Below, piece after piece: positions 1-64,000 of a stretch of DNA of 64,000 bases. The position numbers were made by a program, and so were the translations under genes. Origin of the DNA: a virus; IMG/VR virus record IMGVR_UViG_3300033141_000124, positions 46,544 to 110,543 of that record; one strand, given 5' to 3'. The notes below the pieces were generated by a model, which saw only the letters and a list, made by a program, of their open reading frames with translations, made no database searches and had not been told where the DNA came from. Positions within the stretch are counted from its first letter, which is position 1. Each line of letters begins with the position of its first letter.

Positions 1-495
1 TATGGATATGCTAGAGTAACACAAAAGAGAGTAGGATTTGGGAGCAACGGTTTCTTAAGACCTATGAACTTATCAGCTCTAATTCCAGGTAAACTAGAGG
101 ACTTACAGTCTATGAACTGGAAAGCAAACCAAGTACTAAACGGTAAAATTGTAATCAAGGAGAGCTTAGAGCCATTTAACTCTACTAATCCTGACAGAGA
201 TCTTAAATATGCAGGGGATACAGGTATTGTATGCTGTGTAGATGGTCAACCTATTTATAGGAAAACAATATTTACACCTGATACTACAGCTGAAGACACG
301 CTAATAGCACACACTAATGGTCAAGACATTAGAGAAGCTAATGGTTTAGTTACTGAAGCTAAGATAGTACAGAATGCTACACCAGAGGAGGCATTTGATA
401 CAGTTGATAACCAAGAGGTTGATGAAGTAAATGAAGAGGATGAAGTAAAGGCTGAAGCTGAAGAAGTCCTTGAAGAAGAAACGTTTGAATTATAA
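1..495 (+). CDS. Conserved phage protein with acidic C-terminal tail (possibly ssDNA-binding); 5'-truncated by the window edge
   Basis: Frame is open from base 1 (YGYARVTQKRVG...) into the called ORF at 64; ends in the acidic/aromatic tail EEVLEEETFEL. Confidence 0.55.
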   Translation, partial: YGYARVTQKRVGFGSNGFLRPMNLSALIPGKLEDLQSMNWKANQVLNGKIVIKESLEPFNSTNPDRDLKYAGDTGIVCCVDGQPIYRKTIFTPDTTAEDTLIAHTNGQDIREANGLVTEAKIVQNATPEEAFDTVDNQEVDEVNEEDEVKAEAEEVLEEETFEL

Positions 496-509
496 GCCAG
501 ACGTTATAA

Positions 510-548
510 TTAGATAGAGGTCCTGGTTCTGCCGGGATCTCTAATCTA
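510..548 (+). terminator. Intergenic stem-loop, possible terminator or processing site
   Basis: TAGATAGAGGTCCTGG-ttctg-CCGGGATCTCTAATCTA imperfect inverted repeat after the stop at 495. Confidence 0.45.
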
Positions 549-587
549 TAAATCATTTACTAAATCAATCACTAAAACCACTTAATC

Positions 588-1091
588 ATGTTATCACTAG
601 ATCAAATATCAAAACTAAAATTACAACACAGAAAAGAACGCTATCAATACTATGGAATATTAGAGGAGTATCAATTACATCCACCATCTATAGTAAACTC
701 ATTAGATTATTCTAAGTTAAATCCTTATCAACATTTTTTGTTTAAACGTGTACTACACGGACTCAAGGTTTATAAACCTGAAGAAGTTAAGAAGTTACAC
801 TGGGACAAAAGACGCAGGATAACAAAGGTTTGGAAACGTGCACAAAGAGAGATCAATGCATGGAAACAAACTATTTGTAACAAGAGAATAAATGCTTATC
901 TTAGTAAAACATTTAAGAGCAAGATTGTAGATTATATAATATCTATACCAGCAGAGGAAGTACTTGATGACTATCATAACACTATGACATTCAAGGACTT
1001 AGGGATCACATATGAAGATGTTATACTAAAATTTATGTCACTAGGTTTGTTACCAAGAAACTTTTTTACATTAACAACAAATGGGAATTAG
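588..1091 (+). CDS. Hypothetical protein
   Basis: 167-aa ORF with AT-rich leader, overlapping the next gene. Confidence 0.75.
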   Translation: MLSLDQISKLKLQHRKERYQYYGILEEYQLHPPSIVNSLDYSKLNPYQHFLFKRVLHGLKVYKPEEVKKLHWDKRRRITKVWKRAQREINAWKQTICNKRINAYLSKTFKSKIVDYIISIPAEEVLDDYHNTMTFKDLGITYEDVILKFMSLGLLPRNFFTLTTNGN

Positions 1092-1371
1092 AAACTTTTC
1101 TAAAAAAATGCAGAAGGCAAATACGGCTTACAAGAAATTACGTGGGCCGTATTTACTGGAGCATCCAATATGCCACGCAAAGATCCACAACTGTACAATA
1201 CATGCTACAGATGTACACCACAAGAAAGGTAGAGGTGTACACTATTTAGATGTAAATACATGGTTACCTGTGTGCAGAAACTGTCACATGTGGATAGAAG
1301 AAAATACAGTACACGCAATAGAACTGGGCTTCTCAATGCCTAGAACTTATGAACAAGAATCAGATGAATAA
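1081..1371 (+). CDS. HNH-family zinc-binding endonuclease
   Basis: C-x6-C...DVHHKKGR...WLPVCRNCH pattern. Confidence 0.75.
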   Translation: MGIRNFSKKMQKANTAYKKLRGPYLLEHPICHAKIHNCTIHATDVHHKKGRGVHYLDVNTWLPVCRNCHMWIEENTVHAIELGFSMPRTYEQESDE

Positions 1372-2464
1372 TAGAGAAATAGTCCAAGCAGATGCATTGT
1401 CTATAGCAATGCAACATAAAAGATGTGGTCTAGGGATATCAATGGGTGTTGGTAAAACACGTATTGCAATAGAACACTTAAAAAAGAATTACAATCCCTT
1501 TATAAAAGCATTAGTAGTAATACCAAAGAAGTCAGTTATAAAGTCTTGGTATGATGAACTAGATAAAATAAATGACACAGTATTAGAAGATCATATTACA
1601 TTTACTACTTATTTATCACTTAAGAAACGTAATCCAAATGATTATGATATAGTATATTTAGATGAGTGTCATTCATTATTACCAGGTCATGAAGTATTTT
1701 TATCACAGTTTCAAGGTAAGATACTAGGTCTAACCGGTACACCACCAAGGGATAGACAATCAGAAAAAGGTAAGATGGTACAGAAGTATTGTCCTATGAG
1801 ATATCTATTTGATGTAGATAAAGCTACTGACTCTAAGATATTAAATGACTATCAAATAATTATACATGAGCTACAGCTATCTAAACTACCAACATTAAAG
1901 AAAAAGAATAAGAATGGTGGACATTGGTGGACAACAGAGGCTAAAGACTATGAATATGTTACAGGAAGATGCAGAGATGCACAGACTCCAAAGCAACAAC
2001 AGTTTGCTAGAATCATGAGAATGAGAGCACTGATGGAATATAATAGCAAAGAGATATACACTAAATCATTACTAAGTAATATGAATGATAAGTGTATTAT
2101 ATTTGCTAATACCCAGAAACAAGCTGATAGAGTATGTAAGTTTAGCTATCACTCTACAAATAAAAAGTCAGAAGATAATCTAGAACTTTTTAAAGATGGT
2201 AGAATACATCAGCTATCTTGTGTCTTACAGTTATCAGAAGGTGTAACAATACCTAATTTAAAACAGGGTATCATTATGCATGCATATGGTAATGAGAAAA
2301 AGACAGCTCAGAGGATAGGCCGTTTACTTAGGCTAAATCCATCAGAGCGTGCTACATGTCATATATTATGTTATAAAGGCACACAAGATGCAACATGGGT
2401 TAAGTCTGCACTGAAAGGATTTGATCAAAATAAAATTAAATATTATAACCCTTTAAATAGATAA
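1349..2464 (+). CDS. Superfamily 2 (DExH) helicase, UvsW/ResIII-like
   Basis: MGVGKT (Walker A), LDECH (motif II), LTGT (III), EGVTIP (V), QRIGRLLR (VI). Confidence 0.9.
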   Translation: MNKNQMNNREIVQADALSIAMQHKRCGLGISMGVGKTRIAIEHLKKNYNPFIKALVVIPKKSVIKSWYDELDKINDTVLEDHITFTTYLSLKKRNPNDYDIVYLDECHSLLPGHEVFLSQFQGKILGLTGTPPRDRQSEKGKMVQKYCPMRYLFDVDKATDSKILNDYQIIIHELQLSKLPTLKKKNKNGGHWWTTEAKDYEYVTGRCRDAQTPKQQQFARIMRMRALMEYNSKEIYTKSLLSNMNDKCIIFANTQKQADRVCKFSYHSTNKKSEDNLELFKDGRIHQLSCVLQLSEGVTIPNLKQGIIMHAYGNEKKTAQRIGRLLRLNPSERATCHILCYKGTQDATWVKSALKGFDQNKIKYYNPLNR

Positions 2465-2466
2465 CT

Positions 2467-2730
2467 ATGGGAAGAATGAAAGAAATATACATGAAAATGG
2501 TAGAAGAAGAATACCAAGGAGATCATGATGCATACATTCAAGATTTGGCTAGAGTCAAGATTGAAGAAGTCATTGAAGAAAGTTATGATGTTGTTGTGGA
2601 TAAGGTATGTCCAAATTGTTTTGAGAGGTCAAAGCTGCACAGTATGGTACAAAAAGGCACAGAAGTTGAGTGTCTTGATTGTGGTCAGGCGTTTGATGAA
2701 GTTGAACCGGGTGTTTTAAGATTTAAATAA
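2467..2730 (+). CDS. Small zinc-ribbon protein
   Basis: CPNC...CLDC pairs. Confidence 0.65.
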   Translation: MGRMKEIYMKMVEEEYQGDHDAYIQDLARVKIEEVIEESYDVVVDKVCPNCFERSKLHSMVQKGTEVECLDCGQAFDEVEPGVLRFK

Positions 2731-2990
2731 TGGAGTCAATAGAATGGACACATGATGATGTGGATTTAGAAATAGATTATATATATACACCAGGAGAGCC
2801 ATCAGTAGATTATTATCCAGATGGTAGTGGGTATCCTGGTTCACCTCCGGTTGTAGATATACAACATATATGGGCACCACTTAAAGATAGAAGTGGGCAT
2901 CTAATCAATGTAGATGTTAAGGATATAATAGAAGAAAGTTTAGATATAGACAGCCTGGAGGAAGAAATACTTGAATTAAAAGACCTATGA
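2730..2990 (+). CDS. Hypothetical acidic protein
   Basis: 86-aa ORF with TAATG/ATGA coupling to its neighbours. Confidence 0.7.
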   Translation: MESIEWTHDDVDLEIDYIYTPGEPSVDYYPDGSGYPGSPPVVDIQHIWAPLKDRSGHLINVDVKDIIEESLDIDSLEEEILELKDL

Positions 2991-3196
2991 AACATTTTAC
3001 AAACAACGGAAAAGAGTATATTAGAAAACAATATCCAAATATTTTTAATCATATGGAATCAAATAAAAGAGAAGAAGATATAAAATACAGACAAGGAAGA
3101 AGAAAAGAACAGGTAGAAGGTCATGCTATAATGGCACTGATTAGTATAGCTGGTATAATAGTAATGCTTGTCATAATGGGTTGGCTAGCATCATGA
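2987..3196 (+). CDS. Small protein with C-terminal transmembrane helix
   Basis: AIMALISIAGIIVMLVIMGWL hydrophobic segment. Confidence 0.65.
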   Translation: MKHFTNNGKEYIRKQYPNIFNHMESNKREEDIKYRQGRRKEQVEGHAIMALISIAGIIVMLVIMGWLAS

Positions 3197-3576
3197 AAGA
3201 CCAACTATTTGTAGAAGCTCGTGTCAAGGATGGAGAGTTACACTTTCCAATCAAAGCATTTGAGATAAAATTTAAAAACTTTTTAAAAGATCAGCCTGAG
3301 AGTGCTAGGCTGGATATATTTATTGGTGTCAATGATGGTAAGGGTAGTAACCCACAGCTAGCAAGAATACATGCTATGATCAGAGAGATAGCCAATGAGA
3401 TAGGTCATACGTTTGAAGAAGTAAAGCTTCAAGTAAAACGTAGAGCAGGCCTATGTTTTATGAGAAACAATGTAGAATACTGTAAATCTTTTGCTAAGTG
3501 TGATAAAGAAGAATTAAATCTTGCAATTCAAGCAGCAATGGAAATAGGAGACTTTGGTGGTATGCAGTTAAGATAA
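3193..3576 (+). CDS. NinB/Orf-like recombination accessory protein (start revised to ATG 3193)
   Basis: SNPQLARIHAMIREIANEIGHTFEEVK...S.AKC.KEEL resembles the NinB family; ATGA overlap with the upstream stop. Confidence 0.55.
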   Translation: MKDQLFVEARVKDGELHFPIKAFEIKFKNFLKDQPESARLDIFIGVNDGKGSNPQLARIHAMIREIANEIGHTFEEVKLQVKRRAGLCFMRNNVEYCKSFAKCDKEELNLAIQAAMEIGDFGGMQLR

Positions 3577-3588
3577 AAAGACTGCATA
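3561..3588. terminator. Inverted repeat where the + and - strand genes converge
   Basis: TATGCAGT-N12-ACTGCATA. Confidence 0.35.
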
Positions 3589-3720
3589 CACTTTAGCTTC
3601 TCTTTTAGAACTAAGCTTAACTGTATTTATTAATCTCTTTTCTTTAACTACTGGTTCTTGTACCTCATCTTTAGGTAGGTACTTAGGATTTTTACTGTTC
3701 AGTTTCCTCTTCTTTGGCAT
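3568..3720 (-). CDS. Unannotated 50-aa basic protein
   Basis: Hand translation MPKKRKLNSKNPKYLPKDEVQEPVVKEKRLINTVKLSSKREAKVYAVFLS*; overlaps the end of the upstream - strand gene and fills the gap. Confidence 0.6.
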   Translation of the reverse strand: MPKKRKLNSKNPKYLPKDEVQEPVVKEKRLINTVKLSSKREAKVYAVFLS

Positions 3721-4132
3721 CAGGTATATGTGTATTAATTTTATTTGCTAATATATTTAAAGACTCATTAAGTGTACCAGCTTTCTTAGCTTCTTCAGCA
3801 TACTTTTTAAGCGTGTCATTATCTACAGGTAGATCAGTTAGTATTTCTAAGTCCTGATCTTTAGCAAATGATTTAAATAAATGTGTTAATGAGAATATAG
3901 TATATATCTCATGTTCAATTGGTGTCATGGCAGCATCTTCACCAGTTATTTTACCATCTACAATACCGTGGAATTTGGTAAGCAAAGCACCAAGATCCTC
4001 AGGTTTTTCATAGAATTCACTTACATATCTGTAGTATACATTCTGTAAACCAGGAATAAATGCTGTAGATACTACAATATCTTTGATAACCTTTGTGTAG
4101 TCATAACTAACAATTTGTTTATGTTCTGCCAT
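3692..4132 (-). CDS. Hypothetical protein on the opposite strand within the replication block (start revised to ATG 4132)
   Basis: ORF fills the gap between + strand genes; MAEHKQ start with AT-rich leader. Confidence 0.75.
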   Translation of the reverse strand: MAEHKQIVSYDYTKVIKDIVVSTAFIPGLQNVYYRYVSEFYEKPEDLGALLTKFHGIVDGKITGEDAAMTPIEHEIYTIFSLTHLFKSFAKDQDLEILTDLPVDNDTLKKYAEEAKKAGTLNESLNILANKINTHIPDAKEEETEQ

Positions 4133-4168
4133 AATTTTAGATTTTAAATACAAATGTAATAATAATAT

Positions 4169-4888
4169 ATGAAAAAACTAGACATAGATATAAATAATCT
4201 CAGAGAAAAATTAATTGAGAAAATAGAACCATCAGGGTGGGAGCCAGCATTATCACCTTTTATAAATGGATTAAGCTTTGATATGATCATGAATAGCTTG
4301 GTATCACTTGTAGAATCAGGCAGGAGATTTACACCAAAGTTTAAAGACGTAATGAATGCTTTTGTAGAGTGTCCGTATGATGATCTTAAAGTTATTGTTA
4401 TTGGGCAAGACCCATACCCACAGCTAGGAGTTGCTGACGGAATAGCTTTTAGTTGTAGTAACAAAGGTAAAGCTGAAAAGTCTTTGCAATACATACTAAA
4501 ACAAACCATAGGTGATTACACTAAAACAGGTAGGGCTATATATACACCAGAAGAATGTGACTTAAGACGCTGGGCTAACCAGGGTGTGCTGTTACTTAAT
4601 ACAGCATTTACATGTGAGGTCAACAAGATAGGATCACATTATAACTTATGGAAACCATATGCAGAGTATTTGTTTGACTTAATAAATAAACATAAAAAAG
4701 ATCTACCGGTTATAATGATGGGTAGAAAAGCAGAAGAATGGGAAAGGTATTTCTCAAACCATACATTATTTAAAGTAAGTCACCCAGCATCAGCTGCATA
4801 CAGAGGCGGAGAATGGGATTGTAAAGATGTCTTTAATAAGGTAAATGATCACCTTGAAAAGCATGGAAAAGATAGGATTGTATGGTAG
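4169..4888 (+). CDS. ung: Uracil-DNA glycosylase, family 1
   Basis: VIVIGQDPYP, ADGIAFS, WANQGVLLLNTAFT, SHPASA motifs. Confidence 0.93.
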   Translation: MKKLDIDINNLREKLIEKIEPSGWEPALSPFINGLSFDMIMNSLVSLVESGRRFTPKFKDVMNAFVECPYDDLKVIVIGQDPYPQLGVADGIAFSCSNKGKAEKSLQYILKQTIGDYTKTGRAIYTPEECDLRRWANQGVLLLNTAFTCEVNKIGSHYNLWKPYAEYLFDLINKHKKDLPVIMMGRKAEEWERYFSNHTLFKVSHPASAAYRGGEWDCKDVFNKVNDHLEKHGKDRIVW

Positions 4889-4926
4889 AATTTTGTATCT
4901 TTATAATCTTTAAAAACCAATAATTT

Positions 4927-5523
4927 ATGTGGGATTTATTCCAAGTAATGTTAAGCAAAAACGTTACACCAAACCAAGTTCTTTTATTGTTTGGTATGAA
5001 GAATGGAGTTAGCACTTCAGCTGTACATACTAAAGAAGAAGATAAGCTTCACTTAGTTAAGATAGGATATTTAGATCAGAAGAATGGTGTATATTTATTA
5101 ACACCTGAAGCCAAGGCATTTTGTGTTAGGCTAGATAACTATTTTATTAAGGCTAAGAAGAAGACTGATATACAACTTATGGGTAAGAAGTATGTAACAT
5201 GGATAAATGATTACAGAGAGATATTCCCAAACAAGAAACTACCTAGCGGTAAACCTGCAAGAAATAATGTGAAGGCATTAGGAGAAGCATTTAGATGGTT
5301 CTTTAATACATATGATCATGACTGGGAAACAGTATTTGCTGCAACCAGAATGTATGTTAATGAATACAGAGACAAAGACTATATGTATATGCAGACAAGT
5401 CAATACTTTATTTGTAAACAAGATAAGCACAGAGTAAAACATTCTACTCTAGCGGATTATTGTGATATGATAATAGATGGTATTGATACAGAAGAAGATC
5501 ACTTTAAAGAAAACGTAGTATGA
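4927..5523 (+). CDS. Hypothetical replication-associated protein (possible wHTH N-terminus; helicase partner)
   Basis: Coupled to the helicase gene by ATGA; N-terminal LVKIGYL...YLLT resembles a wHTH wing. Confidence 0.5.
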   Translation: MWDLFQVMLSKNVTPNQVLLLFGMKNGVSTSAVHTKEEDKLHLVKIGYLDQKNGVYLLTPEAKAFCVRLDNYFIKAKKKTDIQLMGKKYVTWINDYREIFPNKKLPSGKPARNNVKALGEAFRWFFNTYDHDWETVFAATRMYVNEYRDKDYMYMQTSQYFICKQDKHRVKHSTLADYCDMIIDGIDTEEDHFKENVV

Positions 5524-6473
5524 AAAAGAAACCATCATGGGTGGGGCAGTATGCTGCATTTAATGAAGCACTTAAATATATGTACGCCAGATCAACTGGT
5601 GAGGAGAAATCTATATATACACCATGGCCTAAATTTAATGATGCTACTACTGATGGATTAGAGTGGAATACATTAACTGTAATTGGTGGTAGACCTGGTT
5701 CAGGTAAGACACTAATTAAAGACCAAATCATAAGAGAATCATTTCTATTAAATCCAAATGATAACTTCAGAGTATTGGAGTTTCAGTTTGAGATGGTAGG
5801 AAGAACCTCAGCTATTAGAGAGTTTAGTTCTATAACCGGTAAGACATACAAAGAGTTATGTAGTGCAGGTAGTATACTTAGTACAGATACATTAAATAAG
5901 TGTCATCAGTATGCAAAAGAAAGAGTTAAATATCCAGTAGATATTGTATCTACACCTATGACAGTAAATCAAATGCGTGATCAGATAGATCAATATATGA
6001 CAGAACATAAAGGTATACCAACTATGATTACATTAGATCATAGTATGCTTGTTAAAAGAGCACCCTATCAGAATAGCACATTAGATATGTTATTTGAATT
6101 AGGTGAGTTCTTTACACAGTGTAAGAGGGACTATCCATGTTTGTTTATTTGTTTATCACAGCTAAACCGTAACATAGATAATCCAGATAGAGCTGTAGAT
6201 GGTAAGTATGGTAACTATATACTTGAATCAGATATCTTTGGTTCAGATGCTATGCTACAACATGCTGATACTTTAATAGGTATTAACAGGCCAGCCAAGC
6301 AGAAGATTAGATATTATGGTCCAGATAGATATATAATAGAAAATGATAGAACATTAGTGTTGCACTTCTTAAAAGCCAGGAATGGTGATGCAAGGATGTC
6401 ATTCTTTAAAGCAAAGTTTGAACAAATGCAAATAGAAGAAATGGCAACGCCAGCACAACAAGAACGTAGATGA
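5520..6473 (+). CDS. DnaB-like (SF4) replicative helicase, ATPase domain only
   Basis: GGRPGSGKT, FQFEM, ITLDH, LSQLNR, SDAMLQHAD, LKARNG. Confidence 0.9.
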   Translation: MKKKPSWVGQYAAFNEALKYMYARSTGEEKSIYTPWPKFNDATTDGLEWNTLTVIGGRPGSGKTLIKDQIIRESFLLNPNDNFRVLEFQFEMVGRTSAIREFSSITGKTYKELCSAGSILSTDTLNKCHQYAKERVKYPVDIVSTPMTVNQMRDQIDQYMTEHKGIPTMITLDHSMLVKRAPYQNSTLDMLFELGEFFTQCKRDYPCLFICLSQLNRNIDNPDRAVDGKYGNYILESDIFGSDAMLQHADTLIGINRPAKQKIRYYGPDRYIIENDRTLVLHFLKARNGDARMSFFKAKFEQMQIEEMATPAQQERR

Positions 6474-7012
6474 GTTTTAATACTAAAAATATAAATAATA
6501 AATCAATGGGACTGACACCAGCGGAAAGGAAACAAAAAGTTTCAAAGCTAAGAGAAGAGCATGAAGATTACTTTCAGACAGAGGGTAAGATAAATGCACT
6601 ATATATACCTAAGATGGCTTACAGGCCTACAGGTAAAGATGATCTACATGTTAGTTTCTTTCCTAGTGAACTAGAAAAAGAACAAGACATATATACAGAG
6701 TTTGTTAGTATAGACTATGACTCAGAAGATCCAAAAAGAACTTTATACCTTCATAAATATAATCCACATTGGAAAGAAGAGTATGAACTAATTACTTCAA
6801 GCTCAGGATTTGTAAGACACATAATCCCTGTGAGTGAGCTCAAAGTAATAAATGATGTTACTAGTAGAGGTAATGCTATTGTAGACTTTGCTAACCCAAA
6901 CTTACCTGATCCAGATAAGAAAGAGGTTATAGAAGACCCAGTAGTAGGAGCACTACTTGATATCAATGATACACTAAATAAATTAATAAATGTAATTAAA
7001 TCAATTAAGTAA
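6470..7012 (+). CDS. Hypothetical protein
   Basis: 180-aa ORF coupled to both neighbours. Confidence 0.7.
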   Translation: MSFNTKNINNKSMGLTPAERKQKVSKLREEHEDYFQTEGKINALYIPKMAYRPTGKDDLHVSFFPSELEKEQDIYTEFVSIDYDSEDPKRTLYLHKYNPHWKEEYELITSSSGFVRHIIPVSELKVINDVTSRGNAIVDFANPNLPDPDKKEVIEDPVVGALLDINDTLNKLINVIKSIK

Positions 7013-7696
7013 ATGGCACAAAGCGTATTAGTTATTGCTGATTCAGGTACAGGGAAGTCTACCTCAATCAGAACATTAGATCCAAAAGAGACTTTCATTA
7101 TAAACATTGCTAATAAACCATTGCCTTTCAAAGGTTATAAGAGTAAGTATACTCAGATTAGTAAAGATAACCCTAAAGGTAACATTACATCAGCTGCATC
7201 AGCTGCTGGTATAATTAAAGCAATGAACCATGTGAATGATAAAATGCCACAGATCAAAACATTAGTTGTAGATGACTGGCAGTACATGAGTTCATTTGAA
7301 TACTTTGAAAGAGCAAATGAAAAAGGTTATGATAAATTTACTCAGATTGCAGCTAACTTAGCACAAGTAGCTAAGATGCCTAAAGACATGAGAGATGATT
7401 TAACTGTTATATTCTTGACTCACTCAGAGGATTCAACAGATATAAATGGTAATAGAAAAGTAAAAGCCAAAACTATTGGGAAAATGATTGACAATACGTT
7501 AACTTTGGAAGGTCTCTTTTCTATAGTCTTATTTGGTAAAGTAAATAAAAATGATGATGGTGAACTTGAATATGGTTTTGAAACACAAAACAATGGAGAG
7601 AACACATGTAAATCACCAATGGGTATGTTTGAAGATAAATTTATCTCAAATGACCTGCAGTATGTAAAGGATTGCATACAGAAATATGAAGAATAA
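7013..7696 (+). CDS. AAA_24/Sak4-like P-loop ATPase (recombination)
   Basis: ADSGTGKSTS Walker A, LVVDD Walker B, FLTHSE, KTIGKM, CKSPMGMF. Confidence 0.85.
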   Translation: MAQSVLVIADSGTGKSTSIRTLDPKETFIINIANKPLPFKGYKSKYTQISKDNPKGNITSAASAAGIIKAMNHVNDKMPQIKTLVVDDWQYMSSFEYFERANEKGYDKFTQIAANLAQVAKMPKDMRDDLTVIFLTHSEDSTDINGNRKVKAKTIGKMIDNTLTLEGLFSIVLFGKVNKNDDGELEYGFETQNNGENTCKSPMGMFEDKFISNDLQYVKDCIQKYEE

Positions 7697-7719
7697 TTAA
7701 TTAATTAAAAAGAAAAATT

Positions 7720-8394
7720 ATGTTAAGTACTAAAGATTTGTCTGTAGGATCAGGCAGTATTAAACCAGTTGCTGGTCCAGGTAATCAAAAGATTAAAATT
7801 AATTCTATTACTTTTGATCAAACACCTTATGACTCTGAGGCATATAATATTATGCTACATGTAGAAACAGAACCAGTTGAAGGAGAGTTTCAAGGTTTCC
7901 TAAAAGACATGAATAATCCTAATGGAGAACGTTATGAAGGCCAGGTTGGTAGAGTTAGATTCTCACCATATCCATATAAAGATACTGTTTTATCAAACGG
8001 TAATGAGATCAAAAGAGACAATGAAGTATTAAAAGCTATGGTATTTCTTGCTGAGGTTGTTGGTAAGAGAAATGAACTAGATGCTATTGAAGCTGCTACT
8101 ATTGAAGACTTTATGATTAAAGCTGCAAAGGTATGCTCAAACACTGGTTACATTAATGCTTGTCTAGGTGCACGTGAATGGGAAAACAAGGAAGGTTATG
8201 TAAACAATGACTTATTCTTACCTAAGAGAACAAGAGAAGGTGTGCCGTTAGAAGCTGTTGACACAGAGAATTCTAACATACTTACTTTTGATAAGAGTAA
8301 TAACCAACATTTCAGACCATTAGTTAAGAAGGAGAATGCTACTACTACTAGCTTTGAGCCTGCTGCAGCTAACGGTGATGACTTTGATTTGTAG
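7720..8394 (+). CDS. Putative single-stranded DNA-binding protein
   Basis: Lies after the Sak4-like ATPase; beta-rich; acidic-aromatic tail GDDFDL. Confidence 0.55.
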   Translation: MLSTKDLSVGSGSIKPVAGPGNQKIKINSITFDQTPYDSEAYNIMLHVETEPVEGEFQGFLKDMNNPNGERYEGQVGRVRFSPYPYKDTVLSNGNEIKRDNEVLKAMVFLAEVVGKRNELDAIEAATIEDFMIKAAKVCSNTGYINACLGAREWENKEGYVNNDLFLPKRTREGVPLEAVDTENSNILTFDKSNNQHFRPLVKKENATTTSFEPAAANGDDFDL

Positions 8395-8411
8395 TTTGAA
8401 TCAGTAATGAT

Positions 8412-8444
8412 AAGGGTGGTTTTCGTGGTTGACTTACCACCCTT
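8412..8444 (+). terminator. Stem-loop after the SSB-like gene
   Basis: AAGGGTGGT-N15-ACCACCCTT followed by TGATTT. Confidence 0.5.
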
Positions 8445-8466
8445 TGATTTACACAATACTAATTAT

Positions 8467-8514
8467 ATGGAACCAGATTATGAATGGATGTGGGAAGTAG
8501 AAAACGCTAGATAA
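8467..8514 (+). CDS. Possible 15-aa leader peptide coupled to primase
   Basis: MEPDYEWMWEVENAR*; its TAA overlaps the primase ATG (TAATG). Confidence 0.35.
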   Translation: MEPDYEWMWEVENAR

Positions 8515-9488
8515 TGTTTAGTACTAAGAATTTAGTTCTACACCCATCAGACGTACCAAGCTATTGGGTATTTCAGTATTACTTAAATTTATCAGAGGCT
8601 CTTGTGGGCCAAGACATCAAGATTAAATCCATCTTTAATCCTAATGAGAGAACACCAAGCTTTTGTATTTATGTTGATAAAGCAGCAATGCAATATAAGT
8701 TTAAAGATTTCTCAACAGGTAAGAGTGGTAACAAGGTAGATCTTGTAAAGATGATGTTTAACATAGACTTTCCTATGGCATCTCAAAAGATTACTAATGA
8801 TTATAATGCACATGTCAAAGCTGGAGGATTCAAATCCCAACAGCTAACACCTCAACCAAAGTGGGAAGTTCAGTTCATAAAAGATACTGAGTGGACAGAA
8901 GCAGATGCTTCATTCTGGTTGCAGTTCAATATTGGTAAGAGTATACTTGATAAGTATAACGTTAAACCAATTGAGTATTATAACTTAGTAAAAGAAGAGA
9001 ACTATAAGGTTAAGAGTCTTAAGATAGAAGGTAAGTATATGTATGGTTATTATGATAAGGATGGTGATGTATATAAAATATACCAGCCATATAGTAAACA
9101 TAAGTTTCATAAAGTTAAAAGCTATCTGCAGGGATATGATCAGTTACAATATAATCAGCCGTATCTAGTGATATGTGCTTCTCTTAAAGATGCAATGTGT
9201 CTTGCTAGCATTGGTTATAATGTAGAGACTATTGCTCCTGATAGTGAGAATACTATGATTAAACCACACATAATAGAATACTTTAAAAAGAAATACAAAA
9301 AAGTTATAACTCTTCTAGATAATGATGAGGCCGGTAAGAAAGCTATAGATAGATATAGATCTATGTATAGAATAGATGGTCTTGTATTACCTATTTGTAA
9401 AGATATATCAGATGCTGTTAAGAAGATAGGTGTAAGCCAAGTTCATCAGAATCTAAGACCTTTACTCAAAGAAATACTAAATAAATAA
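8514..9488 (+). CDS. DNA primase (TOPRIM), crAss-like type
   Basis: ERTPSF and FKDFSTG (Cys-less zinc-binding-like domain); SLKDAM, APDSEN, LLDNDEAG, KDISD. Confidence 0.85.
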   Translation: MFSTKNLVLHPSDVPSYWVFQYYLNLSEALVGQDIKIKSIFNPNERTPSFCIYVDKAAMQYKFKDFSTGKSGNKVDLVKMMFNIDFPMASQKITNDYNAHVKAGGFKSQQLTPQPKWEVQFIKDTEWTEADASFWLQFNIGKSILDKYNVKPIEYYNLVKEENYKVKSLKIEGKYMYGYYDKDGDVYKIYQPYSKHKFHKVKSYLQGYDQLQYNQPYLVICASLKDAMCLASIGYNVETIAPDSENTMIKPHIIEYFKKKYKKVITLLDNDEAGKKAIDRYRSMYRIDGLVLPICKDISDAVKKIGVSQVHQNLRPLLKEILNK

Positions 9489-9490
9489 TT

Positions 9491-9880
9491 ATGATGAAAC
9501 ATAGATGGTTTATACCCGGTAATGTACCTAGTAGTAAGAATGGTAGAAGATGGACTGGTAAGTATTTTATTGCTAGCAAAGCTGTAATGAATTATAGAAA
9601 GGCTAGTAAAGAGTACTATGCTAAGTATGCTGAAGACTTCAGAAAAGAAGTTGATAAGCTTACTTCACCAGTTAGAATAAGTTTTGAGTTTATCAGAGGG
9701 ACTAGACATAAGTTTGATTATATTAACCCTGCACAAACAGTACAGGATGATATGGTTAAGCACGGATGGATAGAAGATGATAATGCAGAGTTTATTATAC
9801 CAGACTTCAAACAGTATTCTTATGACAAAGAGAACCCCGGTGTATGGATAGAATTAATATTAGATGAAGAAGAAATCTAG
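9491..9880 (+). CDS. RusA-like Holliday junction resolvase
   Basis: VPSSKN, FDYIN, VQDDMV, IEDDN, DKENPG. Confidence 0.75.
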   Translation: MMKHRWFIPGNVPSSKNGRRWTGKYFIASKAVMNYRKASKEYYAKYAEDFRKEVDKLTSPVRISFEFIRGTRHKFDYINPAQTVQDDMVKHGWIEDDNAEFIIPDFKQYSYDKENPGVWIELILDEEEI

Positions 9881-10178
9881 AAAGATAATAACAATAGATG
9901 AGTTTTTTACTCTAAGGGATATGTTCAGTGGAAGCAAAGAAGATGCAGCTATAGCACTAGCTATATACCAAGAACAGTATCAAGATAAAGATATATTAGA
10001 CAGGTTAATGTGTAAAGCTTTGATGTTTAAAGAGAGAGTTGACTTTTCTATTGCAGTTCAGTATACATTTCAGATGGGAATGTCTGATATGGATACCAAG
10101 AACATATATGCCTATATAGATATAAATAAAATGGATGAAATATATAATGAAATACTTAATAAAATAACAGATGATTAA
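9864..10178 (+). CDS. Small helical protein, first gene of the vWA/MoxR module
   Basis: 104-aa ORF overlapping both neighbours; LRDMFSGSKEDAAIAL motif. Confidence 0.7.
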   Translation: MKKKSRKIITIDEFFTLRDMFSGSKEDAAIALAIYQEQYQDKDILDRLMCKALMFKERVDFSIAVQYTFQMGMSDMDTKNIYAYIDINKMDEIYNEILNKITDD

Positions 10179-11334
10179 TATTCAAGATAGTGTTGCAAAG
10201 GCAACCAAGACTTTAATATTTTCTGAGCCCTTGTACGGGCTCTTTTTGATTGGTATCAATAAGAAATATAGCATACTTATACCTACAGCAGGTGTAAGTA
10301 AGAATAATATTGGAGTACAATTAACTATAAACCCTGAGTTCTTTACAGACTTATCACCTGATCATAGGTTAGGTCTAATAAAGCATGAGCTATTACATAT
10401 AGCATTTGGGCATTTAGTTCTTAGATCCAGATATGCAGACAAGAAACTATTTAATATTGCTGCAGACTTAGAGATCAATCAATATATAAGAGCAGATAGA
10501 TTACCAGAGGGTGGTTTATTGCTCAGTAGTTTTCCTGAATTAGACTTAGAGAAGAAGAAAGGTACTAACTATTACTATGAGAAACTGTTAGAAGCACAAC
10601 AGGATGGAACGTCTCCAACATTAGATTCTTTGATGAGTCAGATGCAAGGAGAAACACCATATTGTCACACTACATGGGATGACTTTAATGATATGTCAGA
10701 GGCTGATAAGAAACTATTACAAAAACAAATAGAACATCAGCTAAAAGAGGCAGCACAACAGACCATAAAGAAGTGTGGTAATATACCGGGAGAGCTTAAG
10801 AATATTATAGATAGAATTTTGCATGTTGAACCACCAAAGTTTGATTGGAAAGGATATCTAAAAAGATTTGTAGGCAACTCTAGTATAGTATATACTAAAA
10901 AGCTGAGACGTAAGTATAATAAAAGATACTCAGCTAATCCAGGTCTTAAGATTAAATTCAAGAATCATATTCTTGTTGGTGTTGACACAAGTGGATCAGT
11001 AAATAATGATGAGCTAAAAGAATTCTTTAGTGAGCTTACGCATATGCATAAGACAGGTCATAAGATTACAGTGGCTCAGTGTGATACTAAACTACATACT
11101 GTCAAAGAGTTTAATCCAAAAAGAGATTGGGAAATACATGGTCGTGGTGGGACTAGCTTCCAACCAGTAATTGATCATTATAATGAGAAGAGGAGTAGAT
11201 ATACTGCTTTAATATATTTAACAGATGGTGAGGCTTATGCTCCAGAGAACTGTCCAAACAATACGTTATGGGTACACAGTTCAAACTGTAGTATAAATGA
11301 AGAGTTACCAGGAAAGAAAATTCAACTTAATTAA
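10171..11334 (+). CDS. Metallopeptidase + vWA domain protein (DUF2201-like)
   Basis: HELLH zincin motif, NIAADLEINQ; MIDAS elements VDTSGS, GGTSF, YLTDG. Confidence 0.9.
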   Translation: MINIQDSVAKATKTLIFSEPLYGLFLIGINKKYSILIPTAGVSKNNIGVQLTINPEFFTDLSPDHRLGLIKHELLHIAFGHLVLRSRYADKKLFNIAADLEINQYIRADRLPEGGLLLSSFPELDLEKKKGTNYYYEKLLEAQQDGTSPTLDSLMSQMQGETPYCHTTWDDFNDMSEADKKLLQKQIEHQLKEAAQQTIKKCGNIPGELKNIIDRILHVEPPKFDWKGYLKRFVGNSSIVYTKKLRRKYNKRYSANPGLKIKFKNHILVGVDTSGSVNNDELKEFFSELTHMHKTGHKITVAQCDTKLHTVKEFNPKRDWEIHGRGGTSFQPVIDHYNEKRSRYTALIYLTDGEAYAPENCPNNTLWVHSSNCSINEELPGKKIQLN

Positions 11335-11343
11335 TAAAAGAAA

Positions 11344-12615
11344 ATGGCACAAGTAAATTTAAATGTAACAGAACTTAAAGGATTTATTAATCACATTATT
11401 ACTAACAACAGATTTTTACAGAAGGACGGTAAGAACTCTGTATCTGTTGAGGTTGTAGGTGAATCAGGTATTGGTAAAACTTCAAGTATATTAGAACTAG
11501 CAAAAGAAAATAAACTAAACTTTGTAAAACTTAATCTAGCACAGATTGAGGAGCTAGGTGATCTTGTTGGTTTCCCAGTGCGTCAATTCCAGATGTACAA
11601 AGAGAAGACTATCACTAAACCAGCAAATAACTTAGCTATGGTCACAGCTACACAAAGAGCTGCTGGAGCAAGCCTTGCTAACTTAAATACCACAACTACA
11701 ACTAAGAAAGTAGGTATGTGGGTTGATGAGCTAGCAGTACAAGAGTATCTAAAGAATGGATACAAGATGACTGGTAAGAATAGAATGTCTTATTGTGCAC
11801 CAGAATGGATTGCAGATAAGAAAGAAGGTGGTATCCTACTACTAGATGACTGGAACCGTGCTGATGTAAGGTTTATTCAAGCAGTTATGGAATTAGTGGA
11901 CCGTCAGAGTTATATCTCATGGACATTACCAAAAGACTGGCACATAATTTTGACAGCAAACCCAGACAACGGAGATTATATGGTTAACAGTGTTGACTCA
12001 GCACAGAAGACTAGATATGTAACCGCTAACTTGAAGTTTGATGTTAATGTATGGGCAGCATGGGCAGAGGAAGCAGGGATTGATACTAGATGTATCAACT
12101 TCCTGTTGCTTCACCCAGAGTTAGTAACTCAAGAAACAAATGCAAGATCTATTACAACATTCTTCAATGCTATATCAAGCTTTGATAGTTTTGAAGATAA
12201 TCTATCTATGATCCAAATGATTGGTGAGGGTAGTGTTGGAGATGCATTTGCTTCTATGTTTACTACATTTATTAATAACAAATTGGACAAGCTTGTTACA
12301 CCTAAAGATTTATTGACACATGATAATGAACAATATATTCTTAATGAGCTTAGATCTTGTATTGGTAAAGATGATTCATACCGTGCAGATATTGCATCTA
12401 CATTAGCTACAAGACTTGGTAATTATTCTGTAGTATATTCTAAAGATAATACTATTAACCAGAAGATTACTGATAGACTTAAAGCTCTGTGTACACTAGA
12501 TTATTTTACTAATGATCTACAGTATCTTATTGTTAGAACCATCTTTAATGGTAATAAAAGTAAATTTAATAAACTAATGATGATCCCTGAGATTGTCAAA
12601 ATGACTATGAAATAA
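11344..12615 (+). CDS. MoxR-like AAA+ ATPase
   Basis: GESGIGKT, LLLDDWNRA, ILTANP, DSAQKTR; adjacent to the vWA gene. Confidence 0.88.
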   Translation: MAQVNLNVTELKGFINHIITNNRFLQKDGKNSVSVEVVGESGIGKTSSILELAKENKLNFVKLNLAQIEELGDLVGFPVRQFQMYKEKTITKPANNLAMVTATQRAAGASLANLNTTTTTKKVGMWVDELAVQEYLKNGYKMTGKNRMSYCAPEWIADKKEGGILLLDDWNRADVRFIQAVMELVDRQSYISWTLPKDWHIILTANPDNGDYMVNSVDSAQKTRYVTANLKFDVNVWAAWAEEAGIDTRCINFLLLHPELVTQETNARSITTFFNAISSFDSFEDNLSMIQMIGEGSVGDAFASMFTTFINNKLDKLVTPKDLLTHDNEQYILNELRSCIGKDDSYRADIASTLATRLGNYSVVYSKDNTINQKITDRLKALCTLDYFTNDLQYLIVRTIFNGNKSKFNKLMMIPEIVKMTMK

Positions 12616-12616
12616 A

Positions 12617-13666
12617 ATGGCAAAGAAGACAGTATATCAACAATTTAATACTGATGCTTTAAAACATTTTGGGCTTGATGGTGACTCTAAATACGGAGTC
12701 ATCGTCAACCATAGTGTGGAAGAAGTACTAGTTACACAAGATGTAACTACATATGAAAAAATACATTCTATATTGTATAAGGATACGGTTACTGATCAGA
12801 CATTACAAATGTACAAGAAAGCTTTTGTACTGCCTAACAGTGAGGTATCACTTGACAGAATTAAAGCTGCATTAAGAGAGCATAAGATTACAGTTACTAA
12901 TGATTATGAGCTAGCAGATCTTATAGTTACACATGGTAGATTCTCTGGAAGACAATTACAAAATGGTGAGAATATTCCAACTACATCTATGATGTCTAAG
13001 CTATGGAACTATGAAACTACTATAGAAGGTTCTATAAGTCAGAGTTCATCACCTATAAATAGTTTAATCCAGAACTATGATGGTCCAGTTATTATAGATG
13101 AAAAGATCACTAAAAGGATTAGATATTATGATTTAGAGACTGATGAAGCTTTGTATGATAATTGGATGATTACAGGTCTTGCAGTTAACATAGCTCATCT
13201 TATAGATACAGGTTCATTAGATGTTGTAGACGTTGGAACAGTATTGCATAGTTCAGCAAATAGATGTATATTAGATGAAGAATTATTAAGTGATATAATT
13301 GCTCAAGTTAATTCTCATAATAATGATGATGTAGCTTTGGCAGGTAAGATTATTCCTACCATAGATTATACTAAAAATCTGCATCTGTTCTGGGTTTTGA
13401 CTCAAGAATGTTATAGAATAACCCATGCTTATAATAGAGATAAAGATATTCAGTACTGGTTGAGTCAGTCAAACTTTAGTAAGATATCTGATTTTAATGC
13501 AGAGGCTATGATATTATATCTAGAGGAGGAAGGACTATTGGATTCTAAAGCATTTAGATATTTAGAACCAAGAGTAAGAAGTGAGATAACAATACACAAT
13601 AGAGACTTGTATGTATTTAAAGTCTCTGTAAAGAAAGAATACCAAAAATATTTAAAAAATGTATAA
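12617..13666 (+). CDS. Hypothetical protein, putative BRCT-like + helical domain
   Basis: KKAFVLPNSEVSLDRIK...KITVTNDYELADLIV; SHNNDDVALA. Confidence 0.6.
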   Translation: MAKKTVYQQFNTDALKHFGLDGDSKYGVIVNHSVEEVLVTQDVTTYEKIHSILYKDTVTDQTLQMYKKAFVLPNSEVSLDRIKAALREHKITVTNDYELADLIVTHGRFSGRQLQNGENIPTTSMMSKLWNYETTIEGSISQSSSPINSLIQNYDGPVIIDEKITKRIRYYDLETDEALYDNWMITGLAVNIAHLIDTGSLDVVDVGTVLHSSANRCILDEELLSDIIAQVNSHNNDDVALAGKIIPTIDYTKNLHLFWVLTQECYRITHAYNRDKDIQYWLSQSNFSKISDFNAEAMILYLEEEGLLDSKAFRYLEPRVRSEITIHNRDLYVFKVSVKKEYQKYLKNV

Positions 13667-14807
13667 TTATTATAAAATAAGTTTAAGCGTAAATAGCAAA
13701 GAATCATATACTTCAAATCAACTTAATGCACAGTCATTTAATTTAGATAAAGAAGGTATATTTTTATATAACACTAGCAACTGGCATCTTACAACAGAGG
13801 ATGCTAAGATGTTAGGTCTTTCAATATCCGGTGAAAAGCTAGATATACAAGGCAAAACTATATATAGATACCCAAAGTTGTCATTACCTAGACAGAAGGT
13901 GGACTTATTAAAAGGTTCATATGATGTTAAGGTATCAAGAAATCCTGTTACTGCTGATATTCATGTAGTATCAACAAAGTTTATTGAGAGTCTTGTTAAG
14001 TACAACTGGAATCCTGCATTCTCAAAGAGAAGAGTCTATGAGATGTTTATTAAAATGAGAGAGAAGGATTTGTTACATGAAGATCTTATGCCAAGCATAC
14101 GTAAGATGTTAGAAGATACTCACAATAGTGATATGTTTGCAATTGATATACCATATGCATATAATAACACATTTCATGGTCAGAAGGCTAATCATGTCCA
14201 GGATGTAAATGATATTATATCAGAAACTAAAAAGACTGCATTACATCAGAGATGTGGTATCATAGCAGATCCAGCTAAGATTAAACTATTTAATCAGCTT
14301 ACTAAGACTACAGCTAATATAGTATTAGATACAGAGATTAGTAAAAAGATTGATGAAAGTTTAGTAACTCTTGGAGAAGAAGACTATGTTAACCTTACTA
14401 CACAGATAAGAAGTGATAATATAGATGATAGAAGTGTTGCATTAGAGATGATGGCTAACTGTAATCTTGAAGAGTCATTTGATATTGTAACTATGATATA
14501 TTATTTTAACTTTGAGTATTGTAAGTCAACTTCAAATTGGAATACAGTAAATGTAAAAGCAATGAAGAATAGACTTACTGAGATAGCAGGAGGATGTCAG
14601 AGAGCACAAGGATTTACTTATAATAGGCTTGTAAATTTTCTTATTAAACAAGGTAAGTTAACTCCATTTGTTATTAAAACTTGTAAGGATATGATACATA
14701 AACATGTATTGAAAGCCAATGCGTTAAATGACATATGGAAGATAGATATGGAAAGTATATATCTTAATGAGGATTTACAAAAACATATAATAGAAAAAGA
14801 TGCATAA
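13659..14807 (+). CDS. Hypothetical protein, putative BRCT-like + helical domain; likely paralog of the preceding gene
   Basis: GKTIYRYPKLSLPRQKV...DVKVSRNPVTADIHVV; SDNIDDRSVALEMMAN. Confidence 0.6.
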   Translation: MYNYYKISLSVNSKESYTSNQLNAQSFNLDKEGIFLYNTSNWHLTTEDAKMLGLSISGEKLDIQGKTIYRYPKLSLPRQKVDLLKGSYDVKVSRNPVTADIHVVSTKFIESLVKYNWNPAFSKRRVYEMFIKMREKDLLHEDLMPSIRKMLEDTHNSDMFAIDIPYAYNNTFHGQKANHVQDVNDIISETKKTALHQRCGIIADPAKIKLFNQLTKTTANIVLDTEISKKIDESLVTLGEEDYVNLTTQIRSDNIDDRSVALEMMANCNLEESFDIVTMIYYFNFEYCKSTSNWNTVNVKAMKNRLTEIAGGCQRAQGFTYNRLVNFLIKQGKLTPFVIKTCKDMIHKHVLKANALNDIWKIDMESIYLNEDLQKHIIEKDA

Positions 14808-15792
14808 AGATGAAAAGAAAGAGGAAGAGTTCTATGCAAATAAAGATTTTTGCTTTAGCTATTCCTCTTTAAATAAACTTATATTTTCTCCTTATTTATT
14901 TTATAAGGACTATATACTACAGGATCGTGAGATTAAAACAGATAAACATTTGATAGAAGGGAAGCTATTGCATTGTTTGATGTTTGAACCAGAAAGCTTT
15001 GATAAGAAGTTTGAGCTGGTTCCTGATAAACTTCCTAGTGATAACATACGTAAAGTCTTAAAAGATATGACATTCCATACAGATGCAAAGACCCTTGCTG
15101 ATTGTGAAGAGTTTGTTATATTAGACTCACTCAAGTCTATGAATCTATATCAATCTTTAAAAGCTGATGAAGCTAGATTAAATAAGATTAGAACTGAAGA
15201 AGCAGAAATGTATTGGAAGTTTATAAATAATAGAGATAAAGATGTAATAGACAGAGATACATTTGATAGAGTTGGTGTTAGTATAAATTACCTGAAGAAT
15301 AATGAAGAGGTACTAGATATACTAGTAAATGATGCACCAACAGATTTTGATTTAGATCCAGTTACATATTACAAAGAACAATATCTTAAATCAGAATTAG
15401 TTGACTGTGATTTTGGTTTACATGGTTATGTAGATTTCTATAAAGTAGATACTGATAAGAAAGAAGTTACTATAGTTGACTTGAAGACAACAGGTAAAAC
15501 TGTTTCAGACTTCAAAGAGACAATTGACTTCTATAATTATTGGTTACAAGCAGCTATATATATGAAGTTAGTATATGATTCTCTTGGAGATGATAGAGAT
15601 GAATACAAGATACAATTTAAGTTCATAGTAATAGATAAATACTATCAAGTATATGTGTTTGATGTCACTGATCAGACAATAAATGACTGGGCAGATGGCT
15701 TTGCGGGTGTATTAAATGTAGCAAAATTCCACTATAATAGCAGAAATTACTCTCTTCCAATGGATATGTTAGTAAATAAGGTTAAATTATAG
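14800..15792 (+). CDS. PD-(D/E)XK exonuclease (RecE/ExoVIII-like)
   Basis: FSYSSL, GKLLHC, HGYVDF...IVDLKTT, YWLQAAIY. Confidence 0.85.
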   Translation: MHKDEKKEEEFYANKDFCFSYSSLNKLIFSPYLFYKDYILQDREIKTDKHLIEGKLLHCLMFEPESFDKKFELVPDKLPSDNIRKVLKDMTFHTDAKTLADCEEFVILDSLKSMNLYQSLKADEARLNKIRTEEAEMYWKFINNRDKDVIDRDTFDRVGVSINYLKNNEEVLDILVNDAPTDFDLDPVTYYKEQYLKSELVDCDFGLHGYVDFYKVDTDKKEVTIVDLKTTGKTVSDFKETIDFYNYWLQAAIYMKLVYDSLGDDRDEYKIQFKFIVIDKYYQVYVFDVTDQTINDWADGFAGVLNVAKFHYNSRNYSLPMDMLVNKVKL

Positions 15793-15793
15793 T

Positions 15794-16366
15794 ATGGGAG
15801 TATATACAGAATATTTTCAGAAGAGTAAGGTCTTCTTGTATCCTTTATTAAAGTTTAGGAAGGGACTGAAATATGTTCCTTCTCAAACTTATATTGGGTG
15901 GAGTGACGTTTATGAGACTGAAGATATGATGTTTCTATGTTTATATAATACAAAGTTAACAGACTCTTTTAATGTATTTGCAAAGAGGCATCTAATACCC
16001 CATCCTATGTACAGAGCTTTTACTTCTTTATCAGAGAAAGAACAGCTGTTTATGTTTGACTTTAGTAGATTCAAAAATGATTGGAAAAGATTTATAGATG
16101 GTAAATACTCTCAGTTTAGTTTATCAACCAAAGTAACTATATTAGATTACTTTGATGATAAGAAAACTGTAAATTATATACAAGGGTTTTTATCTCCAGA
16201 AGATGTACATGAAGAATATGCTAATAAACTTAATGTTAAACTAGATATACTACAAAAAGTACATGAGGTATGTACTGCACCAGACTTGGAAAAAGAAATT
16301 TTAGTTGATAATAATTATGTTTTGTATCAATTATTAAAAGAAAGTTCCATATCTTTGACAAAATAA
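15794..16366 (+). CDS. Hypothetical protein
   Basis: 190-aa ORF; KSKVFLYPLL and FIDGKYSQFS blocks. Confidence 0.75.
   Translation: MGVYTEYFQKSKVFLYPLLKFRKGLKYVPSQTYIGWSDVYETEDMMFLCLYNTKLTDSFNVFAKRHLIPHPMYRAFTSLSEKEQLFMFDFSRFKNDWKRFIDGKYSQFSLSTKVTILDYFDDKKTVNYIQGFLSPEDVHEEYANKLNVKLDILQKVHEVCTAPDLEKEILVDNNYVLYQLLKESSISLTK
16321..16357 (+). promoter_or_regulatory. Candidate Bacteroidota sigma-A promoter
   Basis: TATCTTTG (-7 element) at 16350, 20 nt upstream of ATG 16377; upstream TTTG has a long spacer. Confidence 0.45.
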
Positions 16367-16376
16367 ATAAACCAAT

Positions 16377-16793
16377 ATGGCACAAATAGGTCAGAATATG
16401 ATGTTAGTTCATTCCACATTTAGGAATGCTAAATCATTTACATTAATTCCAGTGAGTCAAGACTCACCATATGTAGAAGCTATGTTTGATCCTGCATCAG
16501 GCATCTTAGCTGTTATCAGTAAAGTAATGAAACAATCTTATCACATGGTTCCTAAATTAGATGATGAAGGTCAACCAATGAGATTAAAGAAACCAAACAT
16601 GCAAACTGGTAAGACTGTAAAAGAAGAGAGAAGATTAGTAGATACATTCTCTGAATTTTATCTTAATGATAAAACTGATATAGAAACTTTTATTCATATG
16701 TTTGCTGTGAATGCAGATACATTTGATTATAAAGAGTACTTTGTTGATGTAAAGGAGACTAAAACATCACCAATTATTTTACCTGGTCAATAG
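16377..16793 (+). CDS. Hypothetical protein
   Basis: 138-aa ORF with A-rich leader. Confidence 0.75.
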   Translation: MAQIGQNMMLVHSTFRNAKSFTLIPVSQDSPYVEAMFDPASGILAVISKVMKQSYHMVPKLDDEGQPMRLKKPNMQTGKTVKEERRLVDTFSEFYLNDKTDIETFIHMFAVNADTFDYKEYFVDVKETKTSPIILPGQ

Positions 16794-16816
16794 CCTCCTA
16801 TAACTCTATTGACTAT

Positions 16817-16849
16817 AAAAAAAGAAGCCTATTGACGTAGGCTTTTTTT
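16817..16849 (+). terminator. Intrinsic (possibly bidirectional) terminator
   Basis: A-tract-GAAGCCTA-ttgacg-TAGGC-T7. Confidence 0.75.
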
Positions 16850-16866
16850 GGCTATAAAAACTAAAA

Positions 16867-18864
16867 ATGCATATGAAACACTGGGTAATGGATTATGAAA
16901 CCTTATCTAATTGTTTTACAGCCGTGTTTGAACATTACAAGACTCAGGAAACTGAAGTCTTTGTCATACATGATCTGCAAAATGATACAGATATCTTCAT
17001 AGATTTCTTAAAACAAAATATACAAAACAAAGAGTGGCATATATCCTACAATGGATTGGCCTTTGATGCACAAGTCACTCATTATATATTAGATAATTAT
17101 GAAAGTTGGACAGGGCTTAGTGGTTGTGATATAGCTTCTGCTATATTTAAGTATGCACAGGTCTGCATTCAGAAAGCAAACAATAAAGAGTTTAGTGATT
17201 ATGCACAATGGAAGATGAAGATAGGTCAGATAGATCTGTTTAAGATGCACCATTGGGATAACCCTGCTAAACGGTCCAGTCTGAAGTGGATTCAGTATAG
17301 TATGGATTGGCAGAATATATTAGACATGCCTATCCATCATGATACAAAGATAGAAACTAAAGAACAGATAGATACCATCTTAGAATATTGTATTAATGAC
17401 GTGAGGTCAACAAAAGAAATATTCAACAGATCAAAATCACAGATAAAATTAAGAAAAGAACTTACTAAAACATATGGTATCAATCTCTTTAGTGCTTCAG
17501 AACCAAGGATAAGTAAAGAGGTATTTGGATATTTCTTACGTCAGATGCTGAATATACCCAAGCGGGACCTAAGAGGTATGAGAACTTATAGAGATATAGT
17601 AAAGGTAAAAGATATTATATTACCGTACATCTCTTTCACATCTCCAGAGTTTAACATGCTACTTGATAGGTTTAAATCTCTAGAAGTAACAGGGAATAAA
17701 CTTAAAGGCAGTTTTAAATATAGTGTAAACTATAAAAATGTTAAGACTCACTTTGGTTTAGGTGGTGTCCACGGTGCACGGGACAAGGGAGTTTATGAGT
17801 CTACTGATGATATGGTTATTATGTCATCAGATGTGACTAGTTTCTATCCTAATCTTGCTATTAAGAATAAGTTTGCTCCAGGTCATTTTCCAAAAGAAGA
17901 GTTTTGCAATCAGTATGAATGGTTCTTTAATGAAAGAAAGAAGATACCTAAGAGCAACCCTATGAACTATGTATATAAAATTATACTTAATAGTACATTT
18001 GGTTTAAGCAATGATGATAAGAGTTTCTTTTATGACCCTGAACTTTGTTTACGTATTACTATTAATGGTCAATTGACTCTAATGATGCTGTATGAGCAGA
18101 TCATGGAGAGAATACCCGGTGCTGTAGCATTGCTACATAATACAGATGGTATAGAAACCATAATACCAAGGGATCACGTTGATAATTATATGCAAATATG
18201 TAGAGAATGGGAAGAGCAAACAAATTTACAACTAGAACATGATGAATATCAAAAGCTAGTACTTGCTGATGTCAATAATTATATTGGCGTGAATAACTTT
18301 GTAGAAGTTGACATCACAAAGTGGAGAGAAGTTAAACAAAGTCAGCCTCACTATCTATTTAAAGTAGACAATGACAAGTTTAGCTTTGCTCCTGTAAAAT
18401 TAAAGGGACGTTTTGACTTTCATAATTTGCAATTGCATAAAAATAAATCTAAATTAGTGATACCCAAGGCTATATATCAATACTTTGTACACAATGTATT
18501 ACCTGAGGACTATCTAAAAGATAATAAGAATATTTTAGATTACTGTATAGGTGGTAAATCTAAGGGTGATTGGAAGCAGGTTGCTAAGTTTGTAAAGAAC
18601 GGAGAGTATCTTGAGGAAGATCTGCAAAAGATTAATAGATACTATATCTCTAATAATGGAGTTAAGATTGTTAAAGTGAATAAGAAAGATGACCGGGAGA
18701 TACAATTAGAATCTGGCAAGTGGCTGCAGACTGTATTCAATAATATGAAAGTAGAACCTAAATGGGAAAACTATAATATAAATCAAGGATATTATCTAAG
18801 TGCTATTGAGACAGAGATTAATAATATACTTACAGTATCGTCTAACCAACTAGAATTATTTTAA
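16867..18864 (+). CDS. Family B DNA polymerase with 3'-5' exonuclease
   Basis: DYET (ExoI), YNGLAFD (ExoII), YCINDV (ExoIII), SDVTSFYPN (A), KIILNSTFG (B), NTDG (C). Confidence 0.93.
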   Translation: MHMKHWVMDYETLSNCFTAVFEHYKTQETEVFVIHDLQNDTDIFIDFLKQNIQNKEWHISYNGLAFDAQVTHYILDNYESWTGLSGCDIASAIFKYAQVCIQKANNKEFSDYAQWKMKIGQIDLFKMHHWDNPAKRSSLKWIQYSMDWQNILDMPIHHDTKIETKEQIDTILEYCINDVRSTKEIFNRSKSQIKLRKELTKTYGINLFSASEPRISKEVFGYFLRQMLNIPKRDLRGMRTYRDIVKVKDIILPYISFTSPEFNMLLDRFKSLEVTGNKLKGSFKYSVNYKNVKTHFGLGGVHGARDKGVYESTDDMVIMSSDVTSFYPNLAIKNKFAPGHFPKEEFCNQYEWFFNERKKIPKSNPMNYVYKIILNSTFGLSNDDKSFFYDPELCLRITINGQLTLMMLYEQIMERIPGAVALLHNTDGIETIIPRDHVDNYMQICREWEEQTNLQLEHDEYQKLVLADVNNYIGVNNFVEVDITKWREVKQSQPHYLFKVDNDKFSFAPVKLKGRFDFHNLQLHKNKSKLVIPKAIYQYFVHNVLPEDYLKDNKNILDYCIGGKSKGDWKQVAKFVKNGEYLEEDLQKINRYYISNNGVKIVKVNKKDDREIQLESGKWLQTVFNNMKVEPKWENYNINQGYYLSAIETEINNILTVSSNQLELF

Positions 18865-18865
18865 A

Positions 18866-19090
18866 ATGCAATTAGGAGATTTAGAAAAAGGAAAAAAGTT
18901 CAGAATCAAAAAAAAAGAACATTATATAGGAAAACCACCAGAGAATCTATTCAGTTCAGATGGATCTGTTATAAAAGGAGAAGTCTTAACATATGAGGAG
19001 AAGGATGGTATGTACTGTATTTGTTCAGATCATGAGGGTAATAAGTTTAATTACCCATCATGGTCTAATATTATACCAATAGATGATTAA
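18866..19090 (+). CDS. Hypothetical protein
   Basis: 74-aa ORF packed between PolB and the radical SAM gene. Confidence 0.65.
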   Translation: MQLGDLEKGKKFRIKKKEHYIGKPPENLFSSDGSVIKGEVLTYEEKDGMYCICSDHEGNKFNYPSWSNIIPIDD

Positions 19091-19916
19091 AGTACAACAA
19101 ACCAAAACTTTAGTTACAAAACCCAATAACAATAGTGCAAACTGCATAGCTCCCAACTTAATCTATGGTTGCTTTGGTGGCTGTGTAGACACTTATTGTT
19201 ATATGTCCAGGTATAATGGGCGTAGAGTATTTGTAAATAAGAATGTAGATGACATATTTAAGTCTGTTGTTGAATGGGAAAAGACATATATCAAAGAACC
19301 AGACCAACAAGACCCTATATATACTATGGTAGATATTGCATGTAACTCAGACTTAGTTCTGATGCAGAAACATATGCCTGAATCTTTACATGACTATTTA
19401 AAGCGTTATGATGACCATCCACAACTTAACAGTACTATGGCTACAAAGTATCCAAGTCTTCTTAAACTGGATGTAAATCACTTTAACAAGGCTCCTAGAG
19501 TCAGAGTAAGCCTCATGCCCCAGGTTTACTCTAATATATTAGAACCTAAGATGCAAAAGATATCTAGTAGAATAAAAGATATTAATAGACTAAAGAACTT
19601 AGGCTGGGAAGTACACTGTAATTATAGTCCATTAGTCTTCTATCCAGGTTGGAAAGAAGAGTATAATGACCTATTTGCTGAAGTAAATGCATATGCAGGA
19701 GTAAATAAGTGTGAAGTTATAGCTTTAACTAATCATAAAAATCAAATGGCTAAGGCAACACCAGAAGCCCAGGAACTAATGAGACGTTCTTATGAAGTAA
19801 AGAATGCGTCAGGAGTTATGAGATATCCTTTAAAACACAAAACTAGATTGCTAGCAGAGTTTAAAGAGATATATAAACAATATTTTCCATTAAATACAAT
19901 AAGATATATATTTTAA
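19083..19916 (+). CDS. Spore photoproduct lyase-like radical SAM protein
   Basis: GCFGGCVDTYCY cluster motif; IACNSD (SplB CTSD-like), ATKY, RVRVSL. Confidence 0.85.
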   Translation: MIKVQQTKTLVTKPNNNSANCIAPNLIYGCFGGCVDTYCYMSRYNGRRVFVNKNVDDIFKSVVEWEKTYIKEPDQQDPIYTMVDIACNSDLVLMQKHMPESLHDYLKRYDDHPQLNSTMATKYPSLLKLDVNHFNKAPRVRVSLMPQVYSNILEPKMQKISSRIKDINRLKNLGWEVHCNYSPLVFYPGWKEEYNDLFAEVNAYAGVNKCEVIALTNHKNQMAKATPEAQELMRRSYEVKNASGVMRYPLKHKTRLLAEFKEIYKQYFPLNTIRYIF

Positions 19917-19948
19917 TTTGCTGAGTCAGCATTTTTTTATTATATTTA
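19917..19948 (+). promoter_or_regulatory. Candidate Bacteroidota sigma-A promoter with embedded palindrome
   Basis: TTTG-N20-TATATTTA; overlaps the TGCTGAgTCAGCA inverted repeat. Confidence 0.55.
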
Positions 19949-19970
19949 CACTTTAAAAGTTTAAACAATT

Positions 19971-20867
19971 ATGGGACATTCAAAACCAATAGAAACAACC
20001 AGGTGGCATCTAGAAAATGCACCTTTACCTAACCACGGTAATACTTACACTGTAGTACCACATAGTGAAGTTATAGCTAATACTTTTAAATTATTAGCTG
20101 ATAGCGGATTTATGGTAACTAGAGAGATATATAGAGCTAGCAAGAATGCAAGTGTAGCTCAAGGGGTATATCATATATACCCTGAACAAACAACTGATAT
20201 AGATATAGAGAATGAAAAGGAACTAGGAATGATGTTTGCCTGGACAAACTCTTATGATAAGTCTAAAAGCTTTGTGTGTGCAATTGGTGCATATGTACAA
20301 GTTTGTTATAATGGTATGTTATGTGGAGACATGATGAACTACAAAAGAAAGCATAGATGGTCAGCATCCAGAGATATCTATATGCATATGTCAGATCAGA
20401 TTAAGAATGGTGAGAAATATTATAAGAGATTAATAAAGGATAAAGAGTCTATGAAGAACGTTAACCTAAGCTTCAGAGAACAAGCTGAGCTTGCAGGACG
20501 TTTGTTTATACAAGAACAATTAGTCAATACTCATCAGTTAGCATGCATAAAGAGGGAATTAGAAAAGCCGTCATATGATTATAATTGCTCTAGAGAAACT
20601 GCTTGGGCCTTTTATAATAACGTAACCCATGCACTAAAGCAAACTCACCCACGTGAGTGGCTTAATGACCAACAGAACTTTCATGATTTCTTTACAGTAG
20701 AGCTACAGGGATCACCTGCTAGCAAACAAATGTTTGAGAAACCTCAAGAGTATGAAGACTTAGGGGATCCGTCACAGATTATTGTAGATGAGCATGCAGA
20801 TATGATAGTTGAAGTCAATGAGGAGACACTACAGATGGACATAGACTTTGAAGAGATAGAGATATGA
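19971..20867 (+). CDS. DUF932-like protein
   Basis: YTVVPH, NSYDKSKS, VCYNGML, KRKH, TAWAFYNNVT. Confidence 0.75.
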   Translation: MGHSKPIETTRWHLENAPLPNHGNTYTVVPHSEVIANTFKLLADSGFMVTREIYRASKNASVAQGVYHIYPEQTTDIDIENEKELGMMFAWTNSYDKSKSFVCAIGAYVQVCYNGMLCGDMMNYKRKHRWSASRDIYMHMSDQIKNGEKYYKRLIKDKESMKNVNLSFREQAELAGRLFIQEQLVNTHQLACIKRELEKPSYDYNCSRETAWAFYNNVTHALKQTHPREWLNDQQNFHDFFTVELQGSPASKQMFEKPQEYEDLGDPSQIIVDEHADMIVEVNEETLQMDIDFEEIEI

Positions 20868-20941
20868 TTAAGATGCTAGCCCTTAGTGTATTAATGTTAT
20901 TGCTTTTATATATAACCATATATGATAAATTAGATAATTAG
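20864..20941 (+). CDS. Unannotated 25-aa hydrophobic peptide
   Basis: MIKMLALSVLMLLLLYITIYDKLDN*; ATGA overlap with the upstream stop. Confidence 0.45.
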   Translation: MIKMLALSVLMLLLLYITIYDKLDN

Positions 20942-20989
20942 GAGAAACCAGCTGGGGTCAAGTTTTTTGCATTCTTGGCCCCACTCCTA
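20939..20989 (+). other. GC-rich intergenic stem-loop
   Basis: TAGGAG..TGGGGTCAAG-loop-CTTGGCCCCA-CTCCTA. Confidence 0.5.
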
Positions 20990-21015
20990 TATTGTCCTTC
21001 TAAAAATAGAGTAAC

Positions 21016-21207
21016 ATGAGAAAATTTATTGAATTTGCATTGATATGGTACAGTCAACAGATGGCTATACCGTTTTGGATTGTTGGTCATATCCACTTAT
21101 CCGTTAATATATATAAAGATATACATGAGATAGTGATTAGCATGGGTCTTAACTTGCTCGTACTAACCGGATTCTTAATAGATTATAATAAAAATAAAGA
21201 CAAATGA
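21016..21207 (+). CDS. Small membrane protein
   Basis: Two hydrophobic segments in 63 aa. Confidence 0.65.
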   Translation: MRKFIEFALIWYSQQMAIPFWIVGHIHLSVNIYKDIHEIVISMGLNLLVLTGFLIDYNKNKDK

Positions 21208-21488
21208 ACGCAAAAGAAAGAAAAGAAAGGCCAGTGTTTACTGGTGTATTGAAGTACTTTCCTGATGCTATAATGGAAGTGGCTCGTGTATCACTTGCAG
21301 GAAACAAACAACATCATCCTGACAAGCCTCTACATTGGGATCGTAGTAAATCAACTGATGACTATGATGCTTTAGCTAGACACCTGATAGATGCAGGAAA
21401 AATAGATGATGATGGAATTCGTCACACTGCAAAATGTGCATGGCGTGCATTAGCTTGCTTACAAAAAGAAATAGAAAATGGAAAATAA
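21204..21488 (+). CDS. DUF5664 / dATP-dGTP diphosphohydrolase-like protein
   Basis: FPDAIMEVARVS..GNKQH...W....DALARHL...H.AKCAWRALA. Confidence 0.7.
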   Translation: MNAKERKERPVFTGVLKYFPDAIMEVARVSLAGNKQHHPDKPLHWDRSKSTDDYDALARHLIDAGKIDDDGIRHTAKCAWRALACLQKEIENGK

Positions 21489-21714
21489 AAAAATAATTAA
21501 ATATTGTATATGGACAGCATTATATCTAATAGTACTGTTTCATTTATTAAGTTGTAAACCAACTGTATATAATCCAGATACGGATCCTGAAGTTTTAGAT
21601 TGGTATATAGATAACAATGATACTATTATATATACTAAACAGGATTCTATTAGAGATGAACGTGAAAGGTGGGAGTATATTAGAAGCCTTGAACATGACA
21701 GCTTGTGGGAATGA
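21478..21714 (+). CDS. Putative lipoprotein
   Basis: Basic N-terminus, hydrophobic stretch, LLSC lipobox. Confidence 0.6.
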   Translation: MENKKIIKYCIWTALYLIVLFHLLSCKPTVYNPDTDPEVLDWYIDNNDTIIYTKQDSIRDERERWEYIRSLEHDSLWE

Positions 21715-21893
21715 GATACTTTAGTGTTTGGTACATACCATATAATAAATTACTTAATGATGATCCACAGTATTACACCAAATGGATGGCTGTAATGGCT
21801 GATAATAAAGGAGATGCTAAACAAATGGGAAGACAAGATGGTCTTGTTACCAAAGTTGAGCTATTAAATAAAAATAAAAAAACTATATTCTAA
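21705..21893 (+). CDS. Hypothetical protein
   Basis: 62-aa ORF, last gene of the + strand block. Confidence 0.55.
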   Translation: MGMRYFSVWYIPYNKLLNDDPQYYTKWMAVMADNKGDAKQMGRQDGLVTKVELLNKNKKTIF

Positions 21894-21907
21894 AGCTAGG
21901 AAATTTA

Positions 21908-21969
21908 TATAAGGGAGGGTTGGCGTATTGCCACTAATAATAATATTAGATGTTTTTGCCCTTCCTTAT
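21908..21969. terminator. Branched stem-loop at the convergence of the two genome arms
   Basis: ATAAGGGAGGGT...GCCCTTCCTTAT closing stem with two inner hairpins. Confidence 0.55.
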
Positions 21970-22389
21970 TTATTTCCAGAATATACCACCTACAACATCA
22001 CCTGCTCCTATTGCACCAGTATTACCATCAGCAGATCCTGTAGTTATATTCATACCTAATCCTAATTTAAATTGAAAACCAACTTCTAAAGATAGATCTA
22101 AATAACTATCTGCTGCTATACAGAAGATTGCTACAGGAATATCTGAATTAACAGGGGCTGTAGCTTTATCAAATAATCTTATAAACATATCAGAACTAGT
22201 ACTATTATGAAGGTTTATAGCATATACACTACCTCCACCTTTTTTAATAAAATCCAGATTGGTTCCAGCTGATGAAAGTACTTTATGTATTGATAGTCCT
22301 CCAAACCCATATTGATTTGGAACTGACATAGCTTTAGGATACTCAGCATTTAGACTTGATGACTCTGCGTTATTAAATTTTACTCCCAT
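21970..22389 (-). CDS. Putative virion/tail accessory beta-sandwich protein
   Basis: Downstream of the tail fibre; beta-rich, Gly-rich C-terminus. Confidence 0.6.
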   Translation of the reverse strand: MGVKFNNAESSSLNAEYPKAMSVPNQYGFGGLSIHKVLSSAGTNLDFIKKGGGSVYAINLHNSTSSDMFIRLFDKATAPVNSDIPVAIFCIAADSYLDLSLEVGFQFKLGLGMNITTGSADGNTGAIGAGDVVGGIFWK

Positions 22390-22421
22390 TTTATTTATTT
22401 TTATTTATTAATTTATATATA

Positions 22422-25400
22422 CTATGCATACATAGTAACTGCTATTGCAAAAGTTTGTGTACCGTTCTGAGTAGCATTATCCTTATCTATTACTGACATT
22501 TGAAATCCTGTTGTAGTATGGTTTCTAGTTACTGCTTGAAGCATTTTACTACCCATACTAAGCATAACAACTGGTTGAACTAAATAGTTTGCACTAGGTC
22601 TTGTTTGATTAAAAGTTACTGTATATAATCCGGTTCCTGAGTTATAAGATACTGAATTGTTTCCAGTAAAGATAGACTGACCTTGGTTAATTATACCACT
22701 AGTACCACATGAGAAATAATCACTTGGTCCTGGGTCAGATACTACTAAGTTTTTAACTTCAGTATATTTAACTGTATTAGAATCACTTACATCTTGGAAT
22801 AATACTAAATCATTTTTATCAGGAACTAAACCTGATGCACTTGTTGCAGATTGAATAATAGAATCTGTTCCTACGTAATCTACAGCTATATTAGTTGCAT
22901 TAGCTTGTAAACCTGCTCCCGCTCCTACATTAAGTGTTAATGATCCCGTAGTTCCACCACCTGCTTCTGAACATCCAGTTCCTGCAGTTAGACTTGTTAC
23001 TACTGGTAATGCACTAATAGCTGTTCTCTTAACTGCATTAGTATCACTAGCATCATTGAATAGTACCTCATCTGATGCATCTGCAGTACCTGCTCCTGGA
23101 ACTTTTATTAAGTTATCCGCTCCTGTAAACTTAACACCTATAGTAGGGTTAACTGTACTAGATCCAGATTCTATTTCTAATGCTTCACCTGCTGTAATAG
23201 ATGTAACCGTACCCGCTGGAGGTGCTGTTCCTGGAGTAATTGCTGTAATATGTCCAGTTGCGTTATATGTTATAGATGCAGGATATGCTGCTGTAGCAGC
23301 TGTAATAGAATCAGTATGGTTAATTGTAACTGTGTTAGTAGTTTGAGGTCCTGGTCCTGATGATGTCTCACTAATTACTGATGATAAACCTGTTCCACCA
23401 GCAATATCAAAATTCTCATCTGTATTTACTACAGTTGCTGATCCTGAATCTGCTTGTAATGTAAAGCCATTATAGAATCCAGGCAGTAAATAAATCTGTT
23501 GTTTCTTAAGTGTGTTAGAATCTGAAGTATCACTAACCATGACCCAGTCAGTAGTTGCCACATTTGATTCTGTTGGTTGTGTTAGTATAAGGTTATTAGT
23601 ACCTACATTATCTACACCTATTGTTATAGTACTACTAGTAGCTGTATCTATAGTAAGACCACCCTGTGCAGATGTTTTTGCAGCTACATTTAATGTACTA
23701 CCTAAATTAATTACTTGTGGATTACTTGAATCTGTTACAGTAAAACTACCTGCAGCCATAAATTCTGGTATAGTATTCTTCTTAATAGTATTAGAATCAC
23801 TTGTATCACTAAACCATATGTAATCTTGATCTGTTGGAGATGCAGTACCTGCTTCTAATATAGCATTATCAGTACCAGCGTAATCTATATTAACAGTTGG
23901 ATTACTTGCTGTACCTGTTACATTTATACCTGTTCCTGCACTAACGGTAGTACTACCACCACCTCCAGCTGGAACTTGCCATGTACCATCAGCTCTTAAG
24001 AATGTAGTTGATTGATTTGATGCTGATGAGTCTGGAACATATCCTACTACATTACCACCACCAAACTTATTTAAACTAAGGTTAAGGTTACTTCCAGAAA
24101 TACTTCCTGCAAAAGGAGTTGTATTTCCTGTAGTTAATGATAAGTTTAATGTTGTTAAATTATTAAATGGTAAACTAGATACTAATGATTTCTTTACAGT
24201 ATTACTATCATTTATATCAGAGAAAAGAATAAAGTCATCAGTAGCTGGTGTGCCTGCAGTTTGCACTTCTATAAAGTTATTTGTACCGGCTATATCTAAA
24301 GCTATTGCTGCAGTATTAGGAGCACCACCTGCTACACTAAAGTCTAAACCAGCTTGTCCCACAAAGTTTATAATTTCTCCACCAGTTATTTGTTGTATTG
24401 TACCACCATCTCCTTGAATACCAAAACTATCTGATCTAAGAATATCTTGAATAAGTGCACGTTTTACTGTATTACTATCACTAACATCATTAAATGCTAT
24501 ACTATCTGTAGCAATATTTAATGCTGAAGAAGCTGCTTCTAATATAAAGTTATCAGCCCCAACATAATCTACAGCTACTGTAGTTGTTGGTCCTGATCCA
24601 TTTGTTACTGTAATACCTGGGCCTTCTTGTATTGTAGATATTGTACCAGTTCCTGCAGCAATCCAATTAGTACCACTACCAGTAGAACTTAATACTTGTC
24701 CAGCATTACCAATGTCATTACTACTATCATAGTATCCGCCAGTTACTCTTATATTACCATCAACATGTAATTTTTGTGTTGGTGTTACACCGTTTATACC
24801 TACACCACCAGCTTCTATTCTTATTGGTGTACTTGTTGTACCATTGATAGTTTGTAAAAATTCTAATTTAGAAGCACCTTGACCAGTACCACTTACACCA
24901 GTTTGTCTAATTTCATTTTTTATACCTGCTTGACCAACTTCATCAAAAAGCATAATTTGTGCAGTTATATCACCTGCATCATTATTGTTAGAATCAATTT
25001 TTATTACAGTTGGTCTATCTTGAGGATTTTTTATAGATAATGAAGTATGTGCTGTTGATTGTTGAGGGAGCCCTATAGCTAAACAATCATCTGAGTTATG
25101 CCAAAATAAGTTTGCATCACTAGAGATTGTATCAGTGGCTGACCAGAAAGCAACTCTTGTTGCTACACCTGTACCTGTTACAAAACTAAGGCTTGATGCT
25201 AAGTCTCCAAGTTTAATATATTTATTACTATCAGCTGAATCATCATATATCATTAATCTATCAGATACAGTTGCATTTGCTCCAAGGTTATCTAGAGTAA
25301 GTATGGTAGTACCAATTACTATATCACTACCTGTAGAAACTACATTTGATCCAAGTAAATTACCAGTAGCACTAGCCCCTATACTTTTATAACCTACACT

Positions 25401-26057
25401 TGTACCATCTGATATAATTAATTGACCAGCTGATCCTGGTGGTAAAGGCTGTTGTATATTTTGAGCATTACCTACCCAGATGTTACCAAATGGAAGAGCT
25501 ACTACTGGGTCATCATCTGACCATACAACTCTACCATCAGCTAAAGATCTTAGTACTCTGTTAGCAGCACCTGCTGCTTGACCAGCAGAATCATGAATTT
25601 TATTAAACAGTGATGTAGCATTTCCTGTGTCACCTGACGTACCTAATTCAACATTTAATTTTAATACACTATTCCTTTCAACCTGTAAGTTTTCATCAAC
25701 TCTTAAGTTTCCATTGACTATTATTGAATCACCAGTGGCATTCTGGATCATGATACTATCCTTTATAGATGTATTCAAAGTAGCACATACACCAGAAGGA
25801 TCTGAGTACATAGGAATTCTGAACTTTGTTGCAGAACTATCTGGGTCTTGCATTACTACACCAAATAATAAATCACATCTGAGGTCACCCCACTTAATAA
25901 TGAATGGCTCACCTTTAGGATTATAAGCCGCTCCTGTATTGAGAAAACTATTAGAATAGATCTTAGCAAATTCAAACCAATCTCTCTTCTTATCTAGTTT
26001 TACTTGTTTTTTATTTCTTTTTAGTAGGCCTAATACCTCTTGTAAGTAAACACTCAT
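22422..26057 (-). CDS. Tail fibre protein with internal repeats
   Basis: G/S/T-rich 1211 aa; GGVGINGVTPTQKLHVDGNIRV, TTFLRADGTW; repeated F.D.SDSN..K modules; C-terminal GLYTVTF domain. Confidence 0.85.
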   Translation of the reverse strand: MSVYLQEVLGLLKRNKKQVKLDKKRDWFEFAKIYSNSFLNTGAAYNPKGEPFIIKWGDLRCDLLFGVVMQDPDSSATKFRIPMYSDPSGVCATLNTSIKDSIMIQNATGDSIIVNGNLRVDENLQVERNSVLKLNVELGTSGDTGNATSLFNKIHDSAGQAAGAANRVLRSLADGRVVWSDDDPVVALPFGNIWVGNAQNIQQPLPPGSAGQLIISDGTSVGYKSIGASATGNLLGSNVVSTGSDIVIGTTILTLDNLGANATVSDRLMIYDDSADSNKYIKLGDLASSLSFVTGTGVATRVAFWSATDTISSDANLFWHNSDDCLAIGLPQQSTAHTSLSIKNPQDRPTVIKIDSNNNDAGDITAQIMLFDEVGQAGIKNEIRQTGVSGTGQGASKLEFLQTINGTTSTPIRIEAGGVGINGVTPTQKLHVDGNIRVTGGYYDSSNDIGNAGQVLSSTGSGTNWIAAGTGTISTIQEGPGITVTNGSGPTTTVAVDYVGADNFILEAASSALNIATDSIAFNDVSDSNTVKRALIQDILRSDSFGIQGDGGTIQQITGGEIINFVGQAGLDFSVAGGAPNTAAIALDIAGTNNFIEVQTAGTPATDDFILFSDINDSNTVKKSLVSSLPFNNLTTLNLSLTTGNTTPFAGSISGSNLNLSLNKFGGGNVVGYVPDSSASNQSTTFLRADGTWQVPAGGGGSTTVSAGTGINVTGTASNPTVNIDYAGTDNAILEAGTASPTDQDYIWFSDTSDSNTIKKNTIPEFMAAGSFTVTDSSNPQVINLGSTLNVAAKTSAQGGLTIDTATSSTITIGVDNVGTNNLILTQPTESNVATTDWVMVSDTSDSNTLKKQQIYLLPGFYNGFTLQADSGSATVVNTDENFDIAGGTGLSSVISETSSGPGPQTTNTVTINHTDSITAATAAYPASITYNATGHITAITPGTAPPAGTVTSITAGEALEIESGSSTVNPTIGVKFTGADNLIKVPGAGTADASDEVLFNDASDTNAVKRTAISALPVVTSLTAGTGCSEAGGGTTGSLTLNVGAGAGLQANATNIAVDYVGTDSIIQSATSASGLVPDKNDLVLFQDVSDSNTVKYTEVKNLVVSDPGPSDYFSCGTSGIINQGQSIFTGNNSVSYNSGTGLYTVTFNQTRPSANYLVQPVVMLSMGSKMLQAVTRNHTTTGFQMSVIDKDNATQNGTQTFAIAVTMYA

Positions 26058-26068
26058 GATTTATTTTT

Positions 26069-26413
26069 TTATAAGTAAAGTGCTGCAAGTTTTATGCTAG
26101 CTTGCACTGAACATGTTATTGTTATATTTCCATCAGCATCATTAAAAGCATCAACTTCAAATGGCCCTAAAAAGCCAATCTCTCCTGCAGCTAAACTTAA
26201 TACTGCATTTTCTTTTTTTAATGTGCCCAGTAGTGGATCTACTACTGTAGTAACTACTGGTACTACTGTAGCTGTCATGGAACCACTGCTTGTATTTTGC
26301 ACCCAAAAAAATTCTTTTGCTGTATTTTTGAGTTTATCTCCTCCTGAAGCTGGTGTTACCGTTGAAGGTTTTATTCCTGCCTGAGTTATTTGTTGTGCTG
26401 TTAATTGTGCCAT
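26069..26413 (-). CDS. Putative structural protein
   Basis: 114-aa beta-rich ORF in the late block; GPF...FND..G. Confidence 0.65.
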   Translation of the reverse strand: MAQLTAQQITQAGIKPSTVTPASGGDKLKNTAKEFFWVQNTSSGSMTATVVPVVTTVVDPLLGTLKKENAVLSLAAGEIGFLGPFEVDAFNDADGNITITCSVQASIKLAALYL

Positions 26414-26424
26414 GATTAAATTTT

Positions 26425-26607
26425 TTAACTATTTCTATATCCATTTTTAAAAGCTGCTGACTGAACAGGTTCTTTAGCTCTTGTGTCTTTCATTTCACAA
26501 ACAATACCTGCTTTTGCCAGCCTTTGTCTCTTTGCTACCTTCTTTGCATTTCTTTTTTGCAATTGCTTTTGATACATAGAGGTAGGATTAAAGTATCCGT
26601 TTTCCAT
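26425..26607 (-). CDS. Small basic protein
   Basis: 60-aa K/R-rich ORF. Confidence 0.6.
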   Translation of the reverse strand: MENGYFNPTSMYQKQLQKRNAKKVAKRQRLAKAGIVCEMKDTRAKEPVQSAAFKNGYRNS

Positions 26608-26612
26608 AATTT

Positions 26613-26699
26613 CTATTTATTAAGTAAATGTGAACCATCACATAATCCATCAGGATTAAGAGTGCTTCCACATGTACATTGCTGTCCTTTATTATTCAT
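26613..26699 (-). CDS. Unannotated 28-aa CDGSH-type Fe-S/metal-binding peptide
   Basis: MNNKGQQCTCGSTLNPDGLCDGSHLLNK*; TAATG coupling to the upstream gene; fills the gap. Confidence 0.8.
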   Translation of the reverse strand: MNNKGQQCTCGSTLNPDGLCDGSHLLNK

Positions 26700-26974
26700 T
26701 ATTTTTTCATTTTTCCTAAAGTTAATGCTAGTCTAGCACGTTGTGCTGTCTTACCACTGCCTTTTGCCTTCTCTCTCAGCCAAGATTTTTTAATTGTACC
26801 ATCAGCTTTCATTGCTCCTGCTCTCTTTGCAGTAGCTTTTAAAGCACCAGGCTTTTTGATTGCACCTTTAATCCAGTTCTTACCAGATTTTTTAGCACCA
26901 CCTTTTTTATAGGATACTACACTCTTAGGCATAGTTCCTTTTTTCTTAGCAGGTTTGATTCTTTTTGCAGGCAT
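26699..26974 (-). CDS. Highly basic small protein (putative DNA-binding virion protein)
   Basis: K-rich; NWIKGAIKKPGAL...RARLALTL; YKKGG. Confidence 0.7.
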   Translation of the reverse strand: MPAKRIKPAKKKGTMPKSVVSYKKGGAKKSGKNWIKGAIKKPGALKATAKRAGAMKADGTIKKSWLREKAKGSGKTAQRARLALTLGKMKK

Positions 26975-26976
26975 AA

Positions 26977-27360
26977 CTATTTCTTTTTTCTTCTTCCTTG
27001 TGCACTTGATCTATTACCAGAGTAAGACTTTCTACCCATAGCTTTCTCCATTCCTTTAGATTCTTTTCTACGTGACTTCATAGATTGTTTTTTCTTACCT
27101 CTATTTCTCATCCCCATAGACTCATCTAATCTAGCATTGTATCCTTGCTTCTTCTTCTTTTTAACTGCACCACCTTTTTTCATTTTCATTTCCTTACCTC
27201 CCATTGCGTACTCCATGACATCACTTACCATTTCCATACCCATATCTGCAAAGTAATCTATTTGCTGACGCTGCATTGATTTAGGACTTACAAATGGATC
27301 ACCATCTCCACTTGTCATTTTAGGTGCACCACCATGTCCGTATAATTTTTTTGTTCCCAT
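26977..27360 (-). CDS. Basic K/M/G-rich small protein
   Basis: YGHGG, YAMGG, MKKGG motifs; K/R-rich C-terminal half. Confidence 0.7.
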   Translation of the reverse strand: MGTKKLYGHGGAPKMTSGDGDPFVSPKSMQRQQIDYFADMGMEMVSDVMEYAMGGKEMKMKKGGAVKKKKKQGYNARLDESMGMRNRGKKKQSMKSRRKESKGMEKAMGRKSYSGNRSSAQGRRKKK

Positions 27361-27375
27361 GACTTTTAATTTTAT

Positions 27376-27840
27376 TTATTTATTACTAATTGACTTGAAT
27401 TTTTCAGCTCCTCGTGAACCAAAATATGCTACATAGACAGTAATCAAAAGTGACTTGAGTAAATCTACCCAGCCAGCATCTATACCAAACTCTATGTTAA
27501 AACCATCTAACAAAATAAATATAACTAATGATACAGTTAAAAATATTAATGTCATTGGTCTTGTGTTTTTACTTAAATATGAATCTGATTGCATGTCTGA
27601 TGCCCATCTCTTAGACACCTCTTGCATCTCAACCATATCCATTTCTAAAAGCTTTAATGCTTTTTCTTTATCTTCTGGTGGTAACACAGCAGGGTCTTCC
27701 TTCTCTATAAGAGATTTAACCATACCAAGTACACCAGCATCTGGAAGTAAATCTCCAGCTACACCTAACAGACTAGGAACTTTCTCAACAAGAAATTTTC
27801 CCACTCTAGTGTCTTTAAATTTTTTCTTTCCTTTGCTCAT
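27376..27840 (-). CDS. Holin (GTA 3TM-holin-like)
   Basis: RWASDMQSDSYLSKNTRP followed by two TM helices and YFGSRGAEK. Confidence 0.75.
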   Translation of the reverse strand: MSKGKKKFKDTRVGKFLVEKVPSLLGVAGDLLPDAGVLGMVKSLIEKEDPAVLPPEDKEKALKLLEMDMVEMQEVSKRWASDMQSDSYLSKNTRPMTLIFLTVSLVIFILLDGFNIEFGIDAGWVDLLKSLLITVYVAYFGSRGAEKFKSISNK

Positions 27841-27842
27841 AA

Positions 27843-28250
27843 TTATTTTTTCTTACTTGCAGTTACTTTACTTTCACCTTTAGTTACTGTAACATCTGTG
27901 TCAGTAACATCTACCTGCATTGGATCATCTTCTTTATCAGATAATTCCTTGATTAGACTTTTAATTATTTCTAGTTCTGGCTTCTCTTCTTTTTCTACGG
28001 CTCCTACTATATGTTGTAGTATACCTATCATAGCCATTGCTGCAGTAGAAACCAAACCAATAACAGCAGTTAAAGCACCACCCTCTAAAAACTGAGAACT
28101 GATTACACCTATAATTACTAATACTGTTATGTAATTTATAGCATGTTTACCTAAATGTTTAGATGCTATTTCTTTAGCTGTACTTTGAGCTTCAATTTTA
28201 TCAATCTCAATCTTTGCTAATACCTCTTCTTTTAATTTTTCTTTACTCAT
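27843..28250 (-). CDS. Two-TM membrane protein (possible lysis accessory)
   Basis: Two hydrophobic helices, charged termini; adjacent to the holin. Confidence 0.65.
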   Translation of the reverse strand: MSKEKLKEEVLAKIEIDKIEAQSTAKEIASKHLGKHAINYITVLVIIGVISSQFLEGGALTAVIGLVSTAAMAMIGILQHIVGAVEKEEKPELEIIKSLIKELSDKEDDPMQVDVTDTDVTVTKGESKVTASKKK

Positions 28251-28253
28251 AAC

Positions 28254-29096
28254 TTAAGGATATATTCTTATTTCTATTCCTGTTCTTATTAATTCACTGT
28301 CAGCAAGACTACCTTGAGCTTGCACCCCTAACTGAAACTGTGCAGTAGTAGCACTAAATACATTAACCACTACTGTTTGATTTTTTAAATTACCTAATGC
28401 AGGTGCAAAAAATACTTTGTTTACATCAGCTAGAGCTGTATCCCAAGTACCTCTATACAGTCCTGTATTTATACGTGACCAAGTAATATTATTACCTGTT
28501 GTATTTTCTAATACTGTTGCAGTTGGTGCATTTGTTGAATTTTGATTTAACAAAGCAACATAGCTTGTATATGGTCTACCACCCGGAGCACTCAAAGTTA
28601 TTTGATTAGCACTTTGTGCTATATTAATACCTGATCCTTGTACAATACTTCTAAAGTTAAGAGTCTCTCCAACTTTATCTTTAAACAATCCAAAACCACC
28701 ACCTACATTGGCTGCCGTATTGGGTTCTCCTTCTGTTGTAATTTCTATATAATTATCATCAGAAGATGTAGCAAGAGTAAGGTTGCTGCTTAGGGACTTA
28801 AGGGATCTAAAAAATACAGTACAAGTCTCTGTTACTTCAGAAGATTCTGTCTTCTGATATACTTGAGCTGTGCCTGCAGCTGGATCAGCTGGAGAATTTG
28901 CATGATTACAGTTCTCTGCAGCAACCTTAAAATCTCTCACTTTTATAACCTTAATGCTTTTATATGGTATTGGTGAAGCAACACCAGTCATATCTGGTTC
29001 TTCATTAGTACCTAATATAAGCACATCATCTAGTTCTGCTTTCTTTGCAAAAATAGATCTTCTTATTAAACTTAATACGTCAGTTAAAATATTCAT
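28254..29096 (-). CDS. Short tail-fibre-like structural protein
   Basis: NVGGG.GLFKDKVG.TLNFRSI..GSGI fibre-type motif; N-terminus resembles that of the 1211-aa fibre. Confidence 0.65.
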   Translation of the reverse strand: MNILTDVLSLIRRSIFAKKAELDDVLILGTNEEPDMTGVASPIPYKSIKVIKVRDFKVAAENCNHANSPADPAAGTAQVYQKTESSEVTETCTVFFRSLKSLSSNLTLATSSDDNYIEITTEGEPNTAANVGGGFGLFKDKVGETLNFRSIVQGSGINIAQSANQITLSAPGGRPYTSYVALLNQNSTNAPTATVLENTTGNNITWSRINTGLYRGTWDTALADVNKVFFAPALGNLKNQTVVVNVFSATTAQFQLGVQAQGSLADSELIRTGIEIRIYP

Positions 29097-29263
29097 TATC
29101 CACTGTATGTATTATGGGTTCCTCCTCCAAGTTTCTTTTTCTTGCCACCCTTTTTCATTTTTGATTTTGACTGACCAAACATTAAATTATCTAACTCTCC
29201 TCCAGACATCCTTACTAAAAGTTTTGTCTTTTGTTTAGTCATTTTCTGTTTAGGTAAACCCAT
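29096..29263 (-). CDS. Small basic protein (start revised to ATG 29263)
   Basis: MGLPKQK...RMSGG...MKKGG...LGGG; an upstream 36-aa ORF ends at 29268. Confidence 0.55.
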   Translation of the reverse strand: MGLPKQKMTKQKTKLLVRMSGGELDNLMFGQSKSKMKKGGKKKKLGGGTHNTYSG

Positions 29264-29267
29264 TTTT

Positions 29268-29378
29268 TTACTTTTTCCCATGGCACTTGTCTTTTTTATC
29301 ACATATACCTTCTCTACACCAACCTAGGCATACAGTTCCAAAAGTAATCCATTTAATAAATACACAAATGTTTCTCAT
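29268..29378 (-). CDS. Unannotated 36-aa Cys-rich peptide
   Basis: MRNICVFIKWITFGTVCLGWCREGICDKKDKCHGKK*; ATGA coupling. Confidence 0.55.
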   Translation of the reverse strand: MRNICVFIKWITFGTVCLGWCREGICDKKDKCHGKK

Positions 29379-29509
29379 CTTCCTTGTCCTTTATACAATT
29401 TTTTATAGTTTCTACTACTCTTTACTTTAGATGTTCTTGTTTTAGCATGAATACCTGGCCTCTTAGCTCTCCTTGGTCTTTCATAACTAGTATTTAAAAC
29501 TCTAGCCAT
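29375..29509 (-). CDS. Unannotated 44-aa basic protein ending YKGQGR
   Basis: MARVLNTSYERPRRAKRPGIHAKTRTSKSKSSRNYKKLYKGQGR*; overlaps both neighbours. Confidence 0.7.
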   Translation of the reverse strand: MARVLNTSYERPRRAKRPGIHAKTRTSKVKSSRNYKKLYKGQGR

Positions 29510-29753
29510 TCTTCTTTTTTCTTCCTCTTCTAGGTTTACCTGCTATTGCATCATCTATATCTCCAAGTTGATTACCTACTTCTTTAATTGCTCTTCCTAC
29601 ATCTGCTAACTCTTCTGCTGTTAGCTTATATCTCTTTTTTATCTCCTTTAATGTAGCTACTGCTTTTTCATCTAAAGAAGTTCTTGACCATACTGCTCTC
29701 CAATAATCTTGAAGGCTATAAGTCCATAATACATTTACAATTTTTTTAAACAT
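29502..29753 (-). CDS. Hypothetical coiled-coil protein
   Basis: 83-aa ORF, first gene after a promoter-like motif. Confidence 0.7.
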   Translation of the reverse strand: MFKKIVNVLWTYSLQDYWRAVWSRTSLDEKAVATLKEIKKRYKLTAEELADVGRAIKEVGNQLGDIDDAIAGKPRRGRKKKNG

Positions 29754-29773
29754 AATAATCTATTTTGTTATAC

Positions 29774-29792
29774 TATAATAATAATATACAAA
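29774..29792 (-). promoter_or_regulatory. Conserved 19-bp motif (candidate late promoter)
   Basis: TTTGTATATTATTATTATA on the - strand; identical copy at 34930-34948. Confidence 0.65.
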
Positions 29793-29793
29793 T

Positions 29794-29828
29794 TTTGCTG
29801 GACTCAATCAAATTTAATAGTATATTTG
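29794..29828 (+). promoter_or_regulatory. Candidate host sigma-A promoter driving nrdBA
   Basis: TTTG-N23-TATATTTG. Confidence 0.5.
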
Positions 29829-29848
29829 TTGTTTTGCTGACCCCGGCA

Positions 29849-29867
29849 TATATAAATAATATACAAA
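29849..29867 (-). promoter_or_regulatory. Second copy of the 19-bp motif (2 mismatches)
   Basis: + strand TATATAAATAATATACAAA. Confidence 0.45.
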
Positions 29868-29910
29868 ATTTATTGTAATTAATTAACCTTTAACAGGTCA
29901 AATAAAAAAT

Positions 29911-29982
29911 ATGGAAGTATGCTTTTTACTCTTCTATTTTTTTCTTACATTATTAATACTTGCAGCTGCATTTCTTCTATGA
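29911..29982 (+). CDS. Possible 23-aa hydrophobic peptide
   Basis: MEVCFLLFYFFLTLLILAAAFLL*; A-rich leader. Confidence 0.35.
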   Translation: MEVCFLLFYFFLTLLILAAAFLL

Positions 29983-30021
29983 GGTGCGGCCTTTTTATAC
30001 TAATAACTCAATTAAATAATT

Positions 30022-30999
30022 ATGAAAGATATATTCAGACCCAGACTAAACATTTTACCTTATGAATATCCACAGCTCTTAGCTTATAAAGATGCCATTA
30101 GACATTCTTATTGGATAGATACAGAATTCAATTTTACAGAAGATATACAAGACTTTAAAGTAACTATCTCTGATGAAGAGCGTGATATAATTAAGAAGAC
30201 TATGCTTGCAATTGCACAGATAGAAGTAAATGTAAAAACATTTTGGGCTGATATATATAAAAGAATGTCTATAACTGAAATAGGTGATGTAGGTATGACC
30301 TTTGCAGAATCTGAAGTAAGACATAAAGATGCATATGCTAGACTCCTGAGGATCTTAGGCTTAGAAAGTGATTTTAAAAAGGTGATTGATGTACCAGCTA
30401 TCAAAGGTAGAATTAATTACTTACAAAAGTATTTAGATGGATCACGTAGTAGAGATAATAAAATGTATACTAAGTCTGTTCTATTGTTCTCTCTATTCAT
30501 AGAGCATGTTAGTTTGTTTAGCCAGTTCTTAATTATGATGAGCTTTAACAAAGAAAGAAATGTACTCAAGGGTATATCTAATGTTGTTGAGGCTACCAGT
30601 AAAGAAGAAGAAATACATGGCAACTTTGGAGCAGAACTTATTAATATAATCAAGGAAGAAAACCCTAAATGGTTTGATGAAGACTTTGAAAAGTTGATTC
30701 ATTCTGCATGTAAAAAAGCATATGAAGCTGAGTGTGGTATACTAGATTGGATATTTGAGAAAGGGGAATTAGAATTTTTACCAAAGAAAACTATAAAGAA
30801 TTTTATAAAGAATAGATTTAACAATTCTCTTGAAAAAATTGGGATGCCTGCTTTATTTATTGTAGATTTGGAAATGCTTGAATCAACAGAGTGGTTTGAT
30901 ATTGAAATCACCGGTACTAAAGAGGGAGACTTCTTCTACAAGAAAAGTGTAGACTACAATAAGAAAAGCAAAAGCATAACTGAAGATGATCTATTTTAA
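30022..30999 (+). CDS. nrdB: Ribonucleotide reductase class I beta subunit (class Id-like)
   Basis: AIAQIEVNVKTFW, ESEVRHKDAY, IEHVSLF, KEEEIH; C-terminal DFF..KSVDY...DDLF. Confidence 0.92.
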   Translation: MKDIFRPRLNILPYEYPQLLAYKDAIRHSYWIDTEFNFTEDIQDFKVTISDEERDIIKKTMLAIAQIEVNVKTFWADIYKRMSITEIGDVGMTFAESEVRHKDAYARLLRILGLESDFKKVIDVPAIKGRINYLQKYLDGSRSRDNKMYTKSVLLFSLFIEHVSLFSQFLIMMSFNKERNVLKGISNVVEATSKEEEIHGNFGAELINIIKEENPKWFDEDFEKLIHSACKKAYEAECGILDWIFEKGELEFLPKKTIKNFIKNRFNNSLEKIGMPALFIVDLEMLESTEWFDIEITGTKEGDFFYKKSVDYNKKSKSITEDDLF

Positions 31000-31001
31000 T
31001 T

Positions 31002-32627
31002 ATGGAATATAAAAAATACTACTGGCTTAATGAGAATAGTAGAACCTTCTTATCTAGAGGGTACATTAGTGAAGAACCAGAACAGAGAATAAAAGATATA
31101 GCTAATACTGCAGAGAAGTATTTACACATGCCTGGGTTTGCTGAGAAGTTTGAAAACTATATGTCTAAAGGTTATTATAGTTTATCTACACCGGTATGGA
31201 TAAATTTTGGAAAACAAAAAGGTTTACCTATCAGCTGTTATGGTTCTAACATAGATGATAACTTAGATAGTATACTAAATGCAGGACGTGAGATAGGAAT
31301 GATGTCTAAGTATGGCGGAGGTACAAGTTGTTTTTTAGGTAATATAAGACCTAGAGGATCTGAGATATCTACAGGAGGCTTTGCAGATGGTCCTGTTCAC
31401 TATGCTAGAATATATGACACAGTGGTTGATGTATGTAAACAGTCTGAAGCAAGACGTGGTGCATGTGCAGCATACTTACCAGTAGAGCATCCTGATATAG
31501 AAGAGTTCTTAGATATTGGAACAGAAGGTAATCCTATACAAAATCTACAGTATGGTATTACTGTATCTGATGCATGGCTAAGATCTATGAAAGCAGGGAG
31601 TAAAGAAAAACGTAAGATCTGGGCTAAAGTAATTCAAAGAAGATCTGAGTTTGGTTACCCTTACATAATGTTTAAAGATAACTCTAATAACAATACACCA
31701 TACAAAGAAATAGGTATGGAGATAACAGCATCTAACTTATGTTCTGAAATTCAACTTCCTACAGACACATACAATTCTTTTGTGTGCTGTCTAGGATCTA
31801 TAAATTTATTACACTGGGATGAGATTATAAAGACTGATGCTATAGAAACATATGTGTTCTTTTTAAATGCTGTGATGGATGAGTTTATAAGAAAATCAGA
31901 AGTTAAAGCTGGCCTCAAAAGAGCATTTAATTTTGCTAGCAAACATAGAGCTATTGGTCTAGGTGTATTAGGATATCATAGTTTGTTTCAATCAAAGCTA
32001 ATTGAGTTTGAGTCTCTTAGAGCTAAGCAGCTAAACAATCATATATTTAAAACTTTAAAAGAAGTATCTGAAGAAGCTTCTAGATGGTTATATGAACACA
32101 GAGGATATAGGTCATTAAGAGAAGGGTATGCCAACACTACTCTAATGGCTATTGCTCCTACTAAATCTAGTAGTTTTATACATGGTGCTGTCTCTATGGG
32201 TATAGAACCTATCAAGTCAAATTACTTTATCAAGGATCTAGCAAAGTCTAAAACAGTTTATAAGAATCCATTCTTAGAACAGGAGTTAGATAAGTATGGG
32301 TTAAATACTAAAAAGACCTGGGACAGCATTCTTAAGAAAGATGGTTCTGTACAACATCTTAACTTTCCAACAAAAGAAGTATTCAAATCATTTATTGAGA
32401 TATCACCAAAAGAACTTGTACTACAAGCTGCACAAAGACAAAAGTATATTGATCAATCACAGTCATTAAACTTAATGATTGACCCGTCAGTGCCAGCTAA
32501 AGATATTAATAAACTGTATTTATATGCCCATGAAGAAGGTGTAAAAACTTTATACTATCAGTTTAGTATTAGTTCTGCTCAAGATTTTGCTAGGAATATA
32601 TTAGAGTGTGCTAGTTGTGAAGGTTAA
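31002..32627 (+). CDS. nrdA: Ribonucleotide reductase class I alpha subunit, no ATP cone
   Basis: PISCY, SNLCSEI, CCLGSINL, IAPTKSSS, KTLYY, C-terminal CASCEG. Confidence 0.95.
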   Translation: MEYKKYYWLNENSRTFLSRGYISEEPEQRIKDIANTAEKYLHMPGFAEKFENYMSKGYYSLSTPVWINFGKQKGLPISCYGSNIDDNLDSILNAGREIGMMSKYGGGTSCFLGNIRPRGSEISTGGFADGPVHYARIYDTVVDVCKQSEARRGACAAYLPVEHPDIEEFLDIGTEGNPIQNLQYGITVSDAWLRSMKAGSKEKRKIWAKVIQRRSEFGYPYIMFKDNSNNNTPYKEIGMEITASNLCSEIQLPTDTYNSFVCCLGSINLLHWDEIIKTDAIETYVFFLNAVMDEFIRKSEVKAGLKRAFNFASKHRAIGLGVLGYHSLFQSKLIEFESLRAKQLNNHIFKTLKEVSEEASRWLYEHRGYRSLREGYANTTLMAIAPTKSSSFIHGAVSMGIEPIKSNYFIKDLAKSKTVYKNPFLEQELDKYGLNTKKTWDSILKKDGSVQHLNFPTKEVFKSFIEISPKELVLQAAQRQKYIDQSQSLNLMIDPSVPAKDINKLYLYAHEEGVKTLYYQFSISSAQDFARNILECASCEG

Positions 32628-33034
32628 AATGCTGACTCTTCAATTACAACATTGATAGCATCTTTTAATTCAGATAATCCAACAGGACATTCTAGATCTA
32701 AGCCTGCCTTAAATGCCTTTTCTTTTGTTCCTTCTTTGAATATAATGATTGTAGGGGCCATCCTAACTCTGTACTCTTTCTTTGCTGATGGTGCTTTTGC
32801 TATATCAACTCTATAGTATTTTACACCGTCCATATCATCTATCTGTTTCCAGTCTGAAAAAGAATTGTCTTGATTAAACTCTGCCCAAAACTCTATTATT
32901 ATGATATCTTGTGAATCGTCAAACCCTCCTTGCTCATTGATAATATCTTGGAAGTTACTATCATCTATCCACTCTTGAGCAGCAAGGTTTGTCGTGAATA
33001 GTAAAAATATTATAAATAAAATTATTTTTTTCAT
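32624..33034 (-). CDS. Exported thioredoxin-fold protein lacking CxxC
   Basis: Signal peptide MKKIILFIIFLL..NLAA; IIEFWAEFN, YRVDI, MAPTIIIFKEG. Confidence 0.7.
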   Translation of the reverse strand: MKKIILFIIFLLFTTNLAAQEWIDDSNFQDIINEQGGFDDSQDIIIIEFWAEFNQDNSFSDWKQIDDMDGVKYYRVDIAKAPSAKKEYRVRMAPTIIIFKEGTKEKAFKAGLDLECPVGLSELKDAINVVIEESAF

Positions 33035-33037
33035 GGT

Positions 33038-33325
33038 CTACTTTTTAGTAAGATCATAGATCCTCTCCTCCATTTTTTCAAACTTATCTAGGAGCATTTC
33101 TACATCTTCTTGGGTATCCATAATTGTTTGTCTAATTAACTCATCTTTGAGGTCGTACTCAACTCTGTCAATCACTGGTGCTGGGAGTTCCATAGCTTGA
33201 GCTATATCTGCTTGTAACGTAAACCACATAGTAGATAAGGAGATTACAAATCCTACTATTAGCCCTATTGTTTTTAAATCTAATGTTACTTTTGTTTCTT
33301 CTCCTATTTGAGGTGGTTGTGCCAT
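33038..33325 (-). CDS. Single-TM coiled-coil membrane protein
   Basis: TIGLIVGFVISLSTMWF helix followed by a heptad-rich tail. Confidence 0.7.
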   Translation of the reverse strand: MAQPPQIGEETKVTLDLKTIGLIVGFVISLSTMWFTLQADIAQAMELPAPVIDRVEYDLKDELIRQTIMDTQEDVEMLLDKFEKMEERIYDLTKK

Positions 33326-33329
33326 GATC

Positions 33330-33680
33330 TTAATTTTTATTTATGTTAATGGATGGTTTAGTTCCTGAGTTACCACCATTTGAATTAGTATTTGAATTGT
33401 TGTTTGGTCTAGGACTATTAGCTGGTCTATTAGGTAATACAACAGTTGGTCTAACAACTGGTCTAGGATTCCAATACATATAGTTATTCCAATTATAATA
33501 TGGTTGAGTCCTATATATAACTTCTGTTCTGTATCTAGGTCTTAGTTTATCTATATCCACAGCTACGGTATCACCAGCAGCTGTTATTGCTAATACTTTA
33601 TCATACTGCACTATAGGTTGATAAGAGCTACATGCTCCTACAAATAATACTAGTATTAATATAGATATAATTTTTTTCAT
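33330..33680 (-). CDS. Lipoprotein with Pro/Asn-rich tail
   Basis: MKKIISILILVLFVGA-C lipobox; RPVVRPTVVLPNRPANSPRP. Confidence 0.75.
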   Translation of the reverse strand: MKKIISILILVLFVGACSSYQPIVQYDKVLAITAAGDTVAVDIDKLRPRYRTEVIYRTQPYYNWNNYMYWNPRPVVRPTVVLPNRPANSPRPNNNSNTNSNGGNSGTKPSININKN

Positions 33681-34888
33681 TATTTAAATGTAAAGTTTAG
33701 TCCAAAGCTTGTTTGAAATAATTCACTATCCCACATCTTACTATATTCTCCTTCTGCAAAGATGCCAATATGTTTGCTAATCTTCCACCCAAAACTTACA
33801 CCAGCAGAATAGTCTTCCCACTGCTCTAACTCAGAGTCTTGTACTAGTCCACCTTTACCCCAGTTGTTTCTGTTTAAATAAGACAGTGCCTCATCACCTT
33901 GTATATACTTATGATATGGTAGTATATAATTAGCATATGCATGCAACCAGAACTTACTCTTATAGTGATAGAAATCTAAACCTACAATAGGTGCAATCTC
34001 ACCAAAAGCATCTAGCAAGTCCCATGCTTCTCTGTTAAATCTATTCATCAACTCAGTAAAAATAGTCTCTCTAAACTGAAGATCTGTATAAGCTACAATC
34101 TCTCCATCAGGATCTATCCAATACCAGTCAGAAGTTTCATTACCTAGCTCATCTTCTTGTGTGTAATATATATCATCATATCCATACTCAAAACCTAATT
34201 CATACCAATAGTTAACTGGATACTCTTGTCCATTTATAATCTGTGTTTCATTTAACCATATTTCAATTGGGTTATATCCATAAGCACGGTCATGAGTACG
34301 GTAGATTGCACCAGCTGATATACTAAACTTCTCTCCTAATGGTAATCTTGCTCTTAGTTCAGCTGATTGGTAATCTAAATTTATCTTTCCAACCTCTCTA
34401 CTCTCTACTTTTGCTATATGATATTTACCAGTATGTTTTAAAAAGTATCTGTGGTTGTCAAACATTTCTCCTCTCCATCTTTCTTTCTCAATGTGGAATT
34501 GATACTCTAGTCCATCTATTGCTGATGTTGGTGCAGTAAATGCTAGTTGTTGTTCTGTCCCATCATACCAGTTTCTAGGCTTTCTTTCATAGTTAAATCT
34601 TGCTAGCTTACGTATACCAAAGCCATAACGGTAATCAAAAGCATAGTCAGGAGTGTTATCTACTACATCTGGTATAGAATATAAACCTCCATCTGGATTA
34701 GTTCTTACAAAAAATGTTTGTTCTCTGGCCTCAATAGAATTATTAATATCTCCTGCTCCATACACAGTACCGTATTTCAAGAAGTCTTGATATATAGACT
34801 TGAAGAATTTGCCTTTCTCTTCTTGATCTTGAGCTGAAACAATATTAAAAAAGAATATACATACCAGTACACTTAAATATCTTTTCAT
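33680..34888 (-). CDS. Putative outer-membrane beta-barrel protein
   Basis: Signal peptide (VSA-Q); many amphipathic aromatic strands; C-terminal SFGLNFTFK beta-signal. Confidence 0.75.
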   Translation of the reverse strand: MKRYLSVLVCIFFFNIVSAQDQEEKGKFFKSIYQDFLKYGTVYGAGDINNSIEAREQTFFVRTNPDGGLYSIPDVVDNTPDYAFDYRYGFGIRKLARFNYERKPRNWYDGTEQQLAFTAPTSAIDGLEYQFHIEKERWRGEMFDNHRYFLKHTGKYHIAKVESREVGKINLDYQSAELRARLPLGEKFSISAGAIYRTHDRAYGYNPIEIWLNETQIINGQEYPVNYWYELGFEYGYDDIYYTQEDELGNETSDWYWIDPDGEIVAYTDLQFRETIFTELMNRFNREAWDLLDAFGEIAPIVGLDFYHYKSKFWLHAYANYILPYHKYIQGDEALSYLNRNNWGKGGLVQDSELEQWEDYSAGVSFGWKISKHIGIFAEGEYSKMWDSELFQTSFGLNFTFK

Positions 34889-34929
34889 ATTTGAATTTAA
34901 TTTAATTAATAAGATAGTAAGTTGGTTTG

Positions 34930-34948
34930 TATAATAATAATATACAAA
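34930..34948 (-). promoter_or_regulatory. Conserved 19-bp motif (candidate late promoter)
   Basis: Identical to 29774-29792; upstream of the OMP gene. Confidence 0.65.
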
Positions 34949-34951
34949 AAA

Positions 34952-37900
34952 TTAGTTATTTCCCAGATAGAAATTATCCATTTTTTCAAATGTAGTCCAT
35001 TTTTGTAGAGTATATAATATTGGTAAGGCATCTTTCCACTGCTTATATACTTTCAATTGTCCTTTTCTAGGTCTGTTCTGATAAACTATATCTTTATTTT
35101 GGTAAAATTCTTGGTCTGATTCTCTAGATATCCAGTTATAAGGTGTCTGTACAGAAAGCGTTAATGCTTCTGTTAGTGCTCCTAATGTTCTTGTGGATGC
35201 TATAGGACGCTCTAAGAAACCTGATGCTTCACCCATACCAAAGAATGGAACAAATAAAATTAATTCTGTATAAACTCTATCTGTTTGATACTTGCTCCAG
35301 TTCTTAAGCTTCTTTACCCATAGATCATCATCTTCATCATCATCCCAGGCTTTGTCTAACATTGAAAATAATAAAAGAGACATTATAATAAATGATGCTT
35401 CAGCCATGGTTCTATTTACATTCTTAATTTTATTATCTATTCTTTGAGCTATACTTGCTGCTCCCATTGGGCTACCATCTTCATTCATTGGCCCTTGAGG
35501 TGAGCTGTTCATGTCTGCTTTCAGTTCATCTTTATACTCACTTATAATATTACGTAAGTCTAATCTACCTTTGACTATATTCTTTTTTAAATATGCTGCC
35601 AGCTTCCAAGTACTTGCATATCTTCCTTCCATCCAACCTAAGGTACTATTAAAGTATTCACCTTGATATCTTGCTCTTAATGCTGGTGGTAACCATTTTT
35701 TAAATTGGAATAATAGCTTACCTAACCAGAAAGATTGGACTACTGTTCTATCCATTCTAGCATAGTTACCATGCACTTCTTTATTTACATCTCTAATTTT
35801 GTTTCTTATATCTGCATATATTTTAGATCCCTGATCATTTAATGCATCATTTTCAATTGGGACTTTGATTCCTGTTTTGTACTCAGGTATTATTGTATCC
35901 CACTTTTTGTCATAGTATATTTTTCCTGTAATAGGATTAAAGTTTGCTGCATCTATAAGATTAGAAGATTCTCCAGTCTTAGAGTCTATCACCTGAACAT
36001 CTCCAAGTATACCAGTTCCTATTTTAGTTTGTACTGCATATTCAAAACCATCCTGAAATAGATAACCTATGCTCATACCTCTTTGAAATCTATTTTGTTG
36101 GCCTCTAGTATTATCCATACCAGATTCACGTATATCTACATCTGCATCCATCATTCTCCAATACTCACCTAATCCTTCATATTTATTATTAGCTTGATCT
36201 GGTTTGTAACTACGCTCTTTAAGTTCTTTACCAGATATAAATGCTCCAGTACTACCACCTATAGCTCCACCTACAGCAGTACCAAGTGGACCAGCAACAG
36301 CTGTTCCTATAACAGATCCTATAACACCACCTTTAATTGCACCAACTGGTGCTTCTTCACTACCAAGAAATATATCTGCAGCTTCAGTTGCCACTGCTCC
36401 AGTTCTTTTTACTATACCTGGTAATGCTTCTTTAGTATATAATGCTTCAGCTCTCAGATAAGACCCTCTAGTTATAAATCTATTTGCTACACCTTCAATT
36501 GCGTTGTTGATTTGTGCAATTGCTAAGTTGTTTATGTTACCAAATATATTCCATGCAACATAGGATTGAGATGACCATGTAATTAAACCCATAGCAAACT
36601 TATCCCAAAAGCCTTTGCTTATTTCATCATTATCATAGAATACCATCTTGGCCCATTTATGTGCCCTTGCTACAACATTAGCTTGATCTTTTCCTAGTCC
36701 TTGTCTACCTTTAAGATTAAATTTCTCTGGAATAATTTTATCTAAAACTCCTGTAAACTTATTTCCTCCTGGCTCTATATATTCTCTCTTCTCTATAACT
36801 TTAATTAAAGCATTTATAGTTCCTTCTATTTCTCCTAAAGCTGCAAACTTTTCTGCCATATCAGAGAACATAAGTAAACTTGAACCTAAATCTGTACTTA
36901 CTTCACCTAGCGTAGGTTGTGATCTTTGCTTTTGTACTTTAGATTCTAACAAAGCTCTTTCTTTTGTGTACTGTGCAAGACCAATTTTTTTATTTTTATA
37001 ATCTAGTTTTAGTTGTTTTATTTGATTTTCAAGCTTAGTAAGTCTTTCTTCAACTCTTGGATTACCTGTAAACATTATAGGAAGAGTGTCTACCATCCTT
37101 CCCTGCTCATCTATAATAACAGTCTTTTGTTCAGTAGTTGAAGTAAAAAGATTTTTTATTGATCTTTGTGTCTTAGCCCATAGTCTTATAAATAAACCAC
37201 CAGCAGGATCAGATTTTAAATTAGTTGCTAAGTTGTCTCTAACTACAGGTATCTTACCTAACATTTGATTTCTTACATCTCTAGGTAATAAGTTAAGTAA
37301 TGCATTTGGTCCATCAGCATACTCTTCAATAAACATATCATATACTTCTCTACGTGCTTGAGCTAATGCATCATTAACCTTGGGCTCCATAATGTCTATA
37401 TACTTTTGACTTCTCATATCCATACCGTCTGCAGCTTGCTCTCTTATCTCTACAAACTCTGGCCTTACAAATGAAAACTTAGCATCTAGTTTTACTTGTC
37501 CGGTAGGTACACCATTCTTTCTAAATGCTTTGGTGTATCTAGTATCTTCATAGTACTGAGCTCTATACATATTATAGTCAGTGTCACTTAAACCTCTACG
37601 CTTCTGCCACATCTTACCATTCCATACCTCATTCTTTGCTCTTGCTGCTTTAAACTCTTCACTATATCTATGGAAATCTCCATCAACAGGTCTTCCGTCA
37701 ACAGTTTTTTCTGCTCTCATAAAGTCAGAAAACTCTCTCTTTACATCTGCAAGTTTTTTATTATACTCTATATCTTTACGTCCTTGCTCACTCTTTTGTG
37801 CTTCAACTAAATTATATACCGGAGCATAAACAAAAGGTACACCATTAGAATCTAATTGTTTTAGGCGTATTTCTTGTTTCATTTTTTCATACTGAGGCCC

Positions 37901-40798
37901 TATCTTCTTAACATATGCATCCTCTGATAAAGATCCATCCTCCTCAAAGTTAAGCATAAAGTCATACCGTCTATTAGCTTTTACATTTGGTTGTAACTTT
38001 CTTAATTTTTCAAGAGGTTCAACTATTCTTTTTTGTCTATTTTCTCTTCTTTGTAAGTAGTCTAGCCATTTTCTTTTATAAACTTTATCTAATGTTGCTA
38101 ATAATGCATCTCTACCAGAAGATACATCTCTTAAAAATCTTTCACCCATTCCAATATCAGGTACAACTGTTAACAGTGCTTCCATATCTGCAATTGTAAA
38201 TGTCATCTGAGAATGAGACTGAAGTACAGTATTTTCCCCTTCATCAAAACCACTTTGTACATTTGCTACAATTACATCAGCAACAAAGTCAAACAAAGCT
38301 CTATTTATTAAACCTTGTCTACCATTCTCTCTTTCGGATGGAGGGCCTAATAATTCATTAACTATACCTTCAATGTTATTAATTAAATACCTTTGAGTTG
38401 CATTTAACTCTTCATAACCTGGTTCTTTTAAAATATATAATCCCTCAAAAGTTTTTAAATACTTTTCAAAATTTGAAAGATAATCTGCAAATTCTGGCTT
38501 TGCAAAATTATTAGGATCAATTATATATTCTTTATATTCTTTCATTTGTCTGAAAGCATCCTGCAATAACTGAGTATATGCTACAGAAACATCTTGGTTG
38601 TTTTTAGGATCTGCTAATGCAAAGTTTATAATAGACAAAGTGTTATCTATTTGGCTTATCATTCCTGGTTTTGATCTATCAATAAATATATTATTCTTAG
38701 CCTTATTAAGCATTTCTTTTTTAGATATAACTCTTGTTTTGTATTCATCTATAGCACCTAATAAATAACTTAAAGGTTGATTCTCATATGGATCAATTTG
38801 AGTTACTTCTCCTAGATCATTATCATCAGTTCTTGCATCATAAAGTTGACCATCTAATCCGCCTTGTTCAAACTCTTTGTCTAGTTGTTCACCGGCTAAA
38901 TCATATAAATTTTCTGCAATTAATAAATCTACTAGATATTTATTCTGACTTATAGGTCTTGGAATTATATTTATTCCGTCTTGCTCTATCTTAAACGTAC
39001 TTGCTTCAAGGTTATCTTCTTGCATCTCTACTTTATATCCTTGGTTTTCTACCATTCTTCTTAGTAGATTTACTTCAAGCATGTCTAATACATCCTGGCT
39101 CAGACTTGTTATGTTATTGTTTCCTAATAAAGATTCAGATGGTATCTTAACAATTTTATTTCCATCTCCTTTATCTATAGATAGTTTAGATATTCTAATC
39201 TTACCAAACTTATCTATCATTACTAAATCAGCAATACCCGCTATCTTAGACTTAGGATCAGAAAAAACTACATTAGTTACTAGTACATCTCCTTCTTGTC
39301 TAAGGGTTGCTATAGAGTCATTTATATTATTAAATACTTCTTCAGAAATACTTATATCACTTTGTATATCTTGATAAGTCTGATTTAGTGCTATAGCATC
39401 TAATACTTTTCTATAATCTATACTAAGAGAGTCCTTAAATGTATCTCTATTTCCTATTGCATCACCAGTTGATAAGTATCTTAAGTTACTATTTAGATCA
39501 TAAAAACTATTATTAGAATTATTATATACTACTAAATTATTTACAAATGTGCTAGGATTAGTACCTGCCAAAGTATCTGATTCATTTTTAGATTCTTGTA
39601 CTGCTTGAAACAAATTTTTAACTACTATACGCTGTTGATCAGTAGAAGCTACAGCATTAGCTTGATTTACTATTGCTTGTTTGCCATCAGATAAACTATA
39701 TCTAACTCTTCCATTTGGTTTTCTACCTATCTCAAATCTAATACCATTGGTATTTAACAGTTTTGCTATGTCAGACATGCTAGCATTTGGATTAATATTA
39801 GATACAGGTATTCTTCTTCCCGTTAGATATTGGTTGAAGTTTTGTATCATATTTCTAAACCACTCTAATAATCTTCCTATTACATCTTTAAATGATTGTG
39901 TAGGAGCCTCTTCATATTCTTTATTGAAGTGTCTACTCAATGCTTGAGTTACTATCTCCATTTCTCTTTCTTCAGCATTCACTCTTCTTTTAGAGTTATA
40001 AGCATCCTCTATTTGCTGTGTCATCTCAGGAAAGTTTGTCTTGGCTTCTTTTAATAAGCTTTCAAACAATGGTATATTATCAACCTTAACCGCCTCTATA
40101 AAGGGGTGTAATACTTCTTCTATTGCTGTTTCATCAGTAACTCTACCTTTGACAAGCACTACTTCATTATTAACAAAGTAAGAGTTTATGTTGGCAAATG
40201 GAACTTTTGCTTTTTGCCACTTAGGTAAGTTATCATATTGTTTTTGTGCTTGAGTTGGTGATAAAAGTTTTACATTAACACCAGGGAATAGTCTAACTAA
40301 ATGTTTAACTACATGCCTTGCTCTAGTCATGTCCCATGATCTAGATTTCTCAATCATATCTTTAGCAGAAAACAAAGATGCATCAACAGTAACAGCAAAA
40401 GTCTTAGGTGTCTTGTCTAGTTTTATTGAAGACTCAGGTAAATTATTTATTTCTAAATATCTTTTCAGTCTTTTGATATTAGATTTAACTAGATCATCAC
40501 TAGGTCTAATAGCATCAACTCCTTGCTCTGTATTATTAATATAGTAAGCACCTTGAAAACTATGAATAATTCTTTCTCTTCTTAGATTATTTAATAATGA
40601 CTCACCAAATTCTCTTTGCTTTAAATTATGTAAAGCTCTTTTTTCTGAAGCATAGTTTCTTGCTTCTGTTACTGTTGGAATAGCCTCACTACCTGTAGCT
40701 CGTTGCCAGCTTTGAATTACGTTAGTTGTCATCAAATCTGTTTTATAAACTGCTAGTAAAGCTTTATACTTAACTGTATTTTTATTAGGACACTTCAT
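34952..40798 (-). CDS. Large virion (ejected cargo) protein, crAss-like
   Basis: 1948 aa next to the vRNAP; EEVLHPF zincin-like motif; degenerate IAGIADLVMID nuclease-like segment; glycine zipper; LFQFKKW..P...RY C-terminal block. Confidence 0.75.
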   Translation of the reverse strand: MKCPNKNTVKYKALLAVYKTDLMTTNVIQSWQRATGSEAIPTVTEARNYASEKRALHNLKQREFGESLLNNLRRERIIHSFQGAYYINNTEQGVDAIRPSDDLVKSNIKRLKRYLEINNLPESSIKLDKTPKTFAVTVDASLFSAKDMIEKSRSWDMTRARHVVKHLVRLFPGVNVKLLSPTQAQKQYDNLPKWQKAKVPFANINSYFVNNEVVLVKGRVTDETAIEEVLHPFIEAVKVDNIPLFESLLKEAKTNFPEMTQQIEDAYNSKRRVNAEEREMEIVTQALSRHFNKEYEEAPTQSFKDVIGRLLEWFRNMIQNFNQYLTGRRIPVSNINPNASMSDIAKLLNTNGIRFEIGRKPNGRVRYSLSDGKQAIVNQANAVASTDQQRIVVKNLFQAVQESKNESDTLAGTNPSTFVNNLVVYNNSNNSFYDLNSNLRYLSTGDAIGNRDTFKDSLSIDYRKVLDAIALNQTYQDIQSDISISEEVFNNINDSIATLRQEGDVLVTNVVFSDPKSKIAGIADLVMIDKFGKIRISKLSIDKGDGNKIVKIPSESLLGNNNITSLSQDVLDMLEVNLLRRMVENQGYKVEMQEDNLEASTFKIEQDGINIIPRPISQNKYLVDLLIAENLYDLAGEQLDKEFEQGGLDGQLYDARTDDNDLGEVTQIDPYENQPLSYLLGAIDEYKTRVISKKEMLNKAKNNIFIDRSKPGMISQIDNTLSIINFALADPKNNQDVSVAYTQLLQDAFRQMKEYKEYIIDPNNFAKPEFADYLSNFEKYLKTFEGLYILKEPGYEELNATQRYLINNIEGIVNELLGPPSERENGRQGLINRALFDFVADVIVANVQSGFDEGENTVLQSHSQMTFTIADMEALLTVVPDIGMGERFLRDVSSGRDALLATLDKVYKRKWLDYLQRRENRQKRIVEPLEKLRKLQPNVKANRRYDFMLNFEEDGSLSEDAYVKKIGPQYEKMKQEIRLKQLDSNGVPFVYAPVYNLVEAQKSEQGRKDIEYNKKLADVKREFSDFMRAEKTVDGRPVDGDFHRYSEEFKAARAKNEVWNGKMWQKRRGLSDTDYNMYRAQYYEDTRYTKAFRKNGVPTGQVKLDAKFSFVRPEFVEIREQAADGMDMRSQKYIDIMEPKVNDALAQARREVYDMFIEEYADGPNALLNLLPRDVRNQMLGKIPVVRDNLATNLKSDPAGGLFIRLWAKTQRSIKNLFTSTTEQKTVIIDEQGRMVDTLPIMFTGNPRVEERLTKLENQIKQLKLDYKNKKIGLAQYTKERALLESKVQKQRSQPTLGEVSTDLGSSLLMFSDMAEKFAALGEIEGTINALIKVIEKREYIEPGGNKFTGVLDKIIPEKFNLKGRQGLGKDQANVVARAHKWAKMVFYDNDEISKGFWDKFAMGLITWSSQSYVAWNIFGNINNLAIAQINNAIEGVANRFITRGSYLRAEALYTKEALPGIVKRTGAVATEAADIFLGSEEAPVGAIKGGVIGSVIGTAVAGPLGTAVGGAIGGSTGAFISGKELKERSYKPDQANNKYEGLGEYWRMMDADVDIRESGMDNTRGQQNRFQRGMSIGYLFQDGFEYAVQTKIGTGILGDVQVIDSKTGESSNLIDAANFNPITGKIYYDKKWDTIIPEYKTGIKVPIENDALNDQGSKIYADIRNKIRDVNKEVHGNYARMDRTVVQSFWLGKLLFQFKKWLPPALRARYQGEYFNSTLGWMEGRYASTWKLAAYLKKNIVKGRLDLRNIISEYKDELKADMNSSPQGPMNEDGSPMGAASIAQRIDNKIKNVNRTMAEASFIIMSLLLFSMLDKAWDDDEDDDLWVKKLKNWSKYQTDRVYTELILFVPFFGMGEASGFLERPIASTRTLGALTEALTLSVQTPYNWISRESDQEFYQNKDIVYQNRPRKGQLKVYKQWKDALPILYTLQKWTTFEKMDNFYLGNN

Positions 40799-43700
40799 TA
40801 TAAATTACATCTTTTAATTTGTTCTATTAGATCTTCAGGCTTTGACCAAAAAGAATTAGGATTATTTTCATACAAATCTATTAAATCTTCTAGAGTATTC
40901 ACATTATTTTGCTCTTTAAATGCTTCTACTTGCATTGAAAATTCACCAGACTCAATATTATTATCCCAGAATTCTGTTATTTCAGGATAACCAACTGCTG
41001 GATCTGTCTCACTTAATAAGTCTAATGTCAATTGTACACTTTCAGTTATAGGAGGTACAATATTATCATCTATGATTCCAACTTCTTCTATACCTAACTC
41101 ATCTGTTGCAGCTTGAAAATCTGCCTCTAAGCTAGCCAGCTTATTTACATCATCTATATTTACTTGCGTACCATCTGCAGTTTCAATAATTATATCTTCT
41201 CCATTATAAACTGTGTTGAAAGAAGGATTACTTAAAGCCTCTTCTTGTATATCCTGCTCAATTGCAGCATCTGCAAAGTTCTGACTCATGTCTAACCCCT
41301 CATCATTTTTAATTTGTGAATTAGACTTTCTTAAATCTTTAGTCAATGGTACATCACCAAATATAAAACCTATAGCATTCTGAAGAGGAGAACCTTTTAT
41401 GTCTACAACTTTAGCATCTGTGTAATATTCATTAGATTGTACTAATTGTTGTGCTGTCTCTATACCTTCAATATCTTCTTCTTGTAATCTTCTATAGGTA
41501 ATTGATTTTCTTTCACCAGTTATAGGATCTGTAGGGCTTAATGTTTTATATACAATAGGCATATCCTCTACCCTATTGTCTTGTTTCTTTATTGCTAATA
41601 AATCTTGAGAAGAAGCTGCAGATAAATAATTTCTAATAAACTCTCCTCCTACCATTGGTATGTTATCTAGATTCTGAGGTATAGATTGTAAGTAGTCTTC
41701 TAATACATATGGGCTTAAAGCTTGTATCAAAGAACCAGGAGCTAATTGCATAGCATCTTTTACAAAAATATATGCTATAATCTTTCTAGCATCTTTTCTT
41801 GTATCTAAGTTATTATACAATTTGTTAAATGAAGTTTGTAAATCAGACATTTGAATTCTATTCAATCTTCTCCAACTATTTGATCTTACTAAATTTATAC
41901 CAGCAAAGTTCTGTTTTGCTTGTGCTGGTAAAGTAGTTATAAAGTTTTCTAAAAAGAAATTTCCAGGATCTGTTTTCTTAAGCCTTTCTACTGCACTTAT
42001 AATAGTATTTAATTTATTATCTGCTGAAGGATAAATTAAATTATTATTCATGCCCTCTACAGAGAATGCATCACTATCTAATTTTTGATTTATATAATTT
42101 TGTATAGTAAAGTATGCTAATATATCTTTTCTAACTTTAGATCTTAAATTAGGATTAAACTCTAGTGCCTGTTGATTTAACTCTCCAAGCAAATTAATCT
42201 CAGATACTTTAAATTTATTAGTTCTAGTTAAGAAAACGTTTGGTAATAAATCATCATAAAGATTATCAAACATTTTACGCAACTCTCCTAAATATGTATT
42301 ATTAAATATTGAACCAAACTGTAACAATGGTAATTCATCTCTTCCCTCTTCCAGCATGTCATTTATATCAGATTTTCTCTTGTCTAATCTTAACATGTCT
42401 TTTCCTAAACCATTATTTAAACTTAGTACACTATTTAATTTAGCAGTAAAATCACTTATCCGCATTATATTTTTAAATACACTTAAGATACCTTTCTGTT
42501 GACCAGCAGTCAAATTACTCATATTATCTACACCAGCTATTAGTATTTCTTGTGTAGGCTCTAAAGCTTTTACTTTTTCAAGCTCTGCCAGCTGATCATC
42601 TACACGTCCTTTTATACCTTTAGTAGCTATATCACTATTAGCTATTTCTGTATATTGTTGTTGGATAAACTGATTATTTAATAACAATAAAGATGTATTT
42701 AATGGTACGCCTATAGCTATCATATTAGTAAGCATACGTGTAGCATGTGAGTTTAAACCCAACTTAGCAACAAAATATTCTTTAGCATTGTCAGTCATCA
42801 TAGTAACCACAGAAGATATAATATCTTGTTTTCTAGCTCCATCTTTAGTTTTAGAACCCTTAAATGTACTATAGAATTCCCCATCTAAATTAAATGATTG
42901 TCTATCAAGAAGAATTCCTCTTTGTACAATAAGACTTAAATACAAGTTTGGACTTACAACAGACCCAATAGATGCACCCTTATTATTAGTGAATGCTATT
43001 GTTTGACCAGCCATGTCATCTATATTTTGTAAGTCAACTATCTCTCTTGATTTTAGAGAAGGAACAAAAGCTTCACTTGAAAGAGTTTCCCATGCTGCTT
43101 TCATAATATCTAAGTTAGCTGGACTATATGCAATCATATCACCAGATGTCATTTCCTTATTGCCTACTAACTCTCTTCTGATATCTACTATTTCATTATT
43201 TATAGGTGCATCATATGGTGCATAACCATTCTCAGCTATAAACTCATTGAATTGTTGTTTTGTTACTGGTAGACTTAATGCTTGTAAAGCACCAATTGAT
43301 TCTCTACTAAACCCTGCTGTCTCAGCAGATGTATCTTCTATATCTGTTAATGAATCTTCAATTAAAGATCCTTGCAAGTTATACAGTTCTAATGCTGAGT
43401 TATATATTGTACCTACTTCTTTTACTTCTCTGTTTATATAATTTACATAATCCTCATAGTTATTTCCATACTCTATAAACTCTTTATCTCTTACATAAAA
43501 ATCTTTTCTTTGAGAATATCCAACATCAATATCAAAATCTGATCCTGCTATTTCTACTAACTCATCTGCAAACATAGCAGAAGATCCATAGAAAGCAGGT
43601 AAAAAGTCAACCATTCTTACACCCATAGCAGAATGTTTATCCTGACTAGGTATACGTACTGTAAACATATCACTTACTACTTTTGGAATTGATTGATCAG

Positions 43701-46700
43701 TGTCTTGTAAACTATAAACAGACTCAAACTGTGGAGGGTAGATACCTTCTGAATATTTATTTCCTGTTGCCTTACCACTATCATCATACTCTGGCATATT
43801 ATATCTTAAACGGTCAAGTATTACAATCCCTTCTTTAGGAATATCTATACCTACCAAATCTTCTGCAGTACGTGTATCAACTGGTATATTTGTTCTGTCA
43901 ACCACACTTGCTCTTAAAACTTCTTGTCTTTGTGGAATACCGTTACTGTCTACACTAAACACACGTCTATAAATTTGATAACCAAAAGATGATACTAATG
44001 CAAAAGAAGTACCAGGTACTTTCTCTTGAAATACATCTTGACTAAAGTATGATAAGAATAATTGCTCAAACTTAGCAATTGTATATGGGTTATTTAAATT
44101 ATACTTTGGTTGATTAAACTTATCTAAACTAAAGAACTCAATTATATTTGAATTAACCTGTGATGCTTTTAATGAATTGACTGCATACTTACTAAATAAA
44201 ACAGGATTAAATTTATTATTCTCATCAAATGATAAATTTCTCTTATTAAAGAACTTCATTCTTTGTCTCTGTGATATTAGATCATTATATCTTTCTATCT
44301 TTTTACTTAACCTTGGAGATTGTTCATTAGTAATTAATGTTTTCATTTGACTCAACTCAGTAATCTTTTTCTTATTAGAAGGATTTATTTGTTGAAGTCT
44401 CATAAATTGTGCAGATAAAGTTGAACTCTCCTGTGAGAAACCTGGTTCAGGCATTTTTAATTCTTGATAAGGAATTATATCTTGCTTTAACATTTTAATT
44501 GCACTTAATGGTGCCGCAATAGAAACAGTTTCAGTACCCTCTTCTAAAGCTTCTAGTCTAACTCTTAAGTTATGTAAAGAAACTGCATTAGGTTTTGCTA
44601 CAAATAAGCCATCTGCATTTCTCTTTGATGTAAGTTCAGGAGTAAGTACAAAGGCTGACATCTTTAAGAATGTTTCTCCATCAAAATAAACAAGCTTCTT
44701 AGAGTTAATCATCCCTTGTTGATCAATAAGATTTTGTATCTCAGACCATTCTAATCTTTCACCTTGTTGAACTTTGTCTAATGCTTGAGCTTGTGCATCT
44801 GATAGCATACCAAACCCAAAGAAGAAATGTCTAAATGCTTTTACAGTAATCCACATTTGTGCATCTGCATTATCAATAGATTGTCCACTTATACTTGATA
44901 TAGACGTTGGTTCACTAATAGTAATTAAATTTATTTTATCTGTTGCATGATTAATACCTTTCTGTGGATCTATAAAAGGTGTATATGCTGATAATCCAGC
45001 ACCATTCTGTGCCTTAGCTCTTTTTGTTTTATCATTAAAATTCTTTAAAGTTTTTGCTTGATCTCCTAATAGTAATTCATTTAAAGATTTTACATTAATT
45101 GCATTACTTAAAAATATTTGTTTCAAGTTATACTCTTCATCATTTTGTCTTAGATTATATAAAGCATCAACACCATTATCAATAGCATTTTCATTTAAAC
45201 CAAATCTAATTCTTTTATCTATCTTTTCTCTTACATTATTAGAATCAATTAAATCTTTAAATAGTAAATATCTTTCACCTAATTTTTTTCTTAATTGATT
45301 TTTAAATTGTGTTACACTAAGACCAGAGTTTTTAAGTGCTTGTTCAAAAGATATAGGCTCACCTTTAGCTTGACCCTCTAACGCTACTTTTGTTGCAGGC
45401 TCTAGAAGGTAATCATTATTAGCAAAAGTAAATCCTCTTGGAGTTACTTCAGAATCTTCTAAATTATATCCTTGTACACTTTGTGTTAACTCATCTGCAT
45501 TTCTTTCTCTAACAATTCTATTATACTCATTTTTTACAAAATCATAGAATACATCTAAAGCTTCAGAAGTTATTACATCTTTTCCTTTGACCTTTTCTAT
45601 AGCTTTTATAATAGGCAATGTAGTAAGATCCCCAGTGTTTGAAGATTCTATAACTCTATTAAGTACAGGAGATAATGCTACTTCTGTTTCTATACCAGAT
45701 ACCGGGTCCTTTACTAATACAAAACTACTAACGTTATCTGTAAGATAGTTTAAATTAGCTAGATAAAGATTTATATTACTTATAATAAACTCTCCTGGAG
45801 TAAATTTACCAAAGTCTGTTGTCTTAAGTGCACTACTTCTATTTGGATCAAGCTCAGTGCTTAATTGATTTAATATTTTAGTACCAGATACTCTTGATAT
45901 TTTAATCTGTTGATTATCTGCCAAAGCATTAAATGCTTGAGAGTTTAGTAAATAATTATTATTTAAGAAAGGATCTTCTTTAAGTCTATTTCTTTCCTCT
46001 ACAGAATTTAATTTTTTTGTTTTAACCAAATGATAAGTAGGCTGTTGATGTGAATTTACTAAATCTCCATTAGAGTTTTTAAATACACTAGCCCCAACAG
46101 TTTCATCTAACACAGCATTATTTAGTGCTATTGTTTTAATTCTTGAAGCTGCTCCTTCAATACCTTTATCAAAAGGATCTTGACCAGCTGCAATTAAAGA
46201 TTGTAAAGCTTGTAGTTGATCATATGTAATAGGTTCTAAATTAGGATAGAAAGCTAATTCTGTTTCTTGATTCTTAAATTTTTTGACTCTAGATTTTAAT
46301 AAACTAAACCTCATATATCCTACACTCACTCTAAATCCTATTGCTTCATATAAGTCTCTTGATAAATCTTTAGCTAATTTATTTACAGTTTTATTTTGAA
46401 TTTTCTCATTAGCTTGACGTAATGAGTTTTTAACTTTGGCTAAAGTCTTAAGTGCTCTAGTTTTCTTTCTAGGGTCATCTTGCCACTCTTGAAGTTTACT
46501 AGTATAAGCTTCACTCCAATTATCTACTTGTGTAGTTGCGTCATCTCTTTGAGATGCTGAATGAATTAATGTGTTACCATTATCATCTCTTTGTTGGAAA
46601 TACCACTCAACTCTAAAATTAGTAAATGCTTTTACTACTTTATTAAAGAAATCAGGATTCTTAAGTTGTAGAGGTAATTCATTTATTACTTCATCCTTTT

Positions 46701-49700
46701 CATTTAAAGGTATAATACCAGCATCTTCAAATATACTTGACACTACAGCAGCTGTATCTGGATTTGTTTCACTAAACAGTTGCATCTTTTGTATTATTTG
46801 TAAAGGATCTGTTAATCCTTGTAAAGCTTTTAATAATCCGTTGTATACAACATTGGCTCTTACAGGACGTACAAAAGGCACACCATTACTTAACTCTATG
46901 TTTCCAAAGTAATCAGTTGCTGGCATTGTTACGGTACTTATATACTGTCTTAGTCTTGCACTTAAATTATCAAAACCTCCTGTTAAATAAGTTTCTTTAC
47001 CAAACTGTGATACAGTTCTTAGTCCCCCAAGATCTTCTACAGAACTAAACTCCTGTCCGTCAGCCATAATTATCTCATTGTTACTATTCTGTTGAGCAGA
47101 CTGCAGATCTATTATATCAAGAAGATTCATCACAGAATCTTTAATGTTATCACTAAAGTCTTCAAATGCTAAAGTTAACTTCTCTAACATCATTCTTTCT
47201 GGTGAATCCTGATTGTACTGAGAGTTCTCTTTGCTATCTACATCATATAGTGTAGCAAAGTCATCTATTATTGTATCTAATTCTTCTTCTAAAATAAATG
47301 TAGGTTTTTCTGAGGTTGGTACAAAACTAAATTTCTTTTCAATTAATATACCTGCCATAGTATCTATGATAGGTTCAGCTACAATACTTGGGATATAAAG
47401 AATACCATCCTCTTTATTCTCATATTGTGCTTCATAAGGTATCAGTTTGTTTGCTTCAACACTAACACCATAGGCACCAGTAGTAAATTCATTTACGGCC
47501 ATAGATGCTGATGAAAACTTACCAGCATCAATATTCTCAAATAATGTATTTAGTTCATTTCTTCTAAATCTATTTACTAAAGCTTTAATAATTTCAATAA
47601 GTCTATTAAAGAAAGCTTTAATCTTACTATTTGTTTTGGTACCTCTTCTATCTTGTTTAAATTGTTCAAATCTGTCTGCTAAATATTCTTCAAAGTATTC
47701 TCTTTCTAATCTATCCTTAGACATTGATTTGTATGAAGGCCATGAGTTTCTTAGTTTCTGTAATTCAGATGCAAGACTTTTACCTTCTTTTCTTAGTTCA
47801 GCTAGCTTTTCTTTTCTTGCTATACTTAAATACTGATCTTGTTGAGTCTTTGTCAATAGCATTCTATACACACCGTGGAATGCTTCATGATATCTAAATA
47901 TATTATTAGCACCAGTATATACAGTACCTTTAACATCTAGACCACCTGCTATATCAGTAATGTTAATCATAAAGTTACCTACACGTTCTTGATTGCCTTT
48001 AAGATTATTACCTAGATCATTAATATCACCTATAGTTATAAACTCTGGTAAGTTTGTTTCCATCCAACCAGTAAAGACATTTATATCTTCTATATCTTTA
48101 GGAGTAAGTTTACTGTCAACTATCTTATTTGCACTTCTTAACTCATCTCTCTTCTTATAGAGTGCTTGTAATTTTTTGTTTTCTTTTAAAGCCTGTCTCT
48201 TTTCTTTACTTGATAATGATGCTGTCTTAGCTTTTATATCTTCTTTTAATTCTTTTATCTGTTTTAGTACAGTATCTAAGGTAACAGCTTCTTCAAGTCT
48301 AGCCTCAGATTTGACTGCTTCTATTGCTAGTGTCTGTCTATTAATCTCATCTAATATAGTTTCCATAACAGCCAATCCTTGACCAACTACATTAAACATA
48401 TCCTTTCCTGTAACTTCCTCTTCTGTTAATCCTTCTGTTGGACTAAATCTCTTATTATATTCTAATGCAAATTTACCTGCAGACTCTGCAGCACTTTGAT
48501 TAGCTAAAGATCCTTCCTCAGTTAACAGCCATGCAGAAACAAGATCAGGCATATTAGTTGGTGATAATAAATCTTTCTCCACTAACACTTGATCAATTTC
48601 TGTAGTTGCTACTGGTTCTACAAAAGAGCTTTCTATTATTGTAGGTTTATCTGCTTCAGCCTGAACATCTTTTGAATTAGCTGTAATAATTAATTTTTGT
48701 CCCTTTCTAAAATTCTGTGAATCTATAGCAGATTCTAAACCAGAAAAATAATCTGATACAGGAGCATCTTGTGCAATAGATACACCAAAGTTTTGTATGT
48801 TTAAAATAGGACTTTCATCTCTTGCTATGTAAGGTGCGTTAATTTTATCAATAAGCTTTTGGAATATTGCTTTTGCAGTTACTTCTACTTCACCTTTATC
48901 ATCTCTACTAAAATCTTGGTTATATAAGTATTCTGTTTTACCTACTTGTACATACTTAGTAGCACCTACTATCTGAGATCCCGGTCCTTTAACTTTATCT
49001 TTTACTGATAAAGATATACTACCAAAAGGAGTTACATCTAAAAAGAACTGTCTTCCTTTTACATCAGATTTAATAAATAGTTTCTTAGATTGTTTTTTAT
49101 TAAATTCTTTTGTTATGTTTTTATCTTTGACTTCTGTCTTATTACCCTCTCTAGTAACATTAGTTTCTAAAACTTTTTGAGCTTCATTTATATATTCATT
49201 TAATATAATCTCTAAGTCTGCTGCTGGTTGAGCCTTTGGTCTAGCAGTTGCCACTGTTAGTAATCCGCTAGGCTGTCTTAGCACAACATTATATCTGTTA
49301 GTTAGTTCTTGTTGAAATTTACCATCTGCATCTAATATACCTTGCTTAATTAATTGTTTTTCAATTATCTCTTCTAGCTCGGTTTGATCTTCTAGGTTAG
49401 TTATAATAGTAGGAATAAGACTTATTTGATCTACATCTAATACTACAAAAGTACTTCCACCTTTATCTAATGGTAAAGATGCTATCTCAGTAAATGTGTT
49501 TGGCTTTGTATAATTTGGAAACCCTTGGAAACTTGCAAGACTTAAATTATCAGGTAACTTACCAACTTCTATAGTTCCTTCTTGCGTATCACCTATTGCT
49601 TTTTTAACGGCAGCTTGTAAAGTTTTTGCTGTAGCAAAATTCTGTCTTACTCTTTTTAATGCACTACTTGGATCCTGATCACCCAAATATATAGTGCTAA

Positions 49701-52700
49701 GCATAAACTCTTCACTCATTGTTTCTGGAGAAACCACTACATCATCTTGTCTAAAGTCAAATTGATTACTTGGTAGGTAAGCAAAGACACCATTAGCATT
49801 ATCTGCTAGCGGAGTTATTCCAGCCTCTATTGCAGCTGCATTTAAACTTTGTAGTATTCCAGGTTCTACAATCTGTATCCCTATAGAATATTCATTACCT
49901 CTATCTAAAATATATTTATTTGGTAATTTATTTAGTTCTGTGTCTTGTCCAGGTATCTGATATGATCCAGGATTTGGATTTGGTGTACCAGGCTTAATAA
50001 ATATAACTAAATTATCTACTTGCTCTGGACTTAAAGATCCTATGAAAAAGTTTAGTCTTTGATCAGCTGACTCTCTACTTTCTTCATCAGCTTGATATCT
50101 ATTATTTTGATGAGGCCATGCTCTTATTACTTCATCAGGTGGTAACTTAGCAAAGTTAGGCCCTAATGGTTCTAATTTTATTTCTTCTTGAAGTCTATAT
50201 CTACCTATAAAGTCCTCTTCTCTTACTGGTCCAAATTGTTTTGCAGCTTGACTATTAGCATAAAAGTTAGCTGAGAATTGTTCTTGTGGAACTAAATATA
50301 TAACAGTTGGATTAGTTTGATTACCTCTAGCATTAGTATTAACTACAAATACATTACCTTGGTTATCAACCACTCTTACTCCTCTACTTAATACCATACC
50401 ACCAAATAAGAATGTAGTACCATCTGACCCTTCTTTCTCTAATAAATCAAATGCATCTTGTGCAGCTTGTAAAGCACTAAAAGTTCCTGAAGCATTAGTA
50501 CCTATCATCTGCTTCATTCTATCATTAATTAAATTACCATCTTTGTCTAGTAAAGCATATGTAGTAGTTTCATCTGGATTAGTTTCATCTAATACTCTTT
50601 TTTGTAAATCAACTACTAATCCTTCTTTAATAACACCTTTAGATGGTGCAGCCTTAGTTGTTTTATATATAGATATATTTACATCTAACTCTTGCAGAAC
50701 ATCTCTTACAGTAGGATTTGTATCTGCATCATTATTTATAAAATCTTGGAAACCAATCTCTTCATCAAGCTCTTGTTGTGAAGGAATAAATTGTACTGTA
50801 TTACCATTAGCATCAAACTTTTGTATACCAGCACCCCATATTTTCTTTAGTGAATCAAATCCTTCTTTTATATTAAGACCTTCTGGACTTTGTTTCCATT
50901 CATTAAAAGTTAAAAGAGTATCACCAAATGTATTAGCTTGATATTCTCTAAATTGTTTTTCATATATTCTTTGTAGATTCTTTGACTGGGATGTGTCTTT
51001 TATATTTACATCTATACCAGCTGCATTAAGTGTTTCTTTTACTTCAACAGAAGATTCTTCTACAGCAGCTTCTTCTATACCAGCCTCTTCTAAAACTTTG
51101 TTTACTGAAGTTGAGTTAACATATACTTGTATAATAGGATTGACTATTGTACTAATAATCTTCATATCCTCAACTACTGTTGGGTTCAATACACGGCCTG
51201 CATATATATAAGTCCTTAATTTATTTACATCTCCTGTCTCTAAAAATACTCTTGCTTCTTTAGGATCTAAGAAAATATTTTCTTTTGCCAATTCATTTAA
51301 GAAACTATTTTGATTATTTTTAAGAATATAATCTTCTATCTGTGCTCTAAGAATAGCATTCTTATTTATACCTAACATTCTAAAATAGTCTCTAGACCTA
51401 GATATTAAGTCTTCCATCTTATTAGGATCCAATAAATAATCTATAGTTTGATTAAACGCATAAGCATCTTGAGATAAAGTAGCATAATCAATAATCTCTT
51501 GTATAGCTTCATTTACAGCATCATTATCTACAAATGTACCTTGTTGACTAGCTAAAGCCTTTAGATAGAGTTTTATAGGTCCAGCTAAGCTTTTCTTTTT
51601 TCTTCTATCATAGAAACCTTTTTCTGTCAAGTTAGAATTGTATACTTTACTTATAGCCTCTAATCTTTTCTTTCTTGTTTGTTTATCCTTTAAATTTTTC
51701 TTATCTCTTTTTTTATCTAGATCAGATAACCCTGTTACATTTTTTAGATTAGATTGTAAAACTTCTATCTCTTGAGTTAAACGGTCTATCTCAATCTCTA
51801 AGCTTTGACTATCTAATAAAGGAGTTACATCATTAGCAGACATCTTGCCAAATAATGGTGTTGAAGAAAGTTTACTAGCTATACTAGTCTTTCTTTGTAG
51901 AGCATCCTCAAAAGCTCCTTGTGTAAACATACTAAACATCTCCATATGTTTATATGCATTCTTTAGTGCTACTTCATCATTATATTGTCTAGTACCTGGT
52001 GTAAATAATTTAGGCTCATATCTTTTCTTAAAGACATCCTGTCTTTTATCAAACATCTCTCCATACTTATTAATAAGATCTTGTTGTTTAACAAGTTTTT
52101 CTCTTATCTTCTGTGCGTTACCTTCATCAGGAAATGCTTGAACTAATTCTTCATCAGTTAATTCATTATATGCTTTAAGCTCTTCTTCTTGTAATGCAAT
52201 AGTTCCATTTTGAAACTTATGAAACAGATTGGCAAAGTTGCCAAAATACATATAGTTATTCCAATTATACTTATCACCTGCTGTTAAAGCCTCATCTTGT
52301 GCATCTATAGTATTTTTAGAAAGAGAAGCCATCATTTGTGTTGGGCTTAGAATTTGTTCAATAGGTGTTGTCTCAGCACCGCTTTGTCCCATTGAAGATT
52401 CATTAGCTTGTTGTACAGCTGTGTTTATTACTTCTGCCTCTGCTGCTTTTTGTGAAGCATAGTCTTGTCTAGAATTTTTATTTCTTCTGCTATATAAGTA
52501 AGGCATCCCTTGGAAGAGAACCTGTTGATATGGACCCGCAAGTCCACTCATTAAAAATCCTGACATAAATGTTTCAAAACCTTGCTCACTAAATTGATCT
52601 TTGATACCTTCCATGGCAAAGCTACCATATACTGGTTTTATAGCTGCTCCCGGTTCTTTTAATAAAGCACCATAATATCCCTCATTAGTTGCAGCTATTG

Positions 52701-54273
52701 CTTCTTGTGATACTTCTTGTATACCTTCTGCTATACCACCTGCTCCATATCTTAACATGGCTCCTGCAAAAACACGTGGTGCACCTCTAAGTCCGGCAAC
52801 TTTAAGTTTTTGACCTAATGCACCAAGCATATATTTACTTTGTTGTTTATAAATACCTTTTAATGCTTTACCTGATAATGGATCTACCAAAGGATTTGTT
52901 CTAAAAAGTTTTTCTACAACTCTCTTAGATGGTCCATTTCTCCAACCACGTAAAGCTCCACGTAGGAATAATTTGTTAGAGAAATATATGATAGCTGTAT
53001 TTTGCATCTGACTTCTAAAGGCAGCTTGTCTTGACTTCTGATCTATATCTGCTAATTGTTTTGCTGTAACTTGTTGACCAGGTTGAATTTGATTTAGATA
53101 TCTTAGTTGATTATCTCGTACTCTATTTTCAACCATACCTGCTTCAAGCTTACCTTCTGCTAATGCTAAGTTAACTTGTCTAAAGTCTCTATATGCTGCA
53201 CCAAATAAATTATTACTCTTAGAAAGATTAAATAAATTTTGTGCTGCATTTCCTGTTGTATTCCATTCTGATATAGCACGGGTTACCTCAGGAGCAAATA
53301 TTTTACCTACTGCTTGAGCAGTTCCATTAAAAAGCTGTCTTGCATTTTTTACATCATTCAATGTTCTAGCCATAGCCATTCCAGCACTAGCATATCTTTT
53401 AACATCAAATAAATTAGCTATTTGTCGTCCTGCTCTAAATAAGTTTCTACCTGTACCAGCTACAAAAGCACCAACCCCTCCTGGAGCTCCTACTCCAGTA
53501 CTAGTAAGTGCAGCTGATCCTGCTGCTAATATTAATTCTTCTATTGCTATAGATGTAATTATACCTGCTGTATAACCAAAGCTTAATCCTACATTTGTTA
53601 CTGTACCAAAAGCACCACCTCTACTAGTAGATCCTATTCTCATGGCTTCCTCCATATTAAATGCACCATCTAGATCAGGTTGATCTATATATCCATCACC
53701 ATCAAACATATCTCCTATGGCATTCCAAGATGCAGTAAGACCTGTTCCAAACTGTTTTCCAAATTGACCAAAGGCTCTTGTTAAATCATCTAATTTACTA
53801 CTGTTAGCATTATAGTAACTTTCATTATCAGCATAAGGCTTGAAACCTAGTTCACTATAACTAGGATGGTTATATTGCCTATCAAAATTCATATTGACAA
53901 TATTACCATAGATAGGATTATTTATATCTTGAGAATATTTTGTTGGAGTTTGTGCAGCTAAAACTAATTGATCTGCTAAAGATAGATCAGATGTTTCACT
54001 TTTACCACCTGGATTAAAACCTACATCTGCTAAACCGGGATCTGGTGCTTGCAAGTTTGCATAAACATCAGGTCCAAACTTAAACATATCACTTTTATAT
54101 CTTTCTACAGATAATAGCCCTGCTGGATCAGCCATTTTAAGATAGTCTTCTCCATACTGTCTTGTGTCAAACAAATCTTTAGCCGTTACATACGGTGTAG
54201 TTTGATTTGCAACACTTCCAGGGACTCTCTCTTCAGATAGTTTTTCTGATAAAGGTGTATTCTTTTGTTCCAT
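40798..54273 (-). CDS. Giant virion-packaged two-barrel RNA polymerase polyprotein with zincin domain
   Basis: RIPSQDKHS...AGSDFDID (43525-43539); DNADAQMW and KKLVY..FLKMS beta-like motifs; YHEAFH (47875-47889). Confidence 0.88.
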   Translation of the reverse strand: MEQKNTPLSEKLSEERVPGSVANQTTPYVTAKDLFDTRQYGEDYLKMADPAGLLSVERYKSDMFKFGPDVYANLQAPDPGLADVGFNPGGKSETSDLSLADQLVLAAQTPTKYSQDINNPIYGNIVNMNFDRQYNHPSYSELGFKPYADNESYYNANSSKLDDLTRAFGQFGKQFGTGLTASWNAIGDMFDGDGYIDQPDLDGAFNMEEAMRIGSTSRGGAFGTVTNVGLSFGYTAGIITSIAIEELILAAGSAALTSTGVGAPGGVGAFVAGTGRNLFRAGRQIANLFDVKRYASAGMAMARTLNDVKNARQLFNGTAQAVGKIFAPEVTRAISEWNTTGNAAQNLFNLSKSNNLFGAAYRDFRQVNLALAEGKLEAGMVENRVRDNQLRYLNQIQPGQQVTAKQLADIDQKSRQAAFRSQMQNTAIIYFSNKLFLRGALRGWRNGPSKRVVEKLFRTNPLVDPLSGKALKGIYKQQSKYMLGALGQKLKVAGLRGAPRVFAGAMLRYGAGGIAEGIQEVSQEAIAATNEGYYGALLKEPGAAIKPVYGSFAMEGIKDQFSEQGFETFMSGFLMSGLAGPYQQVLFQGMPYLYSRRNKNSRQDYASQKAAEAEVINTAVQQANESSMGQSGAETTPIEQILSPTQMMASLSKNTIDAQDEALTAGDKYNWNNYMYFGNFANLFHKFQNGTIALQEEELKAYNELTDEELVQAFPDEGNAQKIREKLVKQQDLINKYGEMFDKRQDVFKKRYEPKLFTPGTRQYNDEVALKNAYKHMEMFSMFTQGAFEDALQRKTSIASKLSSTPLFGKMSANDVTPLLDSQSLEIEIDRLTQEIEVLQSNLKNVTGLSDLDKKRDKKNLKDKQTRKKRLEAISKVYNSNLTEKGFYDRRKKKSLAGPIKLYLKALASQQGTFVDNDAVNEAIQEIIDYATLSQDAYAFNQTIDYLLDPNKMEDLISRSRDYFRMLGINKNAILRAQIEDYILKNNQNSFLNELAKENIFLDPKEARVFLETGDVNKLRTYIYAGRVLNPTVVEDMKIISTIVNPIIQVYVNSTSVNKVLEEAGIEEAAVEESSVEVKETLNAAGIDVNIKDTSQSKNLQRIYEKQFREYQANTFGDTLLTFNEWKQSPEGLNIKEGFDSLKKIWGAGIQKFDANGNTVQFIPSQQELDEEIGFQDFINNDADTNPTVRDVLQELDVNISIYKTTKAAPSKGVIKEGLVVDLQKRVLDETNPDETTTYALLDKDGNLINDRMKQMIGTNASGTFSALQAAQDAFDLLEKEGSDGTTFLFGGMVLSRGVRVVDNQGNVFVVNTNARGNQTNPTVIYLVPQEQFSANFYANSQAAKQFGPVREEDFIGRYRLQEEIKLEPLGPNFAKLPPDEVIRAWPHQNNRYQADEESRESADQRLNFFIGSLSPEQVDNLVIFIKPGTPNPNPGSYQIPGQDTELNKLPNKYILDRGNEYSIGIQIVEPGILQSLNAAAIEAGITPLADNANGVFAYLPSNQFDFRQDDVVVSPETMSEEFMLSTIYLGDQDPSSALKRVRQNFATAKTLQAAVKKAIGDTQEGTIEVGKLPDNLSLASFQGFPNYTKPNTFTEIASLPLDKGGSTFVVLDVDQISLIPTIITNLEDQTELEEIIEKQLIKQGILDADGKFQQELTNRYNVVLRQPSGLLTVATARPKAQPAADLEIILNEYINEAQKVLETNVTREGNKTEVKDKNITKEFNKKQSKKLFIKSDVKGRQFFLDVTPFGSISLSVKDKVKGPGSQIVGATKYVQVGKTEYLYNQDFSRDDKGEVEVTAKAIFQKLIDKINAPYIARDESPILNIQNFGVSIAQDAPVSDYFSGLESAIDSQNFRKGQKLIITANSKDVQAEADKPTIIESSFVEPVATTEIDQVLVEKDLLSPTNMPDLVSAWLLTEEGSLANQSAAESAGKFALEYNKRFSPTEGLTEEEVTGKDMFNVVGQGLAVMETILDEINRQTLAIEAVKSEARLEEAVTLDTVLKQIKELKEDIKAKTASLSSKEKRQALKENKKLQALYKKRDELRSANKIVDSKLTPKDIEDINVFTGWMETNLPEFITIGDINDLGNNLKGNQERVGNFMINITDIAGGLDVKGTVYTGANNIFRYHEAFHGVYRMLLTKTQQDQYLSIARKEKLAELRKEGKSLASELQKLRNSWPSYKSMSKDRLEREYFEEYLADRFEQFKQDRRGTKTNSKIKAFFNRLIEIIKALVNRFRRNELNTLFENIDAGKFSSASMAVNEFTTGAYGVSVEANKLIPYEAQYENKEDGILYIPSIVAEPIIDTMAGILIEKKFSFVPTSEKPTFILEEELDTIIDDFATLYDVDSKENSQYNQDSPERMMLEKLTLAFEDFSDNIKDSVMNLLDIIDLQSAQQNSNNEIIMADGQEFSSVEDLGGLRTVSQFGKETYLTGGFDNLSARLRQYISTVTMPATDYFGNIELSNGVPFVRPVRANVVYNGLLKALQGLTDPLQIIQKMQLFSETNPDTAAVVSSIFEDAGIIPLNEKDEVINELPLQLKNPDFFNKVVKAFTNFRVEWYFQQRDDNGNTLIHSASQRDDATTQVDNWSEAYTSKLQEWQDDPRKKTRALKTLAKVKNSLRQANEKIQNKTVNKLAKDLSRDLYEAIGFRVSVGYMRFSLLKSRVKKFKNQETELAFYPNLEPITYDQLQALQSLIAAGQDPFDKGIEGAASRIKTIALNNAVLDETVGASVFKNSNGDLVNSHQQPTYHLVKTKKLNSVEERNRLKEDPFLNNNYLLNSQAFNALADNQQIKISRVSGTKILNQLSTELDPNRSSALKTTDFGKFTPGEFIISNINLYLANLNYLTDNVSSFVLVKDPVSGIETEVALSPVLNRVIESSNTGDLTTLPIIKAIEKVKGKDVITSEALDVFYDFVKNEYNRIVRERNADELTQSVQGYNLEDSEVTPRGFTFANNDYLLEPATKVALEGQAKGEPISFEQALKNSGLSVTQFKNQLRKKLGERYLLFKDLIDSNNVREKIDKRIRFGLNENAIDNGVDALYNLRQNDEEYNLKQIFLSNAINVKSLNELLLGDQAKTLKNFNDKTKRAKAQNGAGLSAYTPFIDPQKGINHATDKINLITISEPTSISSISGQSIDNADAQMWITVKAFRHFFFGFGMLSDAQAQALDKVQQGERLEWSEIQNLIDQQGMINSKKLVYFDGETFLKMSAFVLTPELTSKRNADGLFVAKPNAVSLHNLRVRLEALEEGTETVSIAAPLSAIKMLKQDIIPYQELKMPEPGFSQESSTLSAQFMRLQQINPSNKKKITELSQMKTLITNEQSPRLSKKIERYNDLISQRQRMKFFNKRNLSFDENNKFNPVLFSKYAVNSLKASQVNSNIIEFFSLDKFNQPKYNLNNPYTIAKFEQLFLSYFSQDVFQEKVPGTSFALVSSFGYQIYRRVFSVDSNGIPQRQEVLRASVVDRTNIPVDTRTAEDLVGIDIPKEGIVILDRLRYNMPEYDDSGKATGNKYSEGIYPPQFESVYSLQDTDQSIPKVVSDMFTVRIPSQDKHSAMGVRMVDFLPAFYGSSAMFADELVEIAGSDFDIDVGYSQRKDFYVRDKEFIEYGNNYEDYVNYINREVKEVGTIYNSALELYNLQGSLIEDSLTDIEDTSAETAGFSRESIGALQALSLPVTKQQFNEFIAENGYAPYDAPINNEIVDIRRELVGNKEMTSGDMIAYSPANLDIMKAAWETLSSEAFVPSLKSREIVDLQNIDDMAGQTIAFTNNKGASIGSVVSPNLYLSLIVQRGILLDRQSFNLDGEFYSTFKGSKTKDGARKQDIISSVVTMMTDNAKEYFVAKLGLNSHATRMLTNMIAIGVPLNTSLLLLNNQFIQQQYTEIANSDIATKGIKGRVDDQLAELEKVKALEPTQEILIAGVDNMSNLTAGQQKGILSVFKNIMRISDFTAKLNSVLSLNNGLGKDMLRLDKRKSDINDMLEEGRDELPLLQFGSIFNNTYLGELRKMFDNLYDDLLPNVFLTRTNKFKVSEINLLGELNQQALEFNPNLRSKVRKDILAYFTIQNYINQKLDSDAFSVEGMNNNLIYPSADNKLNTIISAVERLKKTDPGNFFLENFITTLPAQAKQNFAGINLVRSNSWRRLNRIQMSDLQTSFNKLYNNLDTRKDARKIIAYIFVKDAMQLAPGSLIQALSPYVLEDYLQSIPQNLDNIPMVGGEFIRNYLSAASSQDLLAIKKQDNRVEDMPIVYKTLSPTDPITGERKSITYRRLQEEDIEGIETAQQLVQSNEYYTDAKVVDIKGSPLQNAIGFIFGDVPLTKDLRKSNSQIKNDEGLDMSQNFADAAIEQDIQEEALSNPSFNTVYNGEDIIIETADGTQVNIDDVNKLASLEADFQAATDELGIEEVGIIDDNIVPPITESVQLTLDLLSETDPAVGYPEITEFWDNNIESGEFSMQVEAFKEQNNVNTLEDLIDLYENNPNSFWSKPEDLIEQIKRCNL

Positions 54274-54286
54274 ACTGCTGTTTTAA

Positions 54287-57200
54287 CTATTGGTTTTCTA
54301 CTTGATTTAGCTGACCTTCTCTATTAGATTTAGCTTTTTGGCTTTCTGCTGTATACCTTTGATAATTTCTTGAATACTGTTGATCAACCGCAATCAATAC
54401 ATTATCTAATTGCATATCTAAATCTGATACTATTTTTGTCTTTGGTACTATCTCCTCTGAGAATCCATTTGGAAACTGAGATAGGTCAGCTCTATAACTA
54501 CGCAATACTCCTTCCATATAGTAGTCATTACCAACCTTAGTAAATTTAAAATCTGCATTTGAGTAACCTTCTGGAAACCATGGAGAAGGATGCTGTGGAG
54601 GTAATGTATATGAACCACTTTCAGATCTATTAATTCTTTGTATTAATGAAGCAGATCTATCTACATTCTGAAATCTTAGTGGATTTGATTTTATAGTTTG
54701 GTTTCTTGGGAATATATATGTAAAACCGTTTCCTAGTATCCTTTTTATATCTGATTGTTCTACGCCATCTGGATAATTTTTATTATCTCTAAGTATCATT
54801 TTTTCAAAACCATCATCAAAACTTGAAAACTGATATGCTGCATATGGTTGCTGTGTGCTCTCACCCTCTTTATCTATTACTTCAGGTCCCCATGTTGGAA
54901 AGAATGATGCATTAAAAGTTACCTTACTATTTTTACCTTTAGACTTTCTTTCTGTTATTATTTGATCCCATATATATTTAGCAGCTCTATTATCAACTTC
55001 TCTAAAGTCTATACCTTCTGGTTGCATATCTGTAATATCATCAACATCTGCAATAGTATACCCAATCCAACCGTCTCCTCCTTCTACAGCAGCATTACTA
55101 TTATTTATTTGTCCTAACATAACACCAACAAATCTATCTTCATTACTTCCTGCTTTAGGTAATAACTTTGTATTAACACTAGTAACAGCATTAAATGCAA
55201 TATTAGCACCTGGATCTGATGGATTAATACCTCTTGAGTTATTGAAGTATGTTCTTGATGGGGTCTTACTAGTTAATTCATTCACTTTGTTGTAGTAGTG
55301 ATCATATATTTTATCAACTACAGTCCTTAATTTATCTTCATCTATTTCTTCTGATACTATTGTTTCTCTTGCTTTATTCATATAGTCAGTATCTCCCATA
55401 AGAACGGGACTACTTGAAAGCATCATAGCAGCTCCAAACTTCCTAGCACTAATCTCATTTATAAAGTTAGTATTATTTAAGAAACCATATAATGCTGGTG
55501 CAGAAGCTGGGTCTATATCACCGTTCTGTAACGCAGTAAGCATATTATTATAGTATTCATCTTTACTTAACATATAACCTGTTTCCTCATCAAGAGGTGG
55601 TTTAAAGCCTACTTCATATAAAGCTCTAATATCTTGTTCATCCTTAGTTAAATAGTCAGTACTATTAGGAGCACCTGCTGCTACAGCTTCAGAGTTTTTA
55701 ATTTCTATAGAAGATGTAATCTTATTAACTTTACTAGCCTTATCTTCTTCAGCTACCTTGACGTTATTTATATAATCATTATATCTTACATAAACTCCAG
55801 CTGCTTGTTCCTTATTTCCTGCTGTAAATAGTTTATTATAGATACTTTGGAAATCATTAGTAAGTGCAATACCCGGATTTTCTAAATGAGCATTATAAGA
55901 ATTTTTATAATATGATGCTGCATCTCCAAAGATTGTAGCAATAGCCTCTTCATTTTTAAATTGATCTGTGTCTAGATCATCATCATCTTTTACTTTTGTA
56001 TTTAAGAAACTTTCTATATCTTGTAAAGTTCCTTCATAGTATTCTTGCTTCTGTCCTTTTGTATCAACATGTGGTGCTGGAATCTTATATATACCTTTTC
56101 CTTTATCTACTAAATATTTATCACCTGCATTAAATATCATGTCAGGCACCATAGCTGCCATGTCATTATCTAATGCAATACCATCCTTAGCCATTCTTAA
56201 TTCATCAATTTTTAGAGGATTATTCTTATACAATAACTCTCCTTCAGAATCAACAAAGAAACTATTAGCCTCACCAAAATCTGTAGATGTAGAGCCATCT
56301 AACATTTGAGCTGTCATACTATTTTGTAAATTTTGTTCAAATATTTTAAGATCTTTTTCTCTTTTATATTTGTCTTCTTGCTCCTTCATTGCAGCCTTAT
56401 GTCTAGCTGATATTGCTCTTAGCTCTAAATCACTCTTATACTTGTTCAAGGAGTACTCATTAACTTCTTGTTCAATCTTCATACCTCTCATAGAAAATTG
56501 TCTAGCAGCCTCACGCATATCTTGATCCATATTATAGTTAGCTAATAATGCAGATGCTTTATTATATAATGCAGTTGGATCAGGATCTGGACTTTCAGAA
56601 AATTGTTTTTGATTAAAAATTCTATCAAGCTGTAGTTGTATTTGTTGAGCCTGTGTTTCAGCTTGATTAGCTGCTTCCTCATCTAAACTACCAGGTACAA
56701 TACCATGTGTTTGTGCATAGTTTTGCCAATTAATATTTATTTGATTTGCAAGTCTAGCTTCATATTCTGCTTGACCTTGTATTTCAGCATTTAATGCATC
56801 TATTCTACTAATAGTTTCACTAGCCCATAGTTCTAGTCCTTGATTTTCTGTTGATACTTTGCCAGCTTCTAAAGCTTCTATAGCAAAATTATTTGCTTGG
56901 ACGTATGATTTAGCATTATAATATTTTTGTACTCTAGGATCATTGTATAAAGAGTTCATAATTTGCATATATGCTTCACCTTCTACTAGTGCACCATTTG
57001 TTTGTGTAATTATAAAATCATTATTTGCTTTTAATATAGGTTGACCATTCTTATCTAGCTTTCCTGTATCAATCATATTAGGAACAGGTTGAGTAATAGT
57101 AAGTGCAGGATCTAAGTCAGATAAGAACTTTTGTGCATTTCTAACCAAATCTGCATCTAATACCAACTCCGGTAAAGGTTGCTGTAAGATTTCTGTACGT

Positions 57201-57670
57201 GATGCATTTTCCATTTTTCTTTTATCAATGGCTAGCTTCTGTAAACTTACATCAGGATCTACCTTCTGTCTTACTGCCTCATTACTACTACTTGCTAGTG
57301 TGTTATATTTTTTAATTGCATCATTAAATTTACCAGTCCACACCATATCATATACAACAGTATCATCTGAAAAAAATGGAGCAAACACTGACTTAGCTTG
57401 CTGTACATTTTGCTCTAAAGACAAATCCATACCTGCTATTAATTCTAATTGAGGTCCTATTTTTTCTGTATATTGTCTTTGGTATTCTTGACTATTAGGA
57501 TTAGTAAGATCAGAATATACTACTCTATTGTATAAATCATTTTGTGCTTTCCAGTTAGAATCATAAATGTTTTGACGTGCATCAAGTGTTGCTGTCAAAA
57601 ACTTATAGTCTGGAGTAAATGGTTTAATCTCCGGATAAAAATTCTTATGTCCTTTTATATATGTTGCCAT
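54287..57670 (-). CDS. Large virion/cargo protein
   Basis: 1127 aa, helical, immediately upstream of the vRNAP gene. Confidence 0.7.
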   Translation of the reverse strand: MATYIKGHKNFYPEIKPFTPDYKFLTATLDARQNIYDSNWKAQNDLYNRVVYSDLTNPNSQEYQRQYTEKIGPQLELIAGMDLSLEQNVQQAKSVFAPFFSDDTVVYDMVWTGKFNDAIKKYNTLASSSNEAVRQKVDPDVSLQKLAIDKRKMENASRTEILQQPLPELVLDADLVRNAQKFLSDLDPALTITQPVPNMIDTGKLDKNGQPILKANNDFIITQTNGALVEGEAYMQIMNSLYNDPRVQKYYNAKSYVQANNFAIEALEAGKVSTENQGLELWASETISRIDALNAEIQGQAEYEARLANQININWQNYAQTHGIVPGSLDEEAANQAETQAQQIQLQLDRIFNQKQFSESPDPDPTALYNKASALLANYNMDQDMREAARQFSMRGMKIEQEVNEYSLNKYKSDLELRAISARHKAAMKEQEDKYKREKDLKIFEQNLQNSMTAQMLDGSTSTDFGEANSFFVDSEGELLYKNNPLKIDELRMAKDGIALDNDMAAMVPDMIFNAGDKYLVDKGKGIYKIPAPHVDTKGQKQEYYEGTLQDIESFLNTKVKDDDDLDTDQFKNEEAIATIFGDAASYYKNSYNAHLENPGIALTNDFQSIYNKLFTAGNKEQAAGVYVRYNDYINNVKVAEEDKASKVNKITSSIEIKNSEAVAAGAPNSTDYLTKDEQDIRALYEVGFKPPLDEETGYMLSKDEYYNNMLTALQNGDIDPASAPALYGFLNNTNFINEISARKFGAAMMLSSSPVLMGDTDYMNKARETIVSEEIDEDKLRTVVDKIYDHYYNKVNELTSKTPSRTYFNNSRGINPSDPGANIAFNAVTSVNTKLLPKAGSNEDRFVGVMLGQINNSNAAVEGGDGWIGYTIADVDDITDMQPEGIDFREVDNRAAKYIWDQIITERKSKGKNSKVTFNASFFPTWGPEVIDKEGESTQQPYAAYQFSSFDDGFEKMILRDNKNYPDGVEQSDIKRILGNGFTYIFPRNQTIKSNPLRFQNVDRSASLIQRINRSESGSYTLPPQHPSPWFPEGYSNADFKFTKVGNDYYMEGVLRSYRADLSQFPNGFSEEIVPKTKIVSDLDMQLDNVLIAVDQQYSRNYQRYTAESQKAKSNREGQLNQVENQ

Positions 57671-57694
57671 AGTTCAAAATTAATATAATTAAAT

Positions 57695-60520
57695 TTAAAT
57701 TCCCATTTTCCCAGAATAAAACGGGTATGCAAATTTCTTAAGTTCTGTATTACCCCTTTTACCTTTTACAGTACTGTTAGGTGGATTGTTAGGTATCACG
57801 CTTGGAGCACCGGGATATGTTTGGTATGGGTTTTTCATATCATTAGGGTCTTCTTGATTATTTTGTTGACTACCTACAATAAATTCTAATAAATTAGTAT
57901 CTACTACACCATCTTTATTATATACCTCATTTTCATTCATCCAATTATATGTCTCTATAATTGCATCCCTTCTTCTTTCTGCAGCACTTGTTTGATCAGT
58001 TTGCATGAAAGGATTATTTATACCAGAAAAAACTCCCTTACCTGATTGAGTAGGATCTACTCTATACTGTGGTGGTCTTGCCATATTTAAATTAAAGGTG
58101 TTAGCTTGATTAGTAAGTAGATTATTCATTAGCTCAGTACTCTTTAATGTATCCCAGTTTTTAAAATCTGTAAATCTTTGTAAAGCTAAGTTAGTTCCTT
58201 CATCTTGATCCATTCTTAACTTTACATTTTGTAGATTATTTTCCATATCTAATCTAGCTTGCATTGGAGCTATTTGGTTTACAATACCAACATTATTAGT
58301 ATTCGTAGTATTAATAGCATTTTCACTAAGCTCAACAGCTTTACCTATATCTGCACCAGCTACACCTGACTTACCAGCAAAAGCACCAAGTTGTTGCAAC
58401 TTAGTATTTAAAGCTGCATTGATGTTATTTACTTTACCAGTATAATCATCTAGTACATAATCTATTTTTTGTCTTGGTATCTTTGGATTTACCGGTAGAA
58501 TTAATGGATTATCTAATTGATTTTGTGCATTGATTGCTAATACATCTTGTAACCATGGTTCTGGTTGTGGTGGAAGTGAAGGAATAAATAGTTTAGGATC
58601 TTCACCCTTTTCATCTAATACCTCAGCTGTTATCTCATTTGAACCAGGCTGATTTAAAAATCTTCTATCTCTATTAAATGTATGTAATCCTAATACACCA
58701 TCAAACTTTTCTCCTTGTCTTGTCCCTGGGAATAACTCTCTTTTTGGTAATCCATGTCTTTCATTAAAGGTATCATCAATAAGTTGCATGTTCTTTTGTA
58801 CTTGCAACCATTGCTTATGATACCTTGAGTTTGGATCTTCATCTAACTTTAAACCCCATTCAAAATCTTCTATTGGTGGTATAGTTACTGTCTCACCATT
58901 AGCACCTTCAAATGTTCCACCTTTCCATGCTTCTCCCCATCTTAGCTCAAAATCTTCTCTAAACACATCAGGCATAAGATCAGCTCCTGCACTATTAATT
59001 CCTGCTACTGGTTGTTTTGGATCTCTTTTTCTACCAGCTAAAATACCTGCTCTAAATGAAACATTAGGGTATTCTTCTACAATGCCTAATATTTCCTTTT
59101 CATCTGGTTTTAATATATCTATAGCTTTACTCTCATCTCCCTGTACTGTTTTTACCTCACTATCTAAAATCTCTACTCTTGGTGGTAAGTTTAGTTTATT
59201 AGGTACTTCTTCAAGTAATTTATAAGTAGTCTTTCTTTCAATCTTATCATGCTGTGGAATAATATCTATAACATACCCTCTATCTATAGCATCTTGAAAT
59301 TCTTGATATTGTGGATGGCCTTTTGGTAATGGATTTTTACGTTTACTATTATTATTATTTTCTATAGCTGGTGTATCATCAGTACTAGTAACATCCTCCT
59401 CAACAGTAACCTTATAGATATCATCTACAGGTTGTCCACTATTAAATCTTATTGCTAAACCTCTAGCTTGAGCTTTTGTCAAAGGAGGTGTCCCATCATC
59501 AAACTCCCATTTCTTAGTATCTTCATTCCATATAGGATCTTTAACATCATTAGGCCATGCTATACCTTGCTCTTTAGCATAGCTGCTTGCTGTCTGACCA
59601 CCTCTTTGAGCCATCATATCTTGTTGCATTTGTTGATTAGCCATAGCTAATTGTTGTTCACTAGCAACAGTAGGTTGTGGTGCATTAGTAGCACCAACCG
59701 GAGAGTACTCTATAAATTGATCTGGTTGAGGTGGTTGTGTCTGTTCAGCTTGTTGTATCATATTTTGTAAAGCTATAACTGCTTGTTGTTGTTCAGGCGG
59801 TAGGCTTTCCAATAAATTTAATTGTGCTTGCTTTTTAGATATCTCTTCTACCTTTGCAGTAAAGTCTATAGGATCAACACCCTGACTTTGTAAATATGGA
59901 TATGATGCTAAAGGTACACCATCTTCAAATTTCTTTTTAAGTTCTTGTCCATAAGCTAATTTAGACAAACTATTCATGTTTTTCTTTAACATAAGTTCTG
60001 CACTTAGTGTAGATATATCATCCGCATATTGATCATTGATTGCCCCAAGATAAGGATTTAAAGGATATTTTTTTGATATTTGGGCTGGTGTCTTTCTTTT
60101 ACCTGACTCAATACCAAACTCAGCCATCTCATCTTTGTTAAACTTTAATGCTGATGTGTCAGAATAGATAAAAGATTGCTCTGGTAAAAACATAGGTACA
60201 CCACCACTAGAGTGTCTTGGTCCATTAATATCATATAAACCAAATTGTCCGTTGTTATTTAAATCTGCTAGTACAGTCTCTCCTCCTTCTGCTTCTACAT
60301 TTGCATCTTCTCTTGGTACTCTGCTTAAACTATATCTAACATCATTGTCTAAGTTATTATTAAAATTAGTTTGACCATAGTATTCTTGTGGTGTTGTAAC
60401 TAAACCATAATCTACTTGATCACCAGTAGTACCACCATACTCTTTCTTAGCAACTTTCTGTACTTTACCATCAACTAACTCAAAGCCTTCTGGCAATTTA
60501 TTTATTTTTACTTTAGCCAT
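57695..60520 (-). CDS. Virion protein with EAEGGE/GPRHSSGG domain
   Basis: NVEAEGGETV...GPRHSSGGVP...FIYSD...KTPAQISKKY; Q-rich linker. Confidence 0.7.
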   Translation of the reverse strand: MAKVKINKLPEGFELVDGKVQKVAKKEYGGTTGDQVDYGLVTTPQEYYGQTNFNNNLDNDVRYSLSRVPREDANVEAEGGETVLADLNNNGQFGLYDINGPRHSSGGVPMFLPEQSFIYSDTSALKFNKDEMAEFGIESGKRKTPAQISKKYPLNPYLGAINDQYADDISTLSAELMLKKNMNSLSKLAYGQELKKKFEDGVPLASYPYLQSQGVDPIDFTAKVEEISKKQAQLNLLESLPPEQQQAVIALQNMIQQAEQTQPPQPDQFIEYSPVGATNAPQPTVASEQQLAMANQQMQQDMMAQRGGQTASSYAKEQGIAWPNDVKDPIWNEDTKKWEFDDGTPPLTKAQARGLAIRFNSGQPVDDIYKVTVEEDVTSTDDTPAIENNNNSKRKNPLPKGHPQYQEFQDAIDRGYVIDIIPQHDKIERKTTYKLLEEVPNKLNLPPRVEILDSEVKTVQGDESKAIDILKPDEKEILGIVEEYPNVSFRAGILAGRKRDPKQPVAGINSAGADLMPDVFREDFELRWGEAWKGGTFEGANGETVTIPPIEDFEWGLKLDEDPNSRYHKQWLQVQKNMQLIDDTFNERHGLPKRELFPGTRQGEKFDGVLGLHTFNRDRRFLNQPGSNEITAEVLDEKGEDPKLFIPSLPPQPEPWLQDVLAINAQNQLDNPLILPVNPKIPRQKIDYVLDDYTGKVNNINAALNTKLQQLGAFAGKSGVAGADIGKAVELSENAINTTNTNNVGIVNQIAPMQARLDMENNLQNVKLRMDQDEGTNLALQRFTDFKNWDTLKSTELMNNLLTNQANTFNLNMARPPQYRVDPTQSGKGVFSGINNPFMQTDQTSAAERRRDAIIETYNWMNENEVYNKDGVVDTNLLEFIVGSQQNNQEDPNDMKNPYQTYPGAPSVIPNNPPNSTVKGKRGNTELKKFAYPFYSGKMGI

Positions 60521-60522
60521 AA

Positions 60523-63120
60523 TTATAATATTTCAATGTCAGCACCAGCTGCTATTAATTGTGTAATCATATCTTGATCAAGATCTACAACTTGACCACC
60601 TCTTTGTTTTTTATCTTGTCCAGCCATTGCTGCTTTTATAACTCTATCTCTATTGGCAAGGTAAGCAGCTTCTCCTTTTTCACCACCTTCTCTAGAAAAT
60701 GTTCCACTAGGTTGTTGGAAAAAATTATCATAACCAGGTATTCTGCTTTTAGCACCACGGAACTGTCCTGTCATAGCATTCCAATTACCTAATAAACTAC
60801 CATCATCAGTCAATGTAGCAAATAAATTATCTGCAAAAAGATTTTCACCTCTATCTCTTTTTGCTTTATATGCTTCAACCTCATTACTAATAGCATTCCC
60901 TGCACTAGATAAGTTTACAATTCCATCAGATATTGCAGCAAACTGTTTCATAGCTGGACTATCCATAGCCATATCAATAGTACCTCCTATAGGATTTTTA
61001 ACTTTCATTTCAGGTAAATTTACTCTTGCTAATAATTCTTCTAAAGAAGGACCAGCATTAACTACTACCTCATCTAACTCTTCAACATCTATATCAAAAG
61101 GATTTGATCCTTGTGTTCCTGTAATCAAACTGTCCATAAAACTTTGATCATCCTGTTGTTGAGGTGTAGGTCCTAAATCTGGAAACCTTTGTTGTAATTG
61201 TAGATCAGCTATATTTTGCGTGTCTCTCATATAATCTGTTTGACCTGAAAACTGTCTTAGATAATCCTCAAAACTTGGAATGCCTCTTTGTGCCTTTGGT
61301 AATGAACCTCCTTCTTTAAATGTTAATGGAAAACCGGTAGTTATTACTTCATATTCCTCTTCACTCAAACCTAATGGATTCTTATCAGCATTTTCTAATA
61401 TCTCTTTAATATTAATTTGCTTCCCTTTTAACTTTCTTCTAGCTTCTGCCTCTCTTATATCTGCATCCAGTTCTGCTTCATCTCTTTCTTTTAATTTTTG
61501 TGTATAAGCTGCTTTATAATAATCTGCTAATGCTGCAATATTTTCTTCAGAATCATCTACCTCTACTTCATAATCATAATAAAGTGGTTTATTCATTTCA
61601 AAAAGATTTCTTTTTGCTGCAGTATCACGGAATACTCCTCTCTTTAATCCTGTTCTTGGATCCATTTGATTACCAAATAAATCTCCATAGACATTTAAAC
61701 CTGTCATTACTGCATTACCTATAGCACTTCCTGCTCCACCAAACATTCCTGCTATTATAGCATTCTGATCATATGAATTTGGATTATAACCTCCACCGTA
61801 ATAAGTAGGATGGTCTTTTAAAAATTGTTGTGAAAAATCTAAATCACCACCTTCTTCCCTTTTCATTATCTTATCTTGTACATAATCAGGTAATGCACGG
61901 AATCCTTCATTGTCTGGTTCACCACCTTCTTCTTTTGGTATAAGTCTCCCTAAATTATCTGCAGTACTACCTAGAAACTTTGCTAGTTTAGGCATTGCGT
62001 TTTTACCAAATTTTGATATCAGATTTTTTGCAATACCTCCACCAATAAATGTAGTAGGATCTGTTATCATATCAACTCCCAAACCAGCCCAAAAATTATC
62101 TACACCCAATGTTTCTGAAACTGGTGTTTGTGCCTTATCTTCATCTAAAATTGTAGTGTTATATAGATCTGGAACTATATCTTTAAAATTAAATTTACCA
62201 TCACCTAAACCACCTTCATCTCCTACACCTGGTATACCTGATATACCTTCTATACTTTCTCTAATTAATGCAGGAGCCATACCCAAAACTTGTAAGGCAT
62301 TATCTGCTATATACAAAGGATTTTGAGAGTTTTTTAAATGTTTCACAAGAAGATTATCATCTTCGTTTACAAAAGAAAATGTATGAGGAGTTATAATGTC
62401 CAAACCAGTCTGAGCAATCTTTTGCAGAGGTGTTTTTTCTGTTTCACCACCCGGTTGAAATACACCTCTACCTTTTAATATGTCTGCTTGTGTTACTACA
62501 CCATCTCCCGTAAGGTCTGGAAAAGTTTCTCCTCCATCTTCCTTCTTAAACTTAGCAGCATTACGTGCAAAGTTTGCCATCTTTACTATAGAAGGTGGAT
62601 ACTTATCTTTATTAGCTAATACTTTACGTGCAGCTTCTTGGACTCCCATACCTCTTGACTTAGCCCACTTTGTAAATTTACCTCTATTCTCTGGTTTGAT
62701 TTCTATACCTGACTTTCCAATAATATCAGTCTCAACACCTTCTAAAAAATCTGTAGGCATTTTTTCAAGCTCTTCATTTCTAGCTAGTAGTTGTGGATTA
62801 GCATTTACCTCTGATGCAGTAGATGGTGGTGCAGGTTGCATTCTTTCTTGTACTTGTTCAAACACAGAAAAAATATCTTGTTCTTGCATACCACCCATCA
62901 TAAGTGCCTGACTTATAAGCTGTTGATCATTTCCTTGTTCTGTCAAACTAACAACAACATCAATAATATCTTGACCACCTTGGACAGACATTTGAATTTG
63001 TTCAGTCATTTGCATAACAACAGGATCAACCTGTGGCTCATTTCTCATGCCTGGCTCTGTTGGAATCATTTGACCACCTTGCTGTTTTACACTTATTTTG
63101 TTTAAATTCACTTTGCTCAT
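60523..63120 (-). CDS. Mosaic internal virion protein with xxGG-delimited modules
   Basis: IEIKPENRGKFT...ANFARNA module; PDLTGDGVVTQADIL EF-hand-like loop; multiple xxGG motifs. Confidence 0.7.
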   Translation of the reverse strand: MSKVNLNKISVKQQGGQMIPTEPGMRNEPQVDPVVMQMTEQIQMSVQGGQDIIDVVVSLTEQGNDQQLISQALMMGGMQEQDIFSVFEQVQERMQPAPPSTASEVNANPQLLARNEELEKMPTDFLEGVETDIIGKSGIEIKPENRGKFTKWAKSRGMGVQEAARKVLANKDKYPPSIVKMANFARNAAKFKKEDGGETFPDLTGDGVVTQADILKGRGVFQPGGETEKTPLQKIAQTGLDIITPHTFSFVNEDDNLLVKHLKNSQNPLYIADNALQVLGMAPALIRESIEGISGIPGVGDEGGLGDGKFNFKDIVPDLYNTTILDEDKAQTPVSETLGVDNFWAGLGVDMITDPTTFIGGGIAKNLISKFGKNAMPKLAKFLGSTADNLGRLIPKEEGGEPDNEGFRALPDYVQDKIMKREEGGDLDFSQQFLKDHPTYYGGGYNPNSYDQNAIIAGMFGGAGSAIGNAVMTGLNVYGDLFGNQMDPRTGLKRGVFRDTAAKRNLFEMNKPLYYDYEVEVDDSEENIAALADYYKAAYTQKLKERDEAELDADIREAEARRKLKGKQINIKEILENADKNPLGLSEEEYEVITTGFPLTFKEGGSLPKAQRGIPSFEDYLRQFSGQTDYMRDTQNIADLQLQQRFPDLGPTPQQQDDQSFMDSLITGTQGSNPFDIDVEELDEVVVNAGPSLEELLARVNLPEMKVKNPIGGTIDMAMDSPAMKQFAAISDGIVNLSSAGNAISNEVEAYKAKRDRGENLFADNLFATLTDDGSLLGNWNAMTGQFRGAKSRIPGYDNFFQQPSGTFSREGGEKGEAAYLANRDRVIKAAMAGQDKKQRGGQVVDLDQDMITQLIAAGADIEIL

Positions 63121-63122
63121 AT

Positions 63123-63141
63123 TATATTATTAATATACAAA
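63123..63141 (-). promoter_or_regulatory. 19-bp motif copy (2 mismatches)
   Basis: + strand TATATTATTAATATACAAA, immediately upstream of ATG 63120. Confidence 0.55.
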
Positions 63142-63171
63142 TAATTAAGGAGATTCACTAATATTTAAGGT

Positions 63172-63999
63172 TTAAGAATTACCTGCTAGGTAAGTCATAA
63201 TATAATTAGGAACACTCATTCCTTTTTCCTTTGCATCTTTTAAATGTATTCTATTTAACTTATCATATACTTTTTCACTTCTTTCATCAGAAACCTTTCC
63301 GTTAATGTAGTCTTCATAAGTTTTAAGTATTTTGTTTTCACCACCTAAACGTTTAAAGTAAAGATCTCTTATTGATTTATACTTATCATTAGTTAAAGCA
63401 TCTTGGATATTCTCTTGGACACGTGGTCTTTTTTGAGTATTTTCTCCCTTCAATATCATCTTAATATATTTACTAGTCTCATCAGGTAAATCATCTATCC
63501 AGTCAAATGAATTATAAATATCTTTTCCATCTTCTCTAAACTTTCTAAAAAACCTTTCAGCTTTCTTAGGCCCTAAGCTATACCCTGCTAGAGTTTTTGC
63601 CAATCTTACGTCATCTAATTGATTTGGTTTATCAACCCATTCAGAATTATATATCCTATTCATATACCAGTTCTGAACATTGTAATTATCTTGAGGATTA
63701 AATGGATCTAATTCAGAAACTTTATTAGCTTTTTTATAATCTTCTATAACATCTTCCCCAATCTGCCCTAATCCCATATAACCTAGATTGTTTTTTATAG
63801 ATGGGTCTAACCTTGATTCTACATATGCTTGAGAAAATAATAATTCAGGAGTAATCCCAGAAGTTGATTGTGCTGGCATTGTTGGTTCAGGTGTAGGATA
63901 AATAAAAGGAGGCGGGTATGCTGGAGGTTTAAACTGAGTTCTATAGTATTCCCAATCTTCTTGTGTAAAAGGAAGTTGATATTCTCCTTCTTCTCCACC
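63172..63999 (-). CDS. Virion protein with lytic transglycosylase (SLT-like) domain; 5'-truncated by the window edge
   Basis: QAYVESRLDP (catalytic E), MGLGQI, LAGYSLGP, ETSKYI; frame stays open from ATG 63879 to the window end. Confidence 0.8.
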   Translation of the reverse strand, partial: GGEEGEYQLPFTQEDWEYYRTQFKPPAYPPPFIYPTPEPTMPAQSTSGITPELLFSQAYVESRLDPSIKNNLGYMGLGQIGEDVIEDYKKANKVSELDPFNPQDNYNVQNWYMNRIYNSEWVDKPNQLDDVRLAKTLAGYSLGPKKAERFFRKFREDGKDIYNSFDWIDDLPDETSKYIKMILKGENTQKRPRVQENIQDALTNDKYKSIRDLYFKRLGGENKILKTYEDYINGKVSDERSEKVYDKLNRIHLKDAKEKGMSVPNYIMTYLAGNS

Positions 64000-64000
64000 T

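What the first reader, a model, noticed from the sequence alone, without database searches (positions are those of the whole stretch)
9864..14807. Five-gene vWA-peptidase / MoxR module with three related partner proteins, two of them BRCT-like
Seen in the sequence: five tightly packed genes (104 aa; HELLH peptidase-vWA; MoxR-type AAA+; 349 aa; 382 aa) inside the replication block. The three unknown proteins share a helical motif: IDEFFTLRDMFSGSKEDAAIAL, LDEELLSDIIAQVNSHNNDDVALA and LGEEDYVNLTTQIRSDNIDDRSVAL. The two larger ones also share an N-terminal block (KKAFVLPNSEVSLDRIK..KITVTNDYELADLIV vs KTIYRYPKLSLPRQKV..DVKVSRNPVTADIHVV) with a BRCT-like beta-alpha-beta pattern. Established: MoxR ATPases work with vWA adaptors, and ternary MoxR-vWA conflict systems are known in bacteria. 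Inference: a phage ATP-dependent remodelling/proteolysis machine whose partners dock through the shared helix and recognise host targets (BRCT folds bind phosphopeptides, DNA ends or poly-ADP-ribose), possibly for counter-defence or host takeover.
Basis: partly seen in the sequence, partly recalled or inferred. Interest (0 to 1): 0.8.

Follow-up and report, generated by a model that had tools for sequence, protein, structure and literature searches.

The report
Phage MoxR-vWA protease with BRCT-like partners
An uncultured marine crAss-like phage carries a known but functionally unexplained ATPase plus protease/vWA gene pair, flanked by three related proteins of an undescribed family (two with a BRCT-like fold), and the closest bacterial copy of the pair has partners with the same signature, so these proteins probably work with the pair.

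Summary
Five + strand genes lie at 9864-14807: a 104-aa protein, a zincin-vWA protein (Pfam DUF2201_N + DUF2201; HExxH and MIDAS residues invariant), an AAA_5/MoxR-like ATPase, and proteins of 349 and 382 aa.

- **Paralogy:** profile comparison shows the 349- and 382-aa proteins are paralogues (93.8%, E 1.7e-7, 280 columns). The 104-aa protein matches their helical module more weakly (78%, E 1.8e-5).
- **Fold:** AlphaFold models (pLDDT 88 and 86) show a BRCT-like domain with a large insert, then ARM/HEAT-like helices. BRCT support is fold-level only (Z 5-6.7).
- **Synteny:** all 84 related phage loci keep the gene order, but so does the whole replication block, so this is weak evidence.
- **Independent evidence:** the closest cellular homologue, on a Chondrinema (Bacteroidota) megaplasmid, has the same vWA-then-ATPase order. 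It is followed by two partners carrying the same helical module, one with a Pfam BRCT hit.

Function is untested. My best reading is an ATP-driven remodelling/proteolysis engine with exchangeable, fast-evolving adaptors. The ATPase/vWA pair is already known (N4 gp24/gp25, jumbo phages); the partner family is not described. This scan has noted the same module before on other marine phage genomes.

The parts
9864..10178 (+). p104: small helical partner protein. Residues 3-58 (nt 9870-10037) are a stand-alone copy of the helical module shared with p349 and p382.
   Evidence: ORF. No Pfam or PHROG hit. Family alignment A6 has invariant D27 and R58. Profile match to p382 residues 236-281, Prob 78, E 1.8e-5, and to p349 residues 212-259, E 5.9e-4.
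10171..11334 (+). Zincin-like metallopeptidase (residues about 46-238, HELLH) fused to a vWA/MIDAS domain (residues about 268-377).
   Evidence: PF13203 at 6e-19, PF09967 at 3e-16, phrog_1314 at 4e-66. H72, E73, H76, H81, D99, N103 and the MIDAS residues D272, S274, S276, T328 and D352 are invariant across eight divergent phage homologues.
11344..12615 (+). AAA+ ATPase of the AAA_5 (MoxR/midasin/dynein-related) clade. It has an insert of about 60 aa between Walker A and Walker B, and a Walker B that reads DD rather than DE.
   Evidence: phrog_1297 at 6e-35. Pfam AAA_5 scores only 13.7 bits for the window protein. The family profile's best PDB match is midasin, 9e-8. The family HMM hits the ATPases next to DUF2201 genes in other phages and plasmids; the Chondrinema one (2e-78) passes Pfam AAA_5 at 41.7 bits. 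Motifs are shown.
12617..13666 (+). p349: partner protein. It has an N-terminal beta-hairpin/helix unit, a BRCT-like domain with a large insert (residues about 61-216, nt 12797-13264), then an ARM/HEAT-like helical domain beginning with the shared module (residues 213-268, nt 13253-13420).
   Evidence: AF2 model with pLDDT 88.2, pTM 0.78. VIA-align BRCT matches: XRCC1 Z 6.7, MCPH1 Z 6.7, bacterial LigA BRCT Z 6.0, PARP1 Z 5.5; generic alpha/beta folds score 4.5 or less. ARM/HEAT matches at Z 6-6.7 for residues 217-293. BFVD hits in crAss-like viruses at E 3e-7 to 4e-6.
13659..14807 (+). p382: paralogue of p349 and the fastest-evolving gene of the block. BRCT-like domain with insert (residues about 62-234, nt 13842-14360), then the helical domain with the shared module (residues 232-290, nt 14352-14528).
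   Evidence: AF2 model with pLDDT 86.2. About 35 of the 50 top VIA-align rows are BRCT domains, Z 4-5.6. Paralogy with p349: Prob 93.8, E 1.7e-7. The family has 890 cluster representatives at E <= 1e-3. Median identity to the window across 81 loci is 32%.

Best explanation
The five genes are one functional module. Its core is an ATP-driven engine: an AAA_5/MoxR-like ATPase plus a partner protein that joins a zincin metallopeptidase to a vWA/MIDAS domain. This pair is inherited together in many phages and plasmids. In this phage lineage the engine has three paralogous accessory proteins, which share a specific helix-loop-helix module at the start of an ARM/HEAT-like domain. Two of them also carry a BRCT-like domain.

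My inference is that the shared helical module ties the accessory proteins to the engine. The variable remainder (the BRCT-like domain here, LRRs in the bacterial version) would select the target, which the ATPase then remodels or extracts and the peptidase may cut.

What is shown: the domain identities, the paralogy, and the recurrence of engine plus tagged partners in a phage lineage and in a bacterial megaplasmid. What is inferred: docking through the module, the adaptor role rather than a substrate role, and the nature of the target. The target could be a DNA-bound or phosphorylated protein, of phage or host.
For: **Core pair**
- Pfam and PHROG assignments, with invariant HExxH and MIDAS residues.
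- ATPase motifs and its midasin/AAA_5 affinity.
- The ATPase family HMM finds the ATPase next to the DUF2201 gene in N4-like phage FSL SP-076 (1e-12), Alteromonas phage AD45-P1 (1.6e-9), Moorella phage (3e-8), an Arcobacter plasmid (1.4e-16) and a Pontibacillus plasmid (2.3e-14). The pair is therefore co-inherited.

**Partners form one family**
- Profile comparisons with negative controls and shuffles.
- The two AF2 models have parallel secondary structure from about residue 60 onward.

**Link between partners and engine**
- The genes flank the pair in all 84 related phage loci, down to 23% identity for p382.
- The closest cellular homologue of the pair is on a Chondrinema litorale megaplasmid: vWA at 36.5% identity, E 9e-69; HMM scores 5e-87 and 2e-78. 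It has the same vWA-then-ATPase order and no replication genes nearby.
- It is followed by a 937-aa LRR protein and a 475-aa protein with a Pfam BRCT hit exactly at threshold (21.3 bits, E 3e-4).
- Both align to the phage helical module: Prob 72, E 3.3e-5 over 124 columns, and Prob 39, E 3e-4.
- A module-only HMM run over 599 ORFs from 12 loci scores only these two proteins. It does not score a genuine 10-repeat LRV/HEAT protein.
- A six-frame search of the whole 524-kb plasmid gives a single match, inside the 937-aa gene.

**Evolutionary rate**
- The partners evolve much faster than the engine. Median identity is p382 32%, p104 45% and p349 56%, against ATPase 86% and vWA 77%. This fits target-facing adaptors.
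Against: - No experiment bears on this module, and no complex prediction could be run.
- Within the phage clade the whole replication block is syntenic, so co-occurrence there is not independent evidence.
- The independent bacterial support rests on one plasmid examined here, with modest profile scores (E 3e-5 to 1e-3).
- Other DUF2201/ATPase loci have no detectable tagged partner: N4-like phages, AD45-P1, Moorella phage, phiFa, and plasmids of Synechocystis, Cupriavidus, Burkholderia and Arcobacter. The partners are therefore not a universal part of the engine.
- BRCT similarity is fold-level only, with middling Z (5-6.7). The tool warns that Z below 8 can reflect only a common arrangement.
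- Neither the vWA protein nor the ATPase contains the module, so the docking could not be homotypic.
- The partners could be substrates rather than adaptors.
Confidence: 0.55

Rival explanations
1. Virion-assembly chaperone. The MoxR ATPase and metallopeptidase-vWA pair folds, assembles and trims structural proteins, as Iyer et al. 2021 proposed for group 2.2 jumbo phages by analogy with the MoxR-vWA pair needed for tail development of Acidianus two-tailed virus. The partner proteins would be assembly adaptors.
For: This is the published proposal for the same domain pair in jumbo phages (PMC7824862). The peptidase motif is intact.
Against: - Here the genes sit among replication and recombination genes on the + strand arm: DnaB-like helicase, Sak4, primase, RusA, PD-(D/E)XK nuclease and PolB. 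They are not among the large genes on the opposite strand, which I did not annotate.
- Close homologues of the pair, with tagged partners, occur on a bacterial megaplasmid with no virion genes nearby.
- BRCT-like domains are not known from virion assembly (my own knowledge).
Confidence: 0.1
2. The two BRCT-like proteins, and perhaps p104, are replication or recombination scaffolds of the phage. They would bind DNA ends or nicks, or recruit host factors such as ligase or clamp. They sit beside the ATPase/vWA pair only because the whole block is conserved, so there is no five-gene machine.
For: - The block is packed and syntenic well beyond the five genes.
- Neighbours are RusA and a PD-(D/E)XK exonuclease.
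- Structural matches include the DNA-binding BRCT class: bacterial LigA Z 6.0, PARP1 Z 5.5, RFC1 Z 5.0.
- No ligase or clamp loader was found among the + strand genes 588-20867 that I scanned.
Against: The Chondrinema operon couples the same engine to BRCT/module partners outside any replication context. Related proteins flank both sides of the pair in the phage, which is hard to explain by drift of unrelated genes.

This rival and the best explanation can both be partly true. The engine may act at DNA ends, with the BRCT-like proteins as its targeting subunits.
Confidence: 0.2
3. The partners are substrates or pro-proteins of the engine rather than adaptors. The vWA-peptidase would bind the shared module and cleave or unfold them, to activate or remove them in a timed way.
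For: A shared recognition module on several proteins, next to a protease with an intact active site, fits this as well as it fits the adaptor reading.
Against: Nothing tested here separates it from the adaptor reading. The fast evolution of the non-module parts is more typical of target-facing surfaces.
Confidence: 0.12

Closest known systems
Coliphage N4 gp24 (AAA ATPase) and gp25 (vWFA protein), with their relatives in N4-like phages (Schitoviridae) and other phages: PHROG 1297 + PHROG 1314, Pfam DUF2201_N + DUF2201
   Same: The same two families sit side by side. The window proteins hit phrog_1297 (6e-35) and phrog_1314 (4e-66). tblastn finds the vWA-peptidase in 458 phage records, mostly N4-like and jumbo phages. 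In FSL SP-076 a MoxR-like ATPase lies directly upstream. N4 gp24 and gp25 are listed as ATPase and vWFA protein of unknown function in PMC2784036.
   Different: - The order here is vWA then ATPase; in N4-like phages, AR9 (by tblastn coordinates) and the Moorella phage it is ATPase then vWA.
- The ATPase carries an insert of about 60 aa and a DD Walker B.
- The pair is flanked by three related BRCT-like/helical partners that were not detected at those phages' loci.
MoxR AAA+ / metallopeptidase-vWA chaperone-cochaperone pair of group 2.2 jumbo phages (Iyer, Anantharaman, Krishnan, Burroughs, Aravind 2021, Viruses 13:63)
   Same: The same domain architecture is described in print: a MoxR ATPase plus a vWA protein with an N-terminal metallopeptidase.
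   Different: That paper proposes virion assembly. In the passages I read it mentions no BRCT or helical-repeat partners. Here the context is replication, and a tagged partner family is present.
MoxR-vWA ternary conflict systems (VMAP and iSTAND types; Kaur, Burroughs, Iyer, Aravind 2020, eLife 9:e52696)
   Same: There is a MoxR + vWA core plus a variable third component. The accessory components diverge rapidly. The idea of small shared adaptor domains (EADs) linking core and effector proteins resembles the shared helical module here.
   Different: - The third component here is not a VMAP or an inactive STAND protein.
- The peptidase is fused N-terminally to the vWA domain, rather than effectors fused C-terminally.
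- The module is not found in the core proteins.
- PADLOC models give no hit.
Midasin (Rea1/Mdn1): an AAA_5-type ring with a MIDAS domain that pulls assembly factors off pre-ribosomes
   Same: It is the best solved-structure match of the ATPase family (E 9e-8). It shares the logic of an AAA_5 motor working with a MIDAS/vWA domain that grips a ligand protein (my own knowledge).
   Different: Midasin is a single giant eukaryotic polypeptide with six AAA modules. The similarity covers only the P-loop region of single modules, and midasin has no peptidase.
BRCT domains (bacterial LigA, PARP1, RFC1, XRCC1, MCPH1)
   Same: They are the dominant structural matches for residues 61-216 of p349 and 62-234 of p382. 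About 70-80 residues align at 3-3.5 A, Z 5-6.7.
   Different: - There is no sequence-level match.
- A large insert splits the domain.
- The canonical Ser/Thr-Gly after strand 1 reads Pro-Asn/Lys. This comes from my reading of alignments A1 and A2, not from a structural superposition.

Membership tests
DUF2201_N + DUF2201 (zincin metallopeptidase fused to a vWA-like domain; COG3864) | Both Pfam domains above their gathering scores, in the order peptidase then vWA | tested here: met
   PF13203 scores 69.1 bits (cut-off 23.2) at residues 46-238. PF09967 scores 60.1 bits (cut-off 26.4) at residues 268-377.
DUF2201_N + DUF2201 (zincin metallopeptidase fused to a vWA-like domain; COG3864) | HExxH zinc site and MIDAS DxSxS...T...D residues present and conserved | tested here: met
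   H72, E73, H76, D272, S274, S276, T328 and D352 are invariant in alignment A7 of eight divergent phage homologues.
MoxR / AAA_5 clade of AAA+ ATPases | Pfam AAA_5 (PF07728) or AAA_3 above the gathering score | tested here: not met
   The window protein scores AAA_5 at 13.7 bits against a cut-off of 22. Its close homologue on the Chondrinema plasmid (family HMM 2e-78) scores 41.7 bits. The window protein has an insert of about 60 aa between Walker A and B that the homologue lacks.
MoxR / AAA_5 clade of AAA+ ATPases | Walker A GxxGxGK[ST]; Walker B followed by the NRA motif; sensor-1 region | tested here: met
   GESGIGKT, LLLDDWNRAD and LTANPD are invariant in the clade. Walker B reads DD where most relatives have DE. 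The Chondrinema homologue shares this DD.
MoxR / AAA_5 clade of AAA+ ATPases | Adjacent vWA-domain partner gene | tested here: met
   The vWA gene ends 9 nt upstream of the ATPase gene. The pairing recurs in ten other phage and plasmid loci examined; at an eleventh, a Vibrio phage, no ATPase was found next to the vWA gene.
BRCT domain | Sequence-profile match (Pfam PF00533 or related) | tested here: not met
   There is no BRCT hit for p349 or p382 at E <= 0.1. None was found among 121 family members at E <= 1, and none in PDB profile searches. Only the bacterial partner Chon_475 hits PF00533, at 21.3 bits, which equals the cut-off.
BRCT domain | Three-layer alpha/beta fold with a four-stranded parallel sheet that superposes on solved BRCT domains | tested here: inconclusive
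   BRCT chains dominate both lists. For p349: Z 6.7 (3qvg_B, rmsd 3.5, 78 aa), 6.7 (MCPH1) and 6.0 (LigA). For p382: about 35 of 50 rows at Z 4-5.6. Generic alpha/beta folds score 4.5 or less. The pattern is consistent and supportive, but Z below 8 is in the range the tool calls common.
BRCT domain | Phosphate-binding Ser/Thr-Gly after strand 1, plus Lys in helix 2 | tested here: inconclusive
   Read from the sequence, the position after strand 1 is Pro-Asn in p349 and Pro-Lys in p382, with the Pro conserved in A1 and A2. I had no residue-level structural alignment, so the assignment of positions is mine.
ARM/HEAT/LRV helical repeats | Stacked helix-turn-helix repeats that match solved repeat proteins or Pfam repeat models | tested here: inconclusive
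   Residues 217-293 of p349 and 240-311 of p382 match beta-catenin, STAG1, Pds5B and importin at Z 4-6.7. This is low for helical repeats. Five of 121 family members give weak hits to the HEAT-like PF08713, best 0.01. The module HMM does not score a true LRV protein.
VMAP or iSTAND MoxR-vWA ternary conflict systems (Kaur et al. 2020) | Third component carrying a VMAP-C domain or an inactive STAND NTPase | tested here: inconclusive
   No profile of VMAP-C was at hand. The partners show no P-loop and no Pfam or PADLOC hit. Their predicted folds are BRCT-like plus helical repeats.

The most novel reading that the evidence does not exclude
The BRCT-like/helical proteins would be exchangeable targeting subunits that plug, through the shared helical module, into a zincin-vWA/AAA_5 engine. 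Together they would form a phage- and plasmid-borne ATP-dependent extraction and proteolysis machine. It would act on proteins bound at DNA ends or nicks, or on phosphorylated or ADP-ribosylated host proteins. That would make it a previously unrecognised class of host-takeover or counter-defence device, whose specificity evolves by swapping and diverging the tagged adaptors.
Probability: 0.2. Interest if true: 0.8.

Novelty: new variant of a known kind. Interest (0 to 1): 0.6.

Why it matters
The ATPase plus peptidase-vWA pair was found in 458 phage records, mostly N4-like and jumbo phages, and on 103 plasmids. No function has been shown for it; the only proposal in print is virion assembly. 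A lineage in which the pair comes with a recognisable, tagged family of partner proteins gives a concrete experimental handle. One can pull down the partners, find what the BRCT-like domains bind, and so learn what the engine acts on.

The same tag appears on the partners of the closest bacterial version. This suggests the module moves between Bacteroidota and their phages as a unit. It also points to a general rule of engine plus tagged adaptors, like the ternary MoxR-vWA systems described in bacteria.

The phage family involved is abundant in marine metagenomes: the p382 family alone has 890 cluster representatives.

Tried and rejected
- **BLASTP** among the three partners found nothing. Only profiles detect the relation.
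- **tblastn** of p349 and p382 against 50,697 phage records gave no match. blastn of the whole region gave no match either.
- **Foldseek against PDB** with both models found nothing significant. The top rows (ketol-acid reductoisomerase for p349, clamp-loader subunits for p382) had TM about 0.12 and I rejected them as noise.
- **ESM Atlas:** no informative neighbour.
- **NCBIfam and PADLOC:** no meaningful hit for any of the five proteins.
- **Sequence-level BRCT test:** negative.
- **Homotypic docking:** I asked whether the vWA protein or the ATPase contains the shared module. They do not.
- **Extra copies:** none of the partner family elsewhere in the 110.5-kb phage genome.
- **Reaching more distant contexts:** Alignment-based scans failed for lack of a conserved stretch. 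Two distant family members gave no IMG/VR locus.
That lead was not reproduced on this one record.
- **Chance similarity** of the motifs: rejected on the shuffles and controls.

Full report
**What is there**

The window is the right-hand 64 kb of a 110,543-bp IMG/VR virus record estimated 96% complete. It has about 33% G+C and a 4,491-aa ORF on the minus strand. Relatives come from marine metagenome contigs of 100-125 kb. A structural search also links it to crAss-like viruses.

The five ORFs of the finding are at the stated coordinates. They lie inside a + strand run of replication and recombination genes:
- SF2 helicase, UDG, DnaB-like helicase, Sak4-like annealing protein, DnaG-type primase and RusA before them;
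- a PD-(D/E)XK exonuclease, family-B polymerase, an SPL-like radical-SAM protein and DUF932 after them.

Every gene from 8514 to 16793 is separated from its neighbour by -17 to +10 nt. Tight packing therefore does not delimit a five-gene unit.

**The core pair**

The 387-aa protein passes Pfam thresholds for DUF2201_N (putative metallopeptidase) and DUF2201 (vWA-like). It hits phrog_1314 at 4e-66; the PHROG label 'HNH endonuclease' is evidently a mis-annotation. In an alignment with seven divergent phage homologues, the HExxH residues and all five MIDAS residues are invariant.

The 423-aa protein hits phrog_1297 (ATPase) at 6e-35, but only sub-threshold Pfam AAA models.
- Its family profile finds midasin AAA modules as the best solved relatives (9e-8).
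- Its family HMM recognises the ATPases encoded next to DUF2201 genes in an N4-like Salmonella phage, Alteromonas phage AD45-P1, a Moorella phage, and plasmids of Chondrinema, Arcobacter and Pontibacillus.
- The Chondrinema and Arcobacter ATPases pass Pfam AAA_5.
- The window ATPase has Walker A, a Walker B reading DD followed by NRAD, and a sensor-1 region. An insert of about 60 aa between Walker A and B explains the missed Pfam threshold.

The pair is known. N4 gp24 and gp25 are listed as ATPase and vWFA protein of unknown function (PMC2784036). Iyer et al. 2021 describe a MoxR plus metallopeptidase-vWA chaperone-cochaperone pair in jumbo phages and propose a role in virion assembly (PMC7824862).

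**The three partners are one family**

BLASTP finds nothing between them, and none has a Pfam, PHROG, NCBIfam or PADLOC hit. Family alignments built from 84 related IMG/VR loci and from a profile search (890 cluster representatives for p382) give clear profile-profile results.
- p349 against p382: Prob 93.8, E 1.7e-7 over 280 columns, from residue about 60 to the C-terminus (my own run).
- p104 residues 7-49 against p382 residues 236-281: Prob 78, E 1.8e-5.
- p104 against p349, at the equivalent site 212-259: Prob 29, E 5.9e-4.
- Controls against the ATPase and vWA families score Prob 2 or less.
- Column-shuffled alignments reached the observed score in at most 1 of 45 trials.

**Folds**

AlphaFold2 models built from the family alignments are confident: p349 has pLDDT 88.2 and p382 has 86.2. 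Their secondary-structure strings run in parallel from about residue 60 onward.

Foldseek against the PDB gives nothing significant. The exhaustive VIA-align search gives two recurring classes for both models.
- **BRCT domains** for residues 61-216 of p349 and 62-234 of p382. About 70-80 residues align at about 3-3.5 A. For p349 the scores are XRCC1 Z 6.7, MCPH1 Z 6.7, bacterial LigA Z 6.0, PARP1 Z 5.5 and RFC1 Z 5.0, while generic Rossmann-like folds score 4.5 or less. For p382 about 35 of 50 rows are BRCT chains at Z 4-5.6.
- **ARM/HEAT repeats** for the stretch that begins with the shared module.

The BRCT core is split by a large insert. Z values of this size are not proof, and there is no sequence-level BRCT signal in the phage proteins. 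I therefore call the domain BRCT-like.

Against predicted viral structures, p349 matches four uncharacterised proteins at E 3e-7 to 4e-6. One is from a crAss-like virus and two are from a single 'Podoviridae sp.' genome. The family, and its duplication, therefore reach beyond the marine clade.

**Are the partners tied to the pair?**

In all 84 related phage loci the order p104, vWA, ATPase, p349, p382 is kept, down to 23% identity for p382. The whole block is equally syntenic, so this says little on its own.

The rates do say something. Median identity to the window is 86% for the ATPase and 77% for the vWA protein. It is 56%, 45% and 32% for p349, p104 and p382, and p382 is the fastest-evolving gene of the block.

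The partners were not detected next to the pair in N4-like phages, AD45-P1, the Moorella phage or phiFa.

Following a lead from earlier notes of this scan, I looked at plasmids. The closest cellular homologue of the vWA-peptidase (36.5% identity, E 9e-69) lies on a 524-kb megaplasmid of the marine Bacteroidota Chondrinema litorale. The locus has no phage or replication genes nearby.
- The gene order is vWA, then ATPase (family HMM 2e-78, also with DD-x-NRAD), then a 937-aa LRR protein, then a 475-aa protein.
- The 475-aa protein hits Pfam BRCT exactly at the gathering score (21.3 bits, E 3e-4) and also carries LRRs.
- The p382 family profile aligns to the 475-aa protein over 124 columns, starting at the shared module (Prob 72, E 3.3e-5). 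It aligns to a 35-residue stretch of the 937-aa protein at 34% identity (Prob 39, E 3e-4).
- An HMM of the module alone, run over 599 ORFs from 12 phage and plasmid loci, scores only these two proteins (8e-5 and 9e-4). It ignores a genuine 10-repeat LRV/HEAT protein that sits next to another vWA/MoxR pair in Allomeiothermus.
- A six-frame search of the entire plasmid with the module alignment returns one match, inside the 937-aa gene.

This is one independent occurrence with modest scores. It is nonetheless the result expected if the tagged proteins belong to the engine.

**Mechanism**

What is shown:
- an intact zincin site, an intact MIDAS site and an AAA_5-type ATPase, inherited together;
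- a family of accessory proteins marked by a specific helical module, two of them with a BRCT-like domain;
- recurrence of engine plus tagged partners in a phage lineage and on a bacterial plasmid;
- fast divergence of the partners.

What I infer, by analogy with MoxR-vWA systems and with midasin (my own knowledge, plus PMC7159879): the vWA/MIDAS protein couples the ATPase to client proteins. The tagged partners act as adaptors that bring a target, which the ATPase remodels and the peptidase may cut.

I could not test whether the module is the docking surface. It does not occur in the core proteins, so any docking is heterotypic. The partners could equally be substrates.

The biological role is open.
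- The replication and recombination setting, and the structural matches to the DNA-binding BRCT class, suggest action at DNA ends or on DNA-bound proteins.
- The fast evolution, and a report that a MoxR ATPase gene of coliphage Bas54 is required to overcome a defence system (PMC13716836), are compatible with counter-defence. I did not examine how that ATPase relates to this one.
- The published virion-assembly proposal fits this genomic context and the plasmid homologue poorly.

**Novelty and verdict**

The pair is known but uncharacterised. MoxR-vWA systems with a variable third component are known in bacteria. I found no description of the BRCT-like/helical partner family or its shared module in the open literature searched.

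This scan has already noted the same module on several other marine phage genomes, with similar follow-up conclusions. I treated those notes as leads only and re-derived the points used here.

I rate it a new variant of a known kind, of moderate to good interest because it makes an old unknown experimentally approachable.

**Limits**
- No multimer prediction was possible.

Noticed in passing
window 11344-12615 (ATPase residues about 80-148): The phage-clade ATPase has an insert of about 60 aa between Walker A and Walker B, including a Thr-rich low-complexity stretch. The Chondrinema homologue and most other relatives lack it; AD45-P1 and Pontibacillus have inserts of their own. Walker B reads DD, not DE, in the phage clade, in Chondrinema and in the Cupriavidus/Burkholderia plasmids.
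   Followed up: partly
L096 5229-5921 (Burkholderia gladioli plasmid bgla_4p); compare L095 (Cupriavidus): On a conjugative Burkholderia plasmid, a 230-aa gene with a DNA polymerase III beta-clamp central domain (PF02767, 3e-9) sits between the ATPase and a 309-aa unknown gene that precedes the DUF2201 vWA gene. The locus lies next to type IV secretion genes.
   Followed up: no
L097 5758-9342 (Allomeiothermus silvanus plasmid pMESIL01): A 394-aa protein made of 10 LRV/HEAT repeats (PF01816, 1e-57) lies directly upstream of a vWA-peptidase and MoxR pair in the same vWA-then-ATPase order. This is another helical-repeat partner, but my phage module profile does not detect it.
   Followed up: partly
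BFVD entries A0A8S5TL70 and A0A8S5TKB2 (Podoviridae sp. ctz6O13) and A0A8S5QMV2 (CrAss-like virus sp. ctYsL76): Structural homologues of p349 at 12-14% identity occur in other crAss-like or podovirus metagenome genomes, twice in one of them. I could not check whether an ATPase/vWA pair lies beside them.
   Followed up: no
window 8514-16793: Ten consecutive + strand genes, from the primase to the 138-aa protein, are separated by -17 to +10 nt, with four overlaps of 8-17 nt. They look like one long translationally coupled unit.
   Followed up: partly
window 19083-19916 and 19971-20867: A spore-photoproduct-lyase-like protein (PF20903, 3e-19) and a DUF932 protein (1e-15) follow the family-B DNA polymerase.
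   Followed up: no
window 10171-11334: phrog_1314, which this protein hits at 4e-66, is labelled 'HNH endonuclease', and many RefSeq phage records carry that name. The protein is a zincin-vWA fusion, so the label appears to be a propagated mis-annotation.
   Followed up: partly
L092 2862-6106 (Arcobacter sp. plasmid p83): Here a 330-aa unknown gene lies between the ATPase and vWA genes. It shows no BRCT or module signal with my profiles. A PD-(D/E)XK nuclease gene lies 2 kb downstream.
   Followed up: partly
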